Origin: Mytilus edulis
Lineage: Eukaryota
NCBI RefSeq assembly: GCF_963676685.1
Contig: NC_092351.1
Location: forward strand, 78,244,001-78,308,000
Reading direction: 5' to 3'
DNA length: 64,000 nucleotides
Both the position numbers and the translations under genes were made by a program. Below are positions 1-64,000 of this stretch, one piece after another (the first letter of the stretch is position 1; each line of letters starts with the position of its first letter). The notes below the pieces were generated by a model. It saw only the letters and a list, made by a program, of their open reading frames with translations. It had not been told where the DNA came from and searched no databases.

Positions 1-13208: not shown

Positions 13209-13947
13209 GCTTCACATTTTGTTCCTGATGAGTATAGATAAACAAATCTTCGATATGTGATCATGGCATGCATGTTTGCTACTTTGCATTTGACAATGAA
13301 TTATAGACTTATACTGTATGCATTGTTTGTTCCTTGTTATCATGCTCATGTAAAATGTAAAATGTAACCATTGAATCATAAACAAGAACTTAATTTTAGA
13401 ATTAAGTGCACGCACAAGACATGTTTAATGATAACACTTGCAATTAGAACAAATCTTGACTAAACTATCACTTTACATTTATTAAATTGCATATCAATAT
13501 ACATGTTTTAATTGATACCTGTACTAAGACCAAAATCGTATAAATATGTTCCCTGCTACACACATGTATATACAACCACTTATTTCGTTGTCATCTACAT
13601 TTCGATGTGACAATTAAACATGTACAAAACAAATTTGAATTGTAACTTTGCTATCACCATATGGAAAAGCAATATAACTCTCCAGTCTTAAACCACTGGT
13701 TAGCTACTACTGCATTATCATATTCTGTAAAGATTCACTAAAGAAAAGAGGACGATATAAATCAGTGTCGTCAACATTTTCAACTAAACCCCTTCCTATT
13801 GGTTCACCACCATTAACCATACAGTGAAATATAAACTTAAAAAAACAGTATGATAAGGTATATCAAACCATCTGTGTTTTTTAATTATGATTCTTAGATT
13901 ATTTAAATATCTACTGCTAAATCTTCAATCCGAAGCATTGTTTAACA

Positions 13948-14050
13948 TAAAATTGAAGATGGAAGTGGAGAATGTGTCAAAGAGACAACAACCCGACCAC
14001 AGAAAAAACAACAGCTGAAGGTCATCAACAGGTCTTCAATGTAGCGAGAA
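13948..14050 (-). mobile_element. Short 3'-terminal fragment of the Naiad-type element
   Basis: AAAATTGAAGATGGAAGTGGAGAATGTGTCAAAGAGACAACAACCCGACC...GGTCTTCAATGTAGCGAGAA resembles 28423-28522. Confidence 0.65.
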
Positions 14051-14854
14051 GTTTAAATGTGGCCAATATTTCTAACTGTACGCTCATCATCATGCTTAAT
14101 TTGTAGATCAATGCGTGTTTGTTTTTACAAAATTTGTTTTCTATATGCGTGTATTTCGTTTTCTCCTGCAATCAGGAAACGATTGTACCAATTACATGTA
14201 CACATATACATTTTTTGCCTTTTTGTACTTTCGCAATTCAAGTCTCGTATTTAACGGTTTCCTTGTTAGCGAGAGGTCATGTTAATATTTCTCTTTGTCA
14301 TGAGTAAAAGTTAATTTTGGGGTTCTTTTCGCGGTTTCCATTCAAACTAGTTCGAATTTTGAAAAATCAGAGAACACGATTTAGGTTTAACAACGTAAGA
14401 TTCATGTACCGCAAGGTAAATTGCAGTAAATTAATAATATGTGAACATAGGAAATATAAAATGTATTTTTACTTGCTACTACACAGGAGAAAACGATTAG
14501 CCAGTCTCGCTTGTTGACCTGCTCTTAAAAATTAATTAAATATTTTCCGACAATGTACAAATACTGTTAGGTCACTAAATGTCTTGCGTCAAGAAACCAA
14601 AACATTAAATTGATAGGAGGTGGAATCATCGATATTCCCCCTCCCGATGCGTGACTGGAAAATAAGTATATGGTCACTTCAGGTCTGCAATTTACCTGCA
14701 GTAACACCTTTGCCAAACTGGGGCATTTGTTTTGCTGTGCTGGTTGTATCAAGTTTACAGCCATGCTGGAACAGTAAGGGGACATTTGATGTGATGCCTA
14801 ATGTAAAGATGGAGTCACACTCTCCTCACGTTACAAAATGCACCAGTACTATCG

Positions 14855-15150
14855 AAATGGGGAAGCTACTAACTACAGACATGGAAAAGTTAGATTGTTT
14901 GATTGTTTAGCAGAACACTTCAAAATATGTCCTGAATAGGACTGAAATTAGACAAACGAGGATTTACCTGACATTCAACCGCCTGAAATAGACACAGAAG
15001 CTGTATGCAAAAATGAAATTAAAAAGACAATTAGACAACTTAAAAATGGTAAAGTACCAGGCATAGATAACATCAGTATAGAATTACTGAAATCAGACAT
15101 AGAGTTAACAAGCGAGATGATACATTATCTATTTACCAGCATATGGATAG
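14855..15150 (+). mobile_element. Degenerate LINE (RTE-like) ORF2 fragment
   Basis: Translates to EAVCKNEIKKTIRQLKNGKVPGIDNISIELLKSDIELTSEMIHYLFTSIW, the KNGKAPGxD domain-0 motif of non-LTR RTs. Confidence 0.75.
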
Positions 15151-15382
15151 ACTATGGTCATAAATAGATATAAGAAGATGTGGTATGAGTGCCAATGAGA
15201 TAACTCTCCTTCTAAATCACAATTTGTAAAAGTCAACTTTTATAGTTCAAAGTATGGCCTTCAACACGGAGCTTTGGCTTACACCGAACAGCAAGCTATA
15301 AAGGGCCCCATGAACAAACGACAACTTCTGAACATCAGATTCCTGTATATACAGGTATCAATGATAAATTAATACATGTTAA

Positions 15383-15938
15383 GGTGGTATGGGAGTCTTT
15401 CTCCATCTTGGATTGTAAAAAAAAGAGAATCTAAGGTCCAGATGTTCTATCCAGTTAGCAAAATTTGATTCAGGAATGCAGATATCTAATGTGAATGTGA
15501 AAAACTAATATTTATACAGGTGTAGATTATTTTTGGTTGTTTTTCAATGTTTTTAAATTGGCATTTTAAGGGGAGGTAACTCTAAAATAGTGCATTTTCT
15601 GAAGGCATCTACATGAAATTTTCCTATTTTGTATTTTAGCCGGAAAAAATGTACGGTGACCCTATCTTTTCTTTTGATATTCTCAAAGCTTTGTCTGAAA
15701 GCTGTCGTTTCCTAATTTATTTTACAATTCTATTATTTAGTTTAGTTTCTTATCACAAAATGGTGTTTTTTCCTGTATAATTCATACAAAATGATTCCTT
15801 TTTCAACAACCTGTAGCTTTAGAAAATGCACGGTGAATTATCATTTTTATTATATTTCTAACCATATATCAATAGATACTACGTTTTGGCAAAGTATGAA
15901 CAAATTCTATCATTTTTATTTTAGACTCCCATACCACC
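15383..15938. mobile_element. Non-autonomous DNA transposon with TTAA TSD (Kolobok-like)
   Basis: Perfect TIR GGTGGTATGGGAGTCT / AGACTCCCATACCACC flanked by TTAA on both sides; purine termini. Confidence 0.8.
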
Positions 15939-16204
15939 TTAATTCAAATTTATACAATATTAAACACAGTTAACACTGGATAGTTACTCCCTAATAACAA
16001 GCACGTGAACGAGGTTTTTATTGAGGGAGTGTCTGATCTTTGTGCTGATTTCATTAGAAAGCAAAAAGCATGGATGTATATCTGATTTTTTTTACAACTA
16101 GTCAATTTGTATTCTTTTCTTTTTTTCGCAATATATAAATGTCTTTGTGTACTGGAAATTAACTCTCTTTGCATCGAAAATAAACACATTAATAAAAAAA
16201 AAAA

Positions 16205-16375
16205 AAACAGTTGTTGGCATGATGTGGGTTATGTTCTTCTCATGTATTCTATGATGGTATGATACCGAACCCGGGGGGGATAGTTCTTGATTTTCATATG
16301 ATGCAGAAATATCCTTTCAATCAGTTTAATTGAAATCTAGAGCTGGCATGTCAGTAACTGCTAGAAGTCATTTGT
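16205..16375 (+). mobile_element. Fragment of the Naiad-type 3' UTR
   Basis: Similar to the reverse complement of ~28875-29045 (ACAGTTGTTGGCATGA...GAGCTGGCATGTCAG). Confidence 0.6.
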
Positions 16376-16704
16376 TAAGTTTAATTTTTTTTTTAGCATA
16401 CTTCATAATGAATATATTTTTGTAACGTCTTTCTCTACTAAAAGTTTATGAAGAAATAAACACACACACGTATTTGATGTATTTGTCCTTCTGAAATTAA
16501 CATCATTACATTATGAAATGTAACAATCATGATGACACGAGATCCCAAAAATAAAGTGCACTCACTGAGTGGTAAATTAAAGAAAAACTTGATAGAAATC
16601 GTGTTTTTATGATTCTAGCTAAATAAATGTAATTTTAAGTATTTTTAGATTTGTTGATCTCAACTAACTGTTGGTGCTGTTACACTATTTGTAATTACAG
16701 ATCA

Positions 16705-17025
16705 ATGGATCAAAGTGCAGAAGCAAATGGAATTGAAGGTTGTTCAGGCTGTGGTGTCCGTCTGCCCCCTGCAAACCCCAATTGGGACTTTGTTAAAGCA
16801 TGCGAAGCAAATCCGAATATGAAAACGTTTTGTTTTTCGACTAGAGCGGAGTACCCTGTGGTTGTATCAGCTGGTATACGTGTTGGTCAAAAAGGAGATA
16901 CTGCTGAGTTCGGATTAAAGGGTTCGGATCAAACAACTATAGGAGAAAAACTCTTTAAATACTTCAGAATATATACCCAGCGAAATCAACATCGTTATTG
17001 GTGTTCTGAATGTTTTGGTCTCTGA
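16705..17025 (+). pseudogene. Truncated paralog of the 12786-13208 protein (106 aa)
   Basis: Near-identical coding sequence and acceptor. The N-terminus MDQS has lost Gly2, and homology stops right after CSECF. Confidence 0.7.
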
Positions 17026-19035
17026 TTTCTTCTATTTACGTGCCTAACAGTGCTCGTATACTAAAATTGGCATCCCCTATGAATATTACAGTATGTTTTT
17101 AACAACTATTAGGGCCCATATAAGGTTTGTTCAAGGTGGAGAAGTTGACTATTTCCAACGTACTGTGGTTTCCAGTGAAAGTCCAAAACTCTTTCATTCA
17201 TCTTGGTCGACTCAGTTTGCGGATTATTTATTTGTTTTCGTTCTGTATATATTTGAAATATTTTCCATTAAAATTTAAGCAAACAACAGAAAAAAATAAA
17301 TTGCATGGCCTCATAACTTACACATAATTATGTTAATAACGTAATAATAAAATTACTGTACATTAATGTAGTTTGGAATCACTGACGTATTCAACAGTAT
17401 CTCAAGCTATACAAGTTTTTTGACATGAGAAAGTGTTTAACAATTCCTAATAGAAAACCAACATGATTGATGTACAAAGGATGGCGGTACCGCTAACTTT
17501 TATATAATAACATTGCATGTTTTTGTTTCGTTATGATACGTTATTTTGATTGGCAAACAGCAATTTCGCGTCCTTCTGAAATTAACATCATTACATAATG
17601 AAATGTAACAATCATGATGACAGGAGATCCCACAACAAAGTGCACTCATGCAGTACTGCCCAATACATTTGCAGCTGTATGGCTTTGCACGGATGATCAA
17701 TATCTAATGATTATCCTTATAACAGTTTGAAACATGACAATTGTTATTATGCTAAAATAGAGGTACCAGAGTTTTGAAATTTCGCTTAACCGCTTAATCG
17801 TTAAGTATGCAATATCATGTAACCGAATGGATTCTTACGTGAACGGTACATGTTGTATTCATTGTCTTAGCGTCTCCTGCTCTGCGAACAAAAAAAAAAC
17901 ACTAATGCAGTTGTTTGTTTTATAACATGTATAACGAATGACACGTTACCATTCCAGTTAACCATCTATTAAATAATGAAAAATGTGAGAATTGCAGAAA
18001 TAATTTTATTGTATATGTTATCCATATGAATACAGTAGTTTCAAACTGTTACATTTATGAAAATATTTACAAAAGAATAACACTAAAATAGCACAAAAAC
18101 CTTATTTTGAATCATTGTTTTTAATATTGAAAGTTGTATCAATCGATACTTATGGAACAGCGTTAATCTCTTATTAGCAATGTCTGAAATATATCGATAA
18201 AGCTACACAAATATTCAAAAAATATAACACCACTCTAACCAAATCGCAGTGTGTAAGAAGTAAACAACCAAGGTCAAAGAACGGTCTTCAAACAGCAAGC
18301 TATATATGGCTATAACTCAAACTATTGTTTAAATGTCTTTTCAAAATTAAAGCCTATTCTTCATTAGAAGGTATTGTTAGTGAGTTTACATATTTAAGTT
18401 ATCGTGACATACGATGCATTAAAATAAATCATATATCACAATAAAATGGTTAAAACAATACATATATAACACAACACATCTGACCTTAAAGATCTTTATT
18501 TGTCAGGCATCTGAATATAATCTGTTTTGACAAAATGAGACATATTTGATCATATTTCTGATAAAATTGAGAATTGAAATGTGGAATGTGTAAAAGACGG
18601 GAACAACAACTTGACAAAGAACACATATTTAATATAAATATAAAGCATGTGTCCGAAATTTCTAGCAAGAAGCCTAATTCTAATCACATCACGATTTTCT
18701 AGAATAGGAATTGGATAATAACATATGAAATCATACTATATTAATTTATTTAACAAAAAATGGACACCTAGAATGTTAACATTTTCGTCTCAAACATGAG
18801 GAATAGTCAACAATGATCCGCCAACAAACGACCAAACTCTCTTTTATTAAACAAAATATCCACAATAACTTACAGAACAAGGAAAAAAACAAGGACAACC
18901 AGAGAATAGGGACATCACAAAGAATACAAGGATTCGAAATGATACCGGGAAGTTCAAACTCATTTGCTTAACCATGAATCCTCGCGGCTACCAACTGATA
19001 CTTTACGATTGCTTTTTATTGTATATAGAAAGGTC

Positions 19036-20790
19036 ACCCCGTATAACCCCGATACAAATGAAACCGGACGTTGACGCGTTCGAAGCGATAATCAGGACAA
19101 TATTTAGGATGACAACAATTTAGAATGCCTCTCTAGAACTTATTTGAGTATATATAAATATGTCAATTTGCATGCTAGTTTATTTATTCAATTATACAAT
19201 TGTTGTTAGTTTTAGATATTGCATATAACGTGTGATAAAACTGCTAGATACAAAACGCACAGACATGGTGCAATTTCATACGTTTTATGAGATAAACAAT
19301 GTTGAATATCTTTTCGTGCATACACCTTTGCGTATTTTAATACATTAAGCAATGACAAATAACTATACTTTGAATTACTACGTGCCTTCAAATGCTCCCT
19401 AGAACTAAGGATAAACGCAATATCATAGTAAATAAGTTTTCTCTTACTGTATTGTTCGTTCCACCAAATGTGTCGCGTTCGTTGTGCGTTTAAAAAAAAT
19501 CACTGTACAGTTCGTTGACAAAAACCGTCACAAATCACTTACTTGTCAAGGTATTCGATATGATGTCGCGACCCTTTTTTTTTGTATTTTATTGTAAATA
19601 TTTATCCGTTAAATTAGTCAAAATAGTTGAACTTAAATCACCAGTCACCCAAAGCCAAAATTGCAGTGTTTAACCAGCGTACATCTGATAGGAATGTTTC
19701 TATTGAAAATTGGGACTTTCAACGTTATTCCAGATGAAATGAACAGTTAATAAATATATTCCAGAGGAAATAAAGTTTCAAAAAGTATAGAACAGTCATT
19801 AAAACATTAATGACTTCCTTTTCACAATTTGAGGCTCTTCAAAATGCTGATGTTGGTCCAAATTCGCATAAACGAAAGCATACATAGGAGATCGTTGAAC
19901 TTAGTTTGCCGAATGCCTTAGATGGCATTCAAACTGCTTTATCTATGGGTGTTTTTTTTTTTTTTTTTTTTTTGTTGTTGTTTTTTTTACATATAAAGCT
20001 TTTTAGATGTGGTGTGATGGCCAGTGATACAACTTTCCACCAAAGTTTAAATAAAGTGGGTGAATAAAGCAATTATAATAGTCCAATGTATAATATTAAA
20101 CAGTGAGGAAAACCTATACCATATAGTCGGCTATAAAAGACACCAATATATAAAAAAATGTGAAAAAATAAAAACGAGAAAACTAATGGTTATTTATTTA
20201 TAACTTATGGATTATTTATCAAAGAAAATATCTATATAACCTATGATATACAGGCCCATGACGTAGAACCGACACGGAAAAAATGCGGCGGGATTAAACA
20301 TGTGAGCCCCAACCCTCTCCTTAACCTGGGACACTGGTGTAACAGCACAACTTATAAAAAAACTATGTACAGTTGCAATTGGCTCAACTCAAAATGTCGG
20401 TACAAGGCACAAAAACCATATTACATAAAATATCGACAAAGGAGTAATTGTAGTAACTGAAGCGAATTAAAACTAAAAGGTAAATCATGTATCTAAAGTA
20501 TTAGTCAGTGAATATGTTCCAGACCGTATGAGTATTTGGACCGTACGCGTGAGGTCTGGGCCGTATGCATACTTTTTCAAAATACTCATATTTGAAAAAC
20601 CTTTTAGTAACTAATGAGTATTATGGCAAAGAATACATTGGAGCAAAATATCCGAAGAATAGATATTGGATTTTCTTTAAAAGTATTAATTTCTTACTGT
20701 ATGAACTCAGTGTTACACGATGTGTTCGATTCGAACGCGTCAACGTCCGGTTTCATCTGTATCGGGGTTATACAGGGTATGGTCTGACTA
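19036..20790. mobile_element. DNA transposon remnant with ~50-bp inverted repeats (possibly Academ-like) and a nested repeat
   Basis: ACCCCGTATAACCCCGATACAAATGAAACCGGACGTTGACGCGTTCGAA at 19036 is inverted at ~20730-20779. The right end is ...GGTCTGACTA; the left terminus is degenerate. Confidence 0.55.
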
Positions 20791-21621
20791 ATATTAAGAA
20801 GTATACATAGAATATCGACAAAGGACGAATGGGAATATACGATCCAATGTCTCGTGTACTTAATGAACCCTTGAAAAGGTCCATAAATATATATAACCAC
20901 TGATTACAAGCTCATGGCTTTAGACAGGCACATACAGAATATGGCGGGATTAAACATGTTAGCGAGCACCTAACCCACCCCTAACCGTACATTGACTGTT
21001 GTTTGGTAAACATTTTCTAAAATGCTATCAAATTAGATATTCAGACGTGTGTATCTGTATGCTTAGTCATATTTGCATCTGTCGAGTTAATGTATTTCTA
21101 CCAATTCAACTTTCGTATACATACAGGGCGAAGGTACAATCCCTGTGTGTCCGTTGTACCAATGTATATCATATATTTTTTTATTTATTCATTTATATAT
21201 ATAAATTAGACAATTAAATCGTAACCTATTGGTAGCCGAGAGGTTTCGTCGATATGTTGATGTTAGTAACACGTAACATAATTCATGGACGATTCCCAGT
21301 GAAGGCTTATAGAAATGACAAAAAATAGAGGTAAGTTTTTAAAATAATTCCATTAGTGAACAGAAATTAGTATATTGGCCAATTCAAACTTAATAAAATA
21401 AGACACACAAAAAAAACAATTGAATATAATTTGGTGAGTCCATTTCAGCGACGGATTCAGGAAGCGTTGATTATAGAAAAAGAATCCACGGTAAATGAAT
21501 AGGCTGACGTCACCAAAATGGTTTAATTCTAGATAGCTAATTCAATCAGATATTTGGTATATGTAAGAGAATAATAATCTTTGTCTTCAGGAATAAATAA
21601 GTACGAAACCGAAATCGTATA

Positions 21622-23140
21622 ATGAATAAACATGTTGGAATTGGTAATTTTAAATTGCATGAAGAAGTGTCCGAATTTGATATCATGCTTTTACCTACCA
21701 AGGATTTAGTGACAATTGAAACCGAGCCTGTCGTGTGTGATGCTGCTGCTACCCGTCGATTTTCGGCTTCAATGTCCGATTTGGATTTTCAAGAAAAAAT
21801 TCTTAAGGCTATCTCTAAGAAAACCAAAAAAAAACAACAAGTGGGCTTGAAGAGTCTGTGTTGCTGGGACTTTAGAAAGAAATTTGTGCAGAGAGACATT
21901 TGATGACGGTGGTGCTTCAATACCCAGTGATTATAACTGCCTTTCAAATGAACTTTAAAACTATTGCATAACATACGTTATTCAAGAAAGTAGACACATG
22001 GATAGCAGCCCTTATCCGCCTAATTCAATGGTCCAGATTGCATCAGGCATTCAACGGTATGCTTACATTTTTAAATTTCAAAGGTGAGTGGAAATGGGGT
22101 AAGGGAGGGGGCTACGGTTGAGATGCATCAACTTGCTACTTTTTTTATATAGATACAACCGTGTTTGTTATGTTTTAGCCGTAGACACCTGGTGTTTATA
22201 TTTAATTAAGTGCATAGTTAAGATTTTACAAAAACAAATTCTGAACTTGTTTAACTGAAATTGGTACTTTTATTTATTAATTTGTCTTATTGTTTTGTCC
22301 TTTACATTAAATTTATTGTTTGTCAATAAATGAATGAGATATAAAGTTTTTGTAAGCGTGACAGTAACCACACAACACAAAAAAACACAATACAGACAAT
22401 TTTCCATCATAAAGTACTTTCAATGGTTCAAACATGTTTTCATCCTGAATATGCATATATACTATGTTTACTTTTTGTCAATAAACAAATAAAATATTAC
22501 GTATTTCTAATTGTGACAGATGCCACACAACACAAGAAACACAAGAAACACAAGACATAAAATTTCCAGCATAAAGTACTTTCAATGATTCAAACAGGTT
22601 TTCGTCCGGAATATGCGTATCTGTTGATTTTACTGTTTTTCAACAAATAAATTTTTCGTGCTCTTGACGAACATAAAGAACTTGACGTAAATCAATATCG
22701 TATTTCCGTTGATGCGAATGGTAGAAAGTAACTGCATTATACCGAGGGGCTATTTAAAAATGTACAAGGTGGCCTTAACGATAGAAATATTGATGTTAAA
22801 CGTATAACGTAGAAAAGTGATCCAACGAATCCTTGATGCCTAGTAAAGATTTTTGAAAAGTATTTATCGTTAATTCCACGTGAGGGTAGATTTTACCGTA
22901 AGCCTCTACCCCATTAAGCTTCAAATGGTTCAATCCGCTTCAGTGTGCAGCCTATAGGAATAAACACTTTATCTTGTACAATGAAGGAACTATTCAAGGC
23001 TGCTGGAATTTCGATGACAGATCGAAATATTTCTAATCATTTTGGAAAAGTCACTTGCTGTACTGCGCTCTTTAATACAGGATTTACTGATTCAACTGGT
23101 CACTGATCGTCGGCCCTAGACAATATAAGCGTCCATTGGA
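21622..23140 (+). pseudogene. Decayed Crypton-type tyrosine recombinase (DUF3504-like)
   Basis: Manual translation gives YVIQESRHMDSSPYPPNSMVQIASGIQR (~21975-22057). From ~22655-23135 it gives FRALDEHKEL..FKNVQGGL..CLVKIFEKYLSLIP..FYRKPL..QPIGINTLSCTMKELFKAAGI..NISNHFGKVTCCTALFNTGF..TGH*S..YKRP, with several stops and a frameshift. Confidence 0.75.
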
Positions 23141-24909
23141 AACATTGCAGGATAATGTAAGCAAGGCATTATAGCCGCTGTCCGTAAATAAGTACATGAA
23201 GAAGGAAACTGAGTTGTCTGTTCCCAAGAATGATCAAAATAAAGGTGAAAACAAAGAAAACAATGACAGTACAATGACAATAAATGTGCCAAATTCAATA
23301 AACATTGTTGCTATTATCAAAAATGGAAAAAGATATTGTGTGGAAATTTGAATTTATTGTGTATTAAAAATTTATTCATTTTTGTTTATATTCAAACAAA
23401 TCATTAATGTTTATTCAAAAAACCAAAGGTGGTAAAATCTTCTTTCAACACTCTTTCCTAATGTCCAAAGGCAATTTTTGCTACAGTAAATGGTCATTTG
23501 TATATTTCACAGAACAATAAGGTAATCAGCTACTAATAACATGTTTCGCGTCATTCTTCACCATTAAGAGGGTGAAAAGTTGTGCATTCATTGGTCCAAA
23601 ACACTTTACTGTGTTCTAAATTCAGATCGAAAATCTGTTGTTGTGGTTTGTTGATATCTTACATATTTATATTTCGTTCATTAATTTTTACATAAGTTTA
23701 GCCGTTAGTTTTCTCGTTTGAATTGTTTTAAATTTGTCATTTCGATTTTTTCTTATAGCTGACTATGCAGTATGGGCTTTGCTCATTGTTGAAGGTCATA
23801 CGATGAACTAACGATGTATTTTCTGTGTCTGTTCGTCTCATGTAGAGAGTAGTCTCATTAGCAATCATACCACATCTTCTTTTTAATATGCTTAAATTAC
23901 ATTCCCCTCCTATCTATAACATCGTTTTTTAAATGATGTTAAATGACTAGAGTATGAGTAAAGGTAACGGAAGGAAAGGAAGATAAATTACACTGTTTGT
24001 TTTAAATTAGAATTTTCAACACCCGCGTGCAAGTGGCGTGACACGCATATTATGAAACATTTGATTAGATAGTTTAAGAAACAAAAAAGTAATTGTCATT
24101 GTAACTGGACAGTGTTTTATGATACTGTGGCGTTAATTGACAGCAATGACTCGGATAAAAGAGGAACGAAAGATACCAAAGGGACAGTCATGCAGGAAGT
24201 TACTTTCAACAAGATATTCCTAGAAAACACATAGTTTTCTATGCACTAAAGTTTCACCAAAAAATATCAATCAATAACTTTCATGCGGATGAGACTTATG
24301 CGGTCATGCTAAATTCTTTATTAGATTTTGTCCTGTTGATGAAAGAGAGGTCGTGTCCTGTTTCTGTTAACATGAACGATAGGATTGACTTGATATTTGA
24401 AATAGTTATGTCCTGTCAGATGTTCTGTTACGTTAAGTGGGTTATCTAATGCACGACAATACCTGCATACATAAATAAAATAAGAAAATAAGAAAACAAT
24501 GGAAGAGGTTTAATATATGTGCATCTTTTTACGATATTTGTTTTAATGGTACTAAGATACTTGTGTTAATTACTTGTACATTCTGCAACTATTGTAAATG
24601 ATATTCTCGTTATCTTGTCATTCATTTGCTTATGTGCTTTGTCTATATGCCTTTTTGTGTTACTTCGAAGACTTGTTTGTTGCTCTTCTTTCATTTTTGT
24701 TGGTGCTTGGTCTATATGACTTTTTATGTTTCTTCGTTACATGTATTACGTGGCTCTGTATACATTCCGTCATTGTGTTATTGTACTATGGTATATTTGT
24801 CTATTCTTGTCTTTAATGTTTACTAATATGACTGGTCTGTATGCTATGTTGTGCTTCTTTGTTATATGTTTATGTACTTTTAGAGATTAGGTTGAGAGCA
24901 AAATGATGA

Positions 24910-25180
24910 TTTTTACATTTTAGGTCAGTTTGTTTTGTTCATGCATCGTTGTCAATGTAATGGAATTTGATGCGACTGCCATACAAGTAATAGATTAAGC
25001 TAGCTTTAAAATCAGTTTCAATCCACAATGTTCTACATTAGAAAATGTCTCTCTCAAGTCAGGAATATGACAGTTATTATCCATTCGTTTTATGTGTTTG
25101 ACCTTTTCTTTTTTTTGTTTTATTAGGAACTTTCTGTTTTGAATTTTCCTCTGAGTTCAGTATTATTGTGCTTTTACTTT
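24910..25180. repeat. Dispersed repeat family (AATACTGAACTCCGAGGAAAATTCAAAA terminus)
   Basis: Related copies at ~30080-30360 (same orientation) and ~33055-33310 (opposite orientation). Confidence 0.6.
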
Positions 25181-28100
25181 ATCCAACTCTGTTGTTTGGT
25201 TAGCCTTGACGGTAGTCTCAATTATAATAGGATTGTGGTCGAACGATCGACAGACGACGGATAACGATTGAAATTGACAATAATATTCAACATGGTTAGT
25301 AAGGTAAGGGGATTGAATAATGGTCATTTTTTGTGCAATCTGGGAAATAATGAACCTATACATCAGTATGTGTCGTGTATTGCTGTGTATCATTTATTAT
25401 TTTGTACACCAGCAAACCGCTTTTTGTCATTTAAGCGCCTTAGCTAACTATGCGATATGGGCTTTGCTGAACATTGATATAAAGATTGCTATGGAATGCA
25501 AATGCAACATAAAAATTGAGTCTGAAAGAAGATATTTCGAGAACAATAAAAACTACCTCATGTATCCGTCTCAACTACATTATCGCTTCTGTATCGGATA
25601 TTATAAATGCGTTAGTTGGAAGTTCTTATACAAGGAAAGGTAGATGATTATTAGATTTAGTCAAATAAAACAGTTCTCTACGAGTTTTGCAGATAATTGA
25701 AAAAAATACGTTAAGTATATACACTTGCAAACTAAACATGTAATCGATAATACTGTTGAAGACTTAATGGTCTTATCAGTCTATATATCTTATGTACATG
25801 GAGTGTAGTGATTTGTGAATTATTAACTTTCTCTTCTTTTCTGGATCCTTGTTTTTATATCATGAAGTTATTGTATCTCAATTCAGGTATTTTACATGTT
25901 CTATTACTATCATCTTCATCGTTTGTCAACATTGAATTTAAAAAGCTATCGTAAAACGTTTTTAAGTATTCAAGTACTAATGTAGTGATAACCAAGAAGA
26001 AAAGAGGAACATTTACAATTGAAATTGAAATTGTATATGTATTGAATTTAACAATATTACAGTATGAGGAAGCAGAAATTAAAATATTGGTTATACAATA
26101 AGTTCATATAATAAAACAATAAAACATATCAAATGGTTTTGTTTACATGTCCATAATAAAGGTATTGACTTTCTTAAATGTTAACTACGGTACATGAAAT
26201 TATATACACATGATACATTTGTTTACAAAATACCTCATTATTTTCATATTTTTATTATATATTTTTTTTTCAATTAACATATCTTTTTAGTATTAGCGTT
26301 TTAAAACGTCAGTTACAACATATAAATTTGATATATTTTGCACTCAAACAATTTCTAATATAATTTGTAATTCTGTATAATAATGGATTTTAAAATAATA
26401 ATAAAACCAGTACTGCAAGTACATGTTCTTAAGGTGCATACACTTCGGATTTTGGAATACGGAAATATTCTCAGGAAAATAACAAAAAACATCTGATACC
26501 AACATTTGACAAAAAAATTCACATAAGATATAAAAACTCTGCAGCTGCCACTTGAAACCCGCTTCAAAATATACAATCGTGCACATGTATTATCGTGTTC
26601 TTGCTTTTTATTTAAAGGAAGGATGTAATTAGGAAATTGTCTACAACGGTAAAACCGGTAACCTGTCAGTTGAGCTTTGTATTTATAGCATTTTCCGTGA
26701 CAGTTCATATTCAAACAACTACGCTCATTTGTTAAAAAAGTTTCAATTACAATGGTTACAGAGTTCTTATTCATTGCAATATAAACAAAACATGCAAACC
26801 AAATTAAAATAAATTATATGATCGTTCAGTGTTTGTCAAATAATTGTAGAATTCCTGATATTGATCATGTTGATCAACTCGAACATGGTACAAAACTGGC
26901 CATTTGTCTCATGCTAAATACATTTAACAACATTGATTTATATATGGAATGAATTGTAGGTTACATTAATAAGTGCGTAAGACCTTGTCGGAGATAAAAA
27001 ACGAAAACATTATTCGCTATGTGAAAATATATAAAATACACTTAATTTGGTGCACAAATTCATATAATCAATACAAAAATCGTACTTAAAATTTGACTTG
27101 TAATGTCATTTCAAATTAACAAGTAAAAATAGTTAAAAATGTTTGTGCAATGTTTCTTTACTTAATTATTGTTCGGAAAATTAATACAGAATTCGGAAAT
27201 TGCAAATGATGATATTGGTGGATACAGTTATATTGTCAATTAGAATGATAGAGTTTCAAGTAAAAAATTAGTCTTGAAATTCATCATGTGAAGAAATATG
27301 CAACTTTTTTTTTCTTTTCCTGTTCTAATTATAATTCAGATAAAATTATTGTTTTAGAATCGTCAATCCAGAGCACATAATTTTCTTCGTTCATTAATGC
27401 TATTAGTTAATGTAGCTGGTGGCTACAGTTATGCTTTATCTGTGGACCATATGTGTCAATGTCTGACCTTAACAGTGACTCCAACATGTTTCAACTGAAA
27501 AACATAAGTTGTATAAGTAATTAACGGGATTGCACTCATTTCTGCTTGACTCATTTTTTTTTTGTTTATAATAAAAAGTTGTAACACTCCTTATGATATT
27601 TTGTCTCCTAGTCTTCGTAGTTTTGTATTCATTCTGTAAAAAATTATATCACTAACTCTCCCATAGAATCTAAAAATAGTACTTTTTAACAGTTACGAAG
27701 TCCGTGTGTCTTTTATTACTTTACCTCAACTTATTTAGAGGTGAATATATATTGGTGAAAAGCTTCTAAAGCGGGAATTAAACTTCAAACAATAAAACCA
27801 ACAGTTGGTAAATTTAATGCGTCCGAAGCGCGTTTCTATATTATCTTCAAAGGGAAATATGTGTAAGCAAATGATATGTAAGAACAGAAACAACTGATAA
27901 CTTGTATTGACTAAGTTTTGCATACCAAATAGAAGGTACATCGGGTAAAAGAAGACACCAGTTACGAGACAACAAGTTTTTTTTCAGCAAATATTCAATT
28001 CTAATTTGTATTGAATCAAATTGGTCACGTTAAAAATATTATCAAGTAAACAAATCAACTAAAATTATCTTCTAAGATAACATTGTTTTGTGTTGTTTCT

Positions 28101-28422
28101 TTGATACATAATGACGTAACTCTCTTTTTTTAGAAGAAATACACAATAAGCATATAGACATGCCGCAAGACGGACAAGTTAAACTTATAACTTACATTTT
28201 GCAGAGGAGATACATTATATCTTAAGAACTATAAACTATTTTCTTTTCATACGTCAAAATTGTTTAATATCTCTATATTTGTGACATCTACATTCTGACG
28301 TAAAACGTGCAATTCTACGTCAGAGTTAATAGTATATAACCATTCGGTCCTAGTGTCAACGTATATTTGTTCCACCTAACAGAAGTTCCATTGGAAACTT
28401 TGTTATAAACAATGTCATAATA

Positions 28423-29803
28423 AAATTGAGAAAGGAAATGGTGAATATGTCAAAGCGACAACCACCCGACCATAGAGCAAACAACAGCCGAAGGCAACCA
28501 ATGGGTCTTCAATGTAGCGAGAATTCCCGCACCCGTAGGTGTCCTTCAGCTGGCCCCTAAAATATGCATAATAGTACAGTGATAATGGACGTCATACTAA
28601 ACTCCGAATTATACACAAGAAACTAAAATTTAAAATCATACAAGACTAACAAAGGCCAGAGGCTCCTGACTTTGGACAGGCGCAAAATTACGGCGGGGTT
28701 AAACATGTTTATGAGATCTCAACCCTCCCCCTATACCTCTAGCCAATGTAGAAAAGTAAAACGATAACAATACGCACATTAAAATTCAGTTCAAGAGAAG
28801 TCCGAGTCTGATGTCAAAAGATGTAACAAAAGAAAATAAATAAAATGACAATAATACATAAATAACAACAGACTACTAGCAGTTAACTGACATGCCAGCT
28901 CCAGACCTCAATTAAACTGATTGAAAGATTATGTCTTCATCATATGAATATCAGGTACAATCCCTCCCGTTAGGGGTTTAGTATCAAACTATCATAAAAT
29001 ATATGAGAAGAACATAACCCGTGTCATGCCAACAACTGTTTTTTTTAGAAATAAATGTGTTTAGTTCCGATGCAAAGACCCTATCAGTGAATCAATGTTA
29101 AAGCCAAAATATGCAATCTTTAATGACCTGACAACAGTATCGTAACTATATCCCCTTTTAATAAGTCTATTTAAAGGTTTTGTTAGTTTCTGAGGAGAAT
29201 ACTGACATTTTTGTGCTTTATAAAGAATATTTCCATAAAATTTTGGATGTGAAATACCTGAACGTATAAGATGTCTGCATGTTGAGTTATATTTACGAAT
29301 TATTTCCTTATACCGGTGATAAAATTTAGTAAATGTTTTGACCAGTTTGTGATATCGAAAACCCTGGTGTAATAATTTTTCAGTAATACATAAATTTCTC
29401 TCGCTAAAATCTAATACATTGTTACATACACGAGCGAATCGTACAAGTTGAGATATATAAACACCATAAGATGGTGACAAGGGAACGTCACCATCTAAAA
29501 ATGGATAATTAACAATAGGAAATGAAAAATCATCTCTTTTATCATAAATTTTTGTATTAAGCTTCCCGTTTATGATATAGATATCAAGATCGAGGAAAGG
29601 GCAGTGGTCATTGTTATCATTAGCTTTATTTAAAGTAAGTTCTACAGGATAAATTTCTTTAGTATACATACTGAAGTCGTCATTATTTAGAGCCAATATA
29701 TCATCCAAATATCTAAAAGTATTGTTAAATTTTTGTATCAAATGTTGTTTTGATGGGTCTTTGCTAATTTTAGTCATAAATTGTAACTCATAACAATACA
29801 AAA
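28423..29803 (-). mobile_element. 5'-truncated Penelope-like retroelement, Naiad-type (RT at C-terminus), with ~640-bp 3' UTR
   Basis: ORF 29061-29837 contains FRYLDD (motif C), PFLDL and YDKRDDFSFPIVNYPFLDGDVPLSPSYGVYISQLVRFAR. It ends after the thumb with no C-terminal GIY-YIG, as in N-terminal-EN PLEs. Confidence 0.8.
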
Positions 29804-30544
29804 ACATAATACATAATATTTGTTTCTGTTGCAACAAATATTCTATACCATTTATTCAGTTAGGAACATTTTCTGTAATATTTATTCCAGTGGAAATAAT
29901 ATTCCAGAATATTGTTTCCATTTGGAACTTATATTTTGAAGGAACTTCTATTCCGTGACACTAGTACTTAAAATGTTTCAATCTTTTATGGGTGGATTGA
30001 ACATACTTAAATAAATACAAAAATAAGAAAGCCGTGAACGAGGTTGTTAAATTTGATATGTGTTTCTTTGTTAATATTTGTTTGTTTCTATCGTGATTAA
30101 GATTATAACACAATGTTGACTGCTGTATCCCTAATTTTGATTTTTTACCCATGGTGTCTATTTATTTTATACACGCATCGATTTCAATACATTTGAATTT
30201 GAAGCGACTGTCGTACAAATCAACCATTTTCTACATAATAAAATGCAAGTCAGGACTATTACAGTTGTTATCCATACATTTGATGTGTTTGAGCTTTTGA
30301 TATTTGATTAGGGATATTCCGTTTTCAATTTTCCTCGGAGTGAAGTATTTTTGTGATCTAACTTTTTTGTCATTCGATTTTTTTTGTCTTATAAAAAGTC
30401 ATGTTATATTGTATTTCAAAATAAATGCTATGAAGTGGCTTTACCTCTGTTTGGGTACCATTTCCATAAGGCTTCACGTTGTTAAGTAGATTGGATTCCT
30501 CTATGAACAAAAAATATCTTTCTAAGACTTATGTTTTATTTCAG

Positions 30545-33500
30545 TTGTATATTTGTGTTGTATTTTTGTTTTTGTGTTGTTTCAGTAAGCCTATACAACG
30601 AAATAAAGGAACGTAACAGAGAAAAGTATAAATTCAATTTTAAGGAGTTTGAGGAACATACAATTTGAGTTAACGCTTTCTTTTTATAAAATTAAGTTCT
30701 AATTAGAAATCTAAAAACAGTGAACGTGAAATTAAATGACATTGTTAAACATTTGAACTTATCCAGAAGTAGAAAAAAAAAATTATACAGCTGTCATTAA
30801 AATGCAACTTGAATATCAAAAGTGAAGCAAATCATTATAAGCCACACTTTAACTGCACCTTTTTTCTTGACAATTACGTTTTAAGATAATTGTTTTATAA
30901 AGACTAATGTTTGCATAATTGATTTAGGGTTAAATTTTGTTACCACGTTTTATCTCGTATACAAACTTACACTATTAAACATTTTTTGGAAGAAACTTAT
31001 TCCAGTAGCATTCTTTAAATACTTGCCTTTTGCCTTTTTCGTTTGTGGTTGTAACTTACAGTGATATTTGACAAGGATAAAGCACAGACCACAAAGTATG
31101 AAACACAACATACACACACTAATGGTTCTTCCTAATCCGAAATTATGTTCAGGAAAATTGGACCCTTGGGAGAAAAAAAAATATTTATGTTTAAAGTTAT
31201 ATTTTTTTCGTACACATAACTTTGATAAACGAGCATTAAAAATAACCGTTATGATATACATGTTAATATTTAACTATAAAATGAAAACATTTTAAAAATC
31301 ATATTAAACAACATCTGTACTTCATATCTTGAACATAGAAAAAAATCATATATATGCTCTTCAATGTAAACTGTTTCTGTGACACGCACACAGAATGAGA
31401 CATTATGTTTCTGCAGAAGCTTGTGTATCATTTAATTGCACCTTACAAGATCTTCTTATTTCAAAATTTATTTACAATTCTCAGACAGCCGTGTGAATAG
31501 TTTTTATCAACACATAGATATTTTAATTATGCTTATAAGAACAAAATTACCCTGATCGCAATTTTGCAGAGTTATTGTTTCAATCGCTTCGGAATACAAA
31601 CTGCCAAACAGGCACATAACTGTCACATTTCCACCACATAGGAAATCCACAGATTGTGATGTGATGTTAATTGTACCATGATAGAAGCTGTTTTTCATGT
31701 GAATTGATTCTTGTTGGTTCGTAATGAGAATGTCTCCCTGCAATATTAAAGGATTTACAGCACGATTATTTTACACAGAACGCAGAGCGTAGTATTTTCT
31801 TGCAAATATCTTAATACGTCAAAACAAACAATTTAAATCTGAATTAAAAGTTATTTCAAAACTGGTTTCTATTTGTCCAAATTAAGTTTTAATATTTAAA
31901 TCATGCACAAATTCCTCATTGACTAAAAGTGTATGCTCAAATTAGTGTATACTGAGTCAATTCAAATTCTTAAAGATGCTGATTTTGTCATAACATAATG
32001 TAAATTAACATCCCGAATTAATAATGCATATACACATAAAAAAGAAGATGTGGTATGATTGCCGATGAGACAACTCTCCACAAGAGACCAGAAATTAACA
32101 ACGATAGATCATCATAAGGCTGTAAACCATGAGCAAAGCCCATACCGTATGTATACATTTCTACCTTAAAATATATTTGTTTTGTTTTGCTTCATCTTTA
32201 TATGCAAATACGGAAATGTGTCAATGAGACTTTTGTCCACCAAAGTTCAAATGAACTCAAAGAAAGCAATTACAGGTAACCGTACGGCCTTTAACAATGA
32301 TAGCAATGAGAAAGAAAATAAATGTTATGTGGTCAAGGCCCTTGCATGAACATTACATACAACTAAGGGCCTAATGTATAACAGAGTAGTTTACAAAAAA
32401 AAAATATAACAACCCTGAATCAACGACAGCACTGAACTACAGGTTCCTGACTTTAAATAATGAGGCGTGGTTAAACTTGTTTGTAAGAGCTAAATCTTCA
32501 CCCTAACCTAGGACAGCAGTGTAAGAACATAAAAACAAACTAAAAAAGAAAAAAGGCTTAGCTTATCAATGTACAAATAAAAGTATATCTATCAAAAACA
32601 CAAAATGGGCAATGCCGGGTACTTGTACATATACTTACATTAAACAAAGTTTGGCATTTTGGTACTGGAATAAATCTGTCGAAATTCAACAGAACCATGA
32701 TGTCGCTACTAGTAATTGTAAACGAATAGTTTGTGCTTTGTGGCAAACCTTAGACAATGATAAAGGAATTTTATTATAATTGTGATAATACTAGTAACAA
32801 TGATGCGACATAACTAGAAATTAATCATTGAAGAATAGATATAATCACTTAATACAATTTTTTTTGTGTTAAATATGGTATCGGAATAAGTCAAATTTCA
32901 AAAAAATCAAATAAAAAGTTGCAATTCTCATGGAAAAATACCCGGTGTCCGGCCTTGATTCAGTCCGACCGACAGACCATCCATTAATTCTTGTAGATTA
33001 ACCACATATTAATTTTTTAGAGATCCTGCGAGAGTGGCTCTGTTGAGTTAAATAAAAAAGTAAAATTCACAAATATACTGAACTCCGAGGAAAATTCAAA
33101 ATGGAAAGTCCCTAATCAAATGGCAAATTCTAAAAATAAAACACATCAAACGAATGGACAACAAATGTCATAGTACTGACTTGGAACAGGTATTTGAAAA
33201 TGTAGAAAATTGTGTATTTATTTGGTTTTATGGCGATAAATCTCTCACTTGTATGACAGTCGCATCAATTTCCATGACATTGACAACAATGCTTGAACAA
33301 AACAACCAGACATAATATCAAGTAAAAATGTAAATAATACAGAAGCCAACATTTTGCTCTAAACCTAATCCCTAAAAAAATACATTAACATATAATAGCA
33401 CAAAATAGCAAATTACAGACCTAGTATATTAGTAAAAACTAAAGACAAGTATACATAAATGTACCATAGTACAATAACACATTGACTGGGTATATAGAGT

Positions 33501-34651
33501 GCCGATCAATCATTCTAAAGGAAGTTATATTCATTAAATGATAAAATTCACTTGTAATTATTTTGTGAAATTTGAAGGCTTCGGCATTATTAACAAAAAC
33601 ATTTGACATTACTTACAAATAAAATTAGTACTGTTAATCATCAAGACTGATTCGTACGAACACACATCTGACAGACACGTGTATGATGTATTGAAATCTG
33701 ATATAGTGGCATCTATTATTATGAGAGAGGAACCATCATTTTCTTCCTTTCCACTGTATTTATCTTGCTGGAACGAAAGGCCTTGATGGAGAATAACATC
33801 AGATTCTTTCATCCATGTAGTTTTCTGTGAACGCTGATGTGTTGCAGAACAAAGTCACATTTCTTCCATAAATAACAGGAAGATCTTCAATCGTCCAATA
33901 TACTGAAAGGATCGAGTATTTGTTTTAATTATTGCTATAAAGTGAATTTATCTGCAGTTTTTTTTCAAGTAAAAAAACCCGTCATATTCGTTAATTCGCA
34001 CGATGTGAATAACGATATACAAAACAAATAACTCACGAACTACATCGTAAAATGTTATGAAAGAAATTAAACATTGTGTTCTACACGATTAATATATATA
34101 TCTGTCTTTAAAAGCTTTTTTTTTAAACCGTTACAACAAAGATTTTTTTGGTGTACTTAATGTATACTTTGGATTTATAATTCCTAGTGTAATAGACAAT
34201 GATACCAAATGATGATGCAAACTCATACAAATCGAAATAAAACAGACAGCGCCATAAGGTGAGAAACAACACCAAAAGACGAACAAGATTGAGTTCAAGT
34301 ATTTTAATCTTCTTCTTGAAGGGTTCGATTTCACAAAGTTCAACGAGCACCTGTTACGACTTATGGTTGCGATTCCATTTGGAAACAACCATTACGTTAT
34401 TATTCACTATTATATGTGCTTTTGGCGGTTATGTTATGATTTAATTTATATATCCCCAGAGTAATCTTATTCTCTTGGGTATGTTGTTTCCTAAGTCAAT
34501 TCAGATTTAGTAGGCAAATTTAAGTCAGCACATCCCATACAGTGATTGTGCCCAACTTCTTTGATATTATGAATAACAGCTTACTTTTATTAGACGAGCC
34601 CGCCAATGTCATGGTATGCACACATAAAATGAATAGTACTATCCAATTCAT
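30545..34651 (-). pseudogene. Type I membrane Ig-like receptor gene with one frameshift (pseudogene or sequence error)
   Basis: Phase-compatible GT-AG exons: 34651-34585 signal peptide (MNWIVLFILCVHTMTLAGSS); 33902-33617 Ig domain (GRNVTLFC..TW..SSLIIIDATISDFNTSYTC; 286 bp, so +1 frameshift); 32748-32639; 31737-31551; 31164-31060 TM (TISVCMLCFILCGLCFILV). A likely short cytoplasmic exon starts at ~30590. Confidence 0.75.
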
Positions 34652-35503
34652 TTAAGTAAAACTCATGAAAGAGTTATGTCACATAAGTTACATAATATCT
34701 GTATCTAATAAAACCTTAGTATTTAGAATAATGTACATTCGTATAAGTTGTTGTTCAGTCCGGAAAAAAATCATTGCAACGCCAGGAAATGTATCCAAAA
34801 CACAAAATGGTTAACCATTTAGCTCTGTTCGAATCATTCTGAAATGAAAAACAATTAATTTTCAAATAAAGGTTAAATCTCAAACTTCGTATGTGCCATA
34901 TGTCATTACTATTTGTATACTGATCAATTGTGCAGAGTTTAAAAGCTCTGTGTAGCTAGTGGTTATAATATTCATGTACCAGTTGTACAGCTGGTAGTGT
35001 CATTTAAGCAACAACAACAAAAAAATACAGTTGTTTCGTTGGAATTTCGATTCTTTTAGTATTATTCTGGAATTCTTTCAACAATTGTCATGTCCTTTTT
35101 AAAAGCTCCTCATAGTTTACATAAATGTTTATATAGTGACTTTATTAGTAAGAGAAGATAAAAAAAATACTTAGTTTCATTAAATGTACTGAAAGTAAGA
35201 ATATATAATTGTTATACATGGTTTAAAACGAATTCATAATTAGAGATTACTGATCCGCAAACAAGAGAGTAATGTCATGTGAACACTGTCTGATGAACTT
35301 ATACACGTAATTCATTTAATACGTAGTTTTTTCTATTTCTCATAATTGGTGATCTCAAAGTTATTATTGCACATTGTTGTGTTGCTCCGCTCCTTGAGAT
35401 AAGTAACTTTGGAGAAATCCGTTTGCGTCAAAAATGAGTCTTTTTTCGCTACAACTTCTTTTCTACAAATGATACGTTTGCGCCACCTATTTTAAAATAA
35501 TAT

Positions 35504-36252
35504 ATTATCCCCGGCTTAGTATATATCTAGGAATTTGATTGGTTAACGCACGTCGTTACAAAACCCATAGCCCCTGGGTGTTGCTAACCCATATCCCCGG
35601 ACGTTGCTAACCATTATCCCGGGGAACTTCACGCAAGTTTTCCTTAGTTCCATGAATGCTCCTTGTGAAAAATTTAATTCTGTAGATTATCCATGATGTT
35701 TGTAATTAAATATTTTATTCATTAACGATTTTGTTCTATTATGCCGATCATTTACACTCATTTAATTAAATGCATCACTTGACTGCCACATTTTCAAGGA
35801 ATTGGACTACAGACCTAGCTATGCAAAGACCCATGTTGACGTCATACCATCTATGACGTAACTCTCACAACATTGAGCGCCAAATTTGACTCAATCCCGT
35901 AACTCTGGCTCCGTATTAAAAACGTCGTATATTTGACTACCTGTAGGGTTCTACCAAAGGTAGTACCCTACACCCCGTAAAAAATATGTAAAATTTCCAA
36001 ATTTCAATAAAACTTTTTTAAATTATGAAAAAAACGTTGTTTTCACGCTACACTTTGTACCCGAATTTCCATAGAACTCGGCCGATTCGGACTAAGACCG
36101 GGGATAAATTCGTTATCTACGTTCATATCCGTAGATATGGGTATTTTAACACTCTTCAGCACTCTGTACACCCTTCGGCTACGCCTCATGGTGTACTGGG
36201 GTACTTCAGGGTGTTAAAATACCCATATCTACGGATATGAACGTAGATCACT
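35504..36252. mobile_element. Non-autonomous element with short IRs and a long terminal palindrome
   Basis: TTATCCCCGGCTTAGT (~35506) and ACTAAGACCGGGGATAA (~36091) are inverted, followed by a ~140-bp hairpin at 36112-36250. Confidence 0.5.
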
Positions 36253-37621
36253 TATAATATCATCTGCGCCAAAAATTAATCATAAGATTGCGCCATTTGA
36301 AAAAAATGAATTTCCTCATTATCCGGGCTTGGGACAGGAAGTTACACGGAAAATGTTTCATTTCCTGAAACATGTCTTCTTCTTACTGATGCTACGCAAT
36401 TTAATGTATGTAGTTAGCTTGTAACTTAACAATATTGTCCAACAATACCACATTAAAGAATGGGATGCATAATTTAAGTTCATTGTAATTCTTGTGGAAT
36501 GTCTGATTTCACTCCCGGTTTTTAGTGGAGTTCGTGTTGTATATTAATTATTATTTATAACTGTTGATGAAAATGTCCTTTGGTTTTGTCAGTCTTTGTT
36601 TACTCCTTGGTTTTGATTGTTATTGTCCCGGCCCCAATATATGAACGTCTTGCAGTGGATGGGACAGCTCATACGGATGGTGGGAACGAAGCACTGTCAT
36701 CAACATACATTAAAATGAAGACAATAATGTTTTGTTTTATGTCTCTTTTATTCTAAATAGCAAAAAAAGTAAAACACCGTTTGTATTCTTGTCAACTTTT
36801 TAAGCATATGCCTTAGACATTATTATACTGAATTAGGTTATTATGATGTTCAGAATTGCCAAGTTGAAGGCAAAAAGCAATAATACAACTTACCATTACG
36901 TGGATTGCGATGTTTACTAATAATATCTCGTTTACATTTAAAGCTGTTTACATAATATAAAATAGGCCAAGGTTAGTAGATTGAGATACATATTACAAAG
37001 TATTATATATCCACTTATTTCTATTTATAAACTATTTTCTTTGTGTATTAAATAACTCTTAATAAAATATAATTTTATAATGTTTGTTACTGTCCATAAA
37101 CCACTTTAGAAAATTTATTAAGTTACTCTTAATAAACTATTTTAGAAACGAAAGTGGTTACTATTTATAAACTTCTTTCATTAGTAGGGGGTGAAACAAT
37201 ATCTAGTAAAATTCGGTTAATTTGCACACAATATTGTTCTAAGTTGTGTTTGTTTTAAAAGTAAAATTGTAAATAAACAGACAAGTATTTTTTAATGAAA
37301 TAGCTAAGAATATGTCATTTTTGTTTTTATTTAAATTCATGATACAGGTTAGAAATGCTGGTGCGTTTAATCGGACTGTCGACATCTAGGAGGGAATGCA
37401 ATGCACAAATATAGGTAACAAATAAAGAAATATTTCATTTAAACTGCAACTAGTTGTATTTAATTCCTAAATATAGTAACATAGCTTCCATTTCATCATG
37501 GAACACTTTCCTCGGCGCAAAACTGTGGAAGGGATCGGTATAAAATCTCCCTTCCCCAGTTTCTCAGCCTCATACAAAAAGGTTTATATTTTTCCTTCCA
37601 TTGACCTGATATTGTATATTA

Positions 37622-38305
37622 CAGTGACTTGACTGTTAGTGTTGCTATTCACCAATTGCAACTCATTCAAAATTTTGACCCAATTGCAATTTGTTTTATT
37701 AAATCAAATTGTTCAACTGGTCAAAAATTTGAACATTTATAAGAATCACACACTATGTGAATAAAAACATTTCATATTCAGTAAAATATTTGAAATTGCA
37801 ATATGTTTGTAGGAAGGGGAGATAATCGCTTTTTGGTTTCAAAAAGTCTTTATTCAAAAGAATAGTATTTTAGGTTATCTCCCCAAGGAAGCATATTGTT
37901 ATTTCATACATATTTTACTGAATATGAAATGTTTTTATTCACATAATGTGTGATTCTTATAAATATAGAATACTTTTCGAAAGAAAAACTCTATAAAAGC
38001 TTAGTTTTGACATTTTTATAGCAATTCAAAATAAAACAGTTCACCTTTAGTATGGTAATGGCTGTAATATAACTATACAGATTGATAGACTGATTTAGGA
38101 ATTACATCAATACAGTGGAGTTACAGACTTATAGGATTGTAAGTATGACTTATTTTATCACTTTGCACTTTCACATTTTGGCTGAACAGTTTGTTCAAAT
38201 TTTTGACCAGTTGAACAATTTGATTTAATAAAACAAATTGCAATTGGGTCAAAATTTTGACTGAGTTGCAATTGGTGAATAGCAACACTAACAGTCAAGT
38301 CACTG
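37622..38305. mobile_element. Tc1/mariner-like MITE with ~115-bp TIRs and a nested palindromic insert
   Basis: TA|CAGTGACTTGACTG...CAGTCAAGTCACTG|TA with near-perfect long TIRs. An internal second IR pair lies at ~37736-37790 and ~37909-37963. Confidence 0.8.
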
Positions 38306-39245
38306 TAACAAAGCGTGCAGGAGATTTGAAGCGCATATATTAGTTGGTATTTAAAGTTTTTTTTTTTTTTTGTATTCTAAGGGACTTTCGTTTGTATCGT
38401 ACTTGTCTAGACAGTAACTAAAATTCGGATTAAAATCAGATTTCTTAAATTTCATATTTAAGTCCGTGTTCACGTTCACCTTACCTCGGTGTTGTGAGAA
38501 AGAGATTTACGATAAAACTCAATGTTTACATGTAGTTTAAATCATGTTTTGTCTACATGTAGTCGTCAATATTGCCCTTCCCCCCTTCTCCCCCTTCCCC
38601 CGATATAAATCAAATGGTAGCTCACTATAAGTACTGCAATCATCAAAATCGCATTCACAACTGTTAGAAAAGTCGACGACAAATTTGTGTTCGATTCTAT
38701 GTAATAAGCATTTTAAAAATGTTTTACAAGTGTGAACAAATCTCGTGTGCAGGCAATAACACAAGATGTATAGATAACGGACTGCAATAAATTTTGATAC
38801 TCTGCAATTTTCATTCTCAAAATGGATTGTTTTGAATCTTTGCAAATTGGCTAAAATTCTATGTTTTTTGCCTGAAATCTAGGAGTTTTAACAACTATAT
38901 CAAGTTGCATCATAACGGAAAATGAATTTCTTTTTGTTTAGAGAAATTGCATCAAACTTTTAAATACTACAGCTTAATTCAATTTTTCTTAGAAAAAAAA
39001 AGACAATTCTCAGCTACCTTCAAATTCTTCCTGCAATAACAAAAGAAAATAAATAATATAGATACTAATATTTTAGCATTCCCTTTTTCTAAGTCATATT
39101 GTACTTTTAAATTTATACAATAAACTAAATTTTTAGCTTTCTGAAATCTTACATTCAAAACTCAGGGCTAAATTTTTAGCTTTCAAAGATTTTCAATTTG
39201 TTATAATAAAACACCCATGCAACCACGCATCCCATATTGCTGATA

Positions 39246-39426
39246 GGACCCGACACAAATATCAATTTCGTGTTTCGGTAGTTAAGCTTGGGATGGTCAT
39301 TTTAAGATGCATTATTTGAATATAATCAAATATGAAAATTATTCATGTTTATATTGATATATTTATATTTTAATTCTTCTTCAATATATCTAGTTGTTAT
39401 GACAGATCTACCATCATCAGGGGTCC
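39246..39426 (-). ncRNA. Predicted type I hammerhead ribozyme (copy A1)
   Basis: Reverse complement of 44667-44847. Confidence 0.75.
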
Positions 39427-39437
39427 AACTGTCAATT

Positions 39438-41393
39438 TTATGTTACATTCTTTAACTTTGATCTACTAAGCATATCTCCAATACTTTTATGTTTGCTATA
39501 CGCAACTATTGGTGCTGTATTGAATATTTGTACACAGTCTTCGTCGAACTGTAATAAATGCCAGTGTTTCATTATACGTTTCTTTATTTTACGTATATAT
39601 GGATTATATTTAGTTATTAAAACTAACGGAATACTTTGCTTCTCTTTAGATTTGTTTTGTTGTAATAAATCAGTACGGTCAATTGATAAAGCATCAGTAA
39701 TACTATCATCTATTTCAGCGTTATCATAACCCCTATCTAATAATTTCACTTTGAAATTAGTTAGATTGTTTATTAATTTGTTATGGTCACTTGTATTTCT
39801 AATTTGCCGTATTGCTTCACCTTTAATAAATCCTCTGAATACATGCTGTGAGTGACAGCTATTTCTGTGCAGAAACAGATAAGAATTTGTTTCTTTAAAA
39901 TGTATTTCAAGGTCAAGGATGCCATATGTTGTAAATCGTTGACCTTTAATTACATCAACATCCAAGAACGACATTTTATCGTTTTTGATTTCATAGGTGA
40001 ACTTTAATAAGGGGTTATAATCATTTGCTAGACGAAAAAAATCTATAATTTCATCTGATGTTCCATCATATATTATGAATCCATCGTCTCTATATCTTCC
40101 ATGATAGAATATTTTGTCTTTATATTGAAATGCAGAAATAATTTGATTCATTATTTCAAACATAAGTATGTCACAGATTTCCGGTGAAGGAACTGCACCA
40201 ATTGCCGTACCTATTACTTGTTTGTAAATTTTCCCATCAAATTCAAATACATTGTTTTCTAAAATAATTCTCAACAAATGTATCAATACATTGACTGGCG
40301 GAGCATTGACTTTGAAGTTTGATTTGTCAAAACTGTCATATGCTCGTTCAACCGCACCCAATAACGCTTCTTGAGGTAGATTAGTAAACATCTGTGTTAT
40401 ATCATATGAAACCAAAAGGCTGTTTGCCATAGGTTTTAATTTCTCAATGATATTAATGAACGATGTAGTATCTTTTATATATGTAGACTGATTTTGAACT
40501 ATTGGTATAAGAAAATAGTCAACGTAATGACCTATAAGTTCAGTTACAGAACCACACTGTGATATAATTGGTCTGCCAGGTGGAATTATATTTAATTCAT
40601 TTAATCCATCATGTTGTATTTGTTTAAACGTCTCTGTTTCAAGACGGTGAATTTTTGGGAGAATATAAATTCTCCCTAATCGTGCATCTCTTAATTTTTG
40701 ACCATTTGTTAAAAATTTAAATGATATTTTGTCGATTATGCCTTGGTCGTATAATGATTTAATATACTCAATGACCTGGATTTTCAGTTCTGCCATGTTA
40801 AATGAATCTAATTGGCAGTAATGTTGAGTATTTAGTTGTCTTGTGACTTCTGTTATGTAGTCTAGCCTGTCTAAAATAACACAATTTGAATTTTTATCTG
40901 CCTTTTTTATTACTATTGTTTCATCATTTTTCAAATTGCGTAGCGCTATTCTTTCGCCCTTAGTAAGATTGTTTTTTACATTTCTTTCTATTGGTAGAAA
41001 AGACAATTCAAGCTTGGTTAAATCTATATAATTTTCCAACGTATGGCACGTAGAGGCAGGTTTATATCCTGTATTGCTACGAAATGGATGAAGGTCAGTT
41101 TTTTCTTGACTGAACATATACCGACATCGTAATTTTCTAGCAAATTCATTGTAGTCTTTTAGTATAGACATTTTTGAATTTTTGCTTGATGGCGTTGGTA
41201 TAAATTTCAAGCCTTTCGCCAACAGGATATATTCCTGATTTGATAATCTGCGTTTTGATAGATTAATAACATGCTTTTTTGCATGTGCAGTTCTTTGCTG
41301 CATATTGTATTTATTCCGTTCTTTTTTATTGTAGAATCGGAATTTTTGCTTTTTAGCATTTCTATTAAAACGACGTGCCATTTTTGAGTTCAC
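39438..41393 (-). CDS. Penelope-like reverse transcriptase, no GIY-YIG domain
   Basis: Motifs VINLS..LLAKGLKFIPTP, IKKADK, PPGRPIIS, A (SYDITQMFTNL), B' (QVIGTAIG), C (YRDD) and thumb, ending in PIVAYSKHKSIGDMLSRSKL. The probable true start is the ATG 4 codons in (MARRF). Confidence 0.92.
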   Translation of the reverse strand: MNSKMARRFNRNAKKQKFRFYNKKERNKYNMQQRTAHAKKHVINLSKRRLSNQEYILLAKGLKFIPTPSSKNSKMSILKDYNEFARKLRCRYMFSQEKTDLHPFRSNTGYKPASTCHTLENYIDLTKLELSFLPIERNVKNNLTKGERIALRNLKNDETIVIKKADKNSNCVILDRLDYITEVTRQLNTQHYCQLDSFNMAELKIQVIEYIKSLYDQGIIDKISFKFLTNGQKLRDARLGRIYILPKIHRLETETFKQIQHDGLNELNIIPPGRPIISQCGSVTELIGHYVDYFLIPIVQNQSTYIKDTTSFINIIEKLKPMANSLLVSYDITQMFTNLPQEALLGAVERAYDSFDKSNFKVNAPPVNVLIHLLRIILENNVFEFDGKIYKQVIGTAIGAVPSPEICDILMFEIMNQIISAFQYKDKIFYHGRYRDDGFIIYDGTSDEIIDFFRLANDYNPLLKFTYEIKNDKMSFLDVDVIKGQRFTTYGILDLEIHFKETNSYLFLHRNSCHSQHVFRGFIKGEAIRQIRNTSDHNKLINNLTNFKVKLLDRGYDNAEIDDSITDALSIDRTDLLQQNKSKEKQSIPLVLITKYNPYIRKIKKRIMKHWHLLQFDEDCVQIFNTAPIVAYSKHKSIGDMLSRSKLKNVT

Positions 41394-41811
41394 ATTGGGT
41401 GATTCTCTTAGCTACGTGCCTTTGTTGCGCTCACATTGGGTGGCTGAAGAATTTTTAGGTTTACACATGTTATAAACCTTGAAAGAAGATCCGCCCACAT
41501 TCACGTGGGTTGATAGGCGGGAATAAGATAGCAGTGAGAAATTGTCCGTGTTGATGATGTATAAATGAGTCACATTGTTTTGTGGAACTTTTCAAAGTAA
41601 ATCATGTCATGAAGTATTTTCAACTCAAGGCTAAAAGCTTTGTCCACCGGAACAATAAATTAACACCATATACGTATCCCATCAAACAGGAAATGCGGAT
41701 CATTCTCAATGCAGAAAACGATTCTCGGTAAGGTGCAGTAGGACAGCCGTCCATGAATACATTTTGTTATAATAAAACACCCATGCAACCACGCATCCCA
41801 TATTGCTGATA

Positions 41812-41992
41812 GGACCCGACACAAATATCAATTTCGTGTTTCGGTAGTTAAGCTTGGGATGGTCATTTTAAGATGCATTATTTGAATATAATCAAATATG
41901 AAAATTATTCATGTTTATATTGATATATTTATATTTTAATTCTTCTTCAATATATCTAGTTGTTATGACAGATCTACCATCATCAGGGGTCC
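41812..41992 (-). ncRNA. Predicted type I hammerhead ribozyme (copy A2)
   Basis: Same motif, one unit (2566 bp) from copy A1. Confidence 0.75.
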
Positions 41993-42003
41993 AACTGTCA
42001 ATT

Positions 42004-42501
42004 TTATGTTACATTCTTTAACTTTGATCTACTAAGCATATCTCCAATACTTTTATGTTTGCTATACGCAACTATTGGTGCTGTATTGAATATTTGTACA
42101 CAGTCTTCGTCGAACTGTAATAAATGCCAGTGTTTCATTATACGTTTCTTTATTTTACGTATATATGGATTATATTTAGTTATTAAAACTAACGGAATAC
42201 TTTGCTTCTCTTTAGATTTGTTTTGTTGTAATAAATCAGTACGGTCAATTGATAAAGCATCAGTAATACTATCATCTATTTCAGCGTTATCATAACCCCT
42301 ATCTAATAATTTCACTTTGAAATTAGTTAGATTGTTTATTAATTTGTTATGGTCACTTGTATTTCTAATTTGCCGTATTGCTTCACCTTTAATAAATCCT
42401 CTGAATACATGCTGTGAGTGACAGCTATTTCTGTGCAGAAACAGATAAGAATTTGTTTCTTTAAAATGTATTTCAAGGTCAAGGATGCCATATGTTGTAA
42501 A
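42004..42501 (-). pseudogene. 5'-truncated PLE RT (thumb region only)
   Basis: Identical to the C-terminal ~165 aa from FTTYGILD. The ORF-track N-terminus MSHIVLSSL comes from the inversion junction. Confidence 0.9.
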
Positions 42502-42699
42502 CAATGATGACAAAACAATGTGACTCATTTATACATCATCAACACGGACAATTTCTCACTGCTATCTTATTCCCGCCTATCAACCCACGTGAATGTGGGC
42601 GGATCTTCTTTCAAGGTTTATAACATGTGTAAACCTAAAAATTCTTCAGCCACCCAATGTGAGCTCAACAAAGGCACGTAGCTAAGAGAATCACCCAAT

Positions 42700-44655
42700 G
42701 TGAACTCAAAAATGGCACGTCGTTTTAATAGAAATGCTAAAAAGCAAAAATTCCGATTCTACAATAAAAAAGAACGGAATAAATACAATATGCAGCAAAG
42801 AACTGCACATGCAAAAAAGCATGTTATTAATCTATCAAAACGCAGATTATCAAATCAGGAATATATCCTGTTGGCGAAAGGCTTGAAATTTATACCAACG
42901 CCATCAAGCAAAAATGCAAAAATGTCTATACTAAAAGACTACAATGAATTTGCTAGAAAATTACGATGTCGGTATATGTTCAGTCAAGAAAAAACTGACC
43001 TTCATCCATTTCGTAGCAATACAGGATATAAACCTGCCTCTACGTGCCATACGTTGGAAAATTATATAGATTTAACCAAGCTTGAATTGTCTTTTCTACC
43101 AATAGAAAGAAATGTAAAAAACAATCTTACTAAGGGCGAAAGAATAGCGCTACGCAATTTGAAAAATGATGAAACAATAGTAATAAAAAAGGCAGATAAA
43201 AATTCAAATTGTGTTATTTTAGACAGGCTAGACTACATAACAGAAGTCACAAGACAACTAAATACTCAACATTACTGCCAATTAGATTCATTTAACATGG
43301 CAGAACTGAAAATCCAGGTCATTGAGTATATTAAATCATTATACGACCAAGGCATAATCGACAAAATATCATTTAAATTTTTAACAAATGGTCAAAAATT
43401 AAGAGATGCACGATTAGGGAGAATTTATATTCTCCCAAAAATTCACCGTCTTGAAACAGAGACGTTTAAACAAATACAACATGATGGATTAAATGAATTA
43501 AATATAATTCCACCTGGCAGACCAATTATATCACAGTGTGGTTCTGTAACTGAACTTATAGGTCATTACGTTGACTATTTTCTTATACCAATAGTTCAAA
43601 ATCAGTCTACATATATAAAAGATACTACATCGTTCATTAATATCATTGAGAAATTAAAACCTATGGCAAACAGCCTTTTGGTTTCATATGATATAACACA
43701 GATGTTTACTAATCTACCTCAAGAAGCGTTATTGGGTGCGGTTGAACGAGCATATGACAGTTTTGACAAATCAAACTTCAAAGTCAATGCTCCGCCAGTC
43801 AATGTATTGATACATTTGTTGAGAATTATTTTAGAAAACAATGTATTTGAATTTGATGGGAAAATTTACAAACAAGTAATAGGTACGGCAATTGGTGCAG
43901 TTCCTTCACCGGAAATCTGTGACATACTTATGTTTGAAATAATGAATCAAATTATTTCTGCATTTCAATATAAAGACAAAATATTCTATCATGGAAGATA
44001 TAGAGACGATGGATTCATAATATATGATGGAACATCAGATGAAATTATAGATTTTTTTCGTCTAGCAAATGATTATAACCCCTTATTAAAGTTCACCTAT
44101 GAAATCAAAAACGATAAAATGTCGTTCTTGGATGTTGATGTAATTAAAGGTCAACGATTTACAACATATGGCATCCTTGACCTTGAAATACATTTTAAAG
44201 AAACAAATTCTTATCTGTTTCTGCACAGAAATAGCTGTCACTCACAGCATGTATTCAGAGGATTTATTAAAGGTGAAGCAATACGGCAAATTAGAAATAC
44301 AAGTGACCATAACAAATTAATAAACAATCTAACTAATTTCAAAGTGAAATTATTAGATAGGGGTTATGATAACGCTGAAATAGATGATAGTATTACTGAT
44401 GCTTTATCAATTGACCGTACTGATTTATTACAACAAAACAAATCTAAAGAGAAGCAAAGTATTCCGTTAGTTTTAATAACTAAATATAATCCATATATAC
44501 GTAAAACAAAGAAACGTATAATGAAACACTGGCATTTATTACAGTTCGACGAAGACTGTGTACAAATATTCAATACAGCACCAATAGTTGCGTATAGCAA
44601 ACATAAAAGTATTGGAGATATGCTTAGTAGATCAAAGTTAAAGAATGTAACATAA
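42700..44655 (+). CDS. Penelope-like RT, EN-less (RKTKK variant)
   Basis: Intact 651-codon ORF with the motifs listed above. Confidence 0.92.
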   Translation: MNSKMARRFNRNAKKQKFRFYNKKERNKYNMQQRTAHAKKHVINLSKRRLSNQEYILLAKGLKFIPTPSSKNAKMSILKDYNEFARKLRCRYMFSQEKTDLHPFRSNTGYKPASTCHTLENYIDLTKLELSFLPIERNVKNNLTKGERIALRNLKNDETIVIKKADKNSNCVILDRLDYITEVTRQLNTQHYCQLDSFNMAELKIQVIEYIKSLYDQGIIDKISFKFLTNGQKLRDARLGRIYILPKIHRLETETFKQIQHDGLNELNIIPPGRPIISQCGSVTELIGHYVDYFLIPIVQNQSTYIKDTTSFINIIEKLKPMANSLLVSYDITQMFTNLPQEALLGAVERAYDSFDKSNFKVNAPPVNVLIHLLRIILENNVFEFDGKIYKQVIGTAIGAVPSPEICDILMFEIMNQIISAFQYKDKIFYHGRYRDDGFIIYDGTSDEIIDFFRLANDYNPLLKFTYEIKNDKMSFLDVDVIKGQRFTTYGILDLEIHFKETNSYLFLHRNSCHSQHVFRGFIKGEAIRQIRNTSDHNKLINNLTNFKVKLLDRGYDNAEIDDSITDALSIDRTDLLQQNKSKEKQSIPLVLITKYNPYIRKTKKRIMKHWHLLQFDEDCVQIFNTAPIVAYSKHKSIGDMLSRSKLKNVT

Positions 44656-44666
44656 AATTGACAGTT

Positions 44667-44847
44667 GGACCCCTGATGATGGTAGATCTGTCATAACAAC
44701 TAGATATATTGAAGAAGAATTAAAATATAAATATATCAATATAAACATGAATAATTTTCATATTTGATTATATTCAAATAATGCATCTTAAAATGACCAT
44801 CCCAAGCTTAACTACCGAAACACGAAATTGATATTTGTGTCGGGTCC
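44667..44847 (+). ncRNA. Predicted type I hammerhead ribozyme with a 126-nt insertion in stem II
   Basis: Stem I GGACCC(44667)/GGGTCC(44842); core CTGATGA(44673); stem II GGTAG(44681)/CTACC(44812); GAAA(44817); stem III ACAC-AAAT/ATTT-GTGT; GUC cleavage triplet ending at 44841. Confidence 0.78.
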
Positions 44848-45265
44848 TATCAGCAATATGGGATGCGTGGTTGCATGGGTGTTTTATTATAACAAAATGT
44901 ATTCATGGACGGCTGTCCTACTGCACCTTACCGAGAATCGTTTTCTGCATTGAGAATGATCCGCATTTCCTGTTTGATGGGATACGTATATGGTGTTAAT
45001 TTATTGTTCCGGTGGACAAAGCTTTTAGCCTTGAGTTGAAAATACTTCATGACATGATTTACTTTGAAAAGTTCCACAAAACAATGTGACTCATTTATAC
45101 ATCATCAACACGGACAATTTCTCACTGCTATCTTATTCCCGCCTATCAACCCACGTGAATGTGGGCGGATCTTCTTTCAAGGTTTATAACATGTGTAAAC
45201 CTAAAAATTCTTCAGCCACCCAATGTGAGCTCAACAAAGGCACGTAGCTAAGAGAATCACCCAAT

Positions 45266-47221
45266 GTGAACTCAAAAATGGCACGTCGTTTTAATAGAAA
45301 TGCTAAAAAGCAAAAATTCCGATTCTACAATAAAAAAGAACGGAATAAATACAATATGCAGCAAAGAACTGCACATGCAAAAAAGCATGTTATTAATCTA
45401 TCAAAACGCAGATTATCAAATCAGGAATATATCCTGTTGGCGAAAGGCTTGAAATTTATACCAACGCCATCAAGCAAAAATGCAAAAATGTCTATACTAA
45501 AAGACTACAATGAATTTGCTAGAAAATTACGATGTCGGTATATGTTCAGTCAAGAAAAAACTGACCTTCATCCATTTCGTAGCAATACAGGATATAAACC
45601 TGCCTCTACGTGCCATACGTTGGAAAATTATATAGATTTAACCAAGCTTGAATTGTCTTTTCTACCAATAGAAAGAAATGTAAAAAACAATCTTACTAAG
45701 GGCGAAAGAATAGCGCTACGCAATTTGAAAAATGATGAAACAATAGTAATAAAAAAGGCAGATAAAAATTCAAATTGTGTTATTTTAGACAGGCTAGACT
45801 ACATAACAGAAGTCACAAGACAACTAAATACTCAACATTACTGCCAATTAGATTCATTTAACATGGCAGAACTGAAAATCCAGGTCATTGAGTATATTAA
45901 ATCATTATACGACCAAGGCATAATCGACAAAATATCATTTAAATTTTTAACAAATGGTCAAAAATTAAGAGATGCACGATTAGGGAGAATTTATATTCTC
46001 CCAAAAATTCACCGTCTTGAAACAGAGACGTTTAAACAAATACAACATGATGGATTAAATGAATTAAATATAATTCCACCTGGCAGACCAATTATATCAC
46101 AGTGTGGTTCTGTAACTGAACTTATAGGTCATTACGTTGACTATTTTCTTATACCAATAGTTCAAAATCAGTCTACATATATAAAAGATACTACATCGTT
46201 CATTAATATCATTGAGAAATTAAAACCTATGGCAAACAGCCTTTTGGTTTCATATGATATAACACAGATGTTTACTAATCTACCTCAAGAAGCGTTATTG
46301 GGTGCGGTTGAACGAGCATATGACAGTTTTGACAAATCAAACTTCAAAGTCAATGCTCCGCCAGTCAATGTATTGATACATTTGTTGAGAATTATTTTAG
46401 AAAACAATGTATTTGAATTTGATGGGAAAATTTACAAACAAGTAATAGGTACGGCAATTGGTGCAGTTCCTTCACCGGAAATCTGTGACATACTTATGTT
46501 TGAAATAATGAATCAAATTATTTCTGCATTTCAATATAAAGACAAAATATTCTATCATGGAAGATATAGAGACGATGGATTCATAATATATGATGGAACA
46601 TCAGATGAAATTATAGATTTTTTTCGTCTAGCAAATGATTATAACCCCTTATTAAAGTTCACCTATGAAATCAAAAACGATAAAATGTCGTTCTTGGATG
46701 TTGATGTAATTAAAGGTCAACGATTTACAACATATGGCATCCTTGACCTTGAAATACATTTTAAAGAAACAAATTCTTATCTGTTTCTGCACAGAAATAG
46801 CTGTCACTCACAGCATGTATTCAGAGGATTTATTAAAGGTGAAGCAATACGGCAAATTAGAAATACAAGTGACCATAACAAATTAATAAACAATCTAACT
46901 AATTTCAAAGTGAAATTATTAGATAGGGGTTATGATAACGCTGAAATAGATGATAGTATTACTGATGCTTTATCAATTGACCGTACTGATTTATTACAAC
47001 AAAACAAATCTAAAGAGAAGCAAAGTATTCCGTTAGTTTTAATAACTAAATATAATCCATATATACGTAAAACAAAGAAACGTATAATGAAACACTGGCA
47101 TTTATTACAGTTCGACGAAGACTGTGTACAAATATTCAATACAGCACCAATAGTTGCGTATAGCAAACATAAAAGTATTGGAGATATGCTTAGTAGATCA
47201 AAGTTAAAGAATGTAACATAA
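45266..47221 (+). CDS. Penelope-like RT, EN-less (RKTKK variant)
   Basis: Intact ORF identical in translation to 42700-44655. Confidence 0.92.
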   Translation: MNSKMARRFNRNAKKQKFRFYNKKERNKYNMQQRTAHAKKHVINLSKRRLSNQEYILLAKGLKFIPTPSSKNAKMSILKDYNEFARKLRCRYMFSQEKTDLHPFRSNTGYKPASTCHTLENYIDLTKLELSFLPIERNVKNNLTKGERIALRNLKNDETIVIKKADKNSNCVILDRLDYITEVTRQLNTQHYCQLDSFNMAELKIQVIEYIKSLYDQGIIDKISFKFLTNGQKLRDARLGRIYILPKIHRLETETFKQIQHDGLNELNIIPPGRPIISQCGSVTELIGHYVDYFLIPIVQNQSTYIKDTTSFINIIEKLKPMANSLLVSYDITQMFTNLPQEALLGAVERAYDSFDKSNFKVNAPPVNVLIHLLRIILENNVFEFDGKIYKQVIGTAIGAVPSPEICDILMFEIMNQIISAFQYKDKIFYHGRYRDDGFIIYDGTSDEIIDFFRLANDYNPLLKFTYEIKNDKMSFLDVDVIKGQRFTTYGILDLEIHFKETNSYLFLHRNSCHSQHVFRGFIKGEAIRQIRNTSDHNKLINNLTNFKVKLLDRGYDNAEIDDSITDALSIDRTDLLQQNKSKEKQSIPLVLITKYNPYIRKTKKRIMKHWHLLQFDEDCVQIFNTAPIVAYSKHKSIGDMLSRSKLKNVT

Positions 47222-47232
47222 AATTGACAGTT

Positions 47233-47413
47233 GGACCCCTGATGATGGTAGATCTGTCATAACAACTAGATATATTGAAGAAGAATTAAAATATAAATAT
47301 ATCAATATAAACATGAATAATTTTCATATTTGATTATATTCAAATAATGCATCTTAAAATGACCATCCCAAGCTTAACTACCGAAACACGAAATTGATAT
47401 TTGTGTCGGGTCC
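47233..47413 (+). ncRNA. Predicted type I hammerhead ribozyme (copy C)
   Basis: Same motif as 44667-44847. Confidence 0.75.
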
Positions 47414-47463
47414 TATCAGCAATATGGGATGCGTGGTTGCATGGGTGTTTTATTATAACAAAA

Positions 47464-48994
47464 TCTTACTAAGGGCGAAAGAATAGCGCTACGCAATTTG
47501 AAAAATGATGAAACAATAGTAATAAAAAAGGCAGATAAAAATTCAAATTGTGTTATTTTAGACAGGCTAGACTACATAACAGAAGTCACAAGACAACTAA
47601 ATACTCAACATTACTGCCAATTAGATTCATTTAACATGGCAGAACTGAAAATCCAGGTCATTGAGTATATTAAATCATTATACGACCAAGGCATAATCGA
47701 CAAAATATCATTTAAATTTTTAACAAATGGTCAAAAATTAAGAGATGCACGATTAGGGAGAATTTATATTCTCCCAAAAATTCACCGTCTTGAAACAGAG
47801 ACGTTTAAACAAATACAACATGATGGATTAAATGAATTAAATATAATTCCACCTGGCAGACCAATTATATCACAGTGTGGTTCTGTAACTGAACTTATAG
47901 GTCATTACGTTGACTATTTTCTTATACCAATAGTTCAAAATCAGTCTACATATATAAAAGATACTACATCGTTCATTAATATCATTGAGAAATTAAAACC
48001 TATGGCAAACAGCCTTTTGGTTTCATATGATATAACACAGATGTTTACTAATCTACCTCAAGAAGCGTTATTGGGTGCGGTTGAACGAGCATATGACAGT
48101 TTTGACAAATCAAACTTCAAAGTCAATGCTCCGCCAGTCAATGTATTGATACATTTGTTGAGAATTATTTTAGAAAACAATGTATTTGAATTTGATGGGA
48201 AAATTTACAAACAAGTAATAGGTACGGCAATTGGTGCAGTTCCTTCACCGGAAATCTGTGACATACTTATGTTTGAAATAATGAATCAAATTATTTCTGC
48301 ATTTCAATATAAAGACAAAATATTCTATCATGGAAGATATAGAGACGATGGATTCATAATATATGATGGAACATCAGATGAAATTATAGATTTTTTTCGT
48401 CTAGCAAATGATTATAACCCCTTATTAAAGTTCACCTATGAAATCAAAAACGATAAAATGTCGTTCTTGGATGTTGATGTAATTAAAGGTCAACGATTTA
48501 CAACATATGGCATCCTTGACCTTGAAATACATTTTAAAGAAACAAATTCTTATCTGTTTCTGCACAGAAATAGCTGTCACTCACAGCATGTATTCAGAGG
48601 ATTTATTAAAGGTGAAGCAATACGGCAAATTAGAAATACAAGTGACCATAACAAATTAATAAACAATCTAACTAATTTCAAAGTGAAATTATTAGATAGG
48701 GGTTATGATAACGCTGAAATAGATGATAGTATTACTGATGCTTTATCAATTGACCGTACTGATTTATTACAACAAAACAAATCTAAAGAGAAGCAAAGTA
48801 TTCCGTTAGTTTTAATAACTAAATATAATCCATATATACGTAAAATAAAGAAACGTATAATGAAACACTGGCATTTATTACAGTTCGACGAAGACTGTGT
48901 ACAAATATTCAATACAGCACCAATAGTTGCGTATAGCAAACATAAAAGTATTGGAGATATGCTTAGTAGATCAAAGTTAAAGAATGTAACATAA
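47464..48994 (+). pseudogene. 5'-truncated PLE RT (lacks first ~143 codons)
   Basis: Begins at TCTTACTAAGGGCGAA directly after the 3' end of the previous unit. Confidence 0.9.
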
Positions 48995-49005
48995 AATTGA
49001 CAGTT

Positions 49006-49186
49006 GGACCCCTGATGATGGTAGATCTGTCATAACAACTAGATATATTGAAGAAGAATTAAAATATAAATATATCAATATAAACATGAATAATTTTCAT
49101 ATTTGATTATATTCAAATAATGCATCTTAAAATGACCATCCCAAGCTTAACTACCGAAACACGAAATTGATATTTGTGTCGGGTCC
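49006..49186 (+). ncRNA. Predicted type I hammerhead ribozyme (copy D)
   Basis: Same motif as 44667-44847. Confidence 0.75.
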
Positions 49187-49480
49187 TATCAGCAATATGG
49201 GATGCGTGGTTGCATGGGTGTTTTATTATAACAAAGCTTTTAGCCTTGAGTTGAAAATACTTCATGACATGATTTACTTTGAAAAGTTCCACAAAACAAT
49301 GTGACTCATTTATACATCATCAACACGGACAATTTCTCACTGCTATCTTATTCCCGCCTATCAACCCACGTGAATGTGGGCGGATCTTCTTTCAAGGTTT
49401 ATAACATGTGTAAACCTAAAAATTCTTCAGCCACCCAATGTGAGCTCAACAAAGGCACGTAGCTAAGAGAATCACCCAAT

Positions 49481-51436
49481 GTGAACTCAAAAATGGCACG
49501 TCGTTTTAATAGAAATGCTAAAAAGCAAAAATTCCGATTCTACAATAAAAAAGAACGGAATAAATACAATATGCAGCAAAGAACTGCACATGCAAAAAAG
49601 CATGTTATTAATCTATCAAAACGCAGATTATCAAATCAGGAATATATCCTGTTGGCGAAAGGCTTGAAATTTATACCAACGCCATCAAGCAAAAATGCAA
49701 AAATGTCTATACTAAAAGACTACAATGAATTTGCTAGAAAATTACGATGTCGGTATATGTTCAGTCAAGAAAAAACTGACCTTCATCCATTTCGTAGCAA
49801 TACAGGATATAAACCTGCCTCTACGTGCCATACGTTGGAAAATTATATAGATTTAACCAAGCTTGAATTGTCTTTTCTACCAATAGAAAGAAATGTAAAA
49901 AACAATCTTACTAAGGGCGAAAGAATAGCGCTACGCAATTTGAAAAATGATGAAACAATAGTAATAAAAAAGGCAGATAAAAATTCAAATTGTGTTATTT
50001 TAGACAGGCTAGACTACATAACAGAAGTCACAAGACAACTAAATACTCAACATTACTGCCAATTAGATTCATTTAACATGGCAGAACTGAAAATCCAGGT
50101 CATTGAGTATATTAAATCATTATACGACCAAGGCATAATCGACAAAATATCATTTAAATTTTTAACAAATGGTCAAAAATTAAGAGATGCACGATTAGGG
50201 AGAATTTATATTCTCCCAAAAATTCACCGTCTTGAAACAGAGACGTTTAAACAAATACAACATGATGGATTAAATGAATTAAATATAATTCCACCTGGCA
50301 GACCAATTATATCACAGTGTGGTTCTGTAACTGAACTTATAGGTCATTACGTTGACTATTTTCTTATACCAATAGTTCAAAATCAGTCTACATATATAAA
50401 AGATACTACATCGTTCATTAATATCATTGAGAAATTAAAACCTATGGCAAACAGCCTTTTGGTTTCATATGATATAACACAGATGTTTACTAATCTACCT
50501 CAAGAAGCGTTATTGGGTGCGGTTGAACGAGCATATGACAGTTTTGACAAATCAAACTTCAAAGTCAATGCTCCGCCAGTCAATGTATTGATACATTTGT
50601 TGAGAATTATTTTAGAAAACAATGTATTTGAATTTGATGGGAAAATTTACAAACAAGTAATAGGTACGGCAATTGGTGCAGTTCCTTCACCGGAAATCTG
50701 TGACATACTTATGTTTGAAATAATGAATCAAATTATTTCTGCATTTCAATATAAAGACAAAATATTCTATCATGGAAGATATAGAGACGATGGATTCATA
50801 ATATATGATGGAACATCAGATGAAATTATAGATTTTTTTCGTCTAGCAAATGATTATAACCCCTTATTAAAGTTCACCTATGAAATCAAAAACGATAAAA
50901 TGTCGTTCTTGGATGTTGATGTAATTAAAGGTCAACGATTTACAACATATGGCATCCTTGACCTTGAAATACATTTTAAAGAAACAAATTCTTATCTGTT
51001 TCTGCACAGAAATAGCTGTCACTCACAGCATGTATTCAGAGGATTTATTAAAGGTGAAGCAATACGGCAAATTAGAAATACAAGTGACCATAACAAATTA
51101 ATAAACAATCTAACTAATTTCAAAGTGAAATTATTAGATAGGGGTTATGATAACGCTGAAATAGATGATAGTATTACTGATGCTTTATCAATTGACCGTA
51201 CTGATTTATTACAACAAAACAAATCTAAAGAGAAGCAAAGTATTCCGTTAGTTTTAATAACTAAATATAATCCATATATACGTAAAATAAAGAAACGTAT
51301 AATGAAACACTGGCATTTATTACAGTTCGACGAAGACTGTGTACAAATATTCAATACAGCACCAATAGTTGCGTATAGCAAACATAAAAGTATTGGAGAT
51401 ATGCTTAGTAGATCAAAGTTAAAGAATGTAACATAA
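49481..51436 (+). CDS. Penelope-like RT, EN-less
   Basis: Intact ORF. Confidence 0.92.
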   Translation: MNSKMARRFNRNAKKQKFRFYNKKERNKYNMQQRTAHAKKHVINLSKRRLSNQEYILLAKGLKFIPTPSSKNAKMSILKDYNEFARKLRCRYMFSQEKTDLHPFRSNTGYKPASTCHTLENYIDLTKLELSFLPIERNVKNNLTKGERIALRNLKNDETIVIKKADKNSNCVILDRLDYITEVTRQLNTQHYCQLDSFNMAELKIQVIEYIKSLYDQGIIDKISFKFLTNGQKLRDARLGRIYILPKIHRLETETFKQIQHDGLNELNIIPPGRPIISQCGSVTELIGHYVDYFLIPIVQNQSTYIKDTTSFINIIEKLKPMANSLLVSYDITQMFTNLPQEALLGAVERAYDSFDKSNFKVNAPPVNVLIHLLRIILENNVFEFDGKIYKQVIGTAIGAVPSPEICDILMFEIMNQIISAFQYKDKIFYHGRYRDDGFIIYDGTSDEIIDFFRLANDYNPLLKFTYEIKNDKMSFLDVDVIKGQRFTTYGILDLEIHFKETNSYLFLHRNSCHSQHVFRGFIKGEAIRQIRNTSDHNKLINNLTNFKVKLLDRGYDNAEIDDSITDALSIDRTDLLQQNKSKEKQSIPLVLITKYNPYIRKIKKRIMKHWHLLQFDEDCVQIFNTAPIVAYSKHKSIGDMLSRSKLKNVT

Positions 51437-51447
51437 AATTGACAGTT

Positions 51448-51628
51448 GGACCCCTGATGATGGTAGATCTGTCATAACAACTAGATATATTGAAGAAGAA
51501 TTAAAATATAAATATATCAATATAAACATGAATAATTTTCATATTTGATTATATTCAAATAATGCATCTTAAAATGACCATCCCAAGCTTAACTACCGAA
51601 ACACGAAATTGATATTTGTGTCGGGTCC
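51448..51628 (+). ncRNA. Predicted type I hammerhead ribozyme (copy E)
   Basis: Same motif as 44667-44847. Confidence 0.75.
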
Positions 51629-52046
51629 TATCAGCAATATGGGATGCGTGGTTGCATGGGTGTTTTATTATAACAAAATGTATTCATGGACGGCTGTCCT
51701 ACTGCACCTTACCGAGAATCGTTTTCTGCATTGAGAATGATCCGCATTTCCTGTTTGATGGGATACGTATATGGTGTTAATTTATTGTTCCGGTGGACAA
51801 AGCTTTTAGCCTTGAGTTGAAAATACTTCATGACATGATTTACTTTGAAAAGTTCCACAAAACAATGTGACTCATTTATACATCATCAACACGGACAATT
51901 TCTCACTGCTATCTTATTCCCGCCTATCAACCCACGTGAATGTGGGCGGATCTTCTTTCAAGGTTTATAACATGTGTAAACCTAAAAATTCTTCAGCCAC
52001 CCAATGTGAGCTCAACAAAGGCACGTAGCTAAGAGAATCACCCAAT

Positions 52047-54002
52047 GTGAACTCAAAAATGGCACGTCGTTTTAATAGAAATGCTAAAAAGCAAAAATTC
52101 CGATTCTACAATAAAAAAGAACGGAATAAATACAATATGCAGCAAAGAACTGCACATGCAAAAAAGCATGTTATTAATCTATCAAAACGCAGATTATCAA
52201 ATCAGGAATATATCCTGTTGGCGAAAGGCTTGAAATTTATACCAACGCCATCAAGCAAAAATGCAAAAATGTCTATACTAAAAGACTACAATGAATTTGC
52301 TAGAAAATTACGATGTCGGTATATGTTCAGTCAAGAAAAAACTGACCTTCATCCATTTCGTAGCAATACAGGATATAAACCTGCCTCTACGTGCCATACG
52401 TTGGAAAATTATATAGATTTAACCAAGCTTGAATTGTCTTTTCTACCAATAGAAAGAAATGTAAAAAACAATCTTACTAAGGGCGAAAGAATAGCGCTAC
52501 GCAATTTGAAAAATGATGAAACAATAGTAATAAAAAAGGCAGATAAAAATTCAAATTGTGTTATTTTAGACAGGCTAGACTACATAACAGAAGTCACAAG
52601 ACAACTAAATACTCAACATTACTGCCAATTAGATTCATTTAACATGGCAGAACTGAAAATCCAGGTCATTGAGTATATTAAATCATTATACGACCAAGGC
52701 ATAATCGACAAAATATCATTTAAATTTTTAACAAATGGTCAAAAATTAAGAGATGCACGATTAGGGAGAATTTATATTCTCCCAAAAATTCACCGTCTTG
52801 AAACAGAGACGTTTAAACAAATACAACATGATGGATTAAATGAATTAAATATAATTCCACCTGGCAGACCAATTATATCACAGTGTGGTTCTGTAACTGA
52901 ACTTATAGGTCATTACGTTGACTATTTTCTTATACCAATAGTTCAAAATCAGTCTACATATATAAAAGATACTACATCGTTCATTAATATCATTGAGAAA
53001 TTAAAACCTATGGCAAACAGCCTTTTGGTTTCATATGATATAACACAGATGTTTACTAATCTACCTCAAGAAGCGTTATTGGGTGCGGTTGAACGAGCAT
53101 ATGACAGTTTTGACAAATCAAACTTCAAAGTCAATGCTCCGCCAGTCAATGTATTGATACATTTGTTGAGAATTATTTTAGAAAACAATGTATTTGAATT
53201 TGATGGGAAAATTTACAAACAAGTAATAGGTACGGCAATTGGTGCAGTTCCTTCACCGGAAATCTGTGACATACTTATGTTTGAAATAATGAATCAAATT
53301 ATTTCTGCATTTCAATATAAAGACAAAATATTCTATCATGGAAGATATAGAGACGATGGATTCATAATATATGATGGAACATCAGATGAAATTATAGATT
53401 TTTTTCGTCTAGCAAATGATTATAACCCCTTATTAAAGTTCACCTATGAAATCAAAAACGATAAAATGTCGTTCTTGGATGTTGATGTAATTAAAGGTCA
53501 ACGATTTACAACATATGGCATCCTTGACCTTGAAATACATTTTAAAGAAACAAATTCTTATCTGTTTCTGCACAGAAATAGCTGTCACTCACAGCATGTA
53601 TTCAGAGGATTTATTAAAGGTGAAGCAATACGGCAAATTAGAAATACAAGTGACCATAACAAATTAATAAACAATCTAACTAATTTCAAAGTGAAATTAT
53701 TAGATAGGGGTTATGATAACGCTGAAATAGATGATAGTATTACTGATGCTTTATCAATTGACCGTACTGATTTATTACAACAAAACAAATCTAAAGAGAA
53801 GCAAAGTATTCCGTTAGTTTTAATAACTAAATATAATCCATATATACGTAAAATAAAGAAACGTATAATGAAACACTGGCATTTATTACAGTTCGACGAA
53901 GACTGTGTACAAATATTCAATACAGCACCAATAGTTGCGTATAGCAAACATAAAAGTATTGGAGATATGCTTAGTAGATCAAAGTTAAAGAATGTAACAT
54001 AA
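52047..54002 (+). CDS. Penelope-like RT, EN-less
   Basis: Intact ORF. Confidence 0.92.
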   Translation: MNSKMARRFNRNAKKQKFRFYNKKERNKYNMQQRTAHAKKHVINLSKRRLSNQEYILLAKGLKFIPTPSSKNAKMSILKDYNEFARKLRCRYMFSQEKTDLHPFRSNTGYKPASTCHTLENYIDLTKLELSFLPIERNVKNNLTKGERIALRNLKNDETIVIKKADKNSNCVILDRLDYITEVTRQLNTQHYCQLDSFNMAELKIQVIEYIKSLYDQGIIDKISFKFLTNGQKLRDARLGRIYILPKIHRLETETFKQIQHDGLNELNIIPPGRPIISQCGSVTELIGHYVDYFLIPIVQNQSTYIKDTTSFINIIEKLKPMANSLLVSYDITQMFTNLPQEALLGAVERAYDSFDKSNFKVNAPPVNVLIHLLRIILENNVFEFDGKIYKQVIGTAIGAVPSPEICDILMFEIMNQIISAFQYKDKIFYHGRYRDDGFIIYDGTSDEIIDFFRLANDYNPLLKFTYEIKNDKMSFLDVDVIKGQRFTTYGILDLEIHFKETNSYLFLHRNSCHSQHVFRGFIKGEAIRQIRNTSDHNKLINNLTNFKVKLLDRGYDNAEIDDSITDALSIDRTDLLQQNKSKEKQSIPLVLITKYNPYIRKIKKRIMKHWHLLQFDEDCVQIFNTAPIVAYSKHKSIGDMLSRSKLKNVT

Positions 54003-54013
54003 AATTGACAGTT

Positions 54014-54194
54014 GGACCCCTGATGATGGTAGATCTGTCATAACAACTAGATATATTGAAGAAGAATTAAAATATAAATATATCAATATAAACATGAATA
54101 ATTTTCATATTTGATTATATTCAAATAATGCATCTTAAAATGACCATCCCAAGCTTAACTACCGAAACACGAAATTGATATTTGTGTCGGGTCC
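54014..54194 (+). ncRNA. Predicted type I hammerhead ribozyme (copy F)
   Basis: Same motif as 44667-44847. Confidence 0.75.
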
Positions 54195-56079
54195 TATCAG
54201 CAATATGGGATGCGTGGTTGCATGGGTGTTTTATTATAACAAAATAAAATTTTAGCCGTAAGAGTTTTGAATTAAAATTTCTGTAGGCTAAAAATTTAGT
54301 TTTAATATATAAATTTATTGTGTATTATATATGAAAAGGGAATGCTAAAGTTGTAGCAAACATGTTATGTCTTTTCTTTTTATTGCAGGATGATACTAAA
54401 CCAGTTCGGAATTGTTTTTTCTTGTTTCTTTTATAGATAAATTGTATTCAGCTGAATTATTAAAAAGCTGAATGCAGTTTCTCTGGCACAAAAGAAATTA
54501 AGGTTTTTCAACATAGATGCGAATTGTTTCTCTTGATGAAATGGTTATTTAAAAAGATATATGTAAGTAATCATACATTAAATTCAAAACACAGGTTTTT
54601 AGCGAAAAAACATAGATTTTTAGCCATTTTGCAATGATTCAAAACAATCCATTTTGAGAATGAAAATTGCAGAGTATCAATATTTATTGCAGTCCGTTAG
54701 ATGTAAAAAAAAAATAAGTAAAACCAGTGTCCATAACATTAAACTAATGGCAAACATGTTTACTGTACATGGCGTTTGGTGTGAACACGGCCTTCTATAG
54801 AAGCTTAACATGCATGCAATGTTTACAGTGCAGTTGTGTATGAAACAAACAACAGTTGGAAGCTGCCCAAATTGTGTATATTAAAAAACAAAATATGGGA
54901 AGAACAAGCAAGTCAAATTTAAAACATAAATCAAAGCGCGAATGCGCTGTAAAGGTAATTATCTACATGTCTTGCGATTTGATAGTCTAGATTGTTTATA
55001 ATCAAACATATTTAATGGATTATACAGAGAAAAAGAACAAAAGGTAGTTAATTTTTCTAATGGTAGAGTAAAAAAAGTCAATACTGAAACAATGCTGGCG
55101 ACGATACGATTTCCAAATTGTAATAATTATTGTTCATTTTAAAGAATTTTGTGGCTGAACTTTTTTATTAGAAATATACGTGCAAATACAATAATGTTTT
55201 ATGTTCAATATTTAGTAAATTTACAGTTTTCGACTAAGATATATATATATCGACAAAAAAAGTGGAAAACAATCAGTAACATACAAATAATGCATACACA
55301 TCTAAGATCTGTCAGGTCCCTTATTATAGAAGAGTTTCACAAAATCATTACATGTAGCATGCTACAAGTTCCCAAAGCATACATTTTTCTTTCAACCCAA
55401 AGTTGACGAGCACACCGGTCTGCTTTTCTCACCATCATATTCAATAGAGAAATATTGTCTTTTCTCGAAAATAATAAAACTAAACTGTGTTTCTATGTTT
55501 GTGTAAGTTAAGAAATCAAAGATAGAAGGTCGTTTTATATTTCTACAATTTGGAATCAATTTTTACAAAAGTTCAACTCGATTTTTGTACATGTATTTGC
55601 GGTCTTTTCGGTCTATTTATATTCAATGTTTACATATCAAGACAATGTTCCGTTAAAATGTGCGTAGTATATCAATTGATTCGCTTAGAATCCCACTGAC
55701 TTTCCCTGGTATAGCTGTATTTTGCACGTTCTAGTAAGGTATACAGCCCGTAGAATAACATAAATTAGTGAAATATAAAGTTAGAACTCACGGAATGTAT
55801 TCTGAAAGCAACATTCTCTAATTTTTGTACTATTTCTACATTTCCTGAGCGGTGTGAGAAAAATATTTCCCCTCACTAGTGAAAAAACTGTTCTCGGCAA
55901 ATGATTAGTCGAATTTGATTATAACGTCTAAATGTTTTGTTTTCTTCTGAATTTTCCTATTGTGACGTCATGAAAAAAGGCGACAATGCCTGATGACATC
56001 GCATATAAAGACCACAAGTTTCTGAAAATCTTTGAAAAAGAACGATAAAAAGCATTAGCGAAACAGATTCCGACACTGT

Positions 56080-56210
56080 AACTCGTGTATTATGATATTT
56101 CTCCACTCTCGACAATTAAATTTTATTATTAAAAGAGCTCGGAAAGCATCACGCTTTAAATAATAACATTTAACTGTCTCGAGTGGAGAAATATCGTAAT
56201 ACACTTGGTA
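56080..56210. repeat. ~130-bp imperfect palindrome
   Basis: GTGTATTATGATATTTCTCCACTCTCGACA ... TGTCTCGAGTGGAGAAATATCGTAATACAC. Confidence 0.7.
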
Positions 56211-56458
56211 GTGTAAGAATCTATATTTATAAACTAATGTTACGTCACGCTTCTATAGCCTTATGTGCTCGTCGTTTGTTACTTCTGCGGAAATTATAAC
56301 ATTAAAAGGAAGTTTTGTTTTTATTGCAACTTACTAGTATTTCTATCATTACCATTTACAAGAACGTTTTCCGTTCATCCGTTACCGAAATTGTTTAGTT
56401 TTCAGTATTTACATGCATGGGAAGTAATACGTTTATACTGTATTACTTTTCAGGAAAT

Positions 56459-56709
56459 AAAATTGAGAAATAAAAGGGGAATGTGTCAAAGCGAGAACAA
56501 CCCGACCATAGAGCAGACAAAAGCCGAGGGCCACCAAATGGGTCTTCAATGTAGCGAGAAACTGTCGAACCCGTAGGCGTCCTTCAGCTGACCCCTTAAA
56601 AAATATGTATACTAGTACAGTGATAATGGACGTCATACTAAACTCCGAATTATAAACAAGAAACTAAAATTAAAAACCATACAAGACTAATACAGACCAG
56701 AGGCTCCTG
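56459..56709 (-). mobile_element. 3'-terminal fragment of the Naiad-type element
   Basis: Matches 28423-28668. Confidence 0.75.
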
Positions 56710-58599
56710 CTAGCAATTTCAAATATTGAGAAGTTTGTTCAACTGTAATGATATGAGTACATCAATGCACAACTATATTTTAAATTAAAATATCACCAAC
56801 TACAGAGTACTCATACTAAATATAGTGTAATTAAATATTTGGGGTCAATTAGGATTTTCACTATTTGTGGTTATTCACATCTCGAGTTAACAAAAATACC
56901 ACTCTAGTAATGACTTGGTGCGAATTCATCTCAAAATACATCGAGTTATATAAATAAATAATGCATCTCAGAGTGTCAACTTCTTTCAAGAAGATCATTA
57001 TTCTTAAAAAGATTACTATTATCAAACAAAATTCAAATTCCAAACATGACTCCACGAAATGAATATGCCAGGTCACCAATAATTGTTTAATACTACCATA
57101 GTTTTGATAAAAAAAATGAGAATAGAAATGGGGAATATATATTGTCAAAGAGACAACAGCGCGAACAATTAAAATATTTAGAAAAATAAAACTCCTACCT
57201 TTATTATGGCATAAATAGCTAACAGTATTCATAAAGAAAGATAATATGTTGCCTTATTTCGGTTTCAGTATGACTGTATACTATTTATATTATTCTAGGA
57301 AATAAATGATATTAACAAACCGATATACTAATAGAATACATAACTAATACATGATGTAACTGTTGCAGAACTGAAGTATTTAGATAGGTAAACGTGTTAT
57401 ATAGATAAAATGAGAGGGTTAATTTCTGACCTACAGACTCTGTCAATGCTTTTAACTAAATCAAAAAGTGGTATTTTGAAATGTGTACTAAATTTCGACT
57501 GTATTTTTAATTCATATACAACGCATTTAATTGAAGTACTGAAAACTTAAATCATGACCAAAATGTAACAGAGGTTTAAGTGTACCTTACCGCTTTCGAG
57601 TGCACTTTAACTACCAAAGAATAACCTTGACATGTACATGCAACCTACGAATTCAAAATATCTGCGATATGTGTCGTCTTATGTATTAATACATTATGTA
57701 AGATTTTGGAGAAGAAGGTCATTAATGCATTTTAACAGGAACATTTAATTAAACCATTTCATTGTATTTTATAATTCACGAAGGCATTGAAGCTTGGAAC
57801 ATGTCATACTGTGTAAGGCGGTAAGGTTCAATAAATGTATTTGCGGTAATGTCCCCGAATTGTTACTTTACTTTAACAGAATTCAGAAAAAAAAATCTCC
57901 TTTTTGCCTTAGGGTATACAAATTGTAACAAAACCACATACTTTTGGAGGCTTTATTATTTTGGAACTTGAAGATGCATACATAAAATAATATTTGAAAT
58001 AAGGTTCCACATACATGTAAAAGATAGTTCTGTTCAAAGCATTTAGTTGCATATCTGCCTCGGCAACAGTTTTTTTGAGAGAACAAAATTATAAAAATGG
58101 TTATAATCATTTCATGTAAAGAGGTCAGGTACTCCTTTGATGATATTTTATATCTTAACGTGTTGTGACTTATTTCGTCCTTTAAGTGTTTAATTCAGAA
58201 AACAAGTGTACATCATCTAGCTTTCAAATCCATTATTTTTATAAACTAACATTCAAATTGCACAAAACTAGAGCACAGGTAAAGTGTGTTTGGATATATA
58301 ACTAACACCGAGATTGAGTCTTAATACATGTAAAGTCATTTAATTTTATTTGACAAGTTATTAAAAAAAATAGACATAGACGTTATCTTATTCTTGAAAA
58401 TGTTCTTCGAAATATAAGTCAGACATTCATCGCTGTTTCCCCTTTTTCATGCCGAAAAAAATGACTAGCCTTTACTTTTTGATCTTCAAAATGCATGAAT
58501 TAAAAACCTTTTTTTGAGTTAAATCAGGAACTATTAACATTCAATATCTGTTACCAATACCACATCTTTTTATATCTTATTCTACATAATTTGTAATTG

Positions 58600-60168
58600 T
58601 GACAAATGTCTGTCGGATCGCAGAAACAAAAGTCACATGGATGAAAAACTCTGACGTTATTATTCACCACGGTCTTGTATTTTATCCATTAGAATACACA
58701 GCGTTTTCATCAACATATAGATGGCTCTCTTCCGTTACTATTATCAATGCCGGAGCTGAAGACTTCAACGTATCTAACAAACATGTATTTCAGATGTTTT
58801 TTCTCATGTTTCTTACGAATCAGTGTTGGAGTTTCACGATAGGTAAAATCAGTTTAAAATGTTTACCGAACTATTATTTTATATTAAATTGATAAAGTTT
58901 TCGTCTGTACCTTAGAAAAATCGTCCTGAATACGCATGAAATATTTGCTACTGGACGCTTCAATCAATAGAACGAAAGGTTTGGGTATAAAATAGATATT
59001 CAACTTTATAAGTTTTGTTTTATCAATGTTTCAATCGCTTAATTAAATGATGTAATTATTATAGATATTGCATCAAGTGTTCTACAATGTGTACTGAAAT
59101 AAATACCTAATGGCAATAGTTCATGCACTTATTCTACCTGTGATACACAATATTTATTTTGAGTTGTCTTTCTTTGTATGCATGATTGACAATGCAAACT
59201 AGTGTATAGAGGACTACATATAGCTCAATTCTTAAATTTTTACTCTTTTTGCAGTTTTACCAGATGAAAAAAATACACCTGTTAAATGGTATTTAAGGGA
59301 AAACATTTGGGTGAATATTTCCTGGCAACATATCTATCCAATACCAAAATGTGAATTACTGCGCAATGTAATTTAAGAAACCTTACATACAACATCTGCA
59401 TTTGAATAAAAAGATACACGTGATCAGATGTTTTTACTAATTCATAATTTAATGCTTTCCTCGTCTGATTGGTTTTCGTCCTATTGAGAATACACCGTGG
59501 CGTCACAATTTCCTTTGAGAATGCGTGCATAGATCGAATTCAAATTAATGTGTATGACCATATAATACTCATCCTTGTAATTTCTTTTATTTTTATGTAC
59601 ATAAGTTAAAATAAAGTTATTTAAAGTTCGAATACTATGTAGAAATGCTATTTAGAACAAGTCAAATAAGTAAAACGCAAAGACACTTAATGTTCATATG
59701 CTAATTTGAATCATATCTGCTTGTCAATCATTAAAACGAAAGAATGACCGCTGTAGATTGAATGAACACGCAGTTTTACTATAAGCCGAACATGGCATGG
59801 CTATAAATGCCGGTACAATTTGCATTTTGTTATCATTTAAGAGTTTTCCTGTTACCAATGCTGTGTTAACTGGTTAATATTTTACAAAATGAAAGCTAAT
59901 ATCTTAAAATGCTGATCTTTGCAAACTTTTGTGCAAAGAAACATTTATAGTTTTTATGGTTTTTTTTTACCATGATTGTTTGTTTTAAAGAATAATCTCC
60001 TTTCAACGACTTACAGCAGTGACAGTCAAAAGATAGAAATTTTCTACAGTGCAAATTTATCTTTTGTTAGTAATTCAAAAGTATGCGAAGGCAACTTAGA
60101 GTTAAAGTGTACTTTACAAACTGAAGGACTGACTGTTGGTAGTAAATATCTATTACCGTCCTGTAAAG
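58600..60168 (+). pseudogene. Ig-like receptor paralog, degenerate
   Basis: Partial frameshifted Ig exon (VTWMKNSDVIIHHGL..SSVTIINAGAEDFN../TCISDV..SYESVL), exon 59255-59367 (LPDEKN..IYPIPKCELLRN) and exon 59991-60168. These parallel exons 2-4 of the gene at 30545-34651 in motif and phase. Confidence 0.7.
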
Positions 60169-61268
60169 GTACATATTTTCAGAAAGATGAAACATTAAAC
60201 TAGCATCTATATAAAATATAACATGTGGCATAGCTGTTTATGATATAACTCTCCACCAGCGACCAAATGACATATTTATTTTTCATTTATAGGTTACTAT
60301 ACTGCCTTCAACAATGAACAAAACCCAGACCGCATGGTCAGCTTAAAAAAGTTCTCGACATTCCAAATGTAAAACAATCAGCCTGATTTATGTACAAAAC
60401 AGTGAACAAAAAATCAATATGATAAACAGCAACAAACGACAACAACTGAATTGAAGGCACCTACCTTTTATAAGACTATATTGGATCACCACCCCCTTTT
60501 ACACCGTGACACCCTTGACAGTTGACTGTGGTGTAAAACATAAGGACAAACAATCAGTTAAAAAGGGATTAACTCTTCAAAGTGATACAAATATAACAAA
60601 AACATAGATCAACCTCGGAGGTCAACAGCAAAGGTTACGGTATACTGTTATGCCAGATCAACCATTAACACTTAATACCATGTCTTCTTTAATTAAAGCT
60701 TAGGTGGGAACATCGAATCTTCAGAAACATAAAAATCGCTAAGATAATCAGCGAATTCGACACATCTCTTATCTGCTGGTGCAACGGACATGAATTCCTA
60801 TATGAAACAACCCCATACATCTTGATCGTCTAGAAATGCTATGTCGAGTAAATTTGGTAAATTGTCGCTAAAATGGACTATCAAAAATACAGGTGAGCGG
60901 ATTAATCCGGCGTTTAAATGGGCTCTTATGTTGTCGCTCAAATGTCCTCTAGTATTTTTATTTATTTCGCTCAAATGTCTTGCGCCCAGATCACACACAT
61001 TTCAAAGGTAAGAAGACTTCATCAGTGATTATAATGTATCTTTTACAATTTTAAAAATTTTCTTTGGGCAGAAGTTCCGTGCAACACTATAATGGTCCAC
61101 AGTCGTTCCATGCCCATTATAATGAGTAATTTTATAGTTGTCATCAAACAATTAATGTTTTCACCGAAACTATCATAAAATTACAAACAACAACATGTAT
61201 AAAGATACGAAGTATAGAGGAATATTCACCATAATCGAGACAAGATAAAGAGAAAGAGCAGTTCCTAA

Positions 61269-61917
61269 GGTAGCAATACACAGTTAGGAATTTAGTTTCG
61301 CATTTTCGCCCCTGTGGATTTTTCAAATAGGAAAGTTATTGTGTAATACAATTCATTTTTAAACAGATGAGTGCTAATTTAGCCTTCAAAGATGGTTTAT
61401 AATAGCATCAAGATTATTTTTTACATGTTTTATGGACTGTTTTCTGTTTGACAATCCGTATTTTCATAGCTAGACCGGCCATCGGTCCAGAAATTAATGT
61501 GCTGTTTACAAACACTCTTTTTCTACACGAAGTTTTTGACGCAATTTTACAAAAATTGCATGAAAGACATATGATTTTCATTGGATTTGCAGAATGATAT
61601 ATGTACACAGTTTCAGAAAAGGTATTACTTCAAGCAATTGAAATTCTACTTTTAGCCAAAATTTGGGGAAATAAGTGACATCTTTCTCCCCCTTTTTGCA
61701 ATATTAAATAACAAAAAAATGCAGATTGTTGCCATGGTTACATCAAAAAGAAATTATATTTTAACATTTTATATACTGGATATAAAATCTATGGAAGATT
61801 ATGATTACATACATATGCCCATATATGACACAATTGTAAGCTTGATATTGCAAGAAAGCAATGAAAAGGGGATGGTAAAATTCATAAGGGAAAATTTTAG
61901 TACTGTTTATTGCTACC
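61269..61917. mobile_element. Non-autonomous DNA transposon (Kolobok-like)
   Basis: TIR GGTAGCAATACACAGT / ACTGTTTATTGCTACC with degenerate TTAA-like flanks (CTAA / TTAT). Confidence 0.6.
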
Positions 61918-63082
61918 TTATGGCATACTTACCAAACTCAGAATTGTATAATTTAAGACTTTTCATGCCACAAATTTATTGACATTTAGATTCTAAATCA
62001 ATTTCTGAGTAAATTAAGCGTTTAAGAATGACAATATATGTCAATTTCATTGTTTACAGTCCTTAGCAACCAAAATTATACATTTTGATACAAGACTTAT
62101 ATTTATACTCTATCGGATTAACTCTTGCTTCTGATGGATTGGGCTGCATGTAGAAGCCTAAGTATTGAACGCGTTGGGTTTTTTCTTGCCAATATATCAA
62201 ATTATTGTTTTAATTAAGATTTCGTGTTACATTTTGGCATATATCAAATGTATAGTTAAATCAGATATAAGAAATTGATTCCTTACCACCAAGTTTTTTA
62301 AATCAAGTCTTGGTTATGCAATAAGCATAAAGATTAACATTTTTATGCTTAAAATTGCTAAATTTTATACAATGTTGCATCATCAGAGGTCTTATTAAGA
62401 TATTCAACATTAATAAACTGACAAAGAGGTACAGTTTTTAAGATTTGGCTAAAATTTGAGGTAGAGACAAGATTTTACACTTTGAATTGGCACCTTTTAT
62501 GTCATTATATTTTATTGAAACCCAATATACACAGACGTGTCGCAAAACTGTTGACTTCTTATATTTGTCAAAAATATTGCGTTGTTGCAATTACAACAGG
62601 GTTATAAACATTGTAAATGCGTCAGCAATTTGGACATGTATCAAAACATGGTGTGTACCAGATGTTCTATCTATTTAATTAATATGACCCAATTTAAAAA
62701 AAAAGACTTCTTTAACTAGCTCTGAACTTGATTGAAAAAAGTTAATTATCATTGTAAACCATATTTAAATGTCAAAGATTGTTAACTTCATAACTGATGA
62801 AATATGTAATGAGGGCTATGCATTTCCACAAAATGTATCTATGGGTCGCACTTTTCACAATTATTCAGTTTACAAACTGTATGAATGGTGCGTTTATTTG
62901 GGAGCGCGTGTTTTAGGGAGAGAGGAGAGGGGTGCAATCCCACCTGCATATCTGTACCCAAAACCTACTTTCGCTATACCCCCATGAACCGACCAGGCCT
63001 TTTGCAGAACCAATTTAACGTGGGTCTAGAGATTTACAATGTTTAATATCAGAAATTCCATCTCCCTTGTAAGCTTAAGTGA

Positions 63083-63234
63083 CAGAGGCGGATTTAGGGT
63101 GGGGCAGGCCCCCCCCCCTTTTTGGGAAAAAAATTGGTTGCTTATATAGGGAATCACTGAAGCGTGACTGGAGCGGGCCCCCTCTTATGTCAGTTAGTGG
63201 GCCCCCACTTATGAAAATTTCTGGATCCGCCTCT
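63083..63234. mobile_element. hAT-like MITE
   Basis: CAGAGGCGGAT...ATCCGCCTCT with (T)AAGTGA duplicated on both flanks, consistent with an eroded 8-bp TSD. Confidence 0.65.
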
Positions 63235-64000
63235 AAGTGATACAATCAAGTTATCTTTCATACAACACTGTATTGGTTGTTTGTTTTGAACAATATCATG
63301 GTTATGCTCTGCAGAGTTATCTACCATAATTTGATGAATTTCAAATTGAAAATAAATACCATTTAAAAAAATTCTTGATCAACTACTGTACTACATGTAT
63401 GCAATAAGTGAAATTGTCTGTATCTTTTATGTTTATTTTTGTTTGGTGAATGAGGAATTGATTTAAAATGTTAAACCAATATTTAATAACTATCTAGAAT
63501 TGTTATAAACATATGTGTATTATCTCTATTTTCTTATTCAAGAGAACTGCGCGACCTTCGGGCATGTTTCCGGATGTTAGTTTTTTAATTAAATAAACAT
63601 TATGGGTGCCTGGGGGTATTTACATGTTTTTTTTTAATTTCAAGAACGCGTTCAATGTTAAATATGAAATGTTGTCCAAATTGAATGGTTAACAATGGGT
63701 TTCATGAATACAATGATTATTCTGATTTTATTCTGAATTTTAGCTCTATTTTGTAACTATTCCTGAAGCGAATAATAATACACGCAGGCATTTACACTAG
63801 GACTTTGCTAATCAAAAGTAAGTACATTAAATTCGTGATGTAAGATGTTCACACTCGAAAACGTATTTATGTCGACGCATTGTGGTATGTTTGTTTTTTT
63901 CTAAATTGGCTAGAGGTGTACGGGGATGGTTGAGATCTCCAAAAACATGTTAAACTCTGCCGCTTTTTTGCGCCTTTCCCAAATCAGGAGCCTCTGACCT

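Follow-up and report, generated by a model that had tools for sequence, protein, structure and literature searches.

Hammerhead ribozymes of Penelope-like elements (PLEs) are described as mostly of type I with a very short stem III (review PMC6765202), and their role in these elements is an open question: the known animal motifs are reported to cut poorly (PMC4209133), and a reconstituted PLE of Anolis is described as ribozyme-independent in vitro, ribozyme mutants having no effect on insertion and no RNA-seq ends being reported at the cut (PMC11167929). A tandem and inverted repeat layout has been described for PLEs (PMC8557442). PLE clades without an endonuclease (EN) are given in the available text of a 2026 preprint as Athena and Coprina only (10.64898/2026.07.22.740005), and occasional loss of EN inside EN-bearing (EN+) clades is described, e.g. 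in the Neptune-like, EN-less MjPLE01 of shrimp (PMC8557442). A base-paired contact between stem I and stem II is reported for all three hammerhead types and is needed for fast cleavage (PMC3088659). The survey of bivalve TEs in PMC10294476 is described as excluding PLEs. Here we analyze a window of 64,000 nucleotides of the Mytilus edulis genome (the whole stretch of DNA under study; positions are those of the window). It contains a type I hammerhead motif where the units of a young EN-less PLE meet; the motif is likely active as a monomeric ribozyme that cuts after C44841, with a predicted 6-bp contact (pseudoknot 1) and a loop II that is probably mostly filler.

The hammerhead belongs to an insertion built from 2566-bp units that are more than 99.7% identical to one another, with 3' ends pointing outward at both borders:

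39194..54245, tandem part on the forward strand and inverted part on the reverse strand: whole insertion of 2566-bp units, with seven hammerhead copies
44673, 47239, 49012, 51454 and 54020 on the forward strand, 41986 and 39420 on the reverse strand: hammerhead cores, read from the sequence
42712..44655, forward strand: upstream RT-only ORF of 647 aa, stop 12 nt before stem I, no GIY-YIG profile match in six frames
45278..47221, forward strand: following RT-only ORF in the tandem, with an intact YRDD catalytic motif

The preliminary description had assigned the hammerhead to a PLE, and this is borne out by the PLE-type RT ORF, by the tandem and inverted array with its fixed 3' ends, and by partial, 5'-truncated tandem or inverted insertions that carry a hammerhead at the repeat. 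Copies are scattered over many large contigs, away from the contig ends and between flanks that are not telomeric, and are not attached to telomeres in the manner of Athena and Coprina; with a 2566-nt unit and a 647-aa ORF, the element is not the short non-coding unit of a retrozyme either. No ORF1 remnant was detected in the spacer of the window's family. The flanks of the array (39074-39194 and 54245-54365) are alike in inverted orientation, as if the array had landed in the middle of an inverted repeat with imperfect arms. These similar inverted flanks, taken with the outward 3' ends at the two borders, fit extension of both ends of a DNA break. Runs of N lie at 5232-5369 and 6390-6525, far from the hammerhead.

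The 647-aa protein is 100% identical to a Mytilus edulis entry, terminates straight after the thumb, shows a weak match to RVT_1 (E = 2 × 10−4, below the Pfam cut-off) and is 27-31% identical over about 600 aa to RT-GIY-YIG ORFs. Its homologues number 833 among 7998 scored candidates; among the 120 homologues listed, 77 are 600-720 aa long (median 645), and pearl oyster, rock oysters and scallop are among the sources named. A profile built from the GIY-YIG tails of related elements, which matched the EN+ control, found no six-frame match in the window or in 19 family loci and matched a single one of the 120 listed homologues, P0107, a protein closer to EN+ ORFs (39-41%) than to the 647-aa protein (32%). 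An endonuclease hidden in another frame was rejected for want of any six-frame profile match; a spliced or trans-acting one may exist. The nearest EN-bearing relatives carry a Cys linker and GIY-YIG, i.e. the Neptune-type layout, a label that rests on the description in PMC8557442; the 647-aa ORF has no such C-terminal Cys linker and GIY-YIG endonuclease. In a FastTree phylogeny of 46 rows, which was built without named references (Coprina and Athena RTs are absent), left out 36 rows that were mostly partial or unclassified metagenome ORFs, and was midpoint-rooted for drawing only, the RT-only rows (29 of 46) fall on one side of a branch with support 100. Judged by its sequence, the 647-aa protein is a member of a well-supported RT-only clade of mussels and oysters that adjoins Neptune-type elements; this EN-less clade comprises more than a dozen families in one genome.

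As read from the sequence, the hammerhead is of type I, with CUGANGA, GAAA and NUH core elements, three flanking helices of which stem I is open, stems I, II and III of 6, 5 and 7 bp, a 126-nt loop II and a predicted cut after C44841. Its parts, with evidence beyond the sequence where there is any, are:

44659..44664, forward strand: pseudoknot 1, 5' strand TGACAG, pairing with 44688-44693; likely stem I-stem II tertiary contact
44667..44672, forward strand: stem I, 5' strand GGACCC
44673..44680, forward strand: core CTGATGA (CUGAUGA) from 44673 and one extra T/U at 44680
44681..44685, forward strand: stem II, 5' strand GGTAG; U-A to C-G double change in 13/48 family copies
44686..44811, forward strand: loop II insert of 126 nt, variable, with an AT-rich middle
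44688..44693, forward strand: pseudoknot 1, 3' strand CTGTCA, from sequence and family comparison
44705-44743, forward strand: weak hairpin 1, arms TATATTGA from 44705 and TCAATATA from 44736
44747-44761, forward strand: weak hairpin 2, arms ATGAA from 44747 and TTCAT from 44757
44762-44779, forward strand: weak hairpin 3, arms ATTTGA from 44762 and TCAAAT from 44774
44783..44804, forward strand: distal loop II segment, 7-bp core CATCCCA at 44798-44804; can pair with the 3' flank, putative clamp or off-switch
44812..44820, forward strand: stem II, 3' strand CTACC from 44812, and core GAAA from 44817
44821..44839, forward strand: stem III, a stable hairpin of 6 bp and A15.1-U16.1 with a loop of 7 nt; its pairs have probabilities of 0.86-0.98 in every fold
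44839..44842, forward strand: GUC cleavage triplet (44839-44841) and predicted cut C44841/G44842 (+1), from core geometry and genomic segments starting at +1
44842..44847, forward strand: stem I, 3' strand GGGTCC
44859..44882, forward strand: 3' flank partner of distal loop II, 7-bp core TGGGATG at 44859-44865

Every hammerhead string of the preliminary description was found at the position given for it, and the insert (44686-44811) has the 126 nt claimed. The extra core nucleotide, which sits between positions 9 and 10.1, had been singled out as unusual, but PMC4209133 already gives such a nucleotide as a conserved feature of PLE hammerheads; comparison of families shows that some sister families have it and others do not. 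The stable stem III hairpin allows a monomeric hammerhead fold, and the motif is not of the minimal dimeric PLE kind, in which stem III is absent or a 1-2 bp palindrome and loop II is short. The core helices covary, as seen in the stem II double change and in stems I to III that differ between families; among family copies, the least conserved part of the ribozyme is loop III (0.79).

With both strands searched, a descriptor that admits long loops gave exactly 7 matches, the seven copies, in the 64-kb window and 0 over 100 windows of the same size made by Markov resampling, so that the hammerhead exceeds chance. Rfam yielded no match at gathering score anywhere in the window; none of its hammerhead families reached E ≤ 10 within 44600-45300, and 15 sister loci were likewise without a match, as had been anticipated from the supposition that standard descriptors would miss the motif. 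This silence is what is expected for long loop insertions and says nothing on the reality of the motif.

Divergent families were obtained by protein searches of the same genome, their loci were scanned for hammerheads, and 18 families were compared, drawn from this genome, one metagenome locus of another organism (L082) and two junction fragments. They comprise 10 type I and 8 type III hammerheads; five of the type III folds, those with a short stem II, were recognised by eye, and the type III families found by the descriptor have a loop I of 50-81 nt. Long inserts occur in loop I, II or III of the sister families, with a loop III of about 40-80 nt in four type I families. The U3-A8 core variant is present in three families (seen in L192, L193 and L196), and in L192, L193, L195 and L196 a type I hammerhead with this variant and a 43-59-nt loop III stands directly after the RT stop codon. 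The six type III families included in the tree form one subclade (support 94); in the type III loci of one PLE subclade (L036, L061-L065, L067 and L078) the pseudoknot occupies the same position as in type I. The switch between type I and type III is apparently a natural circular permutation within one element clade. No hammerhead was found in the L197 family. Across families only 37-50% identical in protein, the hammerhead motif and pseudoknot 1 are kept.

Seven sister families also carry, upstream of RT, a second, mutually homologous ORF of 207-266 codons, helical and with a basic tail, which gave no Pfam match above the cut-off and no usable atlas match; the window's family is without it. 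The loci are:

L039:109-906 (reverse strand), L074:4417-5157, L072:1906-2628, L068:5907-6527 (reverse strand), L071:6222-6908, L082:664-1392, L193:497-1159: second ORF

Head-to-tail repeats of about 190-300 bp of the L036-family ribozyme, beginning at its +1, were observed in L044, L047 and L052 and resemble nascent retrozymes.

Pseudoknot 1 was assessed in the 18 families by seeking the best helix between the 12 nt that precede stem I and the initial 14 nt of loop II. The mean best helix is 5.2 bp when both strands come from the same family and 3.5 bp when they come from different families, and the observed helix length or energy was matched in 0/20,000 permutations. A helix of at least 4 bp in register was found in 13/18 families, at the same position in type I and type III, and was not found in the other 5/18. 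The paired strands differ between families (TGACAG/CTGTCA, ATATAGG/CCTATAT, ATTTATTGG/CCAATAAAT, TACTGC/GCAGTA, ACGTGG/CCACGT and CAAGGC/GCCTTG), and the TGACAG/CTGTCA pseudoknot suggested in the preliminary description is thus upheld by covariation across families. Because the families share ancestry, these cases amount to fewer than 18 independent events. These sequence comparisons support a tertiary contact between stem I and stem II through pseudoknot 1.

The ends of genomic copies bear on the use of the predicted cut in vivo. An exact 22-nt probe (+8 to +29) gave 49 matches in the genome, from which upstream tracing produced 40 segments; 37 were kept after removal of one at a locus edge and two duplicates. 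Four of the 37, in three loci, start at +1 or +2, compared to 0.06-0.14 expected from the background stop rate (p = 4 × 10−7 to 1 × 10−5, or 3 × 10−5 to 4 × 10−4 if counted as three). With a looser probe (136 matches, of which 100 were listed), 40 new regions with 45 matches were examined: starts at +1 to +4 were found in 8/45 (6 after duplicate removal, all older fragments), 2 starts fell in the next 39 nt upstream, and 4/45 stop at +7 to +13. One older complete copy, L286, runs from exactly +1 round the full unit to +55. The same junctions were observed in sister families: in L202, a match to the L078 type III family starts at the first base after the cut site of that family; in L238, a piece of another type III family is joined at its own +1; and L036-family pieces are joined at their own +1 in L044 and L047 and at +2 in L242. 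Starts at +1/+2 in 4/37 segments and likewise in sister families suggest that the ribozyme likely cleaves in vivo, at C44841/G44842, i.e. at the cut that had been predicted. Stops that fall exactly on the scissile bond, in the type I and in the type III topology alike, are better explained by cleavage than by pausing at structure, although stops near +1 could in part reflect RT pausing at the G-C-rich stem I. In RNA-seq, a shallow sample (about 6% of the raw reads of each of three runs) provided 35, 62 and 69 reads, on both strands, with no pile-up of starts or ends, a depth that speaks neither for nor against cleavage or transcription of a full unit; one metatranscriptome contig spans the cut site.

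Pieces of different families are joined end to end in L202 (about 3670-4100), L238 (about 5330-5630), L241 and L256, and such mixed-family insertions suggest template jumping between families within one RT event. In a single older copy, L255:510-744, the cleavage junction contains four additional bases, which may stem from imprecise joining across the cut.

At the other end of the unit, the 3' ends of genomic copies are fixed:

44894..44902, forward strand: fixed 3' end of genomic copies (+53 to +61), putative internal RT start; 34/39 terminating copies

Of the copies that terminate downstream of the ribozyme, 34/39 end within this interval, which, by analogy with the internal start described for the Anolis element (PMC11167929), would place the start of RT at about +56. 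RT passages crossed the cut site in 42/46 cases. Of 28 loci that retain the 5' portion of the unit, 7 begin within +41 to +52 and 2 at +1. Four of the seven could be followed over one or two units to a 3' end at +55 to +57. Instead of being a sign of a circle, the starts within +41 to +52 could mark a transcription start. Three-unit tandems exist among the copies, and the junction of a ligated circle has the same sequence as a genomic tandem junction.

In the mechanism proposed here, read-through transcripts of the tandem would be cut into unit-length RNA, on which RT would start internally, about 56 nt downstream of the cut, and copy to +1. There it may run off, leaving short +1 to +56 pieces, or jump onto other RNAs; alternatively, it may cross from +1 to the 3' end of the unit, the ends being either ligated as a circle or held by stem I and by pairing between loop II and the 3' flank. 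After one round, RT would stop either at +1 or about 10-16 nt past its own start (+41 to +46), the latter being predicted if it meets its own cDNA on a template that is circular or joined at its ends. Lacking an endonuclease, the element would integrate at pre-existing DNA breaks or with a nuclease supplied in trans. The broadest form of this reading, possible but doubtful, is an undescribed, ancient EN-less PLE clade of marine invertebrates, in which monomeric hammerheads that cut fast, carry a pseudoknot and have changed between type I and type III during evolution make cut and end-clamped RNA, and in which RT starts about 56 nt inside, gives strong-stop-like cDNA, undergoes an LTR-like transfer across the cut and inserts at DNA breaks without a nuclease of its own.

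We favour ribozyme-cut RNA with ligated or held ends as the template, with uncut multimers as a live rival. According to the latter, the hammerhead is intact and its cleavage incidental, copying proceeds from uncut multimeric read-through RNA, and the +1 fragments are by-products of occasional cuts. Consistent with this possibility, most RT passages cross the site, three-unit tandems are known in the genome, the Anolis PLE is reported to use unprocessed RNA in vitro (PMC11167929), and Naiads are described as spreading without canonical hammerheads (PMC8557442). However, the retention of the motif and pseudoknot 1 at 37-50% protein identity, through the type I/type III permutation and the U3-A8 variant, and complete copies that start at +1 weigh against incidental cleavage, which we regard as possible but doubtful.

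With ribozyme-cut RNA as the favoured template, there remains the part played by the long loop II. It measures 126 nt here; the loops of the nine sister type I families are 22, 28, 30, 33, 37, 38, 40, 63 and 78 nt long and unrelated in sequence. Within the family, the insert is 93% conserved per column (48 copies), and its variants include a 27-nt deletion, a 21-nt insertion between the distal loop II segment and stem II, and a 7-nt deletion that takes the 5' arm of hairpin 2 in several loci, one of them with intact tandem ORFs; lengths of 99, 119 and about 147 nt were observed. Long loop II is probably mostly tolerated filler.

A second pseudoknot, CATCCCA/TGGGATG, had been proposed between loop II and the 3' flank. 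The comparisons made here did not bear it out: a helix of equal length (7 bp) arises in 151/300 shuffles; double changes were seen in 0/7 pairs among 48 distinct family copies, which are too alike for a strong covariation test; and helix length is above chance in none of the nine sister type I families. In L246, L247 and L248, which have TGGAATG, the pairing partner is kept or broken, never restored; a partner was sought in the diverged L184 family and not found; and the contigs of four further runs have variants in neither pseudoknot. The excess of covariation over shuffles in the structure as a whole comes mostly from one stem II pair and is probably one inherited event.

The extended, bulged duplex between loop II and the 3' flank reaches −22 to −25 kcal/mol (−24.6 kcal/mol in the comparison with shuffles, of which 11/300 attain it), and in a nested fold of the full region it wins by 12.5 kcal/mol, leaving stems I and II at a probability of 0.0; its dominance begins once the transcript passes +24. 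In a transcript that ends at +11, stem I has a probability of 0.98, stem III 0.95 and stem II 0.1, and the full core costs only 1.3 kcal/mol, pseudoknot 1 uncounted. Because the fold of the full region favours this helix, the RNA may often stay uncut, and a role as off-switch or end-clamp is conceivable. The insert would then be a functional RNA domain, the distal part of which pairs with the 3' flank, keeps most templates continuous and delivers the RT start, the ribozyme being self-attenuated. Beyond the energies, this agrees with both strands being intact in 39/48 copies, with the best loop II-flank helix starting at +17 to +19 in 5/10 type I families (a regularity noticed post hoc) and with the crossing of the cut site in 42/46 RT passages. 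The lack of compensatory change in the 48 copies (too similar for a strong test), helix lengths at chance in the nine sister type I families and the toleration of the 21-nt insertion between the distal segment and stem II argue in the opposite direction, and we consider such a domain rather unlikely.

Far less probable is that the motif is dead, misfolded by its insert, and that RT produced the +1 junctions by stalling where the RNA is structured: the nested MFE fold without stems I and II, some stops at +7 to +13 and three RNA-seq runs (35-69 reads each) with no pile-up at the cut would agree with it, but stops precisely at the scissile bond in both topologies, type I and type III, in which local structures differ, and the compensatory change in stem II do not.

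The AT-rich hairpins reported within the insert have their arms where they were said to be, but the insert folds no better than shuffles (z = −1.1; 73/500 shuffles equally good), shows no compensatory change in them, and has no counterpart of them in sister families. Hairpin 1 is fully intact in 17/48 copies, compared to 39-43/48 for the core stems and both pseudoknots, and hairpin 2 is gapped in 10/48. As a conserved structure the hairpins are rejected on the z value and the 17/48 count. The idea that the hairpins form an RT-binding scaffold draws on the 93% conservation per column and is otherwise highly improbable, since loop II ranges from 22 to 126 nt among the families compared (22-78 nt, of unrelated sequence, in the sisters), indels are tolerated, including the 7-nt deletion of the hairpin 2 arm in the locus with intact tandem ORFs, the hairpins fold and persist as poorly as stated, and the fixed end of the copies at about +56, the putative RT start, lies outside the insert.

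The literature searched contains no description of this clade or its ribozymes; nor does it report animal PLEs whose hammerheads are of type III or have a pseudoknot, or genomic junctions that coincide with the cut site of a PLE, although Repbase or the supplements of PMC8557442 and PMC4209133 may list such families. Each ingredient has precedent, namely PLE hammerheads, monomeric ones in EN-less PLEs of fungi and protists, occasional Neptune-like loss of EN, pseudoknot contacts and long loop insertions. The 126-nt insert is of less interest than the clade and the record left by the junctions: for several families, and for type I as well as type III, RNA ends at the scissile bond are preserved in the genome itself; the EN-less clade is widespread and non-telomeric; and its hammerheads form a set of PLE ribozymes invisible to Rfam, with long inserts in any of the three loops. 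Because the element is young and intact, with a single ORF in 2.6 kb and a defined RT start, it offers a direct test of the circle, jump and uncut-multimer models.

Among known systems, the metazoan PLE hammerheads (Cervera and de la Pena 2014, PMC4209133) are described, as found here, with type I motifs at the repeat boundary, tandem arrays and proposed circle-based copying, and share an extra nucleotide between 9 and 10.1, a G10.1-C11.1 pair and a U3-A8 variant. They are reported to be minimal and dimeric poor cutters with little or no stem III and no recognised tertiary contact, whereas in the mussel element stem III is stable, a pseudoknot is conserved and loop II spans 126 nt, and type III forms occur in its clade. 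The EN-deficient telomeric PLEs of fungi, protists and plants (Coprina and Athena; PMC4209133, PMC8557442) are, by their descriptions, similar in their EN-less RT, monomer-type hammerhead and large helix III, and the extra helical ORF upstream of RT in the sister families is a further likeness. However, Coprina and Athena are telomeric, whereas the mussel copies are dispersed inside chromosomes and the nearest EN-bearing relatives found are Neptune-type; for the hammerheads of fungal and protist EN-deficient PLEs, the available descriptions report no recognisable tertiary contact, in contrast to pseudoknot 1 here. Neptune-type EN+ PLEs, with an RT 27-31% identical, have the Cys linker and GIY-YIG that are both missing here, and the loss of EN marks a whole deep clade (support 100), to which the EN-less MjPLE01 may or may not belong.

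Pseudoknot-stabilised hammerheads (Perreault et al. 2011, PMC3088659) have, as here, a base-paired stem I-stem II contact of at least 4 bp; they come mainly from bacteria, phage and a few vertebrate introns, and the available text describes neither PLEs nor a 126-nt loop II. The discontinuous Clec2 hammerheads (PMC2950038) are described as active natural ribozymes with large loop insertions that evade standard patterns, activity here being predicted; that search addressed insertions in loop 1 or 3 in mRNA 3' UTRs, whereas here the insertion is in loop II of a retroelement. Mussel non-LTR retrozymes (PMC7229834; 10.64898/2026.07.22.740005) are likewise described as tandem repeats with one type I hammerhead per unit and a proposed circular RNA, but invertebrate retrozymes are 170-400 nt long and non-coding (PMC7229834), whereas the mussel PLE unit has 2566 nt and encodes RT. 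Finally, in the Poseidon element PAc of Anolis (PMC11167929), RT is described as starting internally downstream of the hammerhead, with fixed genomic 3' ends, as in the mussel element; PAc differs in having an endonuclease, a minimal, protein-assisted hammerhead and, in the available description, no in vivo ends at the cut, whereas in the mussel element genomic junctions map to the cut site.
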